Shown: positions 1 through 64,000 of the stretch, one piece after another
Position numbering within the stretch: position 1 is the stretch's first letter
Layout: the number at the start of each line of letters is the position of its first letter
Source: the human T2T-CHM13v2.0 reference genome, Homo sapiens
Assembly: GCF_009914755.1 (NCBI RefSeq)
Contig: NC_060926.1
Reading direction: 5' to 3' (one strand)
Length of the DNA stretch: 64,000 nucleotides
Notes under the pieces: model-generated
What the model was told of the DNA's origin: nothing
Databases searched by the model: none
Seen by the model: the letters and a program-made list of their open reading frames with translations, nothing else
Made by a program: the position numbers and the translations under genes

Positions 1-1145
1 TATAGAAGGAAGTAAAGTTCCTTAAGAAAGTGGATGCGGGCCATTTTAGCTTAAGTAGTAAGCAAACGAGCTGAAGCTACACTTATCAAGAAAGCAAACA
101 GCTTTCTTCCATGTGCTGCCAAATTCTTTTAGAGTATCCTTATAAAACCTGCAAAATGGACTCAAAATTTATAGCTTAAAGCTAACACTTATAAAGAAGA
201 TCCGCATCCCAGGTTGTGAGTTTTGGGGATAGCACTTCAGAATGAGATAAAAGCTGCTTGAGGTTAGATACATATGAAGGCTTGTAAATATTTTGAAAAA
301 TGGAATTAATATGTGTTCTGGCAGCACAAAAGTCTTTTAGGTAGCCTTGAGTTATTTTAGAGTGAGGGAGCTTTCCCTTCACATCTCATTGTGCCAAGTA
401 GGACTCCTGCTCTAAGATGTCTTACACACCTGGCTCTAAGCAGCAGCTGTAGTAATGCATATGTGATGTCGCTGCTGACCTCAAGAGGGGGCTCCACACA
501 TTGAGTAAAAACAAAGCAATCTTACATGGAGAGGCCTTCCTGACACTTGTCATCACTGCTGCCTTTGAATGTGTACCTTAGTGTCATCTCTGAGATAAGG
601 GCCAGTTCTAATACATGTGGCTGATCAACAGGACATGGTTGAATACTTGGTAAGGACTTCTCTTTAGGAATGGTTTTCATGTATTAATCTAGTTTTAATT
701 AATCTAAACATTGATGAACTTGATTATATTTTGGTGCAGAGCTGAACTGCTTTATCAGATGGGAAGTTTTGTCTCATGTTCACTAAATCCAAGTAAGTTT
801 ACCCTAGAATTATTAAAAACAGAGAGAAGTTCTAGTTTCATGTCTTTCACGCTTCTGAACAACAACTTTTTGTGCTATCTGTTCTCTGATTTACACCCAC
901 CAGACTAATTTACAAACAACTCCTTGCAGTGTATTAACGTTTCATGATGAGATGAAGTGGAAAGTGTTCTATGACACAAAAGCCCTTTACTCAAGGGGTA
1001 CCGCAGGGTTGAGAAAAGCTTTCCACTCCAAATGGTGTCATTATGTTCTCTATAATGGGTGCGATTGTTTAATAATGACATATTTGAGCTGAGATGATTG
1101 AACATACATTATTTGAGTAATAAAAACTCAATAGGCTATGCCTTT
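1..1145 (+). other. Probable terminal 3' UTR of an upstream gene, with poly(A) signal AATAAA at 1119-1124
   Basis: AT-rich, no recognisable repeats, no ORF; AATAAA followed by a T-rich tract (gcctttttaag). Gene identity not recognised. Confidence 0.35.
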
Positions 1146-2374
1146 TTAAGCAGTTAATGTATGCCTAGGGTAAGATAAGACAGAAAAGCCTCGTTGTCAT
1201 CCTCCATAAAAAGAGCAAAATCTTAAAGGTGCAGGTTTGAAAGTATATTTCTGTAAACGGGATTTACACAGAAGGCTATCCTGTGTGCATAGCTGTTTCC
1301 TTTGAAAAGTTCCCTTTGTAGGAGCAACTTTGTTGAATAGATTCCTATTGAAATCCTATTAAAATAATGGTTTTTTCCAGCTGAGGAGGATTGGCTTGCC
1401 TTCAGTTTTGCAAGTGGGAAGCTCTTCTAATTTTAGGAGAGCTCCCTAACCTGCCACTTGACCTAACCTCTTTAGGTTGATGAACTTGAAATACTGCTGC
1501 TTCTTGGTAATCAGGTTCAGTCCAAAATTTTTTTCTAAGTATGTACCATATAAGAGACACTGTGCCAGACCTTGGCGGGAATACAGTGTACTTTGTATTT
1601 ACAGTCTCGCATGGAGACAGCCCTGAATATTACTAACCAAAATGCAGGACAGTGTGTGTTTAGTGTTGTAACGGAAGTGAGTAAGTAAAAATTAACTCAG
1701 ACTGAGGAAGTATAAATCTGTCTTGTCCTTCATCACACACAGATAAAGCCAGGAGACAATATTTCTCCCAAGGACCTGCTACAGCTATAACCTGTCATAA
1801 CTCCCTTCGAGTGACTATTTCCCTTCTTACTCGCTGAGAAACTTTCTTCTCTAAAATCACAGACTATCAGAAAATCTACGGTTGAAAGTTCTATCAGTAA
1901 GAATGAAACATCCCACTTTTACATAATTCACTTTGACAGAGAGAAGCAGCCTTGATTCCCAAAGGAAATGCAGAACTTCAGATAAGGACTTCTTGGACAC
2001 ACATTCCACATCTATCTTAACTATAGTTTCCATGGATACAGGATCCTAGGCCCACTTGCACACCTGATCCCTTTAGACACAGCCCTGCTTTGTTCTGAGC
2101 CTATGGAAATGCTGATTCATTTGAATTTTACCCTACCCTTAAATCTTAATTTCTGTGGTTCCTCTGTGTATAGTTTCCTTCATGATAATGGGTCATCTTT
2201 GTCAGACTATAGGTTTGTTAACAGTATTTGATACTGCAGACATGAGACCACGAAAACTGTATTGATTTTTTTATTTCAGTAATTCTCAATTTAGCATTAT
2301 ATATGTGTGTGTATTTACATAATATGTAACATATATCCCTTTATCCTGTTTTTTCCACTTTTAATGGTTTTGCC

Positions 2375-2690
2375 TTTTTTTTTCCTTTTTTTTTTCTTTT
2401 TTTCTTTTTTTTGAGACAGAGTCTTGCTCTATCACCCAGGCTTGAGTGCAGTGGCTTGATCTCACCCCATTGCAACCTCTGCCTCCTGGGTTCAAGTGAT
2501 TCTTGTGCCTCAGTCTCCTGAGTAGCTGGAATTACAGGCATGCACCACCACACCCAGCTAATTTTTGTACTTTAGAGACGGGGTTTCAACATATTGGCCA
2601 GGCTTGTCTCGAACTCCTGACCTTAAGGGATCTGCCCAACTCTGCCTCCCAAAGTGCAGGGATTACAAGCGTGAGCCACCGTGCCCAGCC
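2375..2690 (-). mobile_element. Alu (AluS-like), full length
   Basis: T-rich tail at 2375-2412, then reverse Alu consensus ending gagccaccgtgcccagcc. Confidence 0.95.
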
Positions 2691-5044
2691 AGTTCCACCT
2701 GATTTTTAAAATTGCGTTGGCCAGCATTGGACACACAGTAAATGTTTAATAAATACTTTCCACGTTGAATCAAAGAAGTTTCCTATCTTAGCTATTTCCT
2801 TGAAACTTTCCTGAAGTTTGAAACCTAACAGATCATCAGTGACGTCCTCATCACAGTTTCACCTCTGCCTAATAAAGCACAAATTACTCTTAAGCAGTGA
2901 GGCGCTGTGCAGTTGAAGCCTTTTATAACTCCATTTGTCTGCAGTCACCTAAATGTCAGTGGACAGATGTGTTTGTCATAGTGTGTGATAAGTGCAAATA
3001 ACCCTTGTTAGTAGTGTCATTAGAGATGAAATAGATGCATAGGAACTAAGAGGTCATAAGCTGTCAGGTTTTACTCTAAGGAAATATAGAATGTCATTTG
3101 CACCTGAAAATGTGCAGAAGTAAATGGACAATTCTTCACCCCAATCTGTTTTTCAAAGCTTTGCATGTTTACATTTGTTCATCCACTACCTTAGTCACAG
3201 CATAGTGAAATAAACCATAAATTAAAAATAGCTCAGCGTACCACTGAAGAATCAATAGATCTGAATATAGTAGCGTAGAAAAAGCTTCGGTTTACTGGAT
3301 GTACCTTCAAGGTGGACCATACCCTTTAGGTAGAGGATTAGTGGAGAACAGAAATCTCTGCCTCTCTATGGCTAGAAGTGGATCTATGTCATTGACCTAC
3401 CTACAGTGGCACTTTTCCTTACTTGAAAGTTGGGTATACAGTGACCTCACCTACTCATAGAACCTGCAAAAGTGGGAATTAATAGAAAAAGGCTTTTGAG
3501 TAGCCAAAAAGGATTTGATAAAGTTAATATTCTAAGTTAGCCTGTTCTCTTACCACATAGTATGTCTCCTCAGTTCTTGTTTGCTTGATGCAAAGTTCTG
3601 AAGCTTAGTGACAAGGGACTTACCTTTGTCCCTGTTCCTACATCCTTCTAGGCTCTAACTGGTTTGATGAAGCGTGAGTAGCTCAGAGATATACATGCCA
3701 AGAACGGCCTGGAACAGTTTTATTGCCCCTCCCCTGCCCAACTCATTGAAGGAAACAGGAGGGAGTGAACCCGTCTCTTCTGCTGAATCCATTGCAGTCC
3801 ACTTTTTTGTGTTCTAATGAGTATATTAAAATTGCAGTCTGAAGTCATTTCAGAGCTCCTATCCTTTACTACAAGCTGACTTAGGTGGGACTGCTCCAGC
3901 AACTTGGGGCTAAGAGGCACAGGGTCTGACTTCTCTCCCTGCTTCCCTACTCCTGCTCCATTAAGGGTGAGAGGTTGGGGAGTTTGCTGTCCTCTCTGTG
4001 ATGACTTGTTGCTGCCAATCTGATTCCTAATGCTGTAGATTTATTAAGGCTAGATGGTGGAAGATTGGGCCCTGATGACAACGGAGCCATCCTGGGTTCC
4101 TCTGACCGTGATGAACCTCCTGGGAGAGGCAGCCACAGCTGAAGCACACACAGCTCCCTTCTGCTGTGGCAGCCCCACGAGCCTGCAAACCCCCATCTCA
4201 TCACAGCCTCGGTTCTCAGCTCTGAGGCTGGCCAGACCTCCAACTGGTGGGTAAAACGCAGACATTTCCAAACACCAGGAAATATTTTCTTGGGTGGGTG
4301 GGAGTTGGGGGACAAACTGAATTTCTCCCTTGGACCATGAGAAGGAGAGAGAACCATTCTTGAGAAGAAAATTATTGTGAGGTGGTAACGCTCTCTCCCT
4401 CTGCAGCTGTCTTTATTGCCCCAGTTGGGAACCACTGTTTTATACATCACTATCTTATGTGTCTGCTGATGGAGTTTGCTGATGCTAAACAATGTCTCCA
4501 GGTCTCCAGGATGGTTTTCTTCCTGTCTGGGTCTCTTTCTACACCTCCTGCCAAGTCCTGCCTGCCCCAGTCCTTCTCTGGGGAATGGGTCTAGTTTTCA
4601 GGACCAGATGCATTGCCAGAGATTGTCAGACTGTGTCGAGCTCCTTTTCTCACATTTGATGGAAACAGTCTACACACATCAGCAAGCCCTGAATGCACTG
4701 TGTTAAATTAAAAATAACTATAAGCTTCCCAGTCATGGTCTTAAGTCTGGTTTTGATCATTTTTCCATGAAAGATTATTTAATTAAGTTAAATTCTTTAA
4801 GATAAATTGGGTTTAGAAATGATTAATAAGAGAAAGTACTTAAAGGAGTACATCCGGAAAACAAAGCTGCCAAGTAGGTAAATATAAAATTACTATCAAG
4901 CACCTACTATGTGCCAGGCAATGTTTTAGATATTTTGCATTTGATCCTGCAACCATTTCATGAATTAGCGTTGCTAACTCCATTTACAGAGGAGAAAATT
5001 GACAGTTGGTAAGGATAAAAGACTTGACCAAGGTTACAGAGAGT

Positions 5045-5450
5045 ATTGCCTAGACCCTTTTGGATACAAGTAACAGAAAACTCCAATTCCAATTATTAAT
5101 TAAATAAGAATGTCCTCTCACATCAAAGCAGTCTATAGGTAGGTGTCTCCAGGACTGATTGATTTAGTGGCCCACCAGCATCATCGGGGGTCCAGTATTT
5201 TCCCACCTTTTGTTGTGTCATTCTCAGCATGGAGGCTCTGTCCTTAGTTTGTCTTCTCCCTTTGTTGACAGATGGTGGTTGCTATTTCAGGCCCAGACAT
5301 AATCAAATCCATGTGAAGAAAAGAGATTTCTTCCTGCGTGGCCCTTTGTAAGAGAAAGAAAATGTTCCTACAAGTCTTCCAGAGGAGTTCTTAATGGTGA
5401 GAACTGCACCATGTGTCTAGGTTGAATAGATTTCGAAGACAGGCTTAGTG
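5045..5450 (-). mobile_element. Old MaLR LTR fragment (MLT1J/K-like)
   Basis: caagtaacagaaaac...agaaaatgttcctacaag resembles MLT1 consensus; highly diverged. Confidence 0.45.
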
Positions 5451-6544
5451 AGACACCAGGTGAAAGGGTGTGTCCTACTAGAACAAAACCAGTTCTCTGT
5501 TTGGAAGAGGTGGGGAATGTACACGTTCATTGTTGGATACACACCAGCATTGTCTGCTGCACACAAAGTAGAGCAGGGATTCAAACCCCATTGTGTCTCA
5601 TCTCAAACCTGCGTTTGTGTCTCATTCCCTAAGTCACACGCATGTGGGGGCTTACTGTGTTTGGCTATTATGAAAAATAGGATTGTAATAAACCCCAGAT
5701 TTTGAGCAATTTACACTTAAGATTATGTTTGGGTTAGATAAACATTAAAATTTGTTCACTTTCTCTGAACATTGGCCAAATGGTGTGTGGAACCAGTTAT
5801 GGTCTTGCAGAGTGTGGCTTTCTAATATTTAAAGCATTTAAAATTTATTTCCTTCTATCTGGTGTTAATAATCTTTTTAATATAGTGTCCCTCTCTCTCT
5901 CTCCCCTACTGGGGAGTGGTGGCTAATGAGGTTGGAAAGGTAGAGAGAGAGAAGAGGCCCTTGAATGTTAGGTTAAAGGATATAGATTTTTATGTTCCCT
6001 AAGGAATATGGAATCATTGAAAGTGTTATCCAGAGAAAGACATCACCCAAGCTATAATTAGGAAATTAATTTGTCGGAAGTGGATGAGAAGAATTGAGAG
6101 AAAAATTTGAGGTTTTACTTTTGTACGGGGTATGGCTCTCAGTCACCTGAGTCTGTTTTGCAGGAAATGCCCATTTCCTTATTTTCTTCAGGTTGTGTTT
6201 CAAGTTCCATTCTGCTGGGCTTGTAGGAAATTCAGTCTGAATATCATGATTTGGTACTCCTGCTTTCCCAAGCATGTTCTCAAATACGGAAAGATGACTA
6301 GGAGTCTGGGAGTCCTGGGAAGGATTCCTAATTTCCATCCCATCATGGTTGCCGTGGACGTCTTTGAAGCTGGGAGGCCTCCTGTGGCTTAGGGCATAGG
6401 AGCTTGGTCTCTAGGGACCAGGCTTTCTAGAGACACCACACAGCCATCCCTTCTGAAGTAGTGCTGCCTCTTCGGGTCTGCCATCAGTATGGCTTAGGAG
6501 GTTGCTCTCTTCACCCTCTCAGTCTCTGACCTCTTTGCAAACTG

Positions 6545-6905
6545 CATTCGGTGAAATTTATAGACCTTATTTATAGTTTGATGTGCTCTGATGAATTGAA
6601 TACTCACATAAGCACACCCCAATCAAGATATAGCATATTCTTGTCACTCTAGAAATTCTCCTGTGCTTCCTTCCAGTCCATCCCCTCCCTACCTGGAAGC
6701 AGTCACTCTTCTAAATGTTATCCCCATAGTCTAATTTGCCTGTTCTAGAAATCCATATAAATAGAATCACGCAGGATACACTCTATAGCGTCCTGCTCCT
6801 TTTACCCAACATTGTATATGTGAGACTTGCCTGTATTATAGAAATCAATAGTTCATACCATTTTGTTGTTTAGTATTTCTTTTCTGTTGCTGAGTAGTAT
6901 TCCAC
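6545..6905 (-). mobile_element. Old L1M (L1MC/ME-like) 3' end fragment
   Basis: ccaatcaagatatagcatatt...gttgctgagtagtattcca, typical of L1M 3' ends. Confidence 0.65.
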
Positions 6906-9900
6906 TCTTTTATCTTTTAGTCTTTCCCTCTCCTCCTGTTGTCCTCAAAAGCACTAACTGTGCTTTCTTCAATAAAAGCCAGGAAGCCTTCACCTGAAGC
7001 CAAGGATGCACAGGGTGCTTATTTTTTCATGGAATAGAGGAGGGAAAAGGCAGCACAAAAAACACAAGTTAGTATCTCAGGCAATTGGTCTGCCACATAA
7101 TTATTCAGAGAAGAGACTATGAAGGCCTGGATTAGGGTGGAGCATGGGAACAAGGAGGAGAGGGGGCTATGAGAAGGCTAGTGCAGTGGTGGCATTGATG
7201 GGATTTAGGACATAATTAGACCTGGGGAAAGGCAGTGGAGGAAGGCCAATGCTGAGTTGTTTAGCCTGGGAGGTGACTGAGGTGACTGGTGTAGAGGTGA
7301 GGATGGATGTTGGTACAATATCTAGAATAAGAGGAGCCTATTTAGGAGGGAAAATGGTAAGTGCAGTTTGGTACCTGTTGATTTTGAGGGGTATATTGGA
7401 GATAATATCCATTATCTAGAAACAGATCGCTAGCAGAACTGAAAGTGAAGATAAAGAGTAATACATGAAGAGGTGAATGCTGAAACCTTGAGAAAAGAAA
7501 GGTAAAGGAGGGAAATAAGCCAAGAACAGGGCTTCGGGGAATGGCATGCAGGGGACCCAAGGAGGAAGAAGAGCCAAAAAAGGAAGGAGGGGGTGGCCAC
7601 AGTATTATGAGTGGGAGCAGGGTGTCCTGGGAACGAGGAGAGCAAAGGACATGAAAGAAATAGCTGGCAGAAATGCCAAAGCCTACAGAGAGATGACAAA
7701 GATAAAGACTGAATAAAAGGTCATTACATTTCCCAGTTGGAAGATCACTGGTGGCCTTTGAGGGATCAACTTAAGAAGGGAAATGGGAATTGAAGAGGAT
7801 TGCAAGGAGACCTGGAGTAAGGGAGAATAATGAGACAGCTCCAATCATTGGAAACAGCTCTTGTTATTTTTTTTTTTTTCAAGAAATATGCACTTAAAGA
7901 AGGAAAAAAGCTCAATGGTTGCGTGAGGGCTGGAGGATAGGTTGGAAGCGGGTTGCTTGGGTTAGTTCTCCTGGAAGCCTCGAGCATACCTGTGCGCTGA
8001 GGCTAAGGAGGCAGAAGTGAGAAGGGGCGGGTTTTGACTCAAGCTCCCAGAAGAGGTAACAGATGGTGGGATGGAAAGTGAGAGAAAAGTGGATTAATTC
8101 TGGAAAAGAGTGAGGGGTCAGTCCTCTTCTTGGAAAGCAGTGGAGGAGAGGATGGGTGATACATTCCAGGATGAGGAGGGAGCAGTCCCAGCTCTGGTTG
8201 TTTTCCAGCATGACCACAACCCCTCAAGAGATTTTTTTGCTGTATTTACTCTGAATACATGCGATTTATAAAATGTGCCCTTTAAGGACCAGGAGGCAGG
8301 ATTTTGAAGCAGCACCTATAAAGGAGGCCTTTTCCAACAGCTCCAGGCAAGACAGTAGAGATGATCCCCCAAAAGTCAATCGGTAATCACTCTATCGTGT
8401 TCGTAGCAAATGGCAGCAAGTCCTAGGTTAGGAACCGTACTATGAAGTGTTAATAAGAGACACTGGGCACATGTCCTCTGATCAGATTAATCAGAGGCCA
8501 AACTACACGGCATTAACAACAGACATTAGCATTGGCTGGGTAGGTTGGCAAGGCGAAAGTGGGAAATACCAGACCTTGGATTCAGAAGCACTTGTCTGCA
8601 CTCATTTTCAGAATTATATCTGCAGCACAAAAGGGACTCCCAGCATGTTGAATTGGCTTCACAATTAACATGATGCTTGCAAGCACACGGTTTGCTCAGG
8701 CTTGAGTTGTTCTGTGCTGCTTGAATGCACATCCGTTGGTGGCACACACAGGGGAGCAGTGATGCTGTGGTGTTTTCTACCTGACCTCCACAGGCCTGGC
8801 TATGTCCTGGAGGGCTCTGCTTGCTAGAAATTTGGCTACTCTGTAAAGGAATGTTACAGTTCTTGGAAATTCTAGTGAGTGTTCTCAGTATGCCCAGTGT
8901 GACAGGCCCAAATATACATCTATTAAACATACAGGAATGTATTTGTTGACCTTCTAGGGAGAAGGCACGTGTCCAAAGCTGCCCCACTCGCTCACATTGT
9001 GGTGGCTTCTGTATTCTGTATTACAGATTTTATCACTGATACCTCTAGAAAAAAGTGTCACTTCCCACCTCCCTTTCCCATTCCTGTGGATCTTGAGAAT
9101 TTTTGTCAGTTTCTTCTCTTATCATGGTCTAACCCCAAACAACTTACAGTGGGTGCCACAGGTGTTAATATACAAAAGAATAAACAATATAGCTAGGATG
9201 ATCTCTTCTTTCTGGAAGATTACTGTACACAAAGACACTACTTTTTCTAAACATTTAGAAATGAATTCCTAGAATTCTGTCATTGCAAACTGAGTGGGAA
9301 CAATTCAGAAACTGAAGGCTGCAAGGGTTTGTCTCCTTCCAACTTCAGCCTTCCTTTCCCTCTCCCACAATGACCCTGGCCTTTTTGTGTGTATAAATTA
9401 CCTCTGTCTGGGGTTGGATGGGGCACTGCGCTAAGCCTCTGGGAGAGGATGTGCTCTAGGCCTCCAGGAACTCATACTCTGTGACAGATGGTGGCAAATT
9501 AAACTGGCAGTTGAAAAAGCCAGAGTGTTTCCAGGGCTTCTGCTAGAGGAGTGGTTCCAGAGGGGTAGAGTCAGGCAAGATGAATAGCTGGAAAGTGGCC
9601 AAAAGCATTCCGTGAAAACCTATGTAGAAGAAGCTATTCCGGACCCTGTGTGTGCACACAAAGATAAAAGAGACCTATTTCTGTCCTATAATCTAGTAAG
9701 ATTGACAACACACTGAAGGGAGCAGGGACAATGCTAGGCTGAATAGGAGTAGGAACAAAGGTTTATATGAGAGTGAGCCCAAAATTATAGCTGTAGTGTG
9801 GAAATGTGTGTGGATGGGTGAGCCTTGAATGACATGGTAAGAATGAGAGAAACTGAATGCTGCGGCTGGCCGGGACCCTAGGGATGACCTAGGCAATCCC

Positions 9901-10869
9901 CTCAATTTAAGCATGAGGAAACTGAGATCCCTCCCCAGCAAGGTGAAGTGACTTGTCCAAGGTCAGGGTCACTTAGGTACTTGATACTCAGTGATTAATA
10001 GCACAAATAATATCACCAGCGGCTAAGATGATCAAGCACCTATTGTACTCACTAGATTAATCACATCCTCACAGTAGGTTATTTTCGCTTGACAGATGAA
10101 GAAACTGAGACAGAAGAGGGTAAGTACCTTGCCCAAAGTCATGGAGCTGGTAATTGTTGGAAATCATGAGACTCGCACAGCAGTTGGGCTCCAGGGCCTA
10201 TGCTCCTAACCTCTGAGCTACATGGCCCCTTGAGCCTCTAATTCCTGGGCCAGTGCTGCTTGTCCTTGAACCGGGCCTGGAAGGGGTTGGGGAGACACTG
10301 TACTCTCCTAAACAAGGGAGTGACCTGATGCAGGTGGCATTTAGTGATGCTTCATATGGCTTCAGTGGTCAAGGTGGACTAGAGAAGAAATGGAGAAGGG
10401 AGACCAGGTAGGACATGATCTAAATCCAGTTGTGATGCACATCTGGACTGCAGCAGGAATGGAAGATGGCACTGGACTGGAATGATTAGTTAGCAGTCAT
10501 TTATTCTACAGTGTGAATTAGCCTGTCCTGTTGCTTATCCTGTGGGAAAAGAAAAACAACTGAAGGAAGGAATGGAGAGAGGGGAGAAAATAAAAAAGAG
10601 GGGAGGAATAGTATGTAAAGGGAAGGGCAAAGGAGCAAAAGTAGAAATGGAACAAAATTGATGATGACTTCACAATATTCCTCACCTAGTCCCTGGCCTT
10701 TTGGGTATAGTTTAATTTAAACCATCTATTTCTGTCAATTTCTCATTGAAGGAAGAGAACAAGAACAATGCCATCTCCTAGACAGCACGAGACCTTAACA
10801 AGGTAGTAGAAATCTCATGAGGAACCCAGCTGGTGTTCACAGATCAGGAACTCCCACAGGGAAGGACTT

Positions 10870-11275
10870 GCCACCCCACTGCTAGGACCCCATCAGAAGA
10901 CGGCCCCATCAGCATGCAGCAGACACTGATGGGACCCCATTAGCAGACAGCAGACAGCTCTATGCTATAGAGACCCTCCTCATCCAAGGTCGCAGCCTTC
11001 GTGGGGCAACCCACATCCAGTGACTGACTGACACAGAAGGACAAAGCCAGGCCATTTTAGCCCAACATGGGCAAGCCTGACAGGCCATTAAAACTCCAAA
11101 GCTCCCTGTAGGGTGGGCCAAGACTCCTGCTGTGCCCTCTCACAGCTCAACTCCTCCCTCTACCCACTCCTGCCTCATCTCCCTTCCTTCCACAGGTATG
11201 GATCGGAGAACACTCCTTAATAAATCTCCTGCCCACTGAACTCTGCTCAGAGTCGGCTTCTGGGGAGCCCAGGCA
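10870..11275 (+). mobile_element. ERVL solo LTR, LTR16-like
   Basis: 3' end ccttaataaatctcctgcccactgaactctgctcagagtcggcttctggggagcccag matches the recalled LTR16 end. Confidence 0.6.
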
Positions 11276-11647
11276 GCATCATGGAGATTCTCTCTGGCTG
11301 CCTCATCTCTCCCCACCAAAACTCCAACTTCCTTTTGGTTAGGGAGTGCCTCCTTCCTCCTGCACCATGCACTTCCTCCACAAACCGTTTACATCGTGGG
11401 GGATGATCTTTCCTGTGGAGACAGCCTCTGCTCTTCAGCTGAGGCAGAGGCTTAGTGGCCTCCCTTGCCGAAACCTTCAAACAGGCTTGGGGCAGGTTGG
11501 TTTATCTCCCCGTTGACAGCAGGTGTATACGGAACATGGAATCCCTTGACATTTTTTTGATTAGAAGCATGTTTTTTTTTTTTTTTTAATTTCTGTGAGA
11601 CCCCCTGGGTCAGGCTTCAGGATCTGCTGATAGACCTTCATCAGCAG

Positions 11648-11678
11648 GGGTGTGTGTGTTTCTGTGTGTGTGTGTGTC
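11648..11678. repeat. (TG)n microsatellite, interrupted
   Basis: gtgtgtgtgtttctgtgtgtgtgtgtgt seen directly. Confidence 0.85.
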
Positions 11679-11679
11679 T

Positions 11680-12190
11680 AAATGTAAGTAACCACCAGAG
11701 CCTGCTTCAGTAATCAAGGGGAATTCATTGTTATAACAGAATAACCCATGAAGTTCAAGGGCCAGAATGCAGCCCAGGGATGTGGACTGCCTCAGGGCAT
11801 AGGCAGAAGGGCCTCTCCAGCTGTCTCTGCTCTGGGCTGGTACTCACTCTGCAGGCCAGGCAGGGCTGCTGCTTTGTGCACATGGCAGCAGCAGCATGCC
11901 CCTAAGCGCTGGGGTCCACCCCACCGCAGATCCAGCTGCACTTGTTCGTGGTTTCTGAATACTGGTTCCAGATCTCAAGAGAGTGAGAATCTGACTGCCC
12001 AGCTTGAGCAAGTGGTCAACCCTGCTCACCCTGCTGTTTGGGGGCTAGTCCCACAAACATGGCAGACACCCCCGACCTCCTATAGGGGGTGCAGAGTCTC
12101 AGAGAGAGGGGCTGTGGTGAACAAAGGGGACAACCCTCCACAAAGGGCCCATGACACTGTGCGAACATGCCCACAGAGGGGTGGGTGCAC
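11680..12190 (-). mobile_element. Old ERVL LTR fragment (LTR33-like)
   Basis: Resemblance to recalled LTR33-family consensus (gagaatctgactgcccagcttg); diverged. Confidence 0.35.
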
Positions 12191-12508
12191 CAATTAGAAA
12201 ATGTTCGCATGAGATATGACTAGATTTCCCAAGAGACAACTCTCATAGATCAATGTGCCTGTCACGGAGGAGCAAGGAGTACGCTTGGAGAGGAAGAGGC
12301 AATGGGTAGCTATTTAAATTCATTGTAAACTGAGAAAACTGTAAACAGGGATGACGCTGCTTATGACATAGTCACATACACAGTGTCACATAGTTAAGGG
12401 GATCAGCCACATTGAGTGTGGATCTCTCCTCCTCTCGGAGCAACGTTCCCATTGACATTCGGAGAGGCACGCTGCCTCCAGATGCTCATTTTCAAACACA
12501 GGACGTGA

Positions 12509-12539
12509 GCAGTTTCACAAATATCCACCAGATGGTACC
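12509..12539 (+). promoter_or_regulatory. Candidate single CTCF site, forward orientation
   Basis: CCACCAGATGGTAC at 12525-12538, preceded by GCAGTTTC (upstream-module-like). Confidence 0.4.
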
Positions 12540-13050
12540 TTCCTACCAGAAATTAGGTTTCAGGTTGTGAAAATCCAAATTGTTTTTCCATTCCACGGAC
12601 AAGCTATAGAATTAGATGCCTATCCTGGCTACGGTCAGAGGAAAGAAAATGGGTGAGAACCAATTCCAGGGAACGACCCACGGAGTTTTTATTCTCAAGA
12701 ATACCAAACAGAACTTGCAGGGTCCTTTGTGTGGTGGAGGGAGGCAGCTGCTGTGGATGAGTCATGGAAAGGCCATGTGCAAGGGAAAGACCTTGAGGTT
12801 ATCTCCGGAGAGGGGTTGGTTGTAAACATCCTCAATGGCACCTTTGTTTTATCCCACTAGTTGCCAAATACCTGTGATTCTGCACAGCGCTCCTGGAATG
12901 CTCAGAAATTATGACTGGTTACTCTGTCAAAGAAAGTCTTTGTTGTAGAAACTTCCTCATTTGTTCAGGCCTTTGGGTTCTAAGCCCTGAGCCATAGTCT
13001 CCCCCGGTTGTTTGCCTGTGTGGGCTAGGGAGGGTGACTGATGTTCACCG

Positions 13051-13135
13051 TGGGGTGACCACCTTGTCCTGGTTTGGCAGCTGCCTTCCTGCCTTTAGCA
13101 GTGACAGTAAAGCAAACCCAGGCGGTTGGTCATCT
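13051..13135. mobile_element. MER81-like hAT MITE remnant
   Basis: Terminal inverted repeats ggggtgacca...tggtcatct. Confidence 0.45.
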
Positions 13136-13418
13136 CGGTGCACTGAGCTGTACACACCAGGGACAGTGCTGGATCCTCACGCAGGTTCAATGAGCTGGGC
13201 GATTTGAGGTGGTAGATGCCGTCTTCACATGATTAATCATTTTGTTCTTGGCATTTTCCTAGTAGGTCTCCCTGCTTCCTTTTGCCAGAAAAGGTAAAGT
13301 TCTGGAGAAAGAGGTTTTTTCTTGGCTTTTGAGTTCAGGCCTTACAGAGGTAAAACCGAGTAGATGTGGGAGAACATGTGGTAAACAGATACAACTTTCC
13401 CGGGATGGGGAGAGAAAA

Positions 13419-13546
13419 ATAGTGAAACTCCATCTCCACTAAAAATACAAAAACTAGCCCGGCGTGGTGGCACGCGCCTGTAATCCCAACTACTTGGGAG
13501 GCTGCGGCAGGTGAATCACTTGAAGCCGGGAGGTGAAGGCCGCAGT
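13419..13546 (+). mobile_element. Internal Alu fragment
   Basis: Central linker ctaaaaatacaaaaactagcccggcgtggtgg plus part of the right arm; both ends missing. Confidence 0.85.
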
Positions 13547-13932
13547 AACGCTGTTCCCTGCATTGGATGAAGTGCTCCCCACCAAACTCCCTCACCGGAG
13601 AGGGTGGGATCTGCGGGCTCCCTGGGTGGCTTGATTTCGACACCCTGTGGGCTGCCTTCCACTCTGGTACTTTCCTCTGCCTGCTGATGCTTGAAATTCC
13701 TTGAACCGGCCACACACACCTGCTTTCTGGAATCAGAACACTGGAAAGGCTTCCTGGGACGGGAGAAGAGTGATTTACATTCCTGCCGAGGTGTAAAGCT
13801 GCGGATGGCAGGTTCTCTCCTGAGAACCGGCTTCAACTAGGAGGAGGAGGTTGGAAGCAGGACCCCGAGCTGACCTGTTGACCAGGAGAGGAGTAAGCAG
13901 AAGGGAGGCAGGAGCGGGCGGAGGAGAGAAGG

Positions 13933-14021
13933 CCGGGGAGCCGGGATGGGGGTCACCGCCCCCGGGGAGCCGGGATGGGGGTCACCGCCCCCGGGGAGCC
14001 GGGATGGGGGTCACCGCCCCC
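13933..14021. repeat. 29-bp GC-rich tandem repeat, 3 copies
   Basis: ccggggagccgggatgggggtcaccgccc starting at 13933, 13962 and 13991. Confidence 0.95.
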
Positions 14022-14251
14022 GCCCCCGTGATGCCGAGCTGAAAAAGACAGTCTCCAAGTAGGATAATCCGTCACACTAGATGCATATAGCTTCATGCAA
14101 GAAGAGCGACTGTTGCGCTGTCTTCTACCCCCTTTGGCCGCGATCCCGTGACAATGCCGGCATCCGGGCACCAACTGGCTTTTGCGAACCGCTCTCCGCT
14201 CCCCGCCCGGATTCCGAAGCCCGGAGCCGTTTACAGTTTGAGGCGCCGTGT

Positions 14252-14771
14252 GCCGCCCCCTGGTGGCCGGAGGCCGTTACTGTCGCGGCTGAGGAGGCGT
14301 CCCGGTGTATCCGCAGCGCGCCCTGGCCGCCCCCTGGTGGCCGGAGGCCGTTACTGTCGCGGCTGAGGGGGCGTCCCGGTGTATCCGCAGCGCGCCCTGG
14401 CCGCCCTCTGGTGGCCGGAGGCCGTTACTGTCGCGGCTGAGGGGGCGTCCCGGTGTATCCGCAGCGCGCCCTGGCCGCCCCCTGGTGGCCGGAGGCCGTT
14501 ACTGTCGCGGCTGAGGGGGCGTCCCGGTGTATCCGCAGCGCGCCCTGGCTGCCCCCTGGTGGCCGGAGGCCGTTACTGTCGCGGCTGAAGGGGCGTGTCC
14601 CGGTGTATCCGCAGCGCGCCCTGGCTGCCCCCTGGTGGCCGGAGGCCGTTACTGTCGCGGCTGAGGGGGCGTCCCGGTGTATCCGCAGCGCGCCCTGGCT
14701 GCCCCTTGGTGGCCGGAGGCCGTTACTGTCGCGGCTGAGGGGGCGTCCCGGTGTATCCGCAGCGCGCCCTG
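14252..14771 (-). repeat. 74-bp minisatellite, 7 copies, each with a CTCF core motif on the minus strand
   Basis: Units start at 14252, 14326, 14400, 14474, 14548, 14624 and 14698. Each begins GC(C/T)GCCCCCTGGTGGCC (reverse complement GGCCACCAGGGGGC(G/A)GC), with single-base variants in copies 3 and 7. Confidence 0.95.
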
Positions 14772-15149
14772 TCCCGCCATATACATTCCGTGCTTTTCAA
14801 ACACCCGCCGTGGGCTAAGCATGGGACCCACGTGGGGCGGGGACACACGGCGATAAAGAGCCAGGCCCTCGCTGCCAAGGAGCTTTCCCGTAACACCGAT
14901 GCGTCAAACAAAAGGTAGTAAAAGTGCCTGGGTTTTTGCGTTGAAATATCTTTCCCTTCAACTCCCCACAAGGTGCTTTTACTCCCCGTCATCACCACCG
15001 CCTGCCAGAGGCAGTAAACTTGGGTCCAGCGGGCCCCTGTCAAGCTGCATAACCACACAGTGAGAGGCTGTCTAGAGAAAGGCGTTTGTTCAGGAGCAGA
15101 GCGTTGCAACGGTAACACGCATGTCATAGTAAACTGTGCATATTCGAGG

Positions 15150-15828
<679 letters not shown>

Positions 15829-16100
15829 AACTTCCACACCACCTAGCACTTTATCTCCAACCCTCGGGGACAGCTGGTCTTGTAGACTCTGGCAATTCTA
15901 GACAATAACCTCACAGACAAACCATGATTACTCATTTCCCTGGGGCATGGCTGCTCTCAGCCCTTCAACATCCCCAGTCCTACTTATTTGCTTATCTCCT
16001 GGCCAGGCAAACCTCCTTTCCCCATGAAGTCCTTCCATGCCTGCTCCAAACCCACATGGCCTCTTTATTCTCAGGACTTCTCTCTACCATTATTTTTTTC

Positions 16101-16134
<34 letters not shown>

Positions 16135-16448
16135 TTATTTTCCAAGTAGACGTGAAGTTCCCCGATGGCTGAGGCTGTGTTACACCAATTTTCTACCCAT
16201 CCTTCCTTCTTAAATTATGTCCCAGAGCTCCCAAGTTTCTCTTTTATTATGTACAGAAACTGCCTTCTTCCTTTCAAATATTGGGGCTACACTTAGGCCT
16301 CATCAACATATTCCCTCATCAGAGATGGGAAGTAGTTAAGTCAGGATAGGCTAAGTTATTGGCAGTAACAATCCTCAATCTCTGTGGGTTAAAATAACAA
16401 GGTTTATTTCTTCCTGATGTTTCACAACTACCGTGAATCACTTAAGGA

Positions 16449-16616
16449 TAGGGTTGCCAGATTTAGCAAAGAAAAATACAAGACATTCAAATTTGAATTT
16501 CAGATAATCGGCGAATTTTTTAGTATAGGTATGTCTCAAATGTTGCATACTAAAAATTATTATTTTTTCCTAAAATTCGGGTGTAACTGGCCATCCTGTA
16601 TTTGAGCTGACAATCT
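16449..16616. mobile_element. MER53-like hAT MITE
   Basis: Starts tagggttgccagatttagcaaa; partially palindromic; ends ctgacaatct. Confidence 0.7.
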
Positions 16617-17547
16617 TGCTGAGGGGTCTGCTCCGTCTCCTCACTCAGGACTCAGGCTAACGGTGCCTCCACTCGTCAATATCCCAGAAGAGAGAAAGGG
16701 GATGTGGTAATTTGCACACTGGCTCTTGGAGTGTTTTTGGATGGAGTAATCTACAACACTTCCAATCGCATGTCTTTGGTCAAGGCTAGCCAGGAGGCCA
16801 TTCCTAACCTGGAAGGGGTGGGGAAATGAAGTCCTACCCTGTGCTCAGAAGAAGTGAGCACTAGGTTATTGGTAAACAGCCCAAATCACTACCATGGTTA
16901 GAGGTATTTCCATAACTGCTGTTAGGAAAAACTGATTTCTCCATCTTATTAAAAGAAATTAGAGGTGAGGGTGGGGGTGAAGGCAAAAGAAAAAAACCAG
17001 AAATTTGTATTAAGCATAATCTTTTTCCTTGTAATTTCTATCTAGTGGTTAACCATTGCTTTCTAGTGAGCAGAAAAAAGCTTTCCATACCCACTTAAAT
17101 ATGTGAAAATAAGTAAATGTTGCATTCCCTTATCTTTTCTTCTCAGGATTAGGTGCCTCCCCATTTTTTTTTTTTTACCACACTTTCCTCATACGATGTA
17201 GTTTCCAGAACTTTATTTACCATTGATAATATATACTAACTGAATTGTAGCAGGCTGTATTCACTAAGTGAGCCAAACCGCGCCCAGCCTCATTTTATTA
17301 TTATTTTGTGGTTCTAGATACAGACTAGACTCAAACATAGAAGAAAGCAATTTATTTTGAGATGGTGGCAAGTCAGGGGAGCCTCTAAGTCCTACTTGTT
17401 GGAGTTTTTTGGTTGCCCTGTGACCTCTCGCCTTTGGCTTCCTCATTAGATATTAAAGACATTGGCGGTAACACTGGAATGGATGTGAAGATGGGAGAGG
17501 TCTACCCATAGCCCATTCTACAGAGCAGAACTGAGGCTCAGATATTG

Positions 17548-18025
17548 AGGTAGATTAAAGATGGCTGCCAGTTCAATGCCACTTGTCCCGTTGAACTGTG
17601 AAGTCTTATCCCCCTCCTTGGGTCTGCACCAGCCTTGATGACTTGCTCACTACAATGTGGTAGAAGTGATGGTGCATGACTTCCAAGGTTAGATCAGAAG
17701 AAGCCTTGAAGTTCCTGCCTTGGTCTCTTGAAACAACTTACCGTGTAAGAAGTCTGACACCCTGAGACCGCCATGTTGGCACAGTTATGGGTGGATGCTC
17801 CAGTAGATGGATCCAGCTGAGCCCAGCCGTCCAGCCATTCCCACCCCCAAACCATGGGTGAAACTGTCTTGGACCCTCCAGTCCAGCCCACTCAACATCT
17901 AAATACCACAGACTGACCTCAGCTGATACCATCACCCAGTTAAAATGTGCCTGAAACTGACCCACAAAATCATGAGATAAACTAAAATGGTTGTTGTCCT
18001 AAGCCACTAAGATAATAGAGCAGAT
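17548..18025 (+). mobile_element. MaLR LTR (MLT1G/H-like)
   Basis: aaagatggctgcca start; cccacaaaatcatgagataa...aagccactaag end. Confidence 0.65.
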
Positions 18026-21000
18026 ATATATGCACTTAACACTCTCTCCTGGGGGTCTGCTTTTCCTTTCCCCATTTTGTGTTGCACGCCTGGTTGTTCT
18101 CACAGATTTCATGAGTGGGGAGGTGTGATGAGCCTGGGATATTCATCTTCAACAGAAACAATCCAGATAAACTCTTCATTCAAACAGGGTTTGGGCTGCA
18201 CTGCAATTTTGTTGTCAAATTGGATTTGGAGGTGCTCAGGTTTAGCAAGCACTTCCATGGGAAAGAGAACTCTGTTGGATGGTAATGTAAGAGGACTCTG
18301 TCTACAGAAATAAGGTGAGACAGCTCAGTGCAGTTTAACAATTGTGCCATGTGCTTAACTAATCTCTTTCTTACAGTTACTCTTTGAAGTGAGTATTGTT
18401 TCCATTATACAGACAAGTAAATTGAGGCCAGGCAGCACAAGCAGTAAGTGCCAGATGGGATTTCAAACCAGGCTTGTTTACCAGATAGGCTACCATGAGG
18501 TTAATGCCCAAGAGACAGACCTAAACATTCATTTTATAAATGAGAAGACTGAAGACCAGAGAGATTAAGTAGTTTTGCTGCTGTGCTCTATAACTAACCA
18601 CGCCTTTTCTGGCCAGTAGACTCCAGCCTGATCCTCAAGGCTCTCTGGAGTGTAGGCCAAAGCCATGCTGAGTGAGTGTCTTCGGGAGTGCTATTTTACG
18701 AGGGAAATAGAAGAGATGATATCTGTACTTCCATTTCTAGTATGTTCCCAGAGAAAGCAAGTCCCTGATCACCTTCTGTTTCATTCGTGGCAGAAGGCTG
18801 GGGACTGTGATTTGGTGGATGAACAGTTAGTACCTCCAAAATGCTGGATTGCTGTCATGTGCTTTTCTCTGGAGAGAGCATCCTCTCAAGAAAACATCCA
18901 TCCCTGTGATCTGGCAGAGGTCACAAAGATAGTTCCATCTTTGCTCCACAGCACGGAAAACGGGAGATATAGTAAATCAGTGGAGCTATTCTGGGATCAC
19001 AGGCTACTCAAAAGACCATTCCTGGCTTCTCTTGCATCTCTCAGGCTGCCTGGGCGCGGGACCCAAGTCAGCATCCATCAGCAGCAGGGGGAGTGGTGCA
19101 GAGGCTGGTGCGGAACGTTACGTATTTACAAATAGAACAAGGACCCGGTGTGACTTGGATAAAGAGAAGTCCAAATAGGGTCAGAAATTCTAAGTTGAAA
19201 TCACTCTGGAGATTAAGTATTTATGAAGCACTTTGTACCCACAAAATGAATTTGAATCATTTATCATCCAAACTCACAGTGTCATAGTAACATATAAGTA
19301 TCTGGGTTATGGCTAAGGACCCAAACTTGAACTACTACCTGTATAAAAAGGGGACATTTTTATGCACGTGGGTCCTGTTTTTAATGCTATTGTGGAGCAA
19401 AATCAAGAATTTTAAAAATAAATACCTGAGTCTTGATCCAGACCCATCATGACTGTGGAAACCTGTAATTCTCTCCTGTGACACTTCTGAAATGGTGGCT
19501 CTCCTGTCGCAGGCAGCAGTGAAAGGCGGATTCTTTCCGATGAATCTCTAATAACCCTCCCTTCTTTGTCTCACAACGTGGTGATTTGCCTTGTGTAGCT
19601 CTTTATGTTCTGAGATGAGCAGATGACAGATTGGGATGCTGGAGATTTTGAATGTGCACACGGCTGAGAAGACCACGCCAGTTGGCTTACATGCCGAATT
19701 CAAGGTGAAAACTGCTTTGGGTTGTGGTAGTTGAAGCTGTTTGCAAAATCAGGAGCTGACTGTGGCTCTGCTGGTTATCCAGAAGCCTCCAGGAAGTCAT
19801 AGTACATCTCATTTCTCCTCTGACTGTTCAAATGACCTCTTTCACAAAAATACTTCTCTACTTAATCTACCCTCTCTCCAATTGTCTAAAACCCCACTTT
19901 ACTTCTTAGAATTATTGACCATAGGATCTAAAAGGAATTGTATAGATTATTTCATCCAACCTTCTTATTTCATTAATGAGGAAACTGAGAGTCTAAAATG
20001 TTAAAATAAGACTAGAATACAAGTATTTCAAGTCTTCTTTCAATCTTGTAATGTTTGATTTTGTTAAACATGTATCCCATAGCTACATTGAATGCTTTTT
20101 ACTTTGGATTCTTCTCCATTCCCTAGTATGCCTTACTCAGGGCTCATTCATAGCACAGAAATGTCTGATCAGCAGTTGACTGGTAGTGGCTGCCTGGAGT
20201 GCTCTGCTTAGGAGGAGCCAGCGGAATAGATCTCACGGTTTCTCTCCAGATGTGACCTCTACTGAGATAACTTTGATCACCCTAGCTAAAAAGTGTCGTC
20301 TCTCCCCGATTCCCTTAGGCACACATTATCCCCTTTCCTTACCTAATTGTACTCCTATCACCTCTCATTAACTAAAATTATTTTTCTTGTGTATTGCCTT
20401 ATTTCCCCACGAGAATGTAAGTTCCAAGAGGGCAGGGACTTTGTTTGTCTCAACCACTGCAGGGTCTGCTGTGCTTATGAGAGTGCTGACATGTAGGAGT
20501 CACTCAATAAATAACTGTGGAATAGATGGCCAAATGCTGCCATTGATTAGTGATGTCTGCCGTGGGCAATGGAGAGACAAATTACTGGGGTCAACGCAAA
20601 GCTTTTGTCACCGGTGGTTATTGGCCAACCAACCAATCCCAGATGCAAGACTGGTTTCCTTTTGACATTCAATTTAATTCTGGGCCATTGTGGGATAACC
20701 AGTTATTAGATACTCTGGAAGGAAGAATTCCCTGAATCACTAGTTAGGCAACTTAAAAGAAGAAAGGCACATTTTCTGCTATCTCTTCTCCTCATTGTCT
20801 TATTCATCATGACACTTCTACAACGTTGCAGAATTCTTAGCACATAGTAGGCGCACAATAAATATTTATTCACTGATAATTTGTGCTTTCTCAATGTCAT
20901 TTTAAGAGGATTTTGTAAAACTTTCCTGCTAATCTGAAAGAGCTGCACCACAGAACACAGTATATAGCTCAAAGTACACAGTACGTATTGGTGTGCCTGA

Positions 21001-21056
21001 TTGAGACTCAGGTGTACAAAGCCATGAGCAAAGTTCAGGTAAATATCCAAATTAAA

Positions 21057-21168
21057 CTGTTCTAAAGTAGGTTGAGCAGCATCCTTTACCTTAGCCCTGA
21101 ATATTGGCTGTTCTTAAAGTAGGTTGAGCAGCTTCCATTACCTTAGCCCTGAATATTGGCTGTTCTTA
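21057..21168. repeat. ~52-bp tandem duplication, about 2.2 copies
   Basis: ctgttct(t)aaagtaggttgagcagc...ttaccttagccctgaatattgg at 21057 and 21108, partial copy at 21160. Confidence 0.9.
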
Positions 21169-23685
21169 TCCATCTTCTCCTTGAAGTCAATATTTGAAAT
21201 AGGCTTTTGTGAGGCAGGAGAGGCTTAAGAAAAGTAAAAAAACCAAAGAGGGATTTAGTGCTTAAATATATTTATGAATTCATCTCAATTTCTCTTCATC
21301 TCTTTTTAAAGAGCTGTGGTATATGTGAAAACGTTTGTAGCAGGTAGAGGTTTTTGAAAATTGGCTCATTTTTAACCCAGTCGATACTGTTGTTTCATGT
21401 CAAAAGCAGGATATGATGCAGTGCCCTGATAGATCTGATTTACTGTTCTCTAGGACTCTGGGGTTGTATACCATCTATACTCTCCCAAATTTGATGGTGT
21501 CAATATGACCTAACGTTTAATTATTTGCATAGCCTATTTAAAATTAAAATAGCAACAGGCTCTGAGTTCTTTTCAAGCTTTAATACACTCTCCCTTTAAA
21601 AATATATTTTTCATAAATTACTCTGCTGTCTGGCAGGCCATCCCATTCTTCAGTTCCTGTAATAAAAGGGGATGGTGTGATGTGGGTGTGAAACGCAGAG
21701 GAGAGCACCATGGTTAAACAAGAGCGGACACTGATCAAATCCATTAATCAAAGTGCCTTTTAAATCTCTGCAAGTTGAGAACTGTAGCATCCAGGGATTT
21801 GATTAAAGAGGAAATATAAAATGGCAGAAGAGGCCAATAGCTGCCTGGGCAGGTCACCTCTCAGAGCCCCTGATTAATGGAACGTGGCTTTCAATGGAAT
21901 TTGTTTTCTCTGAATCATCTTTTGGAGCTTATTTGCTAAGAAAAGGTGGATTTGAGCTGCAATATCTCCTTGTGGCTATTGGAAAAACACCAATACGGCA
22001 GAAACTTGAAAATCTCTTCAGGCTGGCCTCTTATGCCTTTTCCTCTTTGGATTATCCCAACTCCCCTGATTTCCACGTAACCCAAATAACTTCACAAGGG
22101 TAACATCACTGTCCAATTTCAGTGTTCTAAAGGCAAGGATTCCTAAGCACTATTGAAGCAGGTTTTTACCCTAGAGGTGAATACCTATTATCATCAGTGC
22201 CATTCAGTCGTTTGTTGGCTTGTTTGTTCATTATTTTATTTAATCCATTTATTCAGAAATACTTCTTGAACATTGATGTCTAAGCCCAAAATTATATGTC
22301 AGAAGAAAGGTGAAAAGCGTCCGTGCCTGTCCTCTAAGTGCCTTCAGTGTGGTGGAGAGAGGTCAAGAAACACCTGCTATAAAATACGGCGAGTTCTGGC
22401 TACCCTGGAGGCTATGCCCTGGAGGAATGATGGGAGCAAGTAGGAAGGAACTCTGAAACCTCTGGGGGGTGGTGTTGTGGAGTGTTCCCAGGGAGGTTCT
22501 CAATTGGAGAGGAGTTGGGAGGTTGGGCAGGGGGAGAGCCAGGGCGAGTGAAGGCACCTGCGCTGAGTAGAGGAGACAGAGCATAGAGTGCTTGGGAATG
22601 GCAAGTGCAGCCACAGTGTGGAGGATGCAGGGGCAAAGGTGTGGATAGGCCAGCAGGAGCCTGTGGGAGAGGACTTCTATTTCAGGGGGAGATGGGAAGC
22701 CATTCCAGGATTTTCAATGAGGAACATGCTAGAAAGACAGCTCCTGGGGCATTGTGGAGAATAGGTAAGAGTTGGAAAAGATTTGAGTGAGGGAGAAAAC
22801 TAGGAGCTGAGCCCAAATCTTGGAGAGAAATGGCTAGAGTATGAGCTAATAAGGGAAGTGGAAAAAGGAAATTTGAGATGTATTTGAGAAATCTACAGGA
22901 TCAATGTGAGGCAAGCCAAATCTGGCGAGAAGTAGGACTTCACCTGTGTTCAAGGTTGCATTTACTTTGGTTTGCTTACAAAACCTCAAATCAGCAAACT
23001 AATGCCATTTGTGGGATTAGAACAAAGACCTCCCACTGCCCTTCTTGTTTCTAGAGGTTTCCCATATTTTGCAGATGTTGGTAATCCACTTAAGTGACAT
23101 GCCCACCAGGCCAGAGAGGCTAAGAACTGTGAGTTTTATGGGCTTGGTTACATTAGCACCTAGAATCACTAATAGTTCCATGCAAGGCAGGTCACACTCC
23201 TCACACTAAAGTCTGAATTCTGGGTCTTGAAGTTCTGGATTGAACAATTTTTCTTTTCTCTCCATATGATTCTGGACCTGAACACTTCTTATCTATTTTG
23301 TGATCTTTCTCTGGGTAGGACTGGCCAAAGCTTATGATACAAAGCTTTGTATCATGAAGGGAAGAGTGTAGGTGGTCTCCCAGGCTGCTGGTTCAGGTGA
23401 ATGGGTACATGGTCGTGCCATTCATTCACCTTCATGGTAAACACAAAGAAGAGATAGGATTCGATAAGGTAAGAAACTTTAAGGTATGTGTGCTTGAGCT
23501 GTTTGTTGGACTCCAGAGAGGTTTAGGTCTGGAGTTGAAGTTTAGGTCTCCCTGGGATAGTAGTAGATATTTGAGATTTAAAAAAGATGTGGCAAAAACC
23601 ATCATTGTGTGTGAAGGATGGAGGATGTGTAGAACATCAGGACAGAGCCCTGTGAAACATTCATATTTAATCAGAGGAAGAGAAG

Positions 23686-24513
<828 letters not shown>

Positions 24514-24801
24514 TCAACTGTGTGAAAAGATACAAATTTCGGGTGTGCATTGGGCTCATAGGTCTATTTTGTGCTTAAAGTTGTTGTCCACGTGTGTTAT
24601 ATGCAGCACTTTCAGATAGAATAAATGAAGAAACACCCATTCTGATCACCAACATAGTTGTAATTAAAAATTTAGTTTTCTTATATTACAATGGTGACAA
24701 CTATTTATTGTAGGAAAAAAATTAGATTAGGATAAAGAAAAACCAAAAATATGTAAAAGAAATATCTTTGCTAATATTACTATTCAGTGAAACTGCTTTT
24801 A

Positions 24802-24881
24802 TTAGGTTGTTGCAAAAGTAATTGTGGCTTTTGCTATCACCTTCAATGGCAAAAACCACAATTACTTTTGCACCAACCTAA
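24802..24881. mobile_element. MADE1 (Hsmar1-derived 80-bp MITE)
   Basis: ttaggttgttgcaaaagtaattg...caattacttttgcaccaacctaa palindrome. Confidence 0.93.
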
Positions 24882-26949
24882 TTAAATCTCTGGTTCCTGT
24901 ATGCCCTTCCTTGCTCTTTTATTCTGTCTCTTCCACATTTACATATTCACACGTATATTTACACGTTCACACGTATGTATAATAAATAAACGGGATCGCA
25001 TTGCTGTGTAACCTGCTTTTTCAATCTAATGAACGCGTTCTATGCCAATACATATTTATCCATAGAATAATTTTTAAAATGGCTATAACCAATCTCCTAT
25101 TGTTGGACATTTAGGTTGCTACTATAAATAACATTGTAAGGACTATCTTTATGGCCACAAATTAATTCTTATTCTTAATTAGTTGCTTGGGTTAACTTCC
25201 TTAAAGTAGAATTGTAGAATCAAAAAGCATTCACATTTTTAAGAAAGCATCGTTAATATCCAACTGTTTGTATGTTATATATATGCAATACTGAGAGATA
25301 GGCTTTAAGGCAGGCTTTGTTAACTTAGGTAATTGTTGAATTAGGTTATTGACTAATCCATTACCATTTTATTGAGACCTATATGCAGCTCACTATGCAT
25401 ATTTAGGTAACATGAATACTAAAATATTTAGAGCAAATTCTGATGGCAACTTTTAGTTATTTTATATCAAGGAAGTGACTAGAATCCATAACTGGTGAGG
25501 CCAAGAGAATAATCTCTCTTAAAGGCTATTTTAGATATTTTTCTGTTATCCATATGCTGCACTTATTTGTGCTAAGTTCTTAGTATTTACTTGCTCGCTT
25601 GTTCAATGTTCTGTCTTAAGGTACTGAATTTTTCTTAAATATTTTCGTTGGAAGATTTTATTGCTTGCTAGTTGCCTGCTTTTCTACAGATGAGAAATGC
25701 CACTGTGAGGTCTGTCTTCTCCCTTTCTAGGTAGAAGTTCTGTGCTCCCTGAGGTGATGAGTACTTTTGGGTACCATGATGGCTGAGGAGCACTTTAAAT
25801 CTCTTCTGGTGGGAAGAGCTCCATCTAGGTGGTAATCTGAGCTGAAAATGGATCCTTCACTTAGTAGTATTGCGGTGATTCCCATGCAGGGCTGAGCACA
25901 TGACTGCTTACCCACCTCATTCATCCATGCAGTAAATAGTTATCAAGGATCGGCTATGTGTTGGGCACTGATTGATGACACTTGGGAGCAAAACAGACAG
26001 CACCTCTGTCCATGCGGGGCTTTCGTTCTTGCAGGGGGCTCAGAATAAAAAAAAAATCAAGATTGTATTACATGATTATAAGTGTCATGGTGGCAATAGA
26101 ACATATTCATATAATACGTGTGACCGGGGTAGTGGTAGGAGACTGTGTCACTGGATTGGTTGAGGAGTTAATGTTTGAGCTGAGAACTGAATAACAGTTA
26201 AGAAGTAGCCAGTCTTGGGAAGATCTGAGGAAATGATACTTAGCGGAGAAGAATGTAAATGTAGAACCCCTGAAGAGGACTAAGTTGGGTATGTTTGAGC
26301 CACAGAAAGAGGGCCAGTGGGTCATTTTGAACACACAGAGGGTGGTTAGAGATGAGCTGCAGGCAGGTGGGGAAAGATGATGTGGAGTCTGTAGGCCACA
26401 GCAAGGAAAACTGGATACATTCAAAGTGTGATGAGAAGCTTTAGTGTGTTTTAAGCCAGAGAGTGACATGACTGTTTTACATTTAGAAAAGTTTGTGGGA
26501 AATGGATCCCTAGTTTAGCCAGGAAATTGCCTGTTAGGAAATCAATAAGGAATTTTTAGAATATGAGAACACTAAAACCGTGCTGAATTCTTCTGAAAGG
26601 CTAAGTTAGATGAGGGCAGAAAATCATCCTCTGGGTTCAGCAGGGTGGAAGCCATTGAGGACTTGGGTAAGAGGGTCTTCATTTCAGAAACGATGATGGA
26701 AAACTGAGTAGAGTGGGCTGAGGAGAGAATGGCGATCTGGGGGAAAACTGAGATGAAGAAACTCTGGGCCTGGGTCAGCCACACAGCTAAGGCTAGAAGC
26801 AAGGCGAGGTGGTGAAAAAGGGACCAAGGGAAACTACATACTGAGCAAGGCAACCTCCAGCGCCCTTGGCTTTCTCAGCAGTCACAATACTGGCAGCCAT
26901 CCCTATGTGTGCAAGGCAGGAGTCTGGGGGACTTCTGTCTGGAGAAACT

Positions 26950-27480
26950 GTCTAGTGAAGACAAAAGAACTCCAGATGCTGACATCTGACGAACCTAAAG
27001 AAAGGGGCCAGATACCCACCCCATGACTGTACAGTGAGGCACACCAGTGAGTATACTGCACTCCCACACCCATGGCTTCTGGCTGCATTCTCATGCCTTA
27101 CTTTTAAACATATGCAGAAACCCAAAGAAGAACATACATTTGAAGCATCCTCTATTGTGAAATACAGAGACCAAACCTGACAAACAGGAAAAAAGAACCC
27201 AGAGAAAACAGACAATGTAGAGACCAAACACTTCAAAACACCATAATAAATATTTTCAGAGACATAAGAGGAGATTTTACATACATAGAAAAAGAAGAGG
27301 GTACTATTGAAAAGGACCATTCAGAGAAAAAGATAGAGGATTGGAATTTTAAAATATGATAGAAGAATTGGCACAGAAAGTTGAGGAAATCTTCCACAAT
27401 GTAAAACATAACAAGAACAAAAAGAGATGGAAAAAGAAAAGTTAAAAAATTGACATCACTTTGATAAAATAAAAATGAAA
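26950..27480 (+). mobile_element. Old L1M/HAL1 ORF1-region remnant
   Basis: A-rich, purine-biased sequence typical of ancient L1 ORF1; no open frame. Confidence 0.4.
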
Positions 27481-27604
27481 GATAAAGCTTAGGAGTTTGT
27501 CAAAATCAAAATGTTAAGCTACTATAAAACAGAAAATTTTTAATGCTGGGTATTAAATGAAATGAAAAAAGCATATTTATTGACATAGAAAGGTAGTTAC
27601 AATC

Positions 27605-27917
<313 letters not shown>

Positions 27918-28399
27918 TTACAATCATTTAAGTTAAAAAGTATGGTTTACAGAATAATCGCTGGTTTGTTAAATTAAAAAAGTTATATTCATGCAAAACA
28001 AACCATAGAATATGTACATCAAAGTAAGCTTATCATTGGATTGTGATATTATGGGTTATATTATTTAGGGTAGGCTGAACTCTTATAACAAATAGACCCC
28101 AATATTTAATGGGCTCAAACTGTTTTCCAACAACTCTATTGAGGTATAATTCATATGCCATACAATCACCCTACTTAAAGTTACAATTCAGTGTTTTCCA
28201 GTAAATTAACAGAAATGTACAATCATCACCATAGTCAATTTTGGAACATTTTGGCCACCTCAAAAAGAAATCCTGTACCCTTTAGTTATCATTCCCCCGC
28301 ATTGCCATCCTCCCAACCCTAAGCACCCACTGGACCTCTGTCTCTGTAGATTTCCCTATTTTAGATATTTTACATATATGAAATCATATGATATCTGGT

Positions 28400-29054
28400 T
28401 ATCTTAGTTCAATTTCTGTTGCTTATCAGAATACCTGAAAATGGGTAATTTGTAAAGAAAAGTCATTTATTTCTTGTAAATATGGAGGCTGAGAAGTCCA
28501 AGTTCAAGGGGCCACATCTGGTGAGAGTCTTCTTGCTAGTGGGGGCTCTGGCTTGCCAAGGGGGCTGGGTGTGCTAAGGTGCTCTCATGTGCTAGCTCAC
28601 ATATCTCTTTCTTCTTTTAAAAGGCTAACCATGATAACCCATATAATCTGTCAATCCACGAATGGATAGGTCCATTGATAAAGGCAGAACCCTCACTGAG
28701 TGTGCTAAGGTGCTCTCATGTGCTAGCTCACATATCTCTTTCTTCTTTTAAAAGGCTAACCATGGTAACCCATATAATCTGTCAATCCACGAATGGATAG
28801 GTCCATTGATAAAGGCAGAACCCTCACTGAGTGTGCTAAGGTGCTCTCATGTGCTAGCTCACATATCTCTTTCTTCTTTTAAAAGGCTAACCATGATAAC
28901 CCATATAATCTGTCAATCCACGAATGGATAGGTCCATTGATAAAGGCAGAACCCTCATCATCCAATCACCTCTTAGAGTCCCCACCTCTCAACACTGCCA
29001 CACTGGGAATCAAGTTTCAACACGAGTTTCAGAGGGGATATTAAAACCATAGCA
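28400..29054 (-). mobile_element. MaLR solo LTR (MST-like) with internal triplication
   Basis: ggaggctgagaagtccaag...aggtccc-like and caagtttcaacacgagttt motifs; TSD ctggt/gtggt. Confidence 0.8.
28565..28957. repeat. 131-bp tandem repeat, 3 near-identical copies
   Basis: Units start at 28565, 28696 and 28827; only two substitutions seen among the copies. Confidence 0.95.
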
Positions 29055-29501
29055 GTGGTCTTTTGTGACTGACTTCTTTCACTCATCATAATATTTTCAA
29101 TTTCATTCATTTTGCAGCATGTATCAGCACTTCATTACTTTTTATGACTGAGTAATATTCCATTGTATGAATACACCATATTTTGTTTATCCATTCATCA
29201 GTTGTTGGACATTGTTTATTCCCCCACCCTATTGGCTATTACAATGCTGCTATGAAGACTTATGTGCAGGATTTTGTGTAGACATATGTTTTTATTTATC
29301 TTGGGCATATACCTAAGAGTAGAATATATGTACTTAGGAGGGTCATATTGTAACTCTATATTTAATTGTGTAAGGAATTTCCAGATTGTTTTCCAAAGTG
29401 GCTGTATTATTTAAAATTTTCACTGCACATGAGGATTCTGATTTTTTCACATCCTCATCAACACTTGTTATATGACTTTTTAATTTTAACCATCTGTAAT
29501 C

Positions 29502-29875
29502 GGTATTAGGATTCTCCAGAGAAACAGAACCAATAGAATAAATATGTATGTATGCATATCTATCTATCTATCATCTATCTGATATAGACATATGAAAGGC
29601 AATTTGTCAGAAGAGGTGACTCATGTGATTATGGAGGGTAAGAAGTCCTACAATGTGTTATATGCAAACTGGAGAACAGGAAAGTCAGTAGCATGACTCC
29701 ATCCAGCTTTGAAGATCTGAGAACCAGGGGAGCTGATGGTGTAGCTCTTAGTTCAAAGCAGAAGGCCTGAGGAACTGGGTTGGGGGGCACTGATGAAAGT
29801 CACAGAGCCTGAAGGCCAGCGAGCCTGGAGTTTTTATATCCAAGGGCAGGAGAAGATGGGTGTCCCAGCTCTAGA

Positions 29876-29916
<41 letters not shown>

Positions 29917-30137
29917 GCAAATTCTTTCCTTTGCCTTTTTGTTCTATTAGGGCCCTCAGCTGATTGGATGGTGCCTGCTCACATGTGGGTGAGGGCAGAT
30001 CTTCCTTATTGAGTCCACTAGTTCAAATACCAACCTATTCTGGAAACAACCTCACAGAGAGACTCGAAATAATGCTTTGTCAGCCATCTAGATATCCCTT
30101 AACCCAGTCAAATTAACACCTAACATTAACCATTACA
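29502..30137 (-). mobile_element. ERVL 3' LTR (MLT2-type) containing (TATC)n and (AG)n microsatellites
   Basis: gtattaggattctccagagaaacagaacc...attaaccattaca; adjacent polypurine-tract-like sequence (reverse complement aaagagtgaact). Confidence 0.85.
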
Positions 30138-31610
30138 AGTTCACTCTTTGTCAACTTGGCATCCACATGCATCTCCTTAAGCCATACTTAATCTTCAAAT
30201 AAAGACAATAACAAGGTCATAGTTCAACCTAACATGATATGCCTGAAAATGCCCCAAACCGTTCCTGAGAAGAGGAGGTAAAGCCCTTGAGTGACATTTA
30301 CTCTTCTTCTGATAGTCCATAATTTAAATACTATGACACAAAATTAGCAATACTTGAATACTGATATAAAGTTAATACATCTTATATTACATGATAAAGG
30401 AATAGGAGAGGAAATGAAACAAAGGTATTTGCTTAATATATGTATATATACACACAAACTTTTTTTTATACTTTAAGTTCTAGGGTACCTGTGCACAATG
30501 TGCAGGTTTGTTACATATGCATACATGTGCCATGTTGGTGTGCTGCACCCATTAACTCGTCATTTACATTAGGTATATCTCCTAATGCTATCCCTCCCCC
30601 CTCCCCCCACCCCATGACAGACCCCAGTGTGTGATGTTCCCCATCCTGTGTCCAAGTGTTCTCATTGTTCAATTCCCACCTATGAGTGAGAATGTGCCAT
30701 GTTTGGTTTTCTGTCCTTGTGATAGTTCACACAAACACATTTTTTTTTAACACAATAGGGAAAAATACTCATGACAGTTACAGTCCTTACTTCTGTAACT
30801 GGTCACATGATCATAGCTGGTAATGGTAATTACCTTTTTGTACTATCCATTCTGTATTCCCATTGTCTTCAACAAGCACCTTAGCTAGTGATGGTTTTCT
30901 CACCTGGTGGAGTGACCTAAACCTTCATTCCATTTGTAGTCCTTCATGGGTTGGGTTGTTGTATTTTCCCACTGACCTTAATCACAGGGCATAGTTATAC
31001 AAAGAGATACCCTAAGGGATCTCCTCTATTCCAGACATACTCTTCCTTCCTCCACTTTGGAATAGTAGTCCAGTTTCCCAGTGGTAGTCTGGATCGATCA
31101 TGCCAGCCAACACTGTAATTCCCTTCTTAGCCTATTGACTCAGAGACATGAAAATCCCAATGTGGCTGGGTGGCATCTTAACCTTCAGTTGAATGGAGTC
31201 ATTGTTGTGTCACCTGATGGAAGCATTCTTCCTTCTGGAGCTAACTTCTAGGCTGGCAGAGCATAAAGCTGTGGGAATAGGAAGCAAAAATTTGCTAGTG
31301 GGTCACCAGGGATAATGGTGAGTGGTGGCCTTTCTATTTCCCCTCCTTGATTCCTGGACCCATGAATGCTGAGATGAGAGAAATAGTACCATATATTGGA
31401 TTCTGATTCAGAGCATATTTAGCCGTCTGGAGAAATTTGTTCCAGCCCTACAAAATATTGTCACCTAGCTGCGCTGCATCTGTGACTTCAAAATGACATT
31501 CCACAATTTTAGCAAGCCAGCTGCTTCAAAATGATGAGAAACACGGTAAGACCAGTGAATCTCATGAGCATGAAACCATTGTCACACTTCTTTGGCTGTG
31601 AAGTGAATTC
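30138..31610 (-). mobile_element. ERVL internal remnant (integrase C-terminal part and dUTPase), decayed
   Basis: Minus-strand translation gives KGITVLAGMIDPDYHWETGL (dUTPase motif 3) near 31065-31126 and AHEIHWSYRVSHHFEAAGL (integrase-like) near 31513-31569. Confidence 0.8.
30460..30727 (-). mobile_element. 5'-truncated L1PA 3' end inserted in ERVL
   Basis: tatactttaagttctagggtac...ctcattgttcaattcccacc; TSD cacacaaac on both sides. Confidence 0.92.
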
Positions 31611-31939
31611 CTGTTCTCCTTTTCCCCTGCAAAGGGAAGTGATGGCTCAGGGGATCCTCCTTGGCAGTAGGATTTGTTGAGGGTGAGAGTGTAGCATGTG
31701 ATGATAGCATTGGGGTTCCAGGGTGTAGGTGTGTCTGAGGTGGTGTCAGGGCTGGGATGTGGGATGTGGCAACTCTGGCCCGAGGGAGGGTGCAGTAGCA
31801 GCTTTTGCTCAGGGGAGGGGGAGCAGTGTGGACTCTGGGCAGCTGTGTCACTAGTGCAGCTTTGACAAAGACTGTGGGGATCCCTGGTGATAAAAATTGT
31901 GGGTTTCTGTGGTGGCACTGCAGATCTGTGCCAGGTTGC

Positions 31940-32950
31940 ATGATGGGGTGATGCAGGTAAAACGCTTCCTATGTTTTTCTACGTGATCACTCTCAGTTTT
32001 TCTTCTCTACTGGGTTGCTGCATCTTCTTCACTGTACTTTGGAGATTTCCTGGATTTTTTTCTGTTTGTGGTAGTTGTTAAATCATCCATTGCATTTGTG
32101 GTGGGATGTGGGTTGGGACTTCCTAGTCTCCCACCTTGCTGATGTCACTCTCTGTAGAAATAGTTTCTGAGGTCAGTGTTTAATATTTGTTCTAACATCA
32201 GGGCTCCCCCTAGTTGTCTTCTTCCCCACTTCTCTCCTATAAACTAGCCAGCCTACAGTCTAGGCTGTATCTTCATTAGATCCATGAATCTCTTCCCACT
32301 ACAATCTCCATTGTTCTTGAGAGTGCCCTTAGGCTTGAACGTCCCTAGCTCTGTTGCAAATAAAGTCAGTTCCTTTGGGAAGAGTTTAGAAGCTATTTGT
32401 TTTATGGCCAGTTTTCCCTTCTAGGCAAAAATCTCTGAGTCAGGACTCTGGAGCTGGGGGTAGGGACAGTGCCAAGCCTCTTTTTGAGTGACACCCATAC
32501 TCTAGAAGCTTAGGGGATGGGCTGCAGCCTAGGGTTCTCTCAGCTTGCCAGTCCTGGTGTGGAGCCACTGCCTCATGAATGAAGGCAAGGGCTATCAGGG
32601 CCCCAGTATTCTCAGTGTGCCACGTCCAAAATGAAGCCTTCATTTCATGGCTGGGAATTGGGAGGAAGAAGGGAGCACCCTGCATCTTGACTGCAGTCAC
32701 CCAAGACTTGGCCTTGGCAACAATATGCTAAGGGCAGAATAAGAAATGTTACAGTCTTGCCCTGTGTTCTTGACTATAGTAGTCTGGAGTGCAGTTTCCA
32801 CATCACGGAACAGGTGGGGAGGGAGATAAAAGGAGTCTTCATTCAAATACCACAGACCTTCACATTTTGTACTGAATTTTTATATATTCTCTTGAGTAGA
32901 TGTTTCTTCATTGGCTTAGGGTAAACTCAAGTCCATTTCCAGAGGTCATT
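31940..32950 (-). mobile_element. Old L1M 5'-region fragments
   Basis: cttcctagtctcccaccttgctgatgtcactc resembles an L1M 5' terminus; diverged. Confidence 0.4.
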
Positions 32951-35900
32951 TATAGATCAAGACTCATATTGACTACGCCATTGTAAAAACATGGTTTCCA
33001 AGGTTGCTGTCGTCTTGGCTATTCAGTTTTGCAGGAAGAAGAAAGAGTGTAGAGGAGTGTCCACGGGGGATTTTATTGACCATGCCAGAAAGTAGGACAC
33101 ATCACTATCACTTATATGTTATGAGTGGGTAGAAATAATGTGTCTCACTCACCAGTGGAATGCAAGTGTTCACCCCAGTGGTGAGGGAAGTTGGGAAGTG
33201 CCATTAGCCATGGGTTTAACAGTTTTGCCACATGAGTACTTTAGATTTTCTCTTAGCTTATTTGTATTTTCTGATTTTGCACAATGGATCTATATTTCTA
33301 ATACAATGTAAATATAAATAAATTAATAAATAGAGAACAAGCAGTAAGGAAGTAAGGGTAGGGAGTATAGACAATCCCTTCTAAGAAGTTTTGCAGGTGC
33401 CATTACTGGAGTGAGAAACTAGGTTAAGAAAAGGTTTCTAAATATGACGATTCTGGCATATTTTTGAAAGAATTATCCAGAAGACAGGAAACAACTATTA
33501 AGTCTTTGAGTTGGTTCTCCCTAAATGTTATATAGAGTGTCTCTTTCACTTGAGAGAGGAGAGGGAAATAAAGAAAGAAGGGTTTCAAAATGGTCACCCT
33601 TGCTGTTTCTTCTCATTAGACTGTAAGGTTCAGGATTTCAAAGCTTTCCTTGGAACATTTGGAAGCAGAAAAAAAAAAAAAGAAAAACCACCCACAACAA
33701 AACCAGTGCTTACTGAGCCTGACAAAGTAACAAATTGTGGAAATTTCCAAAGCTAATTATTGCTGTTTTTCTAAAAAATTCCTTTGATATGCTAAGAGTT
33801 GTAATTAGAGTCATTAAATACAGAAACCCTTGGGTTGCAAAGAACATAGGAATAACCCACTGATGTGTTGATTATGGGTGGGTTGCTATTTATCAACAGA
33901 ACTTAGCCGTGACATACAAAATGAGACTGTCATGCAGTGGGGCTGCCTTTGCAAACTTTCATGGAGTTAACTCCAATGCCAGACATCTATTGGAAAATTC
34001 TATGACAGATAAAAAGAAGGCACTGTGGGAACATATAAGGAGAGAAGTTAATTCTCACTGAGGGAATTGGGATCAGCTTTAGAGAGGAGATAGCATTTGA
34101 ACAAATTCCAGAAGGCCAGTAGGGATTTAGACAGGAGATCTTGGAGAGAAGATATCCTAGTCTGGGAGTGCCAACATGGCTTGAAGGCAGAGGACAGGCA
34201 ATAGGAGGTGTTAGGAGTTAGCTTGGCTGTGGCTGGTAAATGTGCAGAAGCACAGTGGAAGGTCAGTCCAGAGAGGGAGTGACAGCACAGCCTGGAGGAT
34301 GGAGGGTGATGCATGCCAGCTTAAGAAGCTGTGCTTTTTACTGTTAGTTCTGACCAGTTTTTAGAAAAACTAATCTACTAATAATATGGAGGCAGGGGTG
34401 AGGATGGAAGAAATATTGGAAGTCGACTAGAAGGAGGTGAGTGCACAGTTTGTTCAGGAGGTGATGACACACTGATTAGCGCTGGCAGAGAGATGTGGGG
34501 GAGATATTAAGACACCCCTAGAGTGTGAGGAGGACTTTTTACAGCTTCCGGAGAGGAAAAAGTGGTTATCACAAGTCTGCAGGGCTCTTTGAGCCTTCCC
34601 CAGATGTGGAACAGAGAAAGTTTGAAGTAGATGCCATTTTAAGAGCCAGGACATGGATTCTCCCTCTCTGCAAAACGTCCTTGCAAACTCTCGAGGGAAA
34701 CCAGTGCTTCATGTTGTTAAAGTTTTACAAGTTATGGCATAAATTGTTCTTCAAGTGCCGAATGTAGTGACCAATAAATCACCGAGAGGATTCTCTGAGA
34801 TTTGCAATTGTGGAATTACAGATTTTGTACCTAGTCTTGGATGCACTGAGCTGGGTCTACTCTGAGGCAGCAAGCTGCAACCCTGCCCTGTCCAGTCACC
34901 TCACTGTCACCTGGAAGAATCCTGTTCTTTAGTGGAAATAAGTCACAGACGTCCTCAAAGGCGAACGCTCCAGGTGCACCCCAGAGAGCTGCCCCACTAG
35001 CTCTGACTGGCTGATGCTGTGTTTGGCTCCAAGCACTTCTTGCTATAAATCCACCACAGGTGTCCTTACTCTCCATCACCCAGTCCTTTGTTCCGTCATT
35101 GCCTCATATTCATTTAGCAAGACTTCACTGAGAACTTAGAGACTCGCTGCTTCCCTGTGGGGCTACAACAGTAAACACCACAGACAGGCGCTGGTGGCGA
35201 AGACAGCCAAACAGACCAGGAATTACAAAACACTTCGAAAAGTGCTCTGATGGGAGAAACACAGAGTGCCGAGGGAACATGTGGGAGAGATGTTGGGGAA
35301 ACTTCTGGAAGGAAGTGGCCAGGTGAGAACTTCAGTCATTTTGGATGAGTTCCTCTTCCTATGCTCCAGCCCCACATACTATCTTCCATGCATTCTGTTG
35401 ATTCTCCGCTGTGACATCTACCAGGTCAGTCCTCTCCTTTCTATTATTTCCCATAAATAATTTTTCCAACAGCTTCTCTGGGAGGCAGAGTTAGGAAACC
35501 AGGCAGGCCCGGACATTCCAGCTGTGTGGCCTTGAGCAAGTCACTGAACCCCTCTCAGTCTCAATTTCTTCATCTAAAAAATGGGGACAACAATGCCTTA
35601 CTCGCAGATACATCTTGAAAAACAAATAAGATAATATTTTAAAAAACAGCCCAAGGCCTGGCATTTAAAAGATAATCATTCCAGTTTCCTTTCTGAGCCT
35701 GCAGTCTCTTCTTTTGTTTAACATACTCTCCTCACAGCTGCCAAATTCATCTCCCCCAAACTTTAATCTTATCTCTCCCTTGCTCAAACATTTTCAGATC
35801 CCATAGCCTATGGAATAAAGGCTGTCAGTCAGGATCCCTGCAGAAATGACTGAAGAGAACATAAGGAAGGAGAAAGGCAGGGGTTCCAGGAGCACAGGGC

Positions 35901-36158
35901 AGGGGCCTCGCTCACACAGGCCGTTGGACATCTGGAAGCTTCCCCGAGGAAGTGATCCCAGAGCTGAGAGATAAAGGCTGAACTAGGCAAGAAAAAGGTG
36001 AAAGGAGGTGTCCAGATAAAGGCTGTTAGGGAGGAAGCAGCCAGTAGGGCTGGAGTGCAGAGAGCAGGGAGGTGATGAGATGGACCAGGACCTGTAGAGA
36101 ACCCAGAGCCCAGTGGGTCGAGAGTTTGTCGGATTATTTGCCAGATGTGAAGCAATGA

Positions 36159-36493
<335 letters not shown>

Positions 36494-37336
36494 GTGCCAG
36501 CATTTTAAGCTGTTGCTTGTTGACATATCAGTTTTTCTTGCTTGGACAGGATAATCTCTGTATACCTTATGGTGAACACCACAGGTGTTCAATACATTTA
36601 ACTGACCAGGTGAATGCAGTTGTAACTATAGAAATGGAGGGAGAGAATTCTGGTCACTGCATCTTCTGATTTTTCAGGTGAGAGTTCCTTGAAGCTTCAC
36701 TGCAATTCCCCAGCCACAGAGTGTCTGAAGACTGCTGCAGGTCCAGTTTGAGTTGCTTTTACTCTCCAGGAACACACAGATGTGACTAAAAAAATCTGCA
36801 TTCCCCTAAAGTAACAACATTCATGCTACTCCAGAGACCCAGACAAAGGGGAATTAAGCTTGCTTGAACTTGAGCCTGGGGACCAGGATGCTGATGGAGG
36901 CTTTGCAGATTCTTGGGTCTCCATGGAGACGAACAGACTCTGGCAAAATTTCCTTCTTGGGAGAAAGGCAGTGTTGGCTGCTTTCTTTCCTCTGGCCACC
37001 CTGAGAATGCAAGACTCATAAAAGTGCTGTGTATAGATTCTCTGCAGACACGGGGCCATTTTGTACCATTTCTGGCCTCTTCAGAGCCCTTCTGAAGTGC
37101 TCTCTGGCATCCAGCATCCAGGGTGTCCAGCTGCCTCCACAAACAGCAAGAGCTCATCAGTAATGGGTGACACAAGTCACACAACCAAGAGCCATGTGTC
37201 TGGTTCATAGCACCTTATGCAAAGTGAATGCTCACTATGGTTTTTAGCAAAAAATGTGTGGAGAATAAAGAGGAATAATAGCCAACTTTCCAGGTGACTG
37301 TCTTCCTTAGAGCTGAGAAACAAAAACACATAGTTC

Positions 37337-37500
37337 AGGCTTCTCAAATGTTAAGGGCTTACACTTAACCTAAAATTAACCAGAGATCTGGTTATAGAGA
37401 AGCTTCTGATCTGATTCAATAGGTCTGGAGTGTAGTTGGAAGCTCTGCATTTCTAACAAGCTCCCTGGTGGTGCTCATGCTACTGGTTCGAGGACTGCCC
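37337..37500. mobile_element. MER5A-like hAT element
   Basis: ttctgatctgattcaataggtctgg...ctgcatttctaacaagctccctggtg. Confidence 0.65.
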
Positions 37501-37653
37501 ATAGGGCCAACAAGGAAGTAAATGGGGCAGCCAACTGTCAGCCAAATTCTGAGCCAGGGCAACAATCACACTTGATTTTATGTGCATGAGGTCCAGTGTA
37601 GTGTTGGAAGATTCAATTCTTTTACACCCGTGGAAATATATGAGCATGCATAC

Positions 37654-38119
37654 TGTCTTCGTCTGTTAGTGTTGCTGTGAAGAAATACTTGAGGCTGGGT
37701 AGTTTAATAAAGAAAAGACTTTTATTTGGCTCACAGATCTGTAGACTATACAAGAAACATGGCACCAGCACCTACATCTGGTGAGGCCTCAGGCTGCTTT
37801 CACTCATGGTGGAAGGCAAAGGGAGCCAGTTTGCAGAGATCACATGCTCTGTATGTGTGTGTGTGTGTGTGTGTGTGTTTGTGTTTGTGTGTTAGAGAGA
37901 GAGAGAGAGGGAGAGAGAGAGGTGGGGAAGGAGATGCCAGGCTCCTTTTTTCAGGAAGAATAGGGTAAGAACTCACTCATTACCTTGAGGATGGCACCAA
38001 GCCATTCATGAGGGATCTTCTCTCATAACCCAAACATCTCCCACCAGGTCCCACCTCCAACACTGGGAATCACATTTTAAAGTGAGATTTGGAGGGGTCA
38101 AACAAACCAAACTCTAGCA
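37654..38119 (-). mobile_element. MST (MSTA/B-like) solo LTR with (TG)n(AG)n compound microsatellite at about 37848-37922
   Basis: TG...CA termini; TSD catac/tatac. Confidence 0.88.
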
Positions 38120-38589
38120 TATACCAAGCACATGAGTTGAATGTTATCTTTACACCAAACAGACTAGTGTTGTGGGCAAGTCAATATAGCACATGATTTT
38201 GAGTGATTTTTTAAATATTTCAGAATCATTGAATATTTTTAGTTTTTTTTTTGGTCATAGCTTCATTCCCTCAACAAGTATTTACGGAATATTTGTAATG
38301 TACCAAGCATCTCTCGTAGCAGTGGAAGGTACTCTTCCTATTCTCCTTAAGTTCCCTGTCTAGTGAGTGAGGCAGAGATAAAACAAAGAATAATAGTATA
38401 ACAGTGTCGTGATAGTTCACACCAGCATTGTAGAGCAGCATTATGTGAGCCATAGATTTTAGCTGCCAATGTAATTTAGAATTTTCTAGTTGCCGTGTTT
38501 AAAAAGGTAAAACAACAACAAACCCCATGTGAAATTAATTGTAACAGTATATTTTATTTTAATCCACTGTAGTCAAAATTATCCTTTCA

Positions 38590-38893
<304 letters not shown>

Positions 38894-38963
38894 TTATCCT
38901 TTCAATTTGTAATCAATCTAAAAAGGTGTTCGTGAGACATTTTGCTTTTTTAAAAATGCTAAG

Positions 38964-39372
38964 TGATAGAGGATATTTATCCCCTCCAAATCTCATGCTG
39001 AAATGTGACCCCCACTGTTGGAGGTGGGGCCTGGCAGGAGATGTTTGGGTCATGGGGGCAGATCCCTCATGCATGGCTCTGTGCTCTTCTCATGCTAATG
39101 AGTGAGTTCTTGCTTTATTAGTTCCCAAAAGATCTGACTGTGGAAAGAGCCTGGAAACTCCTCTTCTCTGTTGCTCCTTGTCTGTCCATGTAACATACCT
39201 GCTCCCCCTTCACTTTCCACGATGATTGGAAGCTTCCTGAGGCCTCACCAGAAGCAGATGCTGGCAAAATGCTTCTTGTATAGGCTTCAGAAGTGAGAGC
39301 CAAGTAAATCTTTCTTTGTAAATAACCCAGCCTCAAGTATTCCTTTATAGCAATGCAAAATGGACGAATACA
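38964..39372 (+). mobile_element. MST solo LTR
   Basis: TG...CA termini; perfect 5-bp TSD ctaag at 38959-38963 and 39373-39377. Confidence 0.9.
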
Positions 39373-40499
39373 CTAAGTTATCAGAATCGGGTGTGCATTT
39401 TGCCCTTACAAAACATCTGAACTTGGACTAGCCATGATTCACACACTCAGTAGCCACACATCTGAGACAACTGCAGTAGTCAACCACAGTGCAGGTCTAT
39501 ACAGTGGAGTCGGGGACAACTGCCTTTGCTGTGGAAGCTGAGGGGTGGGTCAGGGAAAGAGGTAATCTACTGCACTGCAGAGAAGGGTGGGACGGTCACA
39601 TCTGGCGGGGGTAGAGAAGAGATTCGAGAAGCTTCTGCTACCGGTCCCAAGGAATAGATGGGTGTGGTGGGGAGGTGGGTAGCCACTCCTGGATATAGTT
39701 GAGAGAGCAGGCTTGGTGCTTAGAAATGGGCTCAGGCAGAAACCTCAGTGCTCTTTCATCCTGCCTCGCTCAGCTTCTCTCTCATCGGTGGCTGGTTGAG
39801 AGACTGTTGTGTCCAGGGGTGCAGTGTTTCTGGCTTCTTGTTCTAGCCCAGTGAATCTATTCTGAAGGGGTTCTGAGCCCAGGATGGAGCTAAGCCTTGT
39901 GGCTTCTGTTCACTGAAGGGTGACTATCTTCTGTCTTCCTTCAGGGCAGGCTTGCTGTGACCCTGTCCTCCTGCCTGTTTTTCTCTTGCTCCTAGAGCTC
40001 CAGTGCTGCTCTGAGATGATGCCTCAGTGGAGCCTCTGGCCCTTCAGGAAAGGAAGTTGCTGCTCTCAGGAGCTCTTTCCAGTAGGCTCTCCCAGTCAGC
40101 TAGAGCAGTGGCCATAATCAAGGGGCACTCATTCTGGTTCTGACTCAGACCAGAAAGGTGAGGCACTGTGTCAGGCTTTTTACAAACATTCCCAACTTAT
40201 CTCCCCACTTTTTTTTTTTTTGAGATACCACTCAGACTTATGTCCTCTCCCTCTCCCTCTGCCAGAGGAGGAGAAGGACAATCATCCATGGCAAAAGGTA
40301 GTTGCAGTGAAGCAACACCAAAAGCCGGCTTCACCTCAAGAGAGGATGCTGCACCACCACCCGGGGGTTTCCGGGGCTCTACACGTTCAGAGAAACTTCT
40401 CTAGTAGCAAACTATAGAAACAATCCCTGAAACTACAGTCTTGCAATTCATTCCTCTTAATAAACCAGTGGGCAGGTATTGTCGTGCCCATTTTACAGA

Positions 40500-41252
40500 T
40501 GTGAAAACCACAATGTGATACCACCTCACTCCTGCAAGAATGGCTGTAATTAAAAACTGAAAAATTAATAGCTGTTGGCATGGATGCGGTAAAAAGGGAA
40601 GACTTCTATGCTGCTGGTGGGAATGTAAACTAGTACAACCACTATGGTAAAGAGTGTGGAGATTCCTTAAAGAACTAAAAGTAGAACTGCCATCTGATCC
40701 AGCAACCCCACTACTTGGTATGTACCCAGAGGAAAAGAAGTCATTATACAAAAAAAATACTTGGCTCACACATGTTTATAGCAGCACGATTTGCAATTGC
40801 GAAAATGTAGAACCAACACAAATGCCCATCAATCAATGAGTGGAAAAAGAAACTCTGATATATATACATATCCAGTGGAATACTACTCAGCCATAAAAAG
40901 GAACGAATTAGTGGCATTTGCAGCAACCTGGATGGGATTAGAGACTATTATTCTAAGTGAAGTAACCCAGGAATGAAAAACCAAATATCGTATGTTCTCA
41001 CTCCTAAGTGGGAGCTAAGCTATGAGCATAAGGATGACACAATGGACTTTGGGAACTCAGGGGGAAAAAGGGTGGGAAGGGGGTGAGAGATAAAAGACTA
41101 CTAATTGGGTTCAGTGTATATTGCTTGGGTAATGGGTGCACCAAAATCTCACAAATCACCACCAAAGAACTTACTCATGTAACCAAATGATACTTGTTCC
41201 CCGAAAACCTATGGAGATAAAAAATTAAAAAAATAAAAAATAAAAAAGAAAG
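40500..41252 (+). mobile_element. L1PB-like 3' end inserted in a MIR
   Basis: ORF2 C-terminal remnant (WRFLKELKVELPSDPATPLLG), L1PB-type 3' UTR and A-tail; MIR core (cccattttacagat...gaaaactggggctcag) on both sides. Confidence 0.9.
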
Positions 41253-42510
41253 AAAACTGGGGCTCAGGAGATGAAGGCACTGGTGGAAGATCCAATAAGT
41301 GATAAGTAGCCGAATCAGGATGGAAACCGAGGCGATTGTGCTTCCCAAGGCCCCTGCTTTCTCCACAGCACACTTCTGCAAACACATAGATCCCAGAGAT
41401 GTGTGTCTTGTACTTTGTACAGTAATCAGTCAACAAGTGTTTATTTAAGACTGACAGATGGGGAAGAATGCTATGCCAGGTGTGCAGGATATTGTTCCCT
41501 CCTTAGTGGCTTACACTCTAGGATGACATGCAAAAGCCTGTGATAGGTGAACAAGCAGTGAAATAGCAAAGAAACAAACAAACAAAAATCAAAATAGCTT
41601 CAGGATTAATTTGTGAGTGAGCCTAGATCCAATCAGCATTTAAATTCATAAAAGCTTTAACCTTGGCTGGAGGAGTGTCAGGCAGCAGCTTGGACATAGG
41701 TGAGGCATATTTTGAGCTGAGGGCAAGTGGGCCTTCCTAGACTTCCTAGAATCACACTTATAATTTGCCCAGGATTTAAATCTTATTGTTTTCTAACTTT
41801 TCCAGGCAGCAGTGAGGATGCCAGAGTTCATGGGTTTCTAGAAGACAAGTTTTCAACTGCAGATACAAACATCAGGACGTCAATGTATCTGCTAGGAGAC
41901 ACCCGGACAGTGTTGAGAACACAGAACCTGGAGGCTAAACCCCCAGCTTTCTATGCCAGCTGAGAGTCTGTGGGCACATTACTCAGCGTCTCTGAACCTC
42001 ATGCTCCTCCCCTGTGACATGTAGATTGCTAAACCCATCTCACAGGGCTATCTTCTGCATTTAAAGAATAAAATAACACATGAGGGGTCTATCAATGTTT
42101 CTGACCTATTTATTTATTGTTAATCCTTTCTCTACACCGAATACTCTAACTAACCTTTTGGATTCTCACTTAATGAGAAAAAGCAAAATTAACTTGAGCA
42201 GCTTTGCTATGAACATTTGCAAGTAGTTTCAGGTGGGAATTTGCCTTCATGGAGAAGAGTGAGTGGATCTACATGGCACAAACTATTTCTTGACAACTCA
42301 AAAGTCATTCCCAATCTCCTTTCCCCTCAGGACCTCTTGCTCAGAGGCCAGAGCACCAAACGCTTGCTTGTACGGACCATGCAAGTCACTTCCGCCCCAT
42401 CCATTCTCTCATGCTTCTATGCATTACTCAACAGAGAGTATGAGGACATTTAGTATGTGCCAGGCACTATTTTGGTCACAGAGGAGACAGACAGAAAGGA
42501 GAAATAGGTA

Positions 42511-42858
42511 CAGTCATGCTCCACATGAAGATGTTTTGGACAATGACAGATGGCATATACAATGGTGATCCCATAAGATTAGAAGCCCATATTTTTACTG
42601 TACTTTTTCTATGTTAGAATATGTTTAGATACAGAAACACTTACCATTGTGTTAAAATTGCCTATAGTATTCAGTACAGTAGCCTGCTGAATAGGTCTGT
42701 AGCCCAGGAGCAATAGGCCATACCATATAGCCTAGGTGTGTGCATGGTAGGCTATACCATCTAGGTTAGTGTAAGTAAAATCTAAGATGTCCACATAATG
42801 ATGAAATTGGCTAACCACATATTTCTCAGAACATGTCCCTGTTAAGTGACACATGACT
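42511..42858 (+). mobile_element. Tigger3a-like (TcMar-Tigger) element
   Basis: Terminal inverted repeats cagtcatg...catgacta with TA flanks; internal ggagcaataggccataccatatagcctagg. Confidence 0.85.
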
Positions 42859-45354
42859 ATATATGCGTTAGATAATGCTATGAAAAATAAAGCATAGAAG
42901 GGATGGGGGAAGGGAAGTTGGAATGATGAATAGGAGGGTCAGGGATGGTCTCACAGCAAAGCTGAAATGTGAGCAAAGGCTGAAGGAGGTGAGGGGGTAA
43001 ACTGGGAGGTTACAGGTGGACATCATGCCAGACAGAGAGAATAGCAAGTGCAAAAGCCTACTTAGGGAGCGTGCCTGGCCTGCGATAAAGCAGTGGGAGC
43101 CCGGGCTGGAATGTGCAATAGGAAGAGACAGGAATATGCAGCAGGGGTGAAGTCAGTGCAGAGACGGGGCGGCCAGATCACGCAGTCCTCCTAAGCCCCT
43201 CCGAGGAGCCTGGACTTTACTCTTGAGTATGGTGGGAAGCTGTTGGAGGGTTTGGAGCAGAGGACTGGCACGGTCCCACTTTTCCTTCAATGTGCTCACT
43301 GTGGTTGCTGTATGGAGAATAGACAGAATCAGGGAAGGGAAGAAGGTGGGAGCCATCCTAGGCACTGGCTCATATGATGGCACCTAGGACCAAGGGTGGT
43401 AGTGGAGGTAAGCAGACATCAGCAGGAGGCTTCTCGAAAAGTTTTTGATTTCCTAATAAAAAGAGACAGACTGTGCTGAAATGGCCCTTCCGCCTTTCCT
43501 CTTCTTCATGGCCATGACACTCTGACTTGCAGCAGCCATTTTTGGCTAAAACACATGTAGAGACATCATCCAGATATCGTTGAACCATGTCATCCAGGTA
43601 TCATTGAACCTCCGAACAAAGGGCAGTGACTGCCTAGCTGCAGAGTTGTTCTTTTGTGAATGAACAAACTCCTGCCTGGGAATGCTCTGCAGTCAGGCTT
43701 TCTGTGGCTTGCAGCTGAATGCATCATCTTCAGTGAAACCATGCTCTCAAAGACTCCCCGCTCTCCTGAACCCCTTCACCAAGACCACACCAACAAGAAA
43801 GGCCAGATTCGAAGCTGCCCATGAGGTACTCCAAAAAGCAAAAGGCCCCTGTGTGACTGCAGGGGGAGGGGATCTCAAACACATTCTCTCTTAATCCCCA
43901 TTCATCTGAGCTAATCTCCAAATGGACAAAGTAATCAATTTAAGTAATAAATATGGCTTATTCCAAGGGCTGAATAAATGGCTGGAACAATTCCCCAAAC
44001 TGTGGTTTCCATTGAATAATTGAAATTATGCAAGGGTATGGAAATTTTTCAACAAATAAAACATGTCTGAAAATCTATTAAAGATATGTCTGCAAAAATC
44101 ATTTGAAAAGGCCCAACTCAGCAATAAAAAATAAATTACATTTCCATTCTTGCTGTTGCTCCCTTTGGGAAAGAGCCCATTACAATCCAGTTCGTGGACA
44201 AATGAAACAGGCACATTTCGGAATAAACGACTCCCCATGTTCTAACCAGGAGGTTTAGACCACGAGATAATGATTCTACACTGAAAATAGCAAAACATCC
44301 CTTCCCTTCTTGTTGCTCCGATAATATATCTGCTGTTGTGTCTCATCAGTGGGGCTTTTGGAATCTGAGTTTTCTACCTGTGAATTTGAGTGACAGACAG
44401 CTTTGCTCAGAGATGTTAGAGCTCGTGTGGGCCAAGTAGACCAGCCCTATAGGGACCAAAGAGTTCATTGGAATCTCTTATTTGTGTTTTCGTCTTATCC
44501 TGAGCAACAGGGCTCAGAGGAGAAAGGCTCTCCAAAGGCTACACTGGAAAGTTGACCAAAGGAATGTAATTTTTGAACTGTGAGTTTAAAGGCCTTCTGG
44601 GTAATTTGTTTCCAATGTGATGCAGCTTTGTGAGTTGGCTTCAAAAGTTGGTTGAGTTTGTGGCTCCATCAGCCTCCTACACTGTCCTCTTCATATTGGG
44701 TTCAAAGCTGCTTCCTTGACTCCTCTTCAAATAAAGACCACATAGCTTAAAGTCATAATCTTTTTTGCTTCTGTTTCTTCTCGTTGGTTTTTATTTTTGC
44801 TCTGAGAGCTGGCCTGCATTTTGCTAAATGCCTTGGGCAAGGCATGATTTGTGGCTTCCCCTCTCCAGATGGGCATCAGCATTTAGACGCTGCACATTTG
44901 TGCTGGATTGGGCTGGCCATCCATATTTACCTGCAAGCAGAGGTGATTCATTCTCTGGGAAACTTGGCATGGAGAAGAGACATAACTTCTCCTCACAAGA
45001 AGTCCAGACCTCCTCTCTACTGGGAAATAGCAGAGCCATGACTGCATTGCTTACAGAAAGCCAGTTGCCTCTAGCCCCAAATTAAAAAAAAAAAAATCAT
45101 TTGCCCACATGAATGGCCTGCTGCATGGAAGGCAGGCTGTTCAGTGGGGGTGAGATGATAACTAGCGGTTGAAGTAGGGCTGCTTCCTCCAAATACAGAG
45201 AAAACTACAGCTGTGCTACTAGTGTTTATCTTGTAAGCAAGGGAAGTGGATCTCTTAAACAAGACCAAGGCTCTTGCTGGGCATGGGAAGGAAGGTGGAG
45301 AATGGTTGTCTTTTTTCTTCCATGGTGAGAGCAAGCCTACTGAAGATTAGAAAC

Positions 45355-46263
<909 letters not shown>

Positions 46264-46720
46264 GAGTTGTGAGCACTTTCTATCTGCCGGACACAGAGCC
46301 CAAAGACTTTATATATTTTAATTCATTCACTCAACAAAGCAATGTCATGAGGAACCTGCTCTTATTAGCCCCATTTTACAGGTGAGGAAAAGAAAGCTTA
46401 GGGAAGGCAAGTGCCCTGCTCTGGGTCCCCAGGTAGCAAGGAGGGTGGAAAGATTTGGAGGCAGGCAGTCAAAGCCATCAGTCAGCCTGTACAGGACTGC
46501 TTTAAGGGCTGCCAGCATGGCTTCTGTAGATGCTCAAGGTGTGTAGAATTGAGTTTCTATTTCTTAGTGACCTGAAATCTGCTCTTTTACTCAGGTGTGA
46601 GCACCTTCTCCCTTAAATTCTCTCTCGCTGCCTCTTCCTCAATCGCCCCTTTATAATCCAATAAAAGGACTAGCAATGGCTACCCTGAAAGGGGAAGTTG
46701 CTTTGGGAACTTTCGGCTTA

Positions 46721-47234
46721 CAGTAGTTCTCTTTTATTCACAGGGGATCTTTCCCAAGACTGTCAGTAAATGCCTGAAATTGCACCGAACCCTATATATA
46801 CCCTCTTTTTTCCTATACATATATATCTATGATAAAGATTAATTTATAAATTAGGCACAGTAAGAGATTAACAATAATAACAAAATAGAACAATTATAAC
46901 AATAAGCCAGCATCAATACTCTTGTGCTTAAGGCCATTATTAAGTAAAATAAGGATCACTTGAACACAACCACTGTGATACTTGGACAGTCAATTCGATA
47001 ATTGAGACAGCTATTAAATGACTAAGGGGTGGATGGCACAGACAGTGTGGAAATGCTGGGCAAAAAAAGGATTCCCATCCCTGGCAGGATGGAGGAAGAC
47101 AGCCTGAGATTTCATCGTGCTACTCAGAAGGGCATTCAATTTAAAACCTATGCATTGCTTATTTCCAGGATTTTTCACTTAATGTTTTTGCTTGACCGTG
47201 GGTAACTGAAACCGCACATGAGGGGGGACTCCTG
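46721..47234 (+). mobile_element. MER44-like (TcMar-Tigger) element
   Basis: cagtagttctc...ggggggactcctg terminal inverted repeats; internal aatttataaattaggcacagtaagagattaac. Confidence 0.8.
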
Positions 47235-47979
47235 CGCTTGTAGTGGAGCAGTGGCAGGCTGCACAGCTGACCTTGGCAGCCCTGGACCCTGGGACAGTCC
47301 ATCAGCCTCACTGATTTTTCTCCCCTCAGTGGCAACCTGAAAGTAGCTTCACCTGTGGCTTGAATAGCATCCGGTAATTTCACTGTGGATTGTTGAGTTC
47401 ACTGGCATGGCTGGAGGGGATAGCAGTAGAAGCATCTGTCAGAAGCAAGGCAGAAGCAAGAGAACCAGTAGGGAATACAAGGGACCATTTGCCAGTGCCC
47501 TGCTGCCACAATATCTGGTCTCCCAGGGTAGTCGGGCTGTTGACTGGGAAGATAACTGAGATTAATGTGACTTCTGGACCCCAGGAGGGTCTCTTTCCCT
47601 ACCATCCATGTGCCCCATTCCTATCCTGATTTTTGAAATGTTATAATTAAACATTTTCATTTAAGGCTCCTTATCTTAAAAATCAATGGTGGATTAGCCA
47701 ATAAAATGAAAGAAAGGAGAAAAGATTTTTTTTCTCTTTTTTATTTTTTATTTATTTTATTTTATTTTATTATTATTACACTTTAAGTTTTAGGGTACAT
47801 GTGCACATTGTGCAGGTTAGTTACATATGTATACATGTGCCAGTCTGGTGTGCTGCACCCATTACCTCGTCATTTAGCATTAGGTATATCTCCTAATGCT
47901 ATCCCTCCCCCGACCCCTCACCCCAAAACAGTCCCCAGAGTGTGATGTTCCCCTTCCTGTGTCCATGTGTTCTCATTGT

Positions 47980-51801
<3,822 letters not shown>

Positions 51802-51864
51802 TATGATGTTAGCTGGCTATTTTGCTCGTTAGTTGATGCAGTTTCTTCCTAGTCTCGATGGTCT

Positions 51865-52881
51865 TTACATTTTGGCATGATTTTGCAGCGGCTGGTACCG
51901 GTTGTTCATTTCCATGTTTAGTGCTCCCTTCAGGAGCTCTTTTAGGGCAGGCCTGGTGGTGACAACATCTCTCAGCATTTGCTTGTCTGTAAAGTATTTT
52001 ATTTCTCCTTCACTTATGAAACTTAGTTTGGCTGGATATGAAATTCTGGGTTGAAAATTCTTTTCTTTAAGAATGTTGAATATTGGCCCCCACTCTCTTC
52101 TGGCTTGTAGAGTTTCTGCTGAGAGATCCGCTGTTAGTCTGATGGGCTTCCCTTTGTGGGTAACCCGACCCTTCTCTCTGGCTGCCCTTAACATTTTTTC
52201 CTTCATTTCAACTTTGGTGAATCTGACAATTATGTGTCTTGGAGTTGCTCTTCTTGAGGAGTATCTTTGTGGCGTTCTCTGTATTTCCTAAATCTGAATG
52301 TTGGCCTGCCTTGCTAGACTGGGGAAGTTCTCCTGGATAATGTCCTGCAGAGTGTTTTCCAACTTGGTTCCATTCTTCTCGTCACTTTCAGATACACCAA
52401 TCAGACGTAGATTTGGTCTTTTCACATAGTCCCATATTTCTTGGAGGCTTTGTTCATTTCTTTTTATTCTTTTTTCTCTAAACTTCCCTTCTCGCTTCAT
52501 TTCATTCATTTCATCTTCCATCACTGATACCCTTTCTTCCAGTTGATCGCATCGGCTCCTGAGGCTTCTGCATTCTTCACGTAGTTCTCGAGCCTTGGCT
52601 TTCAGCTCCATCAGCTCCTTTAAGCACTTCTCTGTATTGGTTATTCTAGTTATACATTCATCTAAATTTTTTTCAAAGTTTTTAACTTCTTTGCTTTTGG
52701 TTTGAATTTCCTCCTGTAGCTCGGAGTAGTTTGATCGTCTGAAGCCTTCTTCTCTCAACTCATCAAAGTCATTCTCTGTCCAGCTTTGTTCCATTGCTGG
52801 TGAGGAACTGTGTTCCTTTGGAGGAGGAGAGGTGCTCTGCTTTTTAGAGTTTCCAGTTTTTCTGCTCTGTTTTGTCCCCAT
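51865..52881 (-). pseudogene. L1 ORF1 with one premature stop
   Basis: 1017-bp frame MGTKQSRK...QNHAKM; in-frame TAG at 52288-52290; the two ORF-track pieces are in the same frame. Confidence 0.95.
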
Positions 52882-53462
52882 CTTTGTGGTTTTATCTACT
52901 TTTGGTCTTTGATGATGGTGATGTACAGATGGGTTTTTGGTGTGGATGTCCTTTCTGTTTGTTAGTTTTCCTTCTAACAGACAGGACCCTCAGCTGCAGG
53001 TCTGTTGGAGTTTGCTAGAGGTCCACTCCAGACCCTGTTTGGCCTGGGTATCAGCAGCGGTGTCTGCAGAACCGCAGATTTTCATGAACGGCAAATGCTG
53101 CTGTCTGATCGTTCCTCTGGAAGTTTTGTCTCAGAGGAGTACCCGGCCCTGTGAAGTGTCAGTCTGCCCCTACTGGGGGGTGCCTCCCAGTTAGGCTGGT
53201 CGGGGGTCAGGGGTCAGGGACCCACTTGAGGAGGCAGTCTGCCTGTTCTCAGATCTCCAGCTGCGTGCTGGGAGAACCACTGCTCTCTTCAAAGCTGTCA
53301 GACAGGGACATTTAAGTCTGCAGAGATTACTGCTGTCTTTTTGTCTGTGCCCTGCCCCCCAGAGGTAGAGCCTAGAGAGGCAGGCAGGCCTCCTTGAGCT
53401 GTGGTGGGCTCCACCCAGTTCGAGCTTCCCACCTCCTTTGTTTACCTAAGCAAGTCTGGGCA

Positions 53463-53954
53463 ATGGCGGGTGCCCGTCCCCCAGCCTTGCTGCCGCCTTG
53501 CAGTTTGACCTCAGACTGCTGTGCTAGCAATCAGCGAGACTCTGTGGGCGTAGGACCCTCTGAGCCAGGTGCAGGATATAATCTCCTGGTGCACCATTTT
53601 TTAAGCCTGTTGGAAAAGTGCAGTATTAGGGTGGGAGTGACCCAATTTTCCAGGTGCCGTCTGTCACCCCCTTCTTTGACTAGGAAAGGGAACTCCCTGA
53701 CCCCTTGTGCTTTCCGAGTGAGGCAATGCCTCGCCCTGCTTTGGCTTGCACATGGTGCGCTGCACCCACTGTTCTGCGCCCACTGTCTGGCACTCCCTAG
53801 TGAGATGAACCCAGTACCTCAGATGGAAATGCAGAAATCACCAGTCTTCTGTGTCGCTCACGCTGGGAGCTGTAGACCAGAGCTATTCCTATTCGGCCAA
53901 TTTGGCTGCCCTCTGAAAAGTTTTATTTTAATGAGAAGATTCAGACTTTTGTAA
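53463..53954 (+). CDS. L1 antisense ORF0, open and C-terminally extended (163 aa); expression unknown
   Basis: ATG at 53463 gives MAGARPPALLPPCSLTSDCCASNQRDSVGVGPSEPG, matching the ORF0 N-terminus. Confidence 0.55.
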   Translation: MAGARPPALLPPCSLTSDCCASNQRDSVGVGPSEPGAGYNLLVHHFLSLLEKCSIRVGVTQFSRCRLSPPSLTRKGNSLTPCAFRVRQCLALLWLAHGALHPLFCAHCLALPSEMNPVPQMEMQKSPVFCVAHAGSCRPELFLFGQFGCPLKSFILMRRFRLL

Positions 53955-54220
53955 TCAGAAAATCTATAAGGAACTCATTTATATTACACCATACATGTAA
54001 GCTATGTGTAATTTCAAAAAATAACGTTATATTTTGAGTTACATACATAAGCACCTGTGGAATGCCAAGGTCTTTTTATAGCTTTTAGTGTCTATTAGTG
54101 CTTTAGGTCTTAATATGGGCCTAGTTAAAATATAAGCACTCTTGAAAGATCACAACTTTCCATTAGTTTTCTATTGCTATGTAACAAATTACTACATATT
54201 TAGTGGTTTAAAACTGCCCA

Positions 54221-54736
<516 letters not shown>

Positions 54737-55001
54737 TCATTAATGACAAGGAAGTGTGACAAAAGGAATGAGAATGGCTCAAGAAAATGGAAACCTATGG
54801 AATAGCTACTGCTAATGGATCCCTTAGGGTTGCCTTGGTGTATGAAAAGAACTTTCAAATTGTAGTTTATGTCAGAGAAGAAGCAGGCCAGGAGTGGCCA
54901 AACTTGTGTCTCACAAGTTAATTCATTCAGGCACTCTTATCCTCAAGCATCAGGAAAAAAACTCCGTAACACACAAGTTTCAAAAATTAAAATAAAACCC
55001 A

Positions 55002-55342
<341 letters not shown>

Positions 55343-55369
55343 TTATATTTAGGAGCAGAGAGTGAGAAA

Positions 55370-55697
55370 GACAGTATTTCCTCCTGTCCTCCTTTAGACA
55401 CAGTAGGATTGTACTTCTCCCCTCTGAAGATGGACATTCTATGTGATTTTTCTGTTCAGTGGAATGTGAGTGGAGGAGGGGCAGGTCACTTCTGGTTGGA
55501 AGTATTTGAGAGCTGGTCCTGGTGTGTGCTTCTCTTCCCTCCTGCAGTGACCATGCAAGTAGGTGTTGTCTGGAAGGTGCAAGAACTTAGGTTATACTTT
55601 GCACGACTGAGACATAAACCATTGTTATTTTAAAGCTTCTAAGACTTGGGGGATGTTTGTTACTGCAGCATAACCCAGCATATCCTGACTGATACAG
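55370..55697 (+). mobile_element. Old MaLR LTR (MLT1I/J-like)
   Basis: End tttgttactgcagcataacccagcatatcctgactgataca. Confidence 0.6.
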
Positions 55698-56479
55698 CAA
55701 GAAACAGACCACACAGTTGACAAATAGCAGAGATTATGATCTAGAGAAATATCAGTTTTTGGAAGAGGAATTTAAAAAAAAACTCTGATAATCCAAATTC
55801 CCGGACAAACTATTCAGATTTTGTTTTTCTGCTCCCTCCCAGGCTTGAGAGAGTTGCTGAAATGTTAGAAAGCAAATAGCAGAGATCTGAAAGAGACGGA
55901 AAATCAGTTTGGATTCACAGATTGAATTGCCAACCTCTGGCCAACTGAGAGTTGCCAGTTTGCAAGCTTGATTTTCTTAGGATACACCTTTTACAATATC
56001 TTCTAAAATCTTCTCCTGATCTGCTTGTTTTAGTTCTGATGGGCTGCATGCAGTAAAGACATTGGAGTCCTGTCTTTAAACTAAATAATTTAGGATTTCT
56101 TTTTACGCTGTTGCTATGTTTGGGCCAATGTGTTTCACCTGCTTTCTTAAAAAACTTTTCCTGCTGCTTCTGACTCAGATCGATTTCCTGGAATATTCCT
56201 CTGAGCTAACTCTTTGTTCTCTCTCTTTCTTTCCTTCCTCAAGAGGAGGCTCTGTTACAAGTCAAACATCAATCCCCAAATCTAAAATTTAAGTCTTCCC
56301 CCTACTGAAATTGAGCCTACATTAGTTTTCTCAATACCTCCCATCCCATGAGATGGTCATTCTCAAATCCCAGAAGAGATAACATAAAGTTCAAAAGTAG
56401 GTATAAGTAAGCTTAGAAAAAAATAACCAACTTATTTGCTTGTTTATTTTTAAATCAGGTACTAAACAAACTCATTTTC

Positions 56480-56985
56480 TTTCCTTCTTCAAATTTGATT
56501 TTTAATCAGCAGTATACTCATGTGGTTCAAAATTAAAAAGATGTAAGTGAACATTTAGTAAAATGTCTCAGTCCCACCTCCTTCTCCCAGATTCCCAGTG
56601 CCTCTCTCCAATATGATTTATTATGTACTTTTAGGAATATATATTATGCATAAAGGATACATTTATATCTTTTATATAGCCCTTCTTTTCTCTCTTTTAT
56701 ACAGCTAGTATCATTCTATCCTTGTTGTTATGCTCCTTGTTGTTTTTGCTTAACAGTATATCTATCTTGTAGATCTTTCCACAGCAGTATATAAAGAGCT
56801 TCTTCAGCCCTTCAAATTCTGTTGAGTTCATTTAGTCAAATTTCATATTGATGGACATTTAGGTTGTTTTGAACTTTTGTTTTACAAACCCTGTTGCAGT
56901 AAATAATCTTTTTTCTAAGCCAGTTTGCATTTGTGTGAGTATATCTGTGGAAATAATTTCTGGAAGTAGAGTAGCTGGGCTGTTG
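56480..56985 (-). mobile_element. Old L1ME-like 3' fragment
   Basis: tattgatggacatttaggttgttt...tctggaagtagagtagctggg. Confidence 0.55.
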
Positions 56986-57250
56986 TGTTAGCTTAATGGT
57001 GAATTTAAGGCATGAATGGGTGAGACTTCAGTGTCTATGCTCAAAAATATACATATTCTCCCAAACCGCACTGGTCAAGCCTAGCATATATATTTGTTCA
57101 TAATTTCCAAGTGTTATCCTACCATACATCCACTAAATATTTATTTTGTGACTATTGTGTGCCAGGTGCTAAATAGGTGCTTGAGAGAAAGCAATAAAGA
57201 AAAGGTGTAAGAATGATGCATTACTAATGACTCATAAGGCAGGAGGGCAG

Positions 57251-57703
57251 TGTGATGATTAACTTTATGTGTCAACTTGGTCGGACTATGATGACCAATC
57301 GTTTAGTCAAACACTAGTCTAGATGTTGTATAAAGATATTTTTAAAGAAGTGATTCACATTCGCAATCAGCTGACTTTAGCAAAGCAGATTACCCATGAC
57401 CATGAGATTGGGCCTCATCCAATCAGTTGAAGGCCCAAACAAAGACTAAAGTTTCCCAAAGAATAACAAGGAATTTTCCTTACCACTGTAATATAGTAAC
57501 CCTGCTTGAGCCTCCAGCCTGCTGCCCTGCAGAATTTGTACTCAAGACATCAACTCTGACTTGAATTTCTAGCCTGCTGATCTGCCCTACAAATTTCAGG
57601 CTTGCCAGTGGCCACAACCCCTTGAGCCAATTCCTTAACATAAATAGTTCTCCCTGTATATATCCCATTGGCTCAGTTTCTTTGGAGAGCCCTGACTAAT
57701 ACA
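57251..57703 (+). mobile_element. ERVL solo LTR (MLT2-type)
   Basis: tgtgatgattaactttatgtgtcaacttg...ccctgactaataca; perfect TSD ggcag. Confidence 0.9.
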
Positions 57704-57966
57704 GGCAGGAATGATGACCTCCACCCAACAGATGAGCAAGCAGAGGCTGAGAGGGTCCATCCACATCCTCCTAGGAGCCCAGACTCTAAAACCAAAGCTC
57801 TTTCCGTTGCCTTGCCTTGCAATATTATTAAAACTCAAGATAGGATATTCACAGTGGTAATTCCATTACAGAATGTTAAGCATGTCTAATAAAGTGGCCA
57901 AGAGATGATTATAAATATTTCACTTTTTTACTTGATTTCTTATTGAAATGGAAAAGAAGCTAGTTC

Positions 57967-58360
57967 TTTATTTTATTTCATTTTATTTTAAGTTCTGGGA
58001 TACATGTGGTGAACTTGCAGGTTTTTTACATAGGTATACATGTGTCATGGTGGTTTGTTGCACCTATCAACCCATCATCTAGGTTTTAAGTCTCGCATGC
58101 ATTAGGTATTTGTCCTAATGCTCTCCCTCCTCTTTTCCCCACCCTCTGACAGGCCCCGGTGTGTGATGTTCCCCTCCCTGTGTCCATGTGTTCTCATTGT
58201 TCAACTCCCACTTATAAGTGAGAACATGCAATGTTTGGTTTTCTGATCCTGTGTTAGTTTGCTGAGGATGATGGTTTCCAGCTTCATTCATGTCCCTGCA
58301 AAGGACATGAATTTATTCTCTTTTATGACTGCATAGCATTCCTCACATAGTGTATATGTG
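57967..58360 (-). mobile_element. 5'-truncated L1PA (about PA7/8) 3' end
   Basis: ttttaagttctgggatacatgtg...cctgcaaaggacatga; TSD gctagttc. Confidence 0.9.
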
Positions 58361-59449
58361 AGGCTAGTTCCTTCTTATTACACAGTCACCATCTTGAACA
58401 TACTTTCCCCATCACTCCTCTTTTTAATGTCCTTTTCTAGGGTAGCAGATGTCTCTTGAAAGCCTTTGTCTTCTCCTTTCACTTCCTTATCCCTAAAAAC
58501 TATCACCTGAAGCTTGAAAATGTATTTTTTCTCTCTCTTCTCCCTTTTGTCCTGTTCAGAATCTCTATACTTGCAGACCTGAAGCTGACCTGGCTTGAAG
58601 GAATTCTTCCTTCTTAGAGGTCATAGTGAATAGTTACACATGATTCTTCATTGTTCTTGTTTTACAATAATATTTTCATTCCTATGAACTACAGTTATTG
58701 AGAATGCTTACACTAAACAAAAGTTTCTTAACTTTGAATCTTTTCACTGAGTTTCTTCAGTTCTATTTTGGGATTGAGCTTGGTGTGGATTAAAGTATTA
58801 TATAATCGCCAGGGGTTGGGGGATCAGAAGATCTGCTCCTATTGGATTCATCACCTTGGAAAAATCACTGAACACAAAGATTATTTAGTTGCTTGACCTG
58901 TAAAATAAGCAGGGATTAATTTCTGAGGCTAATTACTGAGAAGGTGATCTCTGAAGTGTCTGGCTTTGAAATTTTGAATAATTCTTTCTAGGCCTTAGGT
59001 GGAGGAGAGTGCTTGGCACCATCTGTGTTGCCTGAACAAGTCAACACCACTAAAGAAAGTTCCTTTTTCTAACATGATTTTTCAGTGCAAATGCAGAATG
59101 TTTGGTCTTATATTGAGTCATGAAACATGTCAAGGATGGTTTATCATCAGTCTATAACAAGCATAAAAACATTTTAACAGTTTTAAGGGATATTTCATTC
59201 GTCCTGCACTTCTCGATTGTCATAGCTTCCTTTTCTTCCTTCTTTCTTTCCTTCTCCTTTTGTTTAATCTTTTCCATGGCAACTACAACTTGTGATTCCT
59301 AACATTGGCTGACTTTACTGTAACATGTTCCCACACTGCATAACTTTTCATGAACTATTATGAAATATTTCCGTAACGACACGAAATATTCATGTGTACA
59401 TCAAGCTTCTACCTTGAGGTAACTTTTGTGTTTCAGTGTCTCCACGGAC

Positions 59450-59872
59450 TTTTTATTTTGGTGACAGATGTGTTGAGATAAAATTTACATATCTCACAAT
59501 TCACCCATCTGAAGGATATAATACAATGGCTGTTAGTATATTCCCAGAGCTTTTAACTATCACCACAATCAATTCTAGAATATTTTCGTCTCCCCCAAAA
59601 AGCCTCTATGCCCCTTAGCAGTCACTCTCCTTTCCTCATTCCCCAACCCCAAGCAACCACTGATCTACCATCCATGTCTGGATTTGCCTACACTGGACCT
59701 TTCATAGAAATGAAATCTTACCATATATGTTTCTTTGTCACTGGCTTCTTTCACTTAGCATGTTATTAATGTTCATCCATGTTGTAATACTCATCAGTAT
59801 TTCATTCCCACTTATGGCCAAATAATACTCTATTTTATGGATATAGCATATTTTGTTTTTCCTTTGATGGAC
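59450..59872 (-). mobile_element. L1MB-like 3' end
   Basis: ttgagataaaatttacata...ctggcttctttcacttagcat. Confidence 0.75.
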
Positions 59873-60632
59873 CATAGCTTTCTTCCCCCCACCCCTATCT
59901 TCCCAAACTTAGTCTGAGAATTCTGCTAAGAAATGTCAACCTTTCAAAAGCCATCAGACCCGAAACCCACAGCTGTTTCCTTTACCAGAATCTGCCTTAT
60001 CCGTAGGTTGGAAGAGCACCCCCAAGCTGTTTGTGTGAAGAATACATACAAGCCAGTTGACCCTTTGTTAAGAACAGGAGACTTCTCAGGTGGCACAGGC
60101 TGGAATTGGCTTTATCACATACTCTCAAGCAACACTTAGCCTCTTTAAGCCTCGGTGTTGTCATCTTCAAAATGGGAATTATACTGGTACCTTTCTATGG
60201 CAGAGACTGCTGGTCAGCCCTACTTACCGCTCTCACTTACAAAGTTGATAGAACCCCATTTTTTGACTAGGCATATGGCTGTCCAGGATGGAGACTGCAT
60301 TTCTTAGCCCCTCTTTTAGTTAGGTATGGGGCCATGTCAATACCTTCTGGCCGATGATCTGTGAGCAAAAGCATCATTTAGCAGCTCATAAGATCCTTCT
60401 TTAAAAAGCATCTTGAACTTGCCCTTTTTTTCTTTTTGACTTTGTCTCTTCCTCTCTCCTCTGTGGAAGCTGATACTGTAATCTCAGATTATGAAATCAA
60501 GGTCAAGAATACAATAGCTATGAAATAGAATCTGATCCCTGAAGTGGAGGCTATAAGTCACAGAACCTTAGCTTGTGACATAGGATTAGTTGAAGTGGCA
60601 GGCAGTAGGTGTGAAGATACAGATATTGCAGG

Positions 60633-61067
60633 TTAACAAAAAGGAACCTGATTATGTCCTTTGTGGGGACATGGATGGAGCTGGAGGCCATTATCTTTAG
60701 TAAACTAACACAGGAATAGAAAACCAATTACTGCACGTTCTCACACGTAAGTGGGAGCTATAAGTTGGCACAAAAGCAATTGTGGTTTTTGCTATTAAAA
60801 GTAATGGCAAAAAACCTCAATTACTTTTGTATCAACCTAAATAAATGATGAGAACACATGGACACATAAAAGGGAACAACACAAACCGGGGCCTATCTGA
60901 GGATAGAGGGTGGGAAGAGGGAGAGGATTAGGAGCAGTAACTAATGGGTACTAGACTTAGTATCTTGCCAATGAAATAATCTCTGCAACAAACTCCTGCG
61001 ACACACATTTACCCATGGAACAAACCTGCACGTGTACCTCTGAACTTAAAATAAAAGTTAAAAAAAC
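60633..61067 (+). mobile_element. Older L1PA 3' end with perfect 14-bp TSD, containing a MADE1
   Basis: TSD acagatattgcagg at 60619-60632 and 61068-61081. Confidence 0.9.
60761..60841. mobile_element. MADE1 nested in L1
   Basis: taagttggcacaaaagcaattg...caattacttttgtatcaacctaa inserted at a TA site. Confidence 0.9.
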
Positions 61068-61493
61068 ACAGATATTGCAGGCCGGCCAGCTGCTGAACCT
61101 TGCTAGGTGGTGGCAAAACTTTTGATAAAAACTGTTCCTTGAGTGTGTGGGGAGCAGACCAGGACAGATTGGGTCTACAGCATTAGGAAACTGGTGGGAA
61201 AATTTTGGCATGCAGTGCTCGTCGGCTGGTTCTTGACACTTGACGTAACAGAGATGATCTCTGGCCAGAGTTGGTGGTGTCTGAAAATCTAAGTCAACTG
61301 AGAGTCCGATAACCGGGGGCCTGGCAGAGTGGAAAGCACTCATTCCATTTGCACTGCAAACTGAAGCAGTGGCTCACGACTGAGGGGGCAGCTTGACCAG
61401 GAGATAAGTTTATGGCTGCAGGCTTTTCTTAAGCATCTTCTATTGAGAGTTGACTGGCAAACACCACCATCGGCAAAGTAAAAAGGCAAAAGA

Positions 61494-61797
<304 letters not shown>

Positions 61798-61932
61798 GAC
61801 AAAAGGCAGCACAGATGAGATTGGGTGCTGCCTTCCCTCTACAAGCCTGTAGTTCAGATGGTCTCATGGTGGCCAGTATGAAGATGAAAGAGAAGGGTAT
61901 GGCATGCAGGAGCTGGTGAGTAACAGACCAGA

Positions 61933-62152
61933 GTGGGGTTGGCAACCCGGGCAAATCTACTGAACAAATCTAGCTTGCCACTTGTTTTTGTGTGACCCTG
62001 AGTTAAAAAATGATGAAAAAAAATTTGTGGACATTTGTTTTCTCTCTTATTACATAAGTACCTACATAATATCCTTGATTTTGCCTTTTGGCCCAGAAAG
62101 CCTAAAATATTTACTATTTGGCCCTTTACAGGAAGCATTTGCCAAACTCCAG
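61933..62152. mobile_element. MER58-like hAT element
   Basis: ggggttggcaac...aaagcctaaaatatttactatttggccctttacagg...tttgccaaactcc. Confidence 0.75.
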
Positions 62153-63250
62153 ACTAGGGTCTTAGGCGTAAATATTAGGTCTAGATAGGATCTTGCACAC
62201 AGAGTGACTGACTGCAGGCAAATACATAGGTAAGAAGTTTGAGGGAATTTTATTGCTATAAGCAACCACTATCTTCCCTGCAAAAGCCTGTAATTGTTCC
62301 ATCCTTCCAGCAATGCCCCTGATCCCCAACCTGTATGAGCAGAAAGTAGGCTATGCAAGCTGGCAGCCTCCAAGGACAGCACACTCTCCAAGGCCTTCCC
62401 CACTCTTCCAGCATGACACACACGGTGCCAGATGGGCCACCAAGCAACTTACTCCACAGCCTAGGAGGGGCCTTCTCAATCCTTGCCCTGTGGGATTTGA
62501 GAAACTACAATGGCCAGTGACTGCCATGTGCTTCCTGAGCCTCTCTGTTACTGACAGTAGTCTTATTTGCTGTTATTGAGTGTTACTCCATCATTGCACA
62601 TTGAGTTTATGCATGTGTGTCCTTTAGTTGATAGGCCACTGAGCTATGGGCAGCCACATGTGTTCCTGATGGAAGGGACTGAGTATCTCCCAGAGATCCT
62701 GGACACGAGGAGACATGCTGTGAGTGGATGTCTGGAAGCCAGTCCTGAGAGAGAAGACTCTAAATCCAGAATTTCTTCAGGCATTTCAAACATTTCTATG
62801 TTGTGTGCATTATATAAACAACACCTATATAACTTGTCTTAAGAAAATAAAAGCAACAAGATTAACTGATCCCTTGGAGTGCATATTGGGCCATGGGCAA
62901 TGTTCACGGGCTCCCTTCAAACTCTAGAAACACAGAGGATACAACTTTTACATTTTAACACACAAACCTCAGGGGCTCCATCTCAATCTATAATCACTCT
63001 TGGGAAAGGGGTGAATTTGGTCACACTGTTTTGTGCTTCTAAAGTTTTAGATTTTTTTCATTTTTCTCATGCAATATTTTAAGATAAAATATCTTTACTC
63101 TTACTTTTTCTCCTTTGAGGGACAGGTAATTCTCATTAATTAATTACACAATCATTAGAATTATATTTTAGTAAGTTTAGATATTAGAAAAATAGTACCA
63201 TCAATATGGCATTATTGATAATACCACCAATAATAACCAAAAATAATACC

Positions 63251-63340
63251 ATCACATTGGTTCTTACATGACCTAACATCATTGTTAGTAACATCAATGT
63301 TACTAACGTCACTGTTAGGTCCTGTAAGAACCACTGTGAT
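63251..63340. repeat. 90-bp imperfect palindrome (hairpin)
   Basis: 28-bp outer arms with 2 mismatches and an 11-bp perfect inner stem. Confidence 0.9.
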
Positions 63341-63504
63341 TACTCAAGTCCTTTTTAATATTGATTTTTAATGGCTACAATCATAATATACACAACATTT
63401 TATGTATTTTTAAACTAAATATTATGAAAAATAAGCTATGTTTTTACATAGTCTTTTAAATTGAGTGTTTGAATGGCTGTACCTTGTTCTCTGCAGTAGA
63501 GATC

Positions 63505-64000
63505 TGTGCTCTAGGCATCTATTGCCATGCAACAAGCCACTCAGAACTTAGCAATTTAAAGCCACAACAATCATTGTATTATCTCTCCTGGTTTGTGTGT
63601 GTCAGAGGGTTAGGAAGAACTTGGCTGGATGGTTTGAGCTCACAGAGTTGCTGTCACAACTCTGGCTGGACCTGGGCAGCTGGGGGCTGGGGGTGCCTCC
63701 TCTCTTTTTATGTAATCTTAGAGCATCTCAGTGTGGACTTCCACATGGGCCAGTTTGGGCTTCCTCACAACATGGCAGCCTCAGGATGCTGGGACATCTT
63801 ATGTGATGGCTCAGGGCTCCAGCACAAATATTCTAGCAAGCCAGGCAGATGGTGCATTGTCTTCTGTGACTTTCACATAGCACCCCTTTGGCTGTACCCC
63901 ACTGGCTAACTAGCAATCAAGGTCAGCCTTGACAAAGGGAGGGGATATGTCTCAGTGGTAGAAGGAAGGAAGAGTTTGCAGATATTTTAAAATTGCCACA
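63505..64000 (-). mobile_element. Old MaLR LTR (MLT1F/G-like)
   Basis: tctattgccatgcaacaagccactcagaacttag...gggcttcctcacaacatggcagcctcagg. Confidence 0.7.

What the first reader, a model, noticed from the sequence alone, without database searches (positions are those of the whole stretch)
14252..14771. Seven-copy 74-bp minisatellite forming a unidirectional CTCF-motif array (candidate VNTR super-anchor)
Seen: seven near-identical units, reading on the minus strand GACAGTAAC-ggcctc-CGGCCACCAGGGGGC(G/A)GC. Copy 3 has AGAGGGCG, which still fits the consensus; copy 7 has the weaker AAGGGGCA. Established: CCACCAGGGGGCGC is the CTCF core (JASPAR MA0139-type), a TGCAGT-like upstream module 5-6 bp away is read by zinc fingers 9-11, and co-oriented CTCF clusters such as the Igh 3' CBEs, FIRRE and DXZ4 repeats act as strong loop-extrusion barriers. 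Inference: this is a compact, recently amplified insulator whose motifs all point toward the left of the window, i.e. toward the upstream gene. A 74-bp period is about 7 helical turns at 10.5 bp, so the sites would lie on one DNA face and be too close for nucleosomes between them. Copy number may vary between individuals and tune boundary strength.
Basis: partly seen in the sequence, partly recalled or inferred. Interest (0 to 1): 0.82.

Follow-up and report, generated by a model that had tools for sequence, protein, structure and literature searches.

The report
Polymorphic CTCF-motif minisatellite in lncRNA promoter
A 74-base unit carrying a textbook binding site for the genome-folding protein CTCF is repeated seven times at the start of two non-coding RNA genes on human chromosome 2, varies in copy number between genomes, and is a further example of a kind of element already described.

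Summary
TRF finds a 74-bp unit in 7.1 copies, 97% matching, at 14243-14771. Every unit has a CTCF core on the minus strand: 6 of 7 match the 15-mer consensus exactly and 1 has one mismatch. The unit occurs at one locus only in T2T-CHM13.

The VNTR guess is supported. GRCh38 holds 388 bp against 529 bp here. Two RefSeq "introns" of exactly 74 nt are alignment gaps. The locus is a published testis eVNTR.

The "super-anchor" reading could not be tested, and the context points elsewhere:
- The array is the core of a CpG island that holds annotated 5' ends of LINC01191 and LINC02992.
- LINC01191 is testis-specific with outlier expression.
- A CpG about 120 bp away is 82-88% methylated in blood.
- No eVNTR row exists for ACTR3.

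My best reading is a clustered CTCF/BORIS target site of the "2xCTS"/VNTR kind acting as a germline promoter. Any barrier role is secondary and unproven. Tandem repeats co-bound by CTCF and BORIS are already in print. Four other regular arrays of consensus CTCF cores exist in this genome. I class it as a new member of a known kind, of moderate interest.

The parts
14243..14771 (-). 74-bp minisatellite, 7.1 units (one of 76 bp), at a single locus in the genome
   Evidence: TRF; the repeat finder; unit sequences; own-genome search finds only this locus
14252..14266 (-). CTCF core, unit 1 (CCACCAGGGGGCGGC), exact to the 15-mer consensus
14326..14340 (-). CTCF core, unit 2, exact
14400..14414 (-). 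CTCF core, unit 3 (G to A at position 8, still within the consensus)
14474..14488 (-). CTCF core, unit 4, exact
14548..14562 (-). CTCF core, unit 5 (GCA in place of GCG; the position-12 CpG is lost)
14624..14638 (-). CTCF core, unit 6 (GCA). The annotated LINC02992 5' end (14622) lies 2 nt beyond its 3' end
   Evidence: hub gene table
14698..14712 (-). CTCF core, unit 7, one mismatch (position 7, G to A)
14276..14284 (-). GACAGTAAC, the candidate upstream (ZF9-11) module of unit 1, 9 nt 5' of the core. It recurs in every unit. It also contains a MYB-like TAACGG
   Evidence: The match to the upstream consensus is partial (5 of 9, consensus recalled)
13800..15000 (.). CpG island around the array (GC 67%, CpG observed/expected 0.86; flanks 0.42 and 0.45)
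14207..14272 (+). First exon of LINC01191 NR_148509.1, starting 36 bp left of the array. The next two 'introns' (14273-14346 and 14645-14718) are each exactly 74 nt and are GC-AG
   Evidence: hub gene table
14315..14504 (.). RefSeq 'silencer', covering the cores of units 2-4
   Evidence: hub table. Its length of 190 = 50+10n fits ATAC-STARR-seq binning; that source is inferred, not verified
14075..14224 (.). RefSeq 'enhancer' directly left of the array
   Evidence: hub table; length 150 = 50+10n; source inferred

Best explanation
The block is a single-locus minisatellite that varies in copy number: about 5 units in GRCh38-based models and 7 in CHM13. It forms the core of a CpG island from which LINC01191 (+) and LINC02992 (-) are transcribed in opposite directions.

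Each 74-bp unit carries three things. On the minus strand there is a consensus CTCF core, with a partial upstream module 9 nt before it. On the plus strand there is a GC-box/EGR-like G-run.

I read it as a multi-site CTCF/CTCFL (BORIS) docking platform of the 'clustered CTCF target site' (2xCTS) or CTCF&BORIS-bound VNTR kind. Its main job is promoter activity for a germline-restricted lncRNA pair. In male germ cells the island would be unmethylated, several sites would be occupied by CTCF together with BORIS, and transcription would start inside and beside the array. In most somatic cells the island is largely methylated and quiet.

The only CpG inside the core is at position 12, not at the methylation-sensitive position 2. 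Some CTCF binding may therefore persist in somatic cells. If so, the array would face left, towards the ACTR3 side, as a barrier or a reporter 'silencer'. Unit number modulates local transcription in testis.

Shown: the array, the motifs, their orientation, the single locus, the length difference between assemblies, the overlap with annotated 5' ends, testis specificity, the eVNTR row, and methylation beside the array in blood.

Inferred: CTCF and BORIS occupancy, the germline methylation state, and any barrier activity.
For: - Array and motifs. Single locus. CpG island.
- 5' ends at 14207 (+), 14671 (+) and 14622 (-) lie at or inside the array (hub table; register).
- LINC01191 is testis-specific with outlier expression (PMC6742485, one passage).
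[quoted passage not shown] - Length eVNTR: TR chr2:113979603-113979990 (hg38, 388 bp), testis, AC110769.3, slope -0.284, p 3.9e-7, q 9.1e-5 (PMC10234305, Supplemental Data S2).
- Two 74-nt GC-AG gaps can slide over 44 and 66 positions without changing the spliced product.
[quoted passage not shown] Here position 2 is CpA.
- Distal ATAC-STARR-seq 'silent' regions are enriched for CTCF/BORIS motifs (PMC9435738, passage).
Against: - No occupancy data of any kind were available.
- hg19 coordinates 114736-114738xxx and the gene names were absent from the supplements held as text for the BORIS papers: PMC10832218 (7 files) and PMC4562119 (2 files). So nothing shows BORIS or CTCF binding there in K562.
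- Table S2 of PMC5007689 could not be opened.
- The eVNTR row is for AC110769.3, not for LINC01191 or LINC02992, and its slope is negative: a longer array goes with less RNA.
- 2xCTS heatmaps used 30-40-bp linkers. Here the linker between 15-mer cores is 59 bp.
- The methylation value comes from one array probe beside the repeat, not inside it.
- The upstream module is a weak match.
Confidence: 0.5

Rival explanations
1. The array is a constitutive, multi-occupied, leftward-facing CTCF/cohesin barrier (a 'super-anchor') in somatic cells. It closes the ACTR3 domain against the gene-poor region towards DPP10, and its strength scales with copy number.
For: - Six exact and one near-exact consensus cores are all co-oriented.
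- They are the only cluster among 11 sites with at most one mismatch in 264 kb.
- More copies of a CTCF site give stronger insulation, and blocking is stronger when the N-terminal side faces the enhancer (passages).
- The cores lack the methylation-sensitive CpG at position 2.
- A RefSeq 'silencer' lies over units 2-4 (hub table), and silent ATAC-STARR regions are CTCF-rich.
Against: - A CpG in the same island has beta 0.82-0.88 in blood.
- The location is a promoter.
- The eVNTR table has no row for ACTR3 in any tissue.
- No forward consensus partner lies in the 200 kb to the left, apart from a site 1.7 kb away. This used a strict criterion of at most one mismatch.
- No paper in the library links ACTR3, DPP10 and CTCF (0 papers).
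- Occupancy and contacts were not tested.
Confidence: 0.2
2. The CTCF motif is incidental. The repeat is an ordinary CpG-island promoter VNTR whose activity comes from other factors: SP/KLF/EGR-type G-runs on the plus strand, MYB-type TAACGG on the minus strand, and general CpG-island promoter properties. CTCF does not occupy it in vivo.
For: - Each unit has a YAACNG hexamer (7 of 7, minus strand). Five of 7 units have a G.GGGGGCG run on the plus strand.
- A consensus CTCF 15-mer in a unit of this composition has probability about 1.1e-4. About 6 such cases would be expected among 55,000 GC-rich VNTR units (VNTR number from the abstract of PMC8327921).
- Testis-specific promoters are often driven by germline factors (general knowledge).
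Against: - The YAACNG hexamer is expected by chance in about 16% of such units, so it carries little weight.
- The core is an exact match to the strongest form of the consensus, and such sites in open chromatin are usually bound (general knowledge, not tested here).
- Published work finds CTCF&BORIS co-binding precisely at VNTR-like clustered sites.
Confidence: 0.2
3. The repeat is a neutral minisatellite. It arose by slippage or unequal exchange inside a CpG island and has no effect of its own. The testis expression association reflects linkage with nearby variants.
For: - It gives one eVNTR row of modest strength (p 3.9e-7) for one small neighbouring gene in one tissue.
- Three of the 6 variable sites among units fall inside the CTCF core, which gives no sign of constraint on the cores.
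Against: - Annotated 5' ends of two genes lie in it (hub table).
- RefSeq functional elements overlap and adjoin it (hub table).
- Consensus CTCF sites have a known biochemical activity.
Confidence: 0.1

Closest known systems
Clustered CTCF target sites (2xCTS) and CTCF&BORIS-bound tandem repeats/VNTRs (PMC4562119, PMC10832218, PMC5007689)
   Same: Two or more closely spaced CTCF motifs, often on one strand. They sit at promoters, are linked to testis-specific start sites, and often lie in otherwise uncharacterised tandem repeats.
   Different: There are seven sites rather than two. The 74-bp period leaves a longer linker than the 30-40 bp shown in those papers. Occupancy at this locus is not shown, and it was not found in the supplements I could search.
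DXZ4 / FIRRE / ICCE: CTCF-binding tandem repeats on the X chromosome
   Same: Tandem units each carry a CTCF motif, all co-oriented, and copy number is polymorphic. The orientation sets the direction of contacts (abstracts only).
   Different: Those are kb-scale macrosatellite units, X-linked, and bound on the inactive X as superloop anchors. This one is a 74-bp autosomal unit, 0.5 kb in all, inside a promoter CpG island.
Subtelomeric 61-bp repeats of the TERRA CpG-island promoters (61-29-37 repeats; the literature is recalled, not read here)
   Same: A CpG-island minisatellite with a CTCF core plus an upstream CAGT module in every unit. Non-coding RNA is transcribed in the direction of the motif. 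A 29-bp repeat lies downstream (window 13933-14022).
   Different: There is no sequence homology (blastn), and the 29-mers are unrelated in sequence. The locus is interstitial, about 375 kb from the chr2 fusion-site relic (match at C2:114028870). The resemblance is in architecture only.
HRNR coding VNTR, proposed to add CTCF sites on expansion (PMC10234305), and the 1q23.3 tRNA VNTR (PMC4041453)
   Same: Both carry the idea that VNTR length sets the number of CTCF sites and so affects neighbouring genes (passages; abstract).
   Different: In HRNR the sites are weak matches in a coding repeat. The tRNA VNTR has 7.3-kb units. Here the sites are exact consensus matches in a 74-bp promoter unit.

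Membership tests
VNTR / eVNTR | Head-to-tail repeat with a unit of 7 bp or more | tested here: met
   Period 74, 7.1 copies, 97% matches
VNTR / eVNTR | Copy number differs between genomes | tested here: met
   GRCh38 TR is 388 bp against 529 bp in CHM13. Two sliding 74-nt alignment gaps in NR_148509.1. Population allele frequencies were not seen
VNTR / eVNTR | Length associated with expression of a nearby gene | tested here: met
   Published row: testis, AC110769.3, slope -0.284, q 9.1e-5. No rows for LINC01191 or ACTR3
Clustered CTCF target site (2xCTS) / CTCF&BORIS-bound tandem repeat | Two or more CTCF motifs close enough to fall under one ChIP peak | tested here: met
   Seven cores at 74-bp spacing within 461 bp
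Clustered CTCF target site (2xCTS) / CTCF&BORIS-bound tandem repeat | Located at an active promoter or enhancer, with testis-specific transcription | tested here: met
   Annotated 5' ends at 14207, 14671 and 14622 (hub table). LINC01191 is testis-specific. Both rest on annotation and literature, not on data analysed here
Clustered CTCF target site (2xCTS) / CTCF&BORIS-bound tandem repeat | [quoted passage not shown] | not testable with these tools
   No ChIP data. Not found in the searchable supplements. Table S2 of PMC5007689 was not seen
CTCF loop anchor / insulator (DXZ4-like 'super-anchor') | Co-oriented CTCF motifs in tandem units | tested here: met
   All seven are on the minus strand
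CTCF loop anchor / insulator (DXZ4-like 'super-anchor') | CTCF and cohesin occupancy | not testable with these tools
   No ChIP data. A neighbouring CpG has beta 0.82-0.88 in blood, which argues for caution
CTCF loop anchor / insulator (DXZ4-like 'super-anchor') | Anchors loops or insulates in contact maps, with a convergent partner | tested here: inconclusive
   No Hi-C. The only forward motif with at most one mismatch in the 200 kb to the left is 1.7 kb away. The right flank was not fetched
Subtelomeric 61-29-37 TERRA promoter repeats | Sequence homology to the 61-mer and 29-mer units | tested here: not met
   blastn of window 13500-15300 against two subtelomeres, the fusion-site relic and the chr9q/chr18p 61-mer arrays. 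Only about 58% periodic matches to the IGH repeat and one 54-nt hit elsewhere
CTCF site with upstream (ZF9-11) module | Upstream motif at the right distance from the core | tested here: inconclusive
   CAGT lies 12 nt before the core, one more than in the genome's 61-mer arrays (11 nt). It matches the recalled consensus at 5 of 9 positions. No PWM was on hand

The most novel reading that the evidence does not exclude
The array is a natural, human-polymorphic dosage series (5, 7 and perhaps more units) of co-oriented consensus CTCF sites that are intrinsically insensitive to methylation. They stay occupied even in a methylated island. The array then acts as a tunable, one-sided loop-extrusion barrier at the edge of the ACTR3 domain, or as a germline-specific loop anchor. 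Ordinary people would then differ in boundary strength at this locus.
Probability: 0.12. Interest if true: 0.7.

Novelty: new member of a known kind. Interest (0 to 1): 0.37.

Why it matters
If the sites are occupied, the locus gives a compact natural allelic series for a question so far studied with engineered insertions: how does the number of co-oriented CTCF sites set promoter activity or barrier strength? It would answer that in humans, at a single-copy and mappable place.

It also shows an annotation artefact. RefSeq models carried over to T2T-CHM13 gain false 74-nt introns where the assembly has more repeat units.

As a kind of element it is not new. VNTR-like clusters of CTCF sites bound by CTCF and BORIS, and the idea that VNTR length changes the number of CTCF sites, are both in print.

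Tried and rejected
1. Homology with the subtelomeric TERRA-promoter repeats. The idea came from the adjacent 29-bp repeat and the closeness to the chr2 fusion relic. blastn and TRF on fetched subtelomeres, the fusion site and the 61-mer arrays showed no homology. Rejected; the parallel is architectural only.
2. Known RNA families. Rfam at E up to 1 over 12000-16000 gave no match inside the array, only Alu-derived SRP/miRNA-like hits in the flanks.
3. A coding repeat. 74 is not a multiple of 3, and the longest open stretches over 14151-14900 are 125 and 123 codons, shorter than the array. Not pursued.
4. A convergent partner. A strict motif scan of the 200 kb to the left found none beyond the site at 12525. 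This is a weak test, since real sites often have more mismatches.
5. Occupancy and lists in supplements:
   - no hits for the hg19 or hg38 coordinates in PMC10832218, PMC4562119 or PMC9435738 (one file not searched);
   - no hits in PMC11701250;
   - the human-specific VNTR list of PMC8327921 holds a different 'LINC01191' VNTR (chr2:114084256-114085200, 104-bp unit), not this one (one file not searched).
6. MYB-site reading. The hexamer is present in all units but is expected by chance in about 16% of such units, so it is kept only inside a rival explanation.
7. Literature on the locus. LINC01191 occurs in 14 papers, none about CTCF or the repeat. LINC02992 gave 0 papers, and ACTR3+DPP10+CTCF gave 0 papers.
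8. The search of earlier findings was not open. Paper reading closed before Table S2 of PMC5007689 could be searched.

Full report
**1. Observation**

The sequence at 14050-15000 holds a clean tandem array. TRF reports 14243-14771 with period 74, 7.1 copies, 97% matches, 1% indels and score 975. The repeat finder gives seven in-register copies spaced 74, 74, 74, 76, 74, 74. The 76 is a 2-nt insertion in unit 5.

The 13-mer CCACCAGGGGGCG, with up to two mismatches, occurs 8 times in the window. Dinucleotide shuffles give 0.80 expected, and 0 of 100 shuffles reached 8. Seven of the 8 are in the array, all on the minus strand. Against the 15-mer IUPAC consensus (recalled from memory), 6 of 7 units are exact and unit 7 has one mismatch. 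The only other site in the 64 kb with at most one mismatch is a forward one at 12525-12539.

A 222-base probe from the array finds only this locus in the 3.1-Gb assembly.

The seven motifs are one motif amplified, and therefore one event. A unit of this composition carries the consensus with probability about 1.1e-4, so a handful of such VNTRs is expected genome-wide.

**2. Surroundings**

The array is the GC peak of a CpG island. GC is 71-76% over 14200-14799. CpG observed/expected is 0.92 in the array and 0.86 over 13800-15000, against 0.42 and 0.45 in the flanks.

By the hub's gene table:
- LINC01191 NR_148509.1 starts at 14207, 36 bp left of the array.
- Another LINC01191 exon starts at 14671, inside unit 6.
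- The single-exon LINC02992 starts on the minus strand at 14622, 2 nt past the 3' end of the unit-6 core.
- RefSeq marks a 'silencer' at 14315-14504, over the cores of units 2-4, and an 'enhancer' at 14075-14224.

Both element lengths (190 and 150 bp) fit the 50-bp bins and 10-bp steps of ATAC-STARR-seq. The distal 'silent' regions of that assay are enriched for CTCF/BORIS motifs (PMC9435738, passages). That the RefSeq elements come from this assay is my inference. The coordinates were not in the supplements I could search.

A perfect 29-bp x 3 repeat lies at 13933-14022. Alu-derived sequence flanks the island.

**3. Copy-number variation**

The two 'introns' of NR_148509.1 inside the array (14273-14346 and 14645-14718) are each exactly 74 nt and GC-AG. 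They can be slid over 44 and 66 positions without changing the spliced product. The genuine third intron is 47.7 kb and GT-AG. These are therefore alignment gaps: the transcript model has five units and CHM13 has seven.

Independently, the danbing-tk catalogue in PMC10234305 lists TR locus 40612 at hg38 chr2:113979603-113979990. That is 388 bp, against 529 bp here.

In that paper's Supplemental Data S2 (Alltissue.egene.eVNTR.tsv; header read), row 5966 gives this TR as the lead eVNTR for AC110769.3 in testis: slope -0.284, p 3.9e-7, q 9.1e-5. AC110769.3 is ENSG00000243179.1, at about window 17445-18039. The same search found no row for LINC01191 or ACTR3; the 'ACTR3' hits were ACTR3B and ACTR3C.

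An effect on the upstream gene is not.

**4. What the motifs imply**

The ZF3/N-terminal side of bound CTCF lies downstream of the core, and blocking is strongest when that side faces the incoming cohesin or the enhancer (PMC12885311 and PMC11417384, passages).

The upstream (ZF9-11) motif occurs in about 13-15% of sites, raises affinity and insulation, and is separated from the core by a variable spacer. Here only the CAGT centre of that module is kept (5 of 9 against the consensus I recall). It lies 12 nt before the core, one more than in the genome's own 61-bp CTCF arrays. I call the upstream module inconclusive.

[quoted passage not shown] In this array position 2 is followed by A. The only core CpG is at position 12, and it is lost in units 5-7. 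The cores are therefore predicted to tolerate methylation. This is an inference.

**5. Evidence on state and function**

LINC01191 is testis-specific and was set aside as an expression outlier in PMC6742485 (one passage). It is also the virus-inducible lincRNA VIN (PMC6060254, table row).

EPIC v2 probe cg26077729 lies at chr2:113,980,111 and is annotated 'LINC01191, Exon, Island'. It maps about 120 bp right of the array, near window 14892. Its mean beta is 0.875 and 0.821 in peripheral blood of two groups of 33 (PMC12570551, table row and methods passages). The island is thus heavily methylated in blood, at least at its edge, which is typical of a germline-restricted CpG-island promoter.

Published work describes the following:
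- BORIS converts clustered sites into testis-specific start sites.

I could not find this locus in the searchable supplements of the first two papers.

**6. How unusual is it?**

I searched the whole assembly for two co-oriented 13-mer consensus cores:

| Start-to-start spacing | Pair matches | Reversed-pattern controls |
|---|---|---|
| 27-57 bp | 34 | 0 |
| 58-88 bp | 72 | 1 |
| 89-119 bp | 35 | 0 |

The tool warns that such counts are lower bounds.

Regular runs of five or more consecutive pairs occur at five loci:
- this one (5 pairs, 74 bp);
- chr7p (11 pairs, 53 bp);
- chr9q (12 pairs, 61 bp);
- chr18p (11 pairs, 61 bp);
- chr14 in the IGH region (5 pairs, 81 bp).

Single pairs occur at many chromosome ends (the subtelomeric 61-mer), and there are smaller sets on chr10 and chrX. 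The locus is rare but not unique.

The subtelomeric 61-mers are followed by a 29-bp repeat (L012). This locus lies about 375 kb from the chr2 fusion-site relic. I therefore tested homology with the TERRA-promoter repeats. There is none. The likeness is in architecture only.

**7. Neighbourhood scan**

I scanned 264 kb: 200 kb to the left plus the window. Only 11 sites match the 15-mer with at most one mismatch, and 7 of them are the array. The sole forward site is the one at 12525, 1.7 kb away. The ACTR3 promoter carries CTCF and BORIS peaks in K562 according to a supplement row, but has no such strict motif. The strict scan is therefore a weak test. The right flank could not be fetched.

**8. 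Verdict**

Best reading (confidence 0.5): a polymorphic, multi-site CTCF/BORIS platform that acts mainly as the germline promoter of the LINC01191/LINC02992 pair. It may also have a secondary leftward barrier or silencer activity where it stays bound.

Rivals:
- a constitutive somatic super-anchor (0.2);
- an incidental motif in a promoter VNTR driven by other factors (0.2);
- a neutral repeat (0.1).

Occupancy, contacts, germline methylation and the age of the amplification remain untested. The kind of element is in print: CTCF&BORIS-bound VNTRs, and the HRNR proposal that VNTR length sets the number of CTCF sites. The locus itself appears only as one row of an eVNTR table and as RefSeq elements. 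My searches found no paper that discusses it. I class it as a new member of a known kind.

Noticed in passing
window 14273-14346 and 14645-14718: Two RefSeq 'introns' of NR_148509.1 are each exactly one repeat unit long (74 nt, GC-AG) and can slide by 44 and 66 positions. They are alignment gaps, caused by CHM13 having two more units than the transcript model, and are not real splicing.
   Followed up: yes
window 13933-14022: A perfect 29-bp x 3.1 tandem repeat (100% identity) lies in the same CpG island, 220 bp left of the 74-bp array. It is unrelated in sequence to the subtelomeric 29-mer.
   Followed up: partly
window 12525-12539 (+): The only forward CTCF-like site with at most one mismatch in 264 kb. 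It lies 1.7 kb left of the array, inside the LINC02992 exon, and is convergent with the array.
   Followed up: no
G000 C9:150391638-150392379 (L006 3048-3937) and C18:250571-251249 (L007 3515-4340): Two long arrays (14.6 and 13.6 units, 95-97% matches) of a 61-bp unit. Each unit has a consensus CTCF core and a TGCAGTGCC upstream module. Both arrays are flanked by degenerate telomere-like repeats, about 225-250 kb from the chromosome ends.
   Followed up: partly
G000 C7:363156-363857: A 53-bp minisatellite with a consensus CTCF core in nearly every unit (11 consecutive-pair matches), near the chr7 short-arm end.
   Followed up: no
G000 C14:100270530-101154716, with orphon copies on C15:19.08 Mb and C16:32-35 Mb: Repeats of about 20 and 81 bp in the IGH region are full of CCACCAGGGGGCG cores, all on one strand. 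L010 shows 105 copies of a 19-bp unit.
   Followed up: no
window ~14889-14902: EPIC probe cg26077729 (hg38 chr2:113,980,111) maps here. It is 82-88% methylated in blood, and was nominally, not significantly, different between SSRI responders and non-responders in PMC12570551.
   Followed up: partly
outside the window, hg38 chr2:114084256-114085200: A different VNTR with a 104-bp unit, labelled LINC01191, is on the list of human-specific VNTRs in PMC8327921.
   Followed up: no
window 14365-14737 (+), once per unit in 5 of 7 units: A G.GGGGGCG run (EGR/SP-like) lies on the strand opposite the CTCF core. It also equals the 3' half of a CTCF core (9 of 15 positions), which gives each unit a weak divergent half-site.
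   Followed up: no
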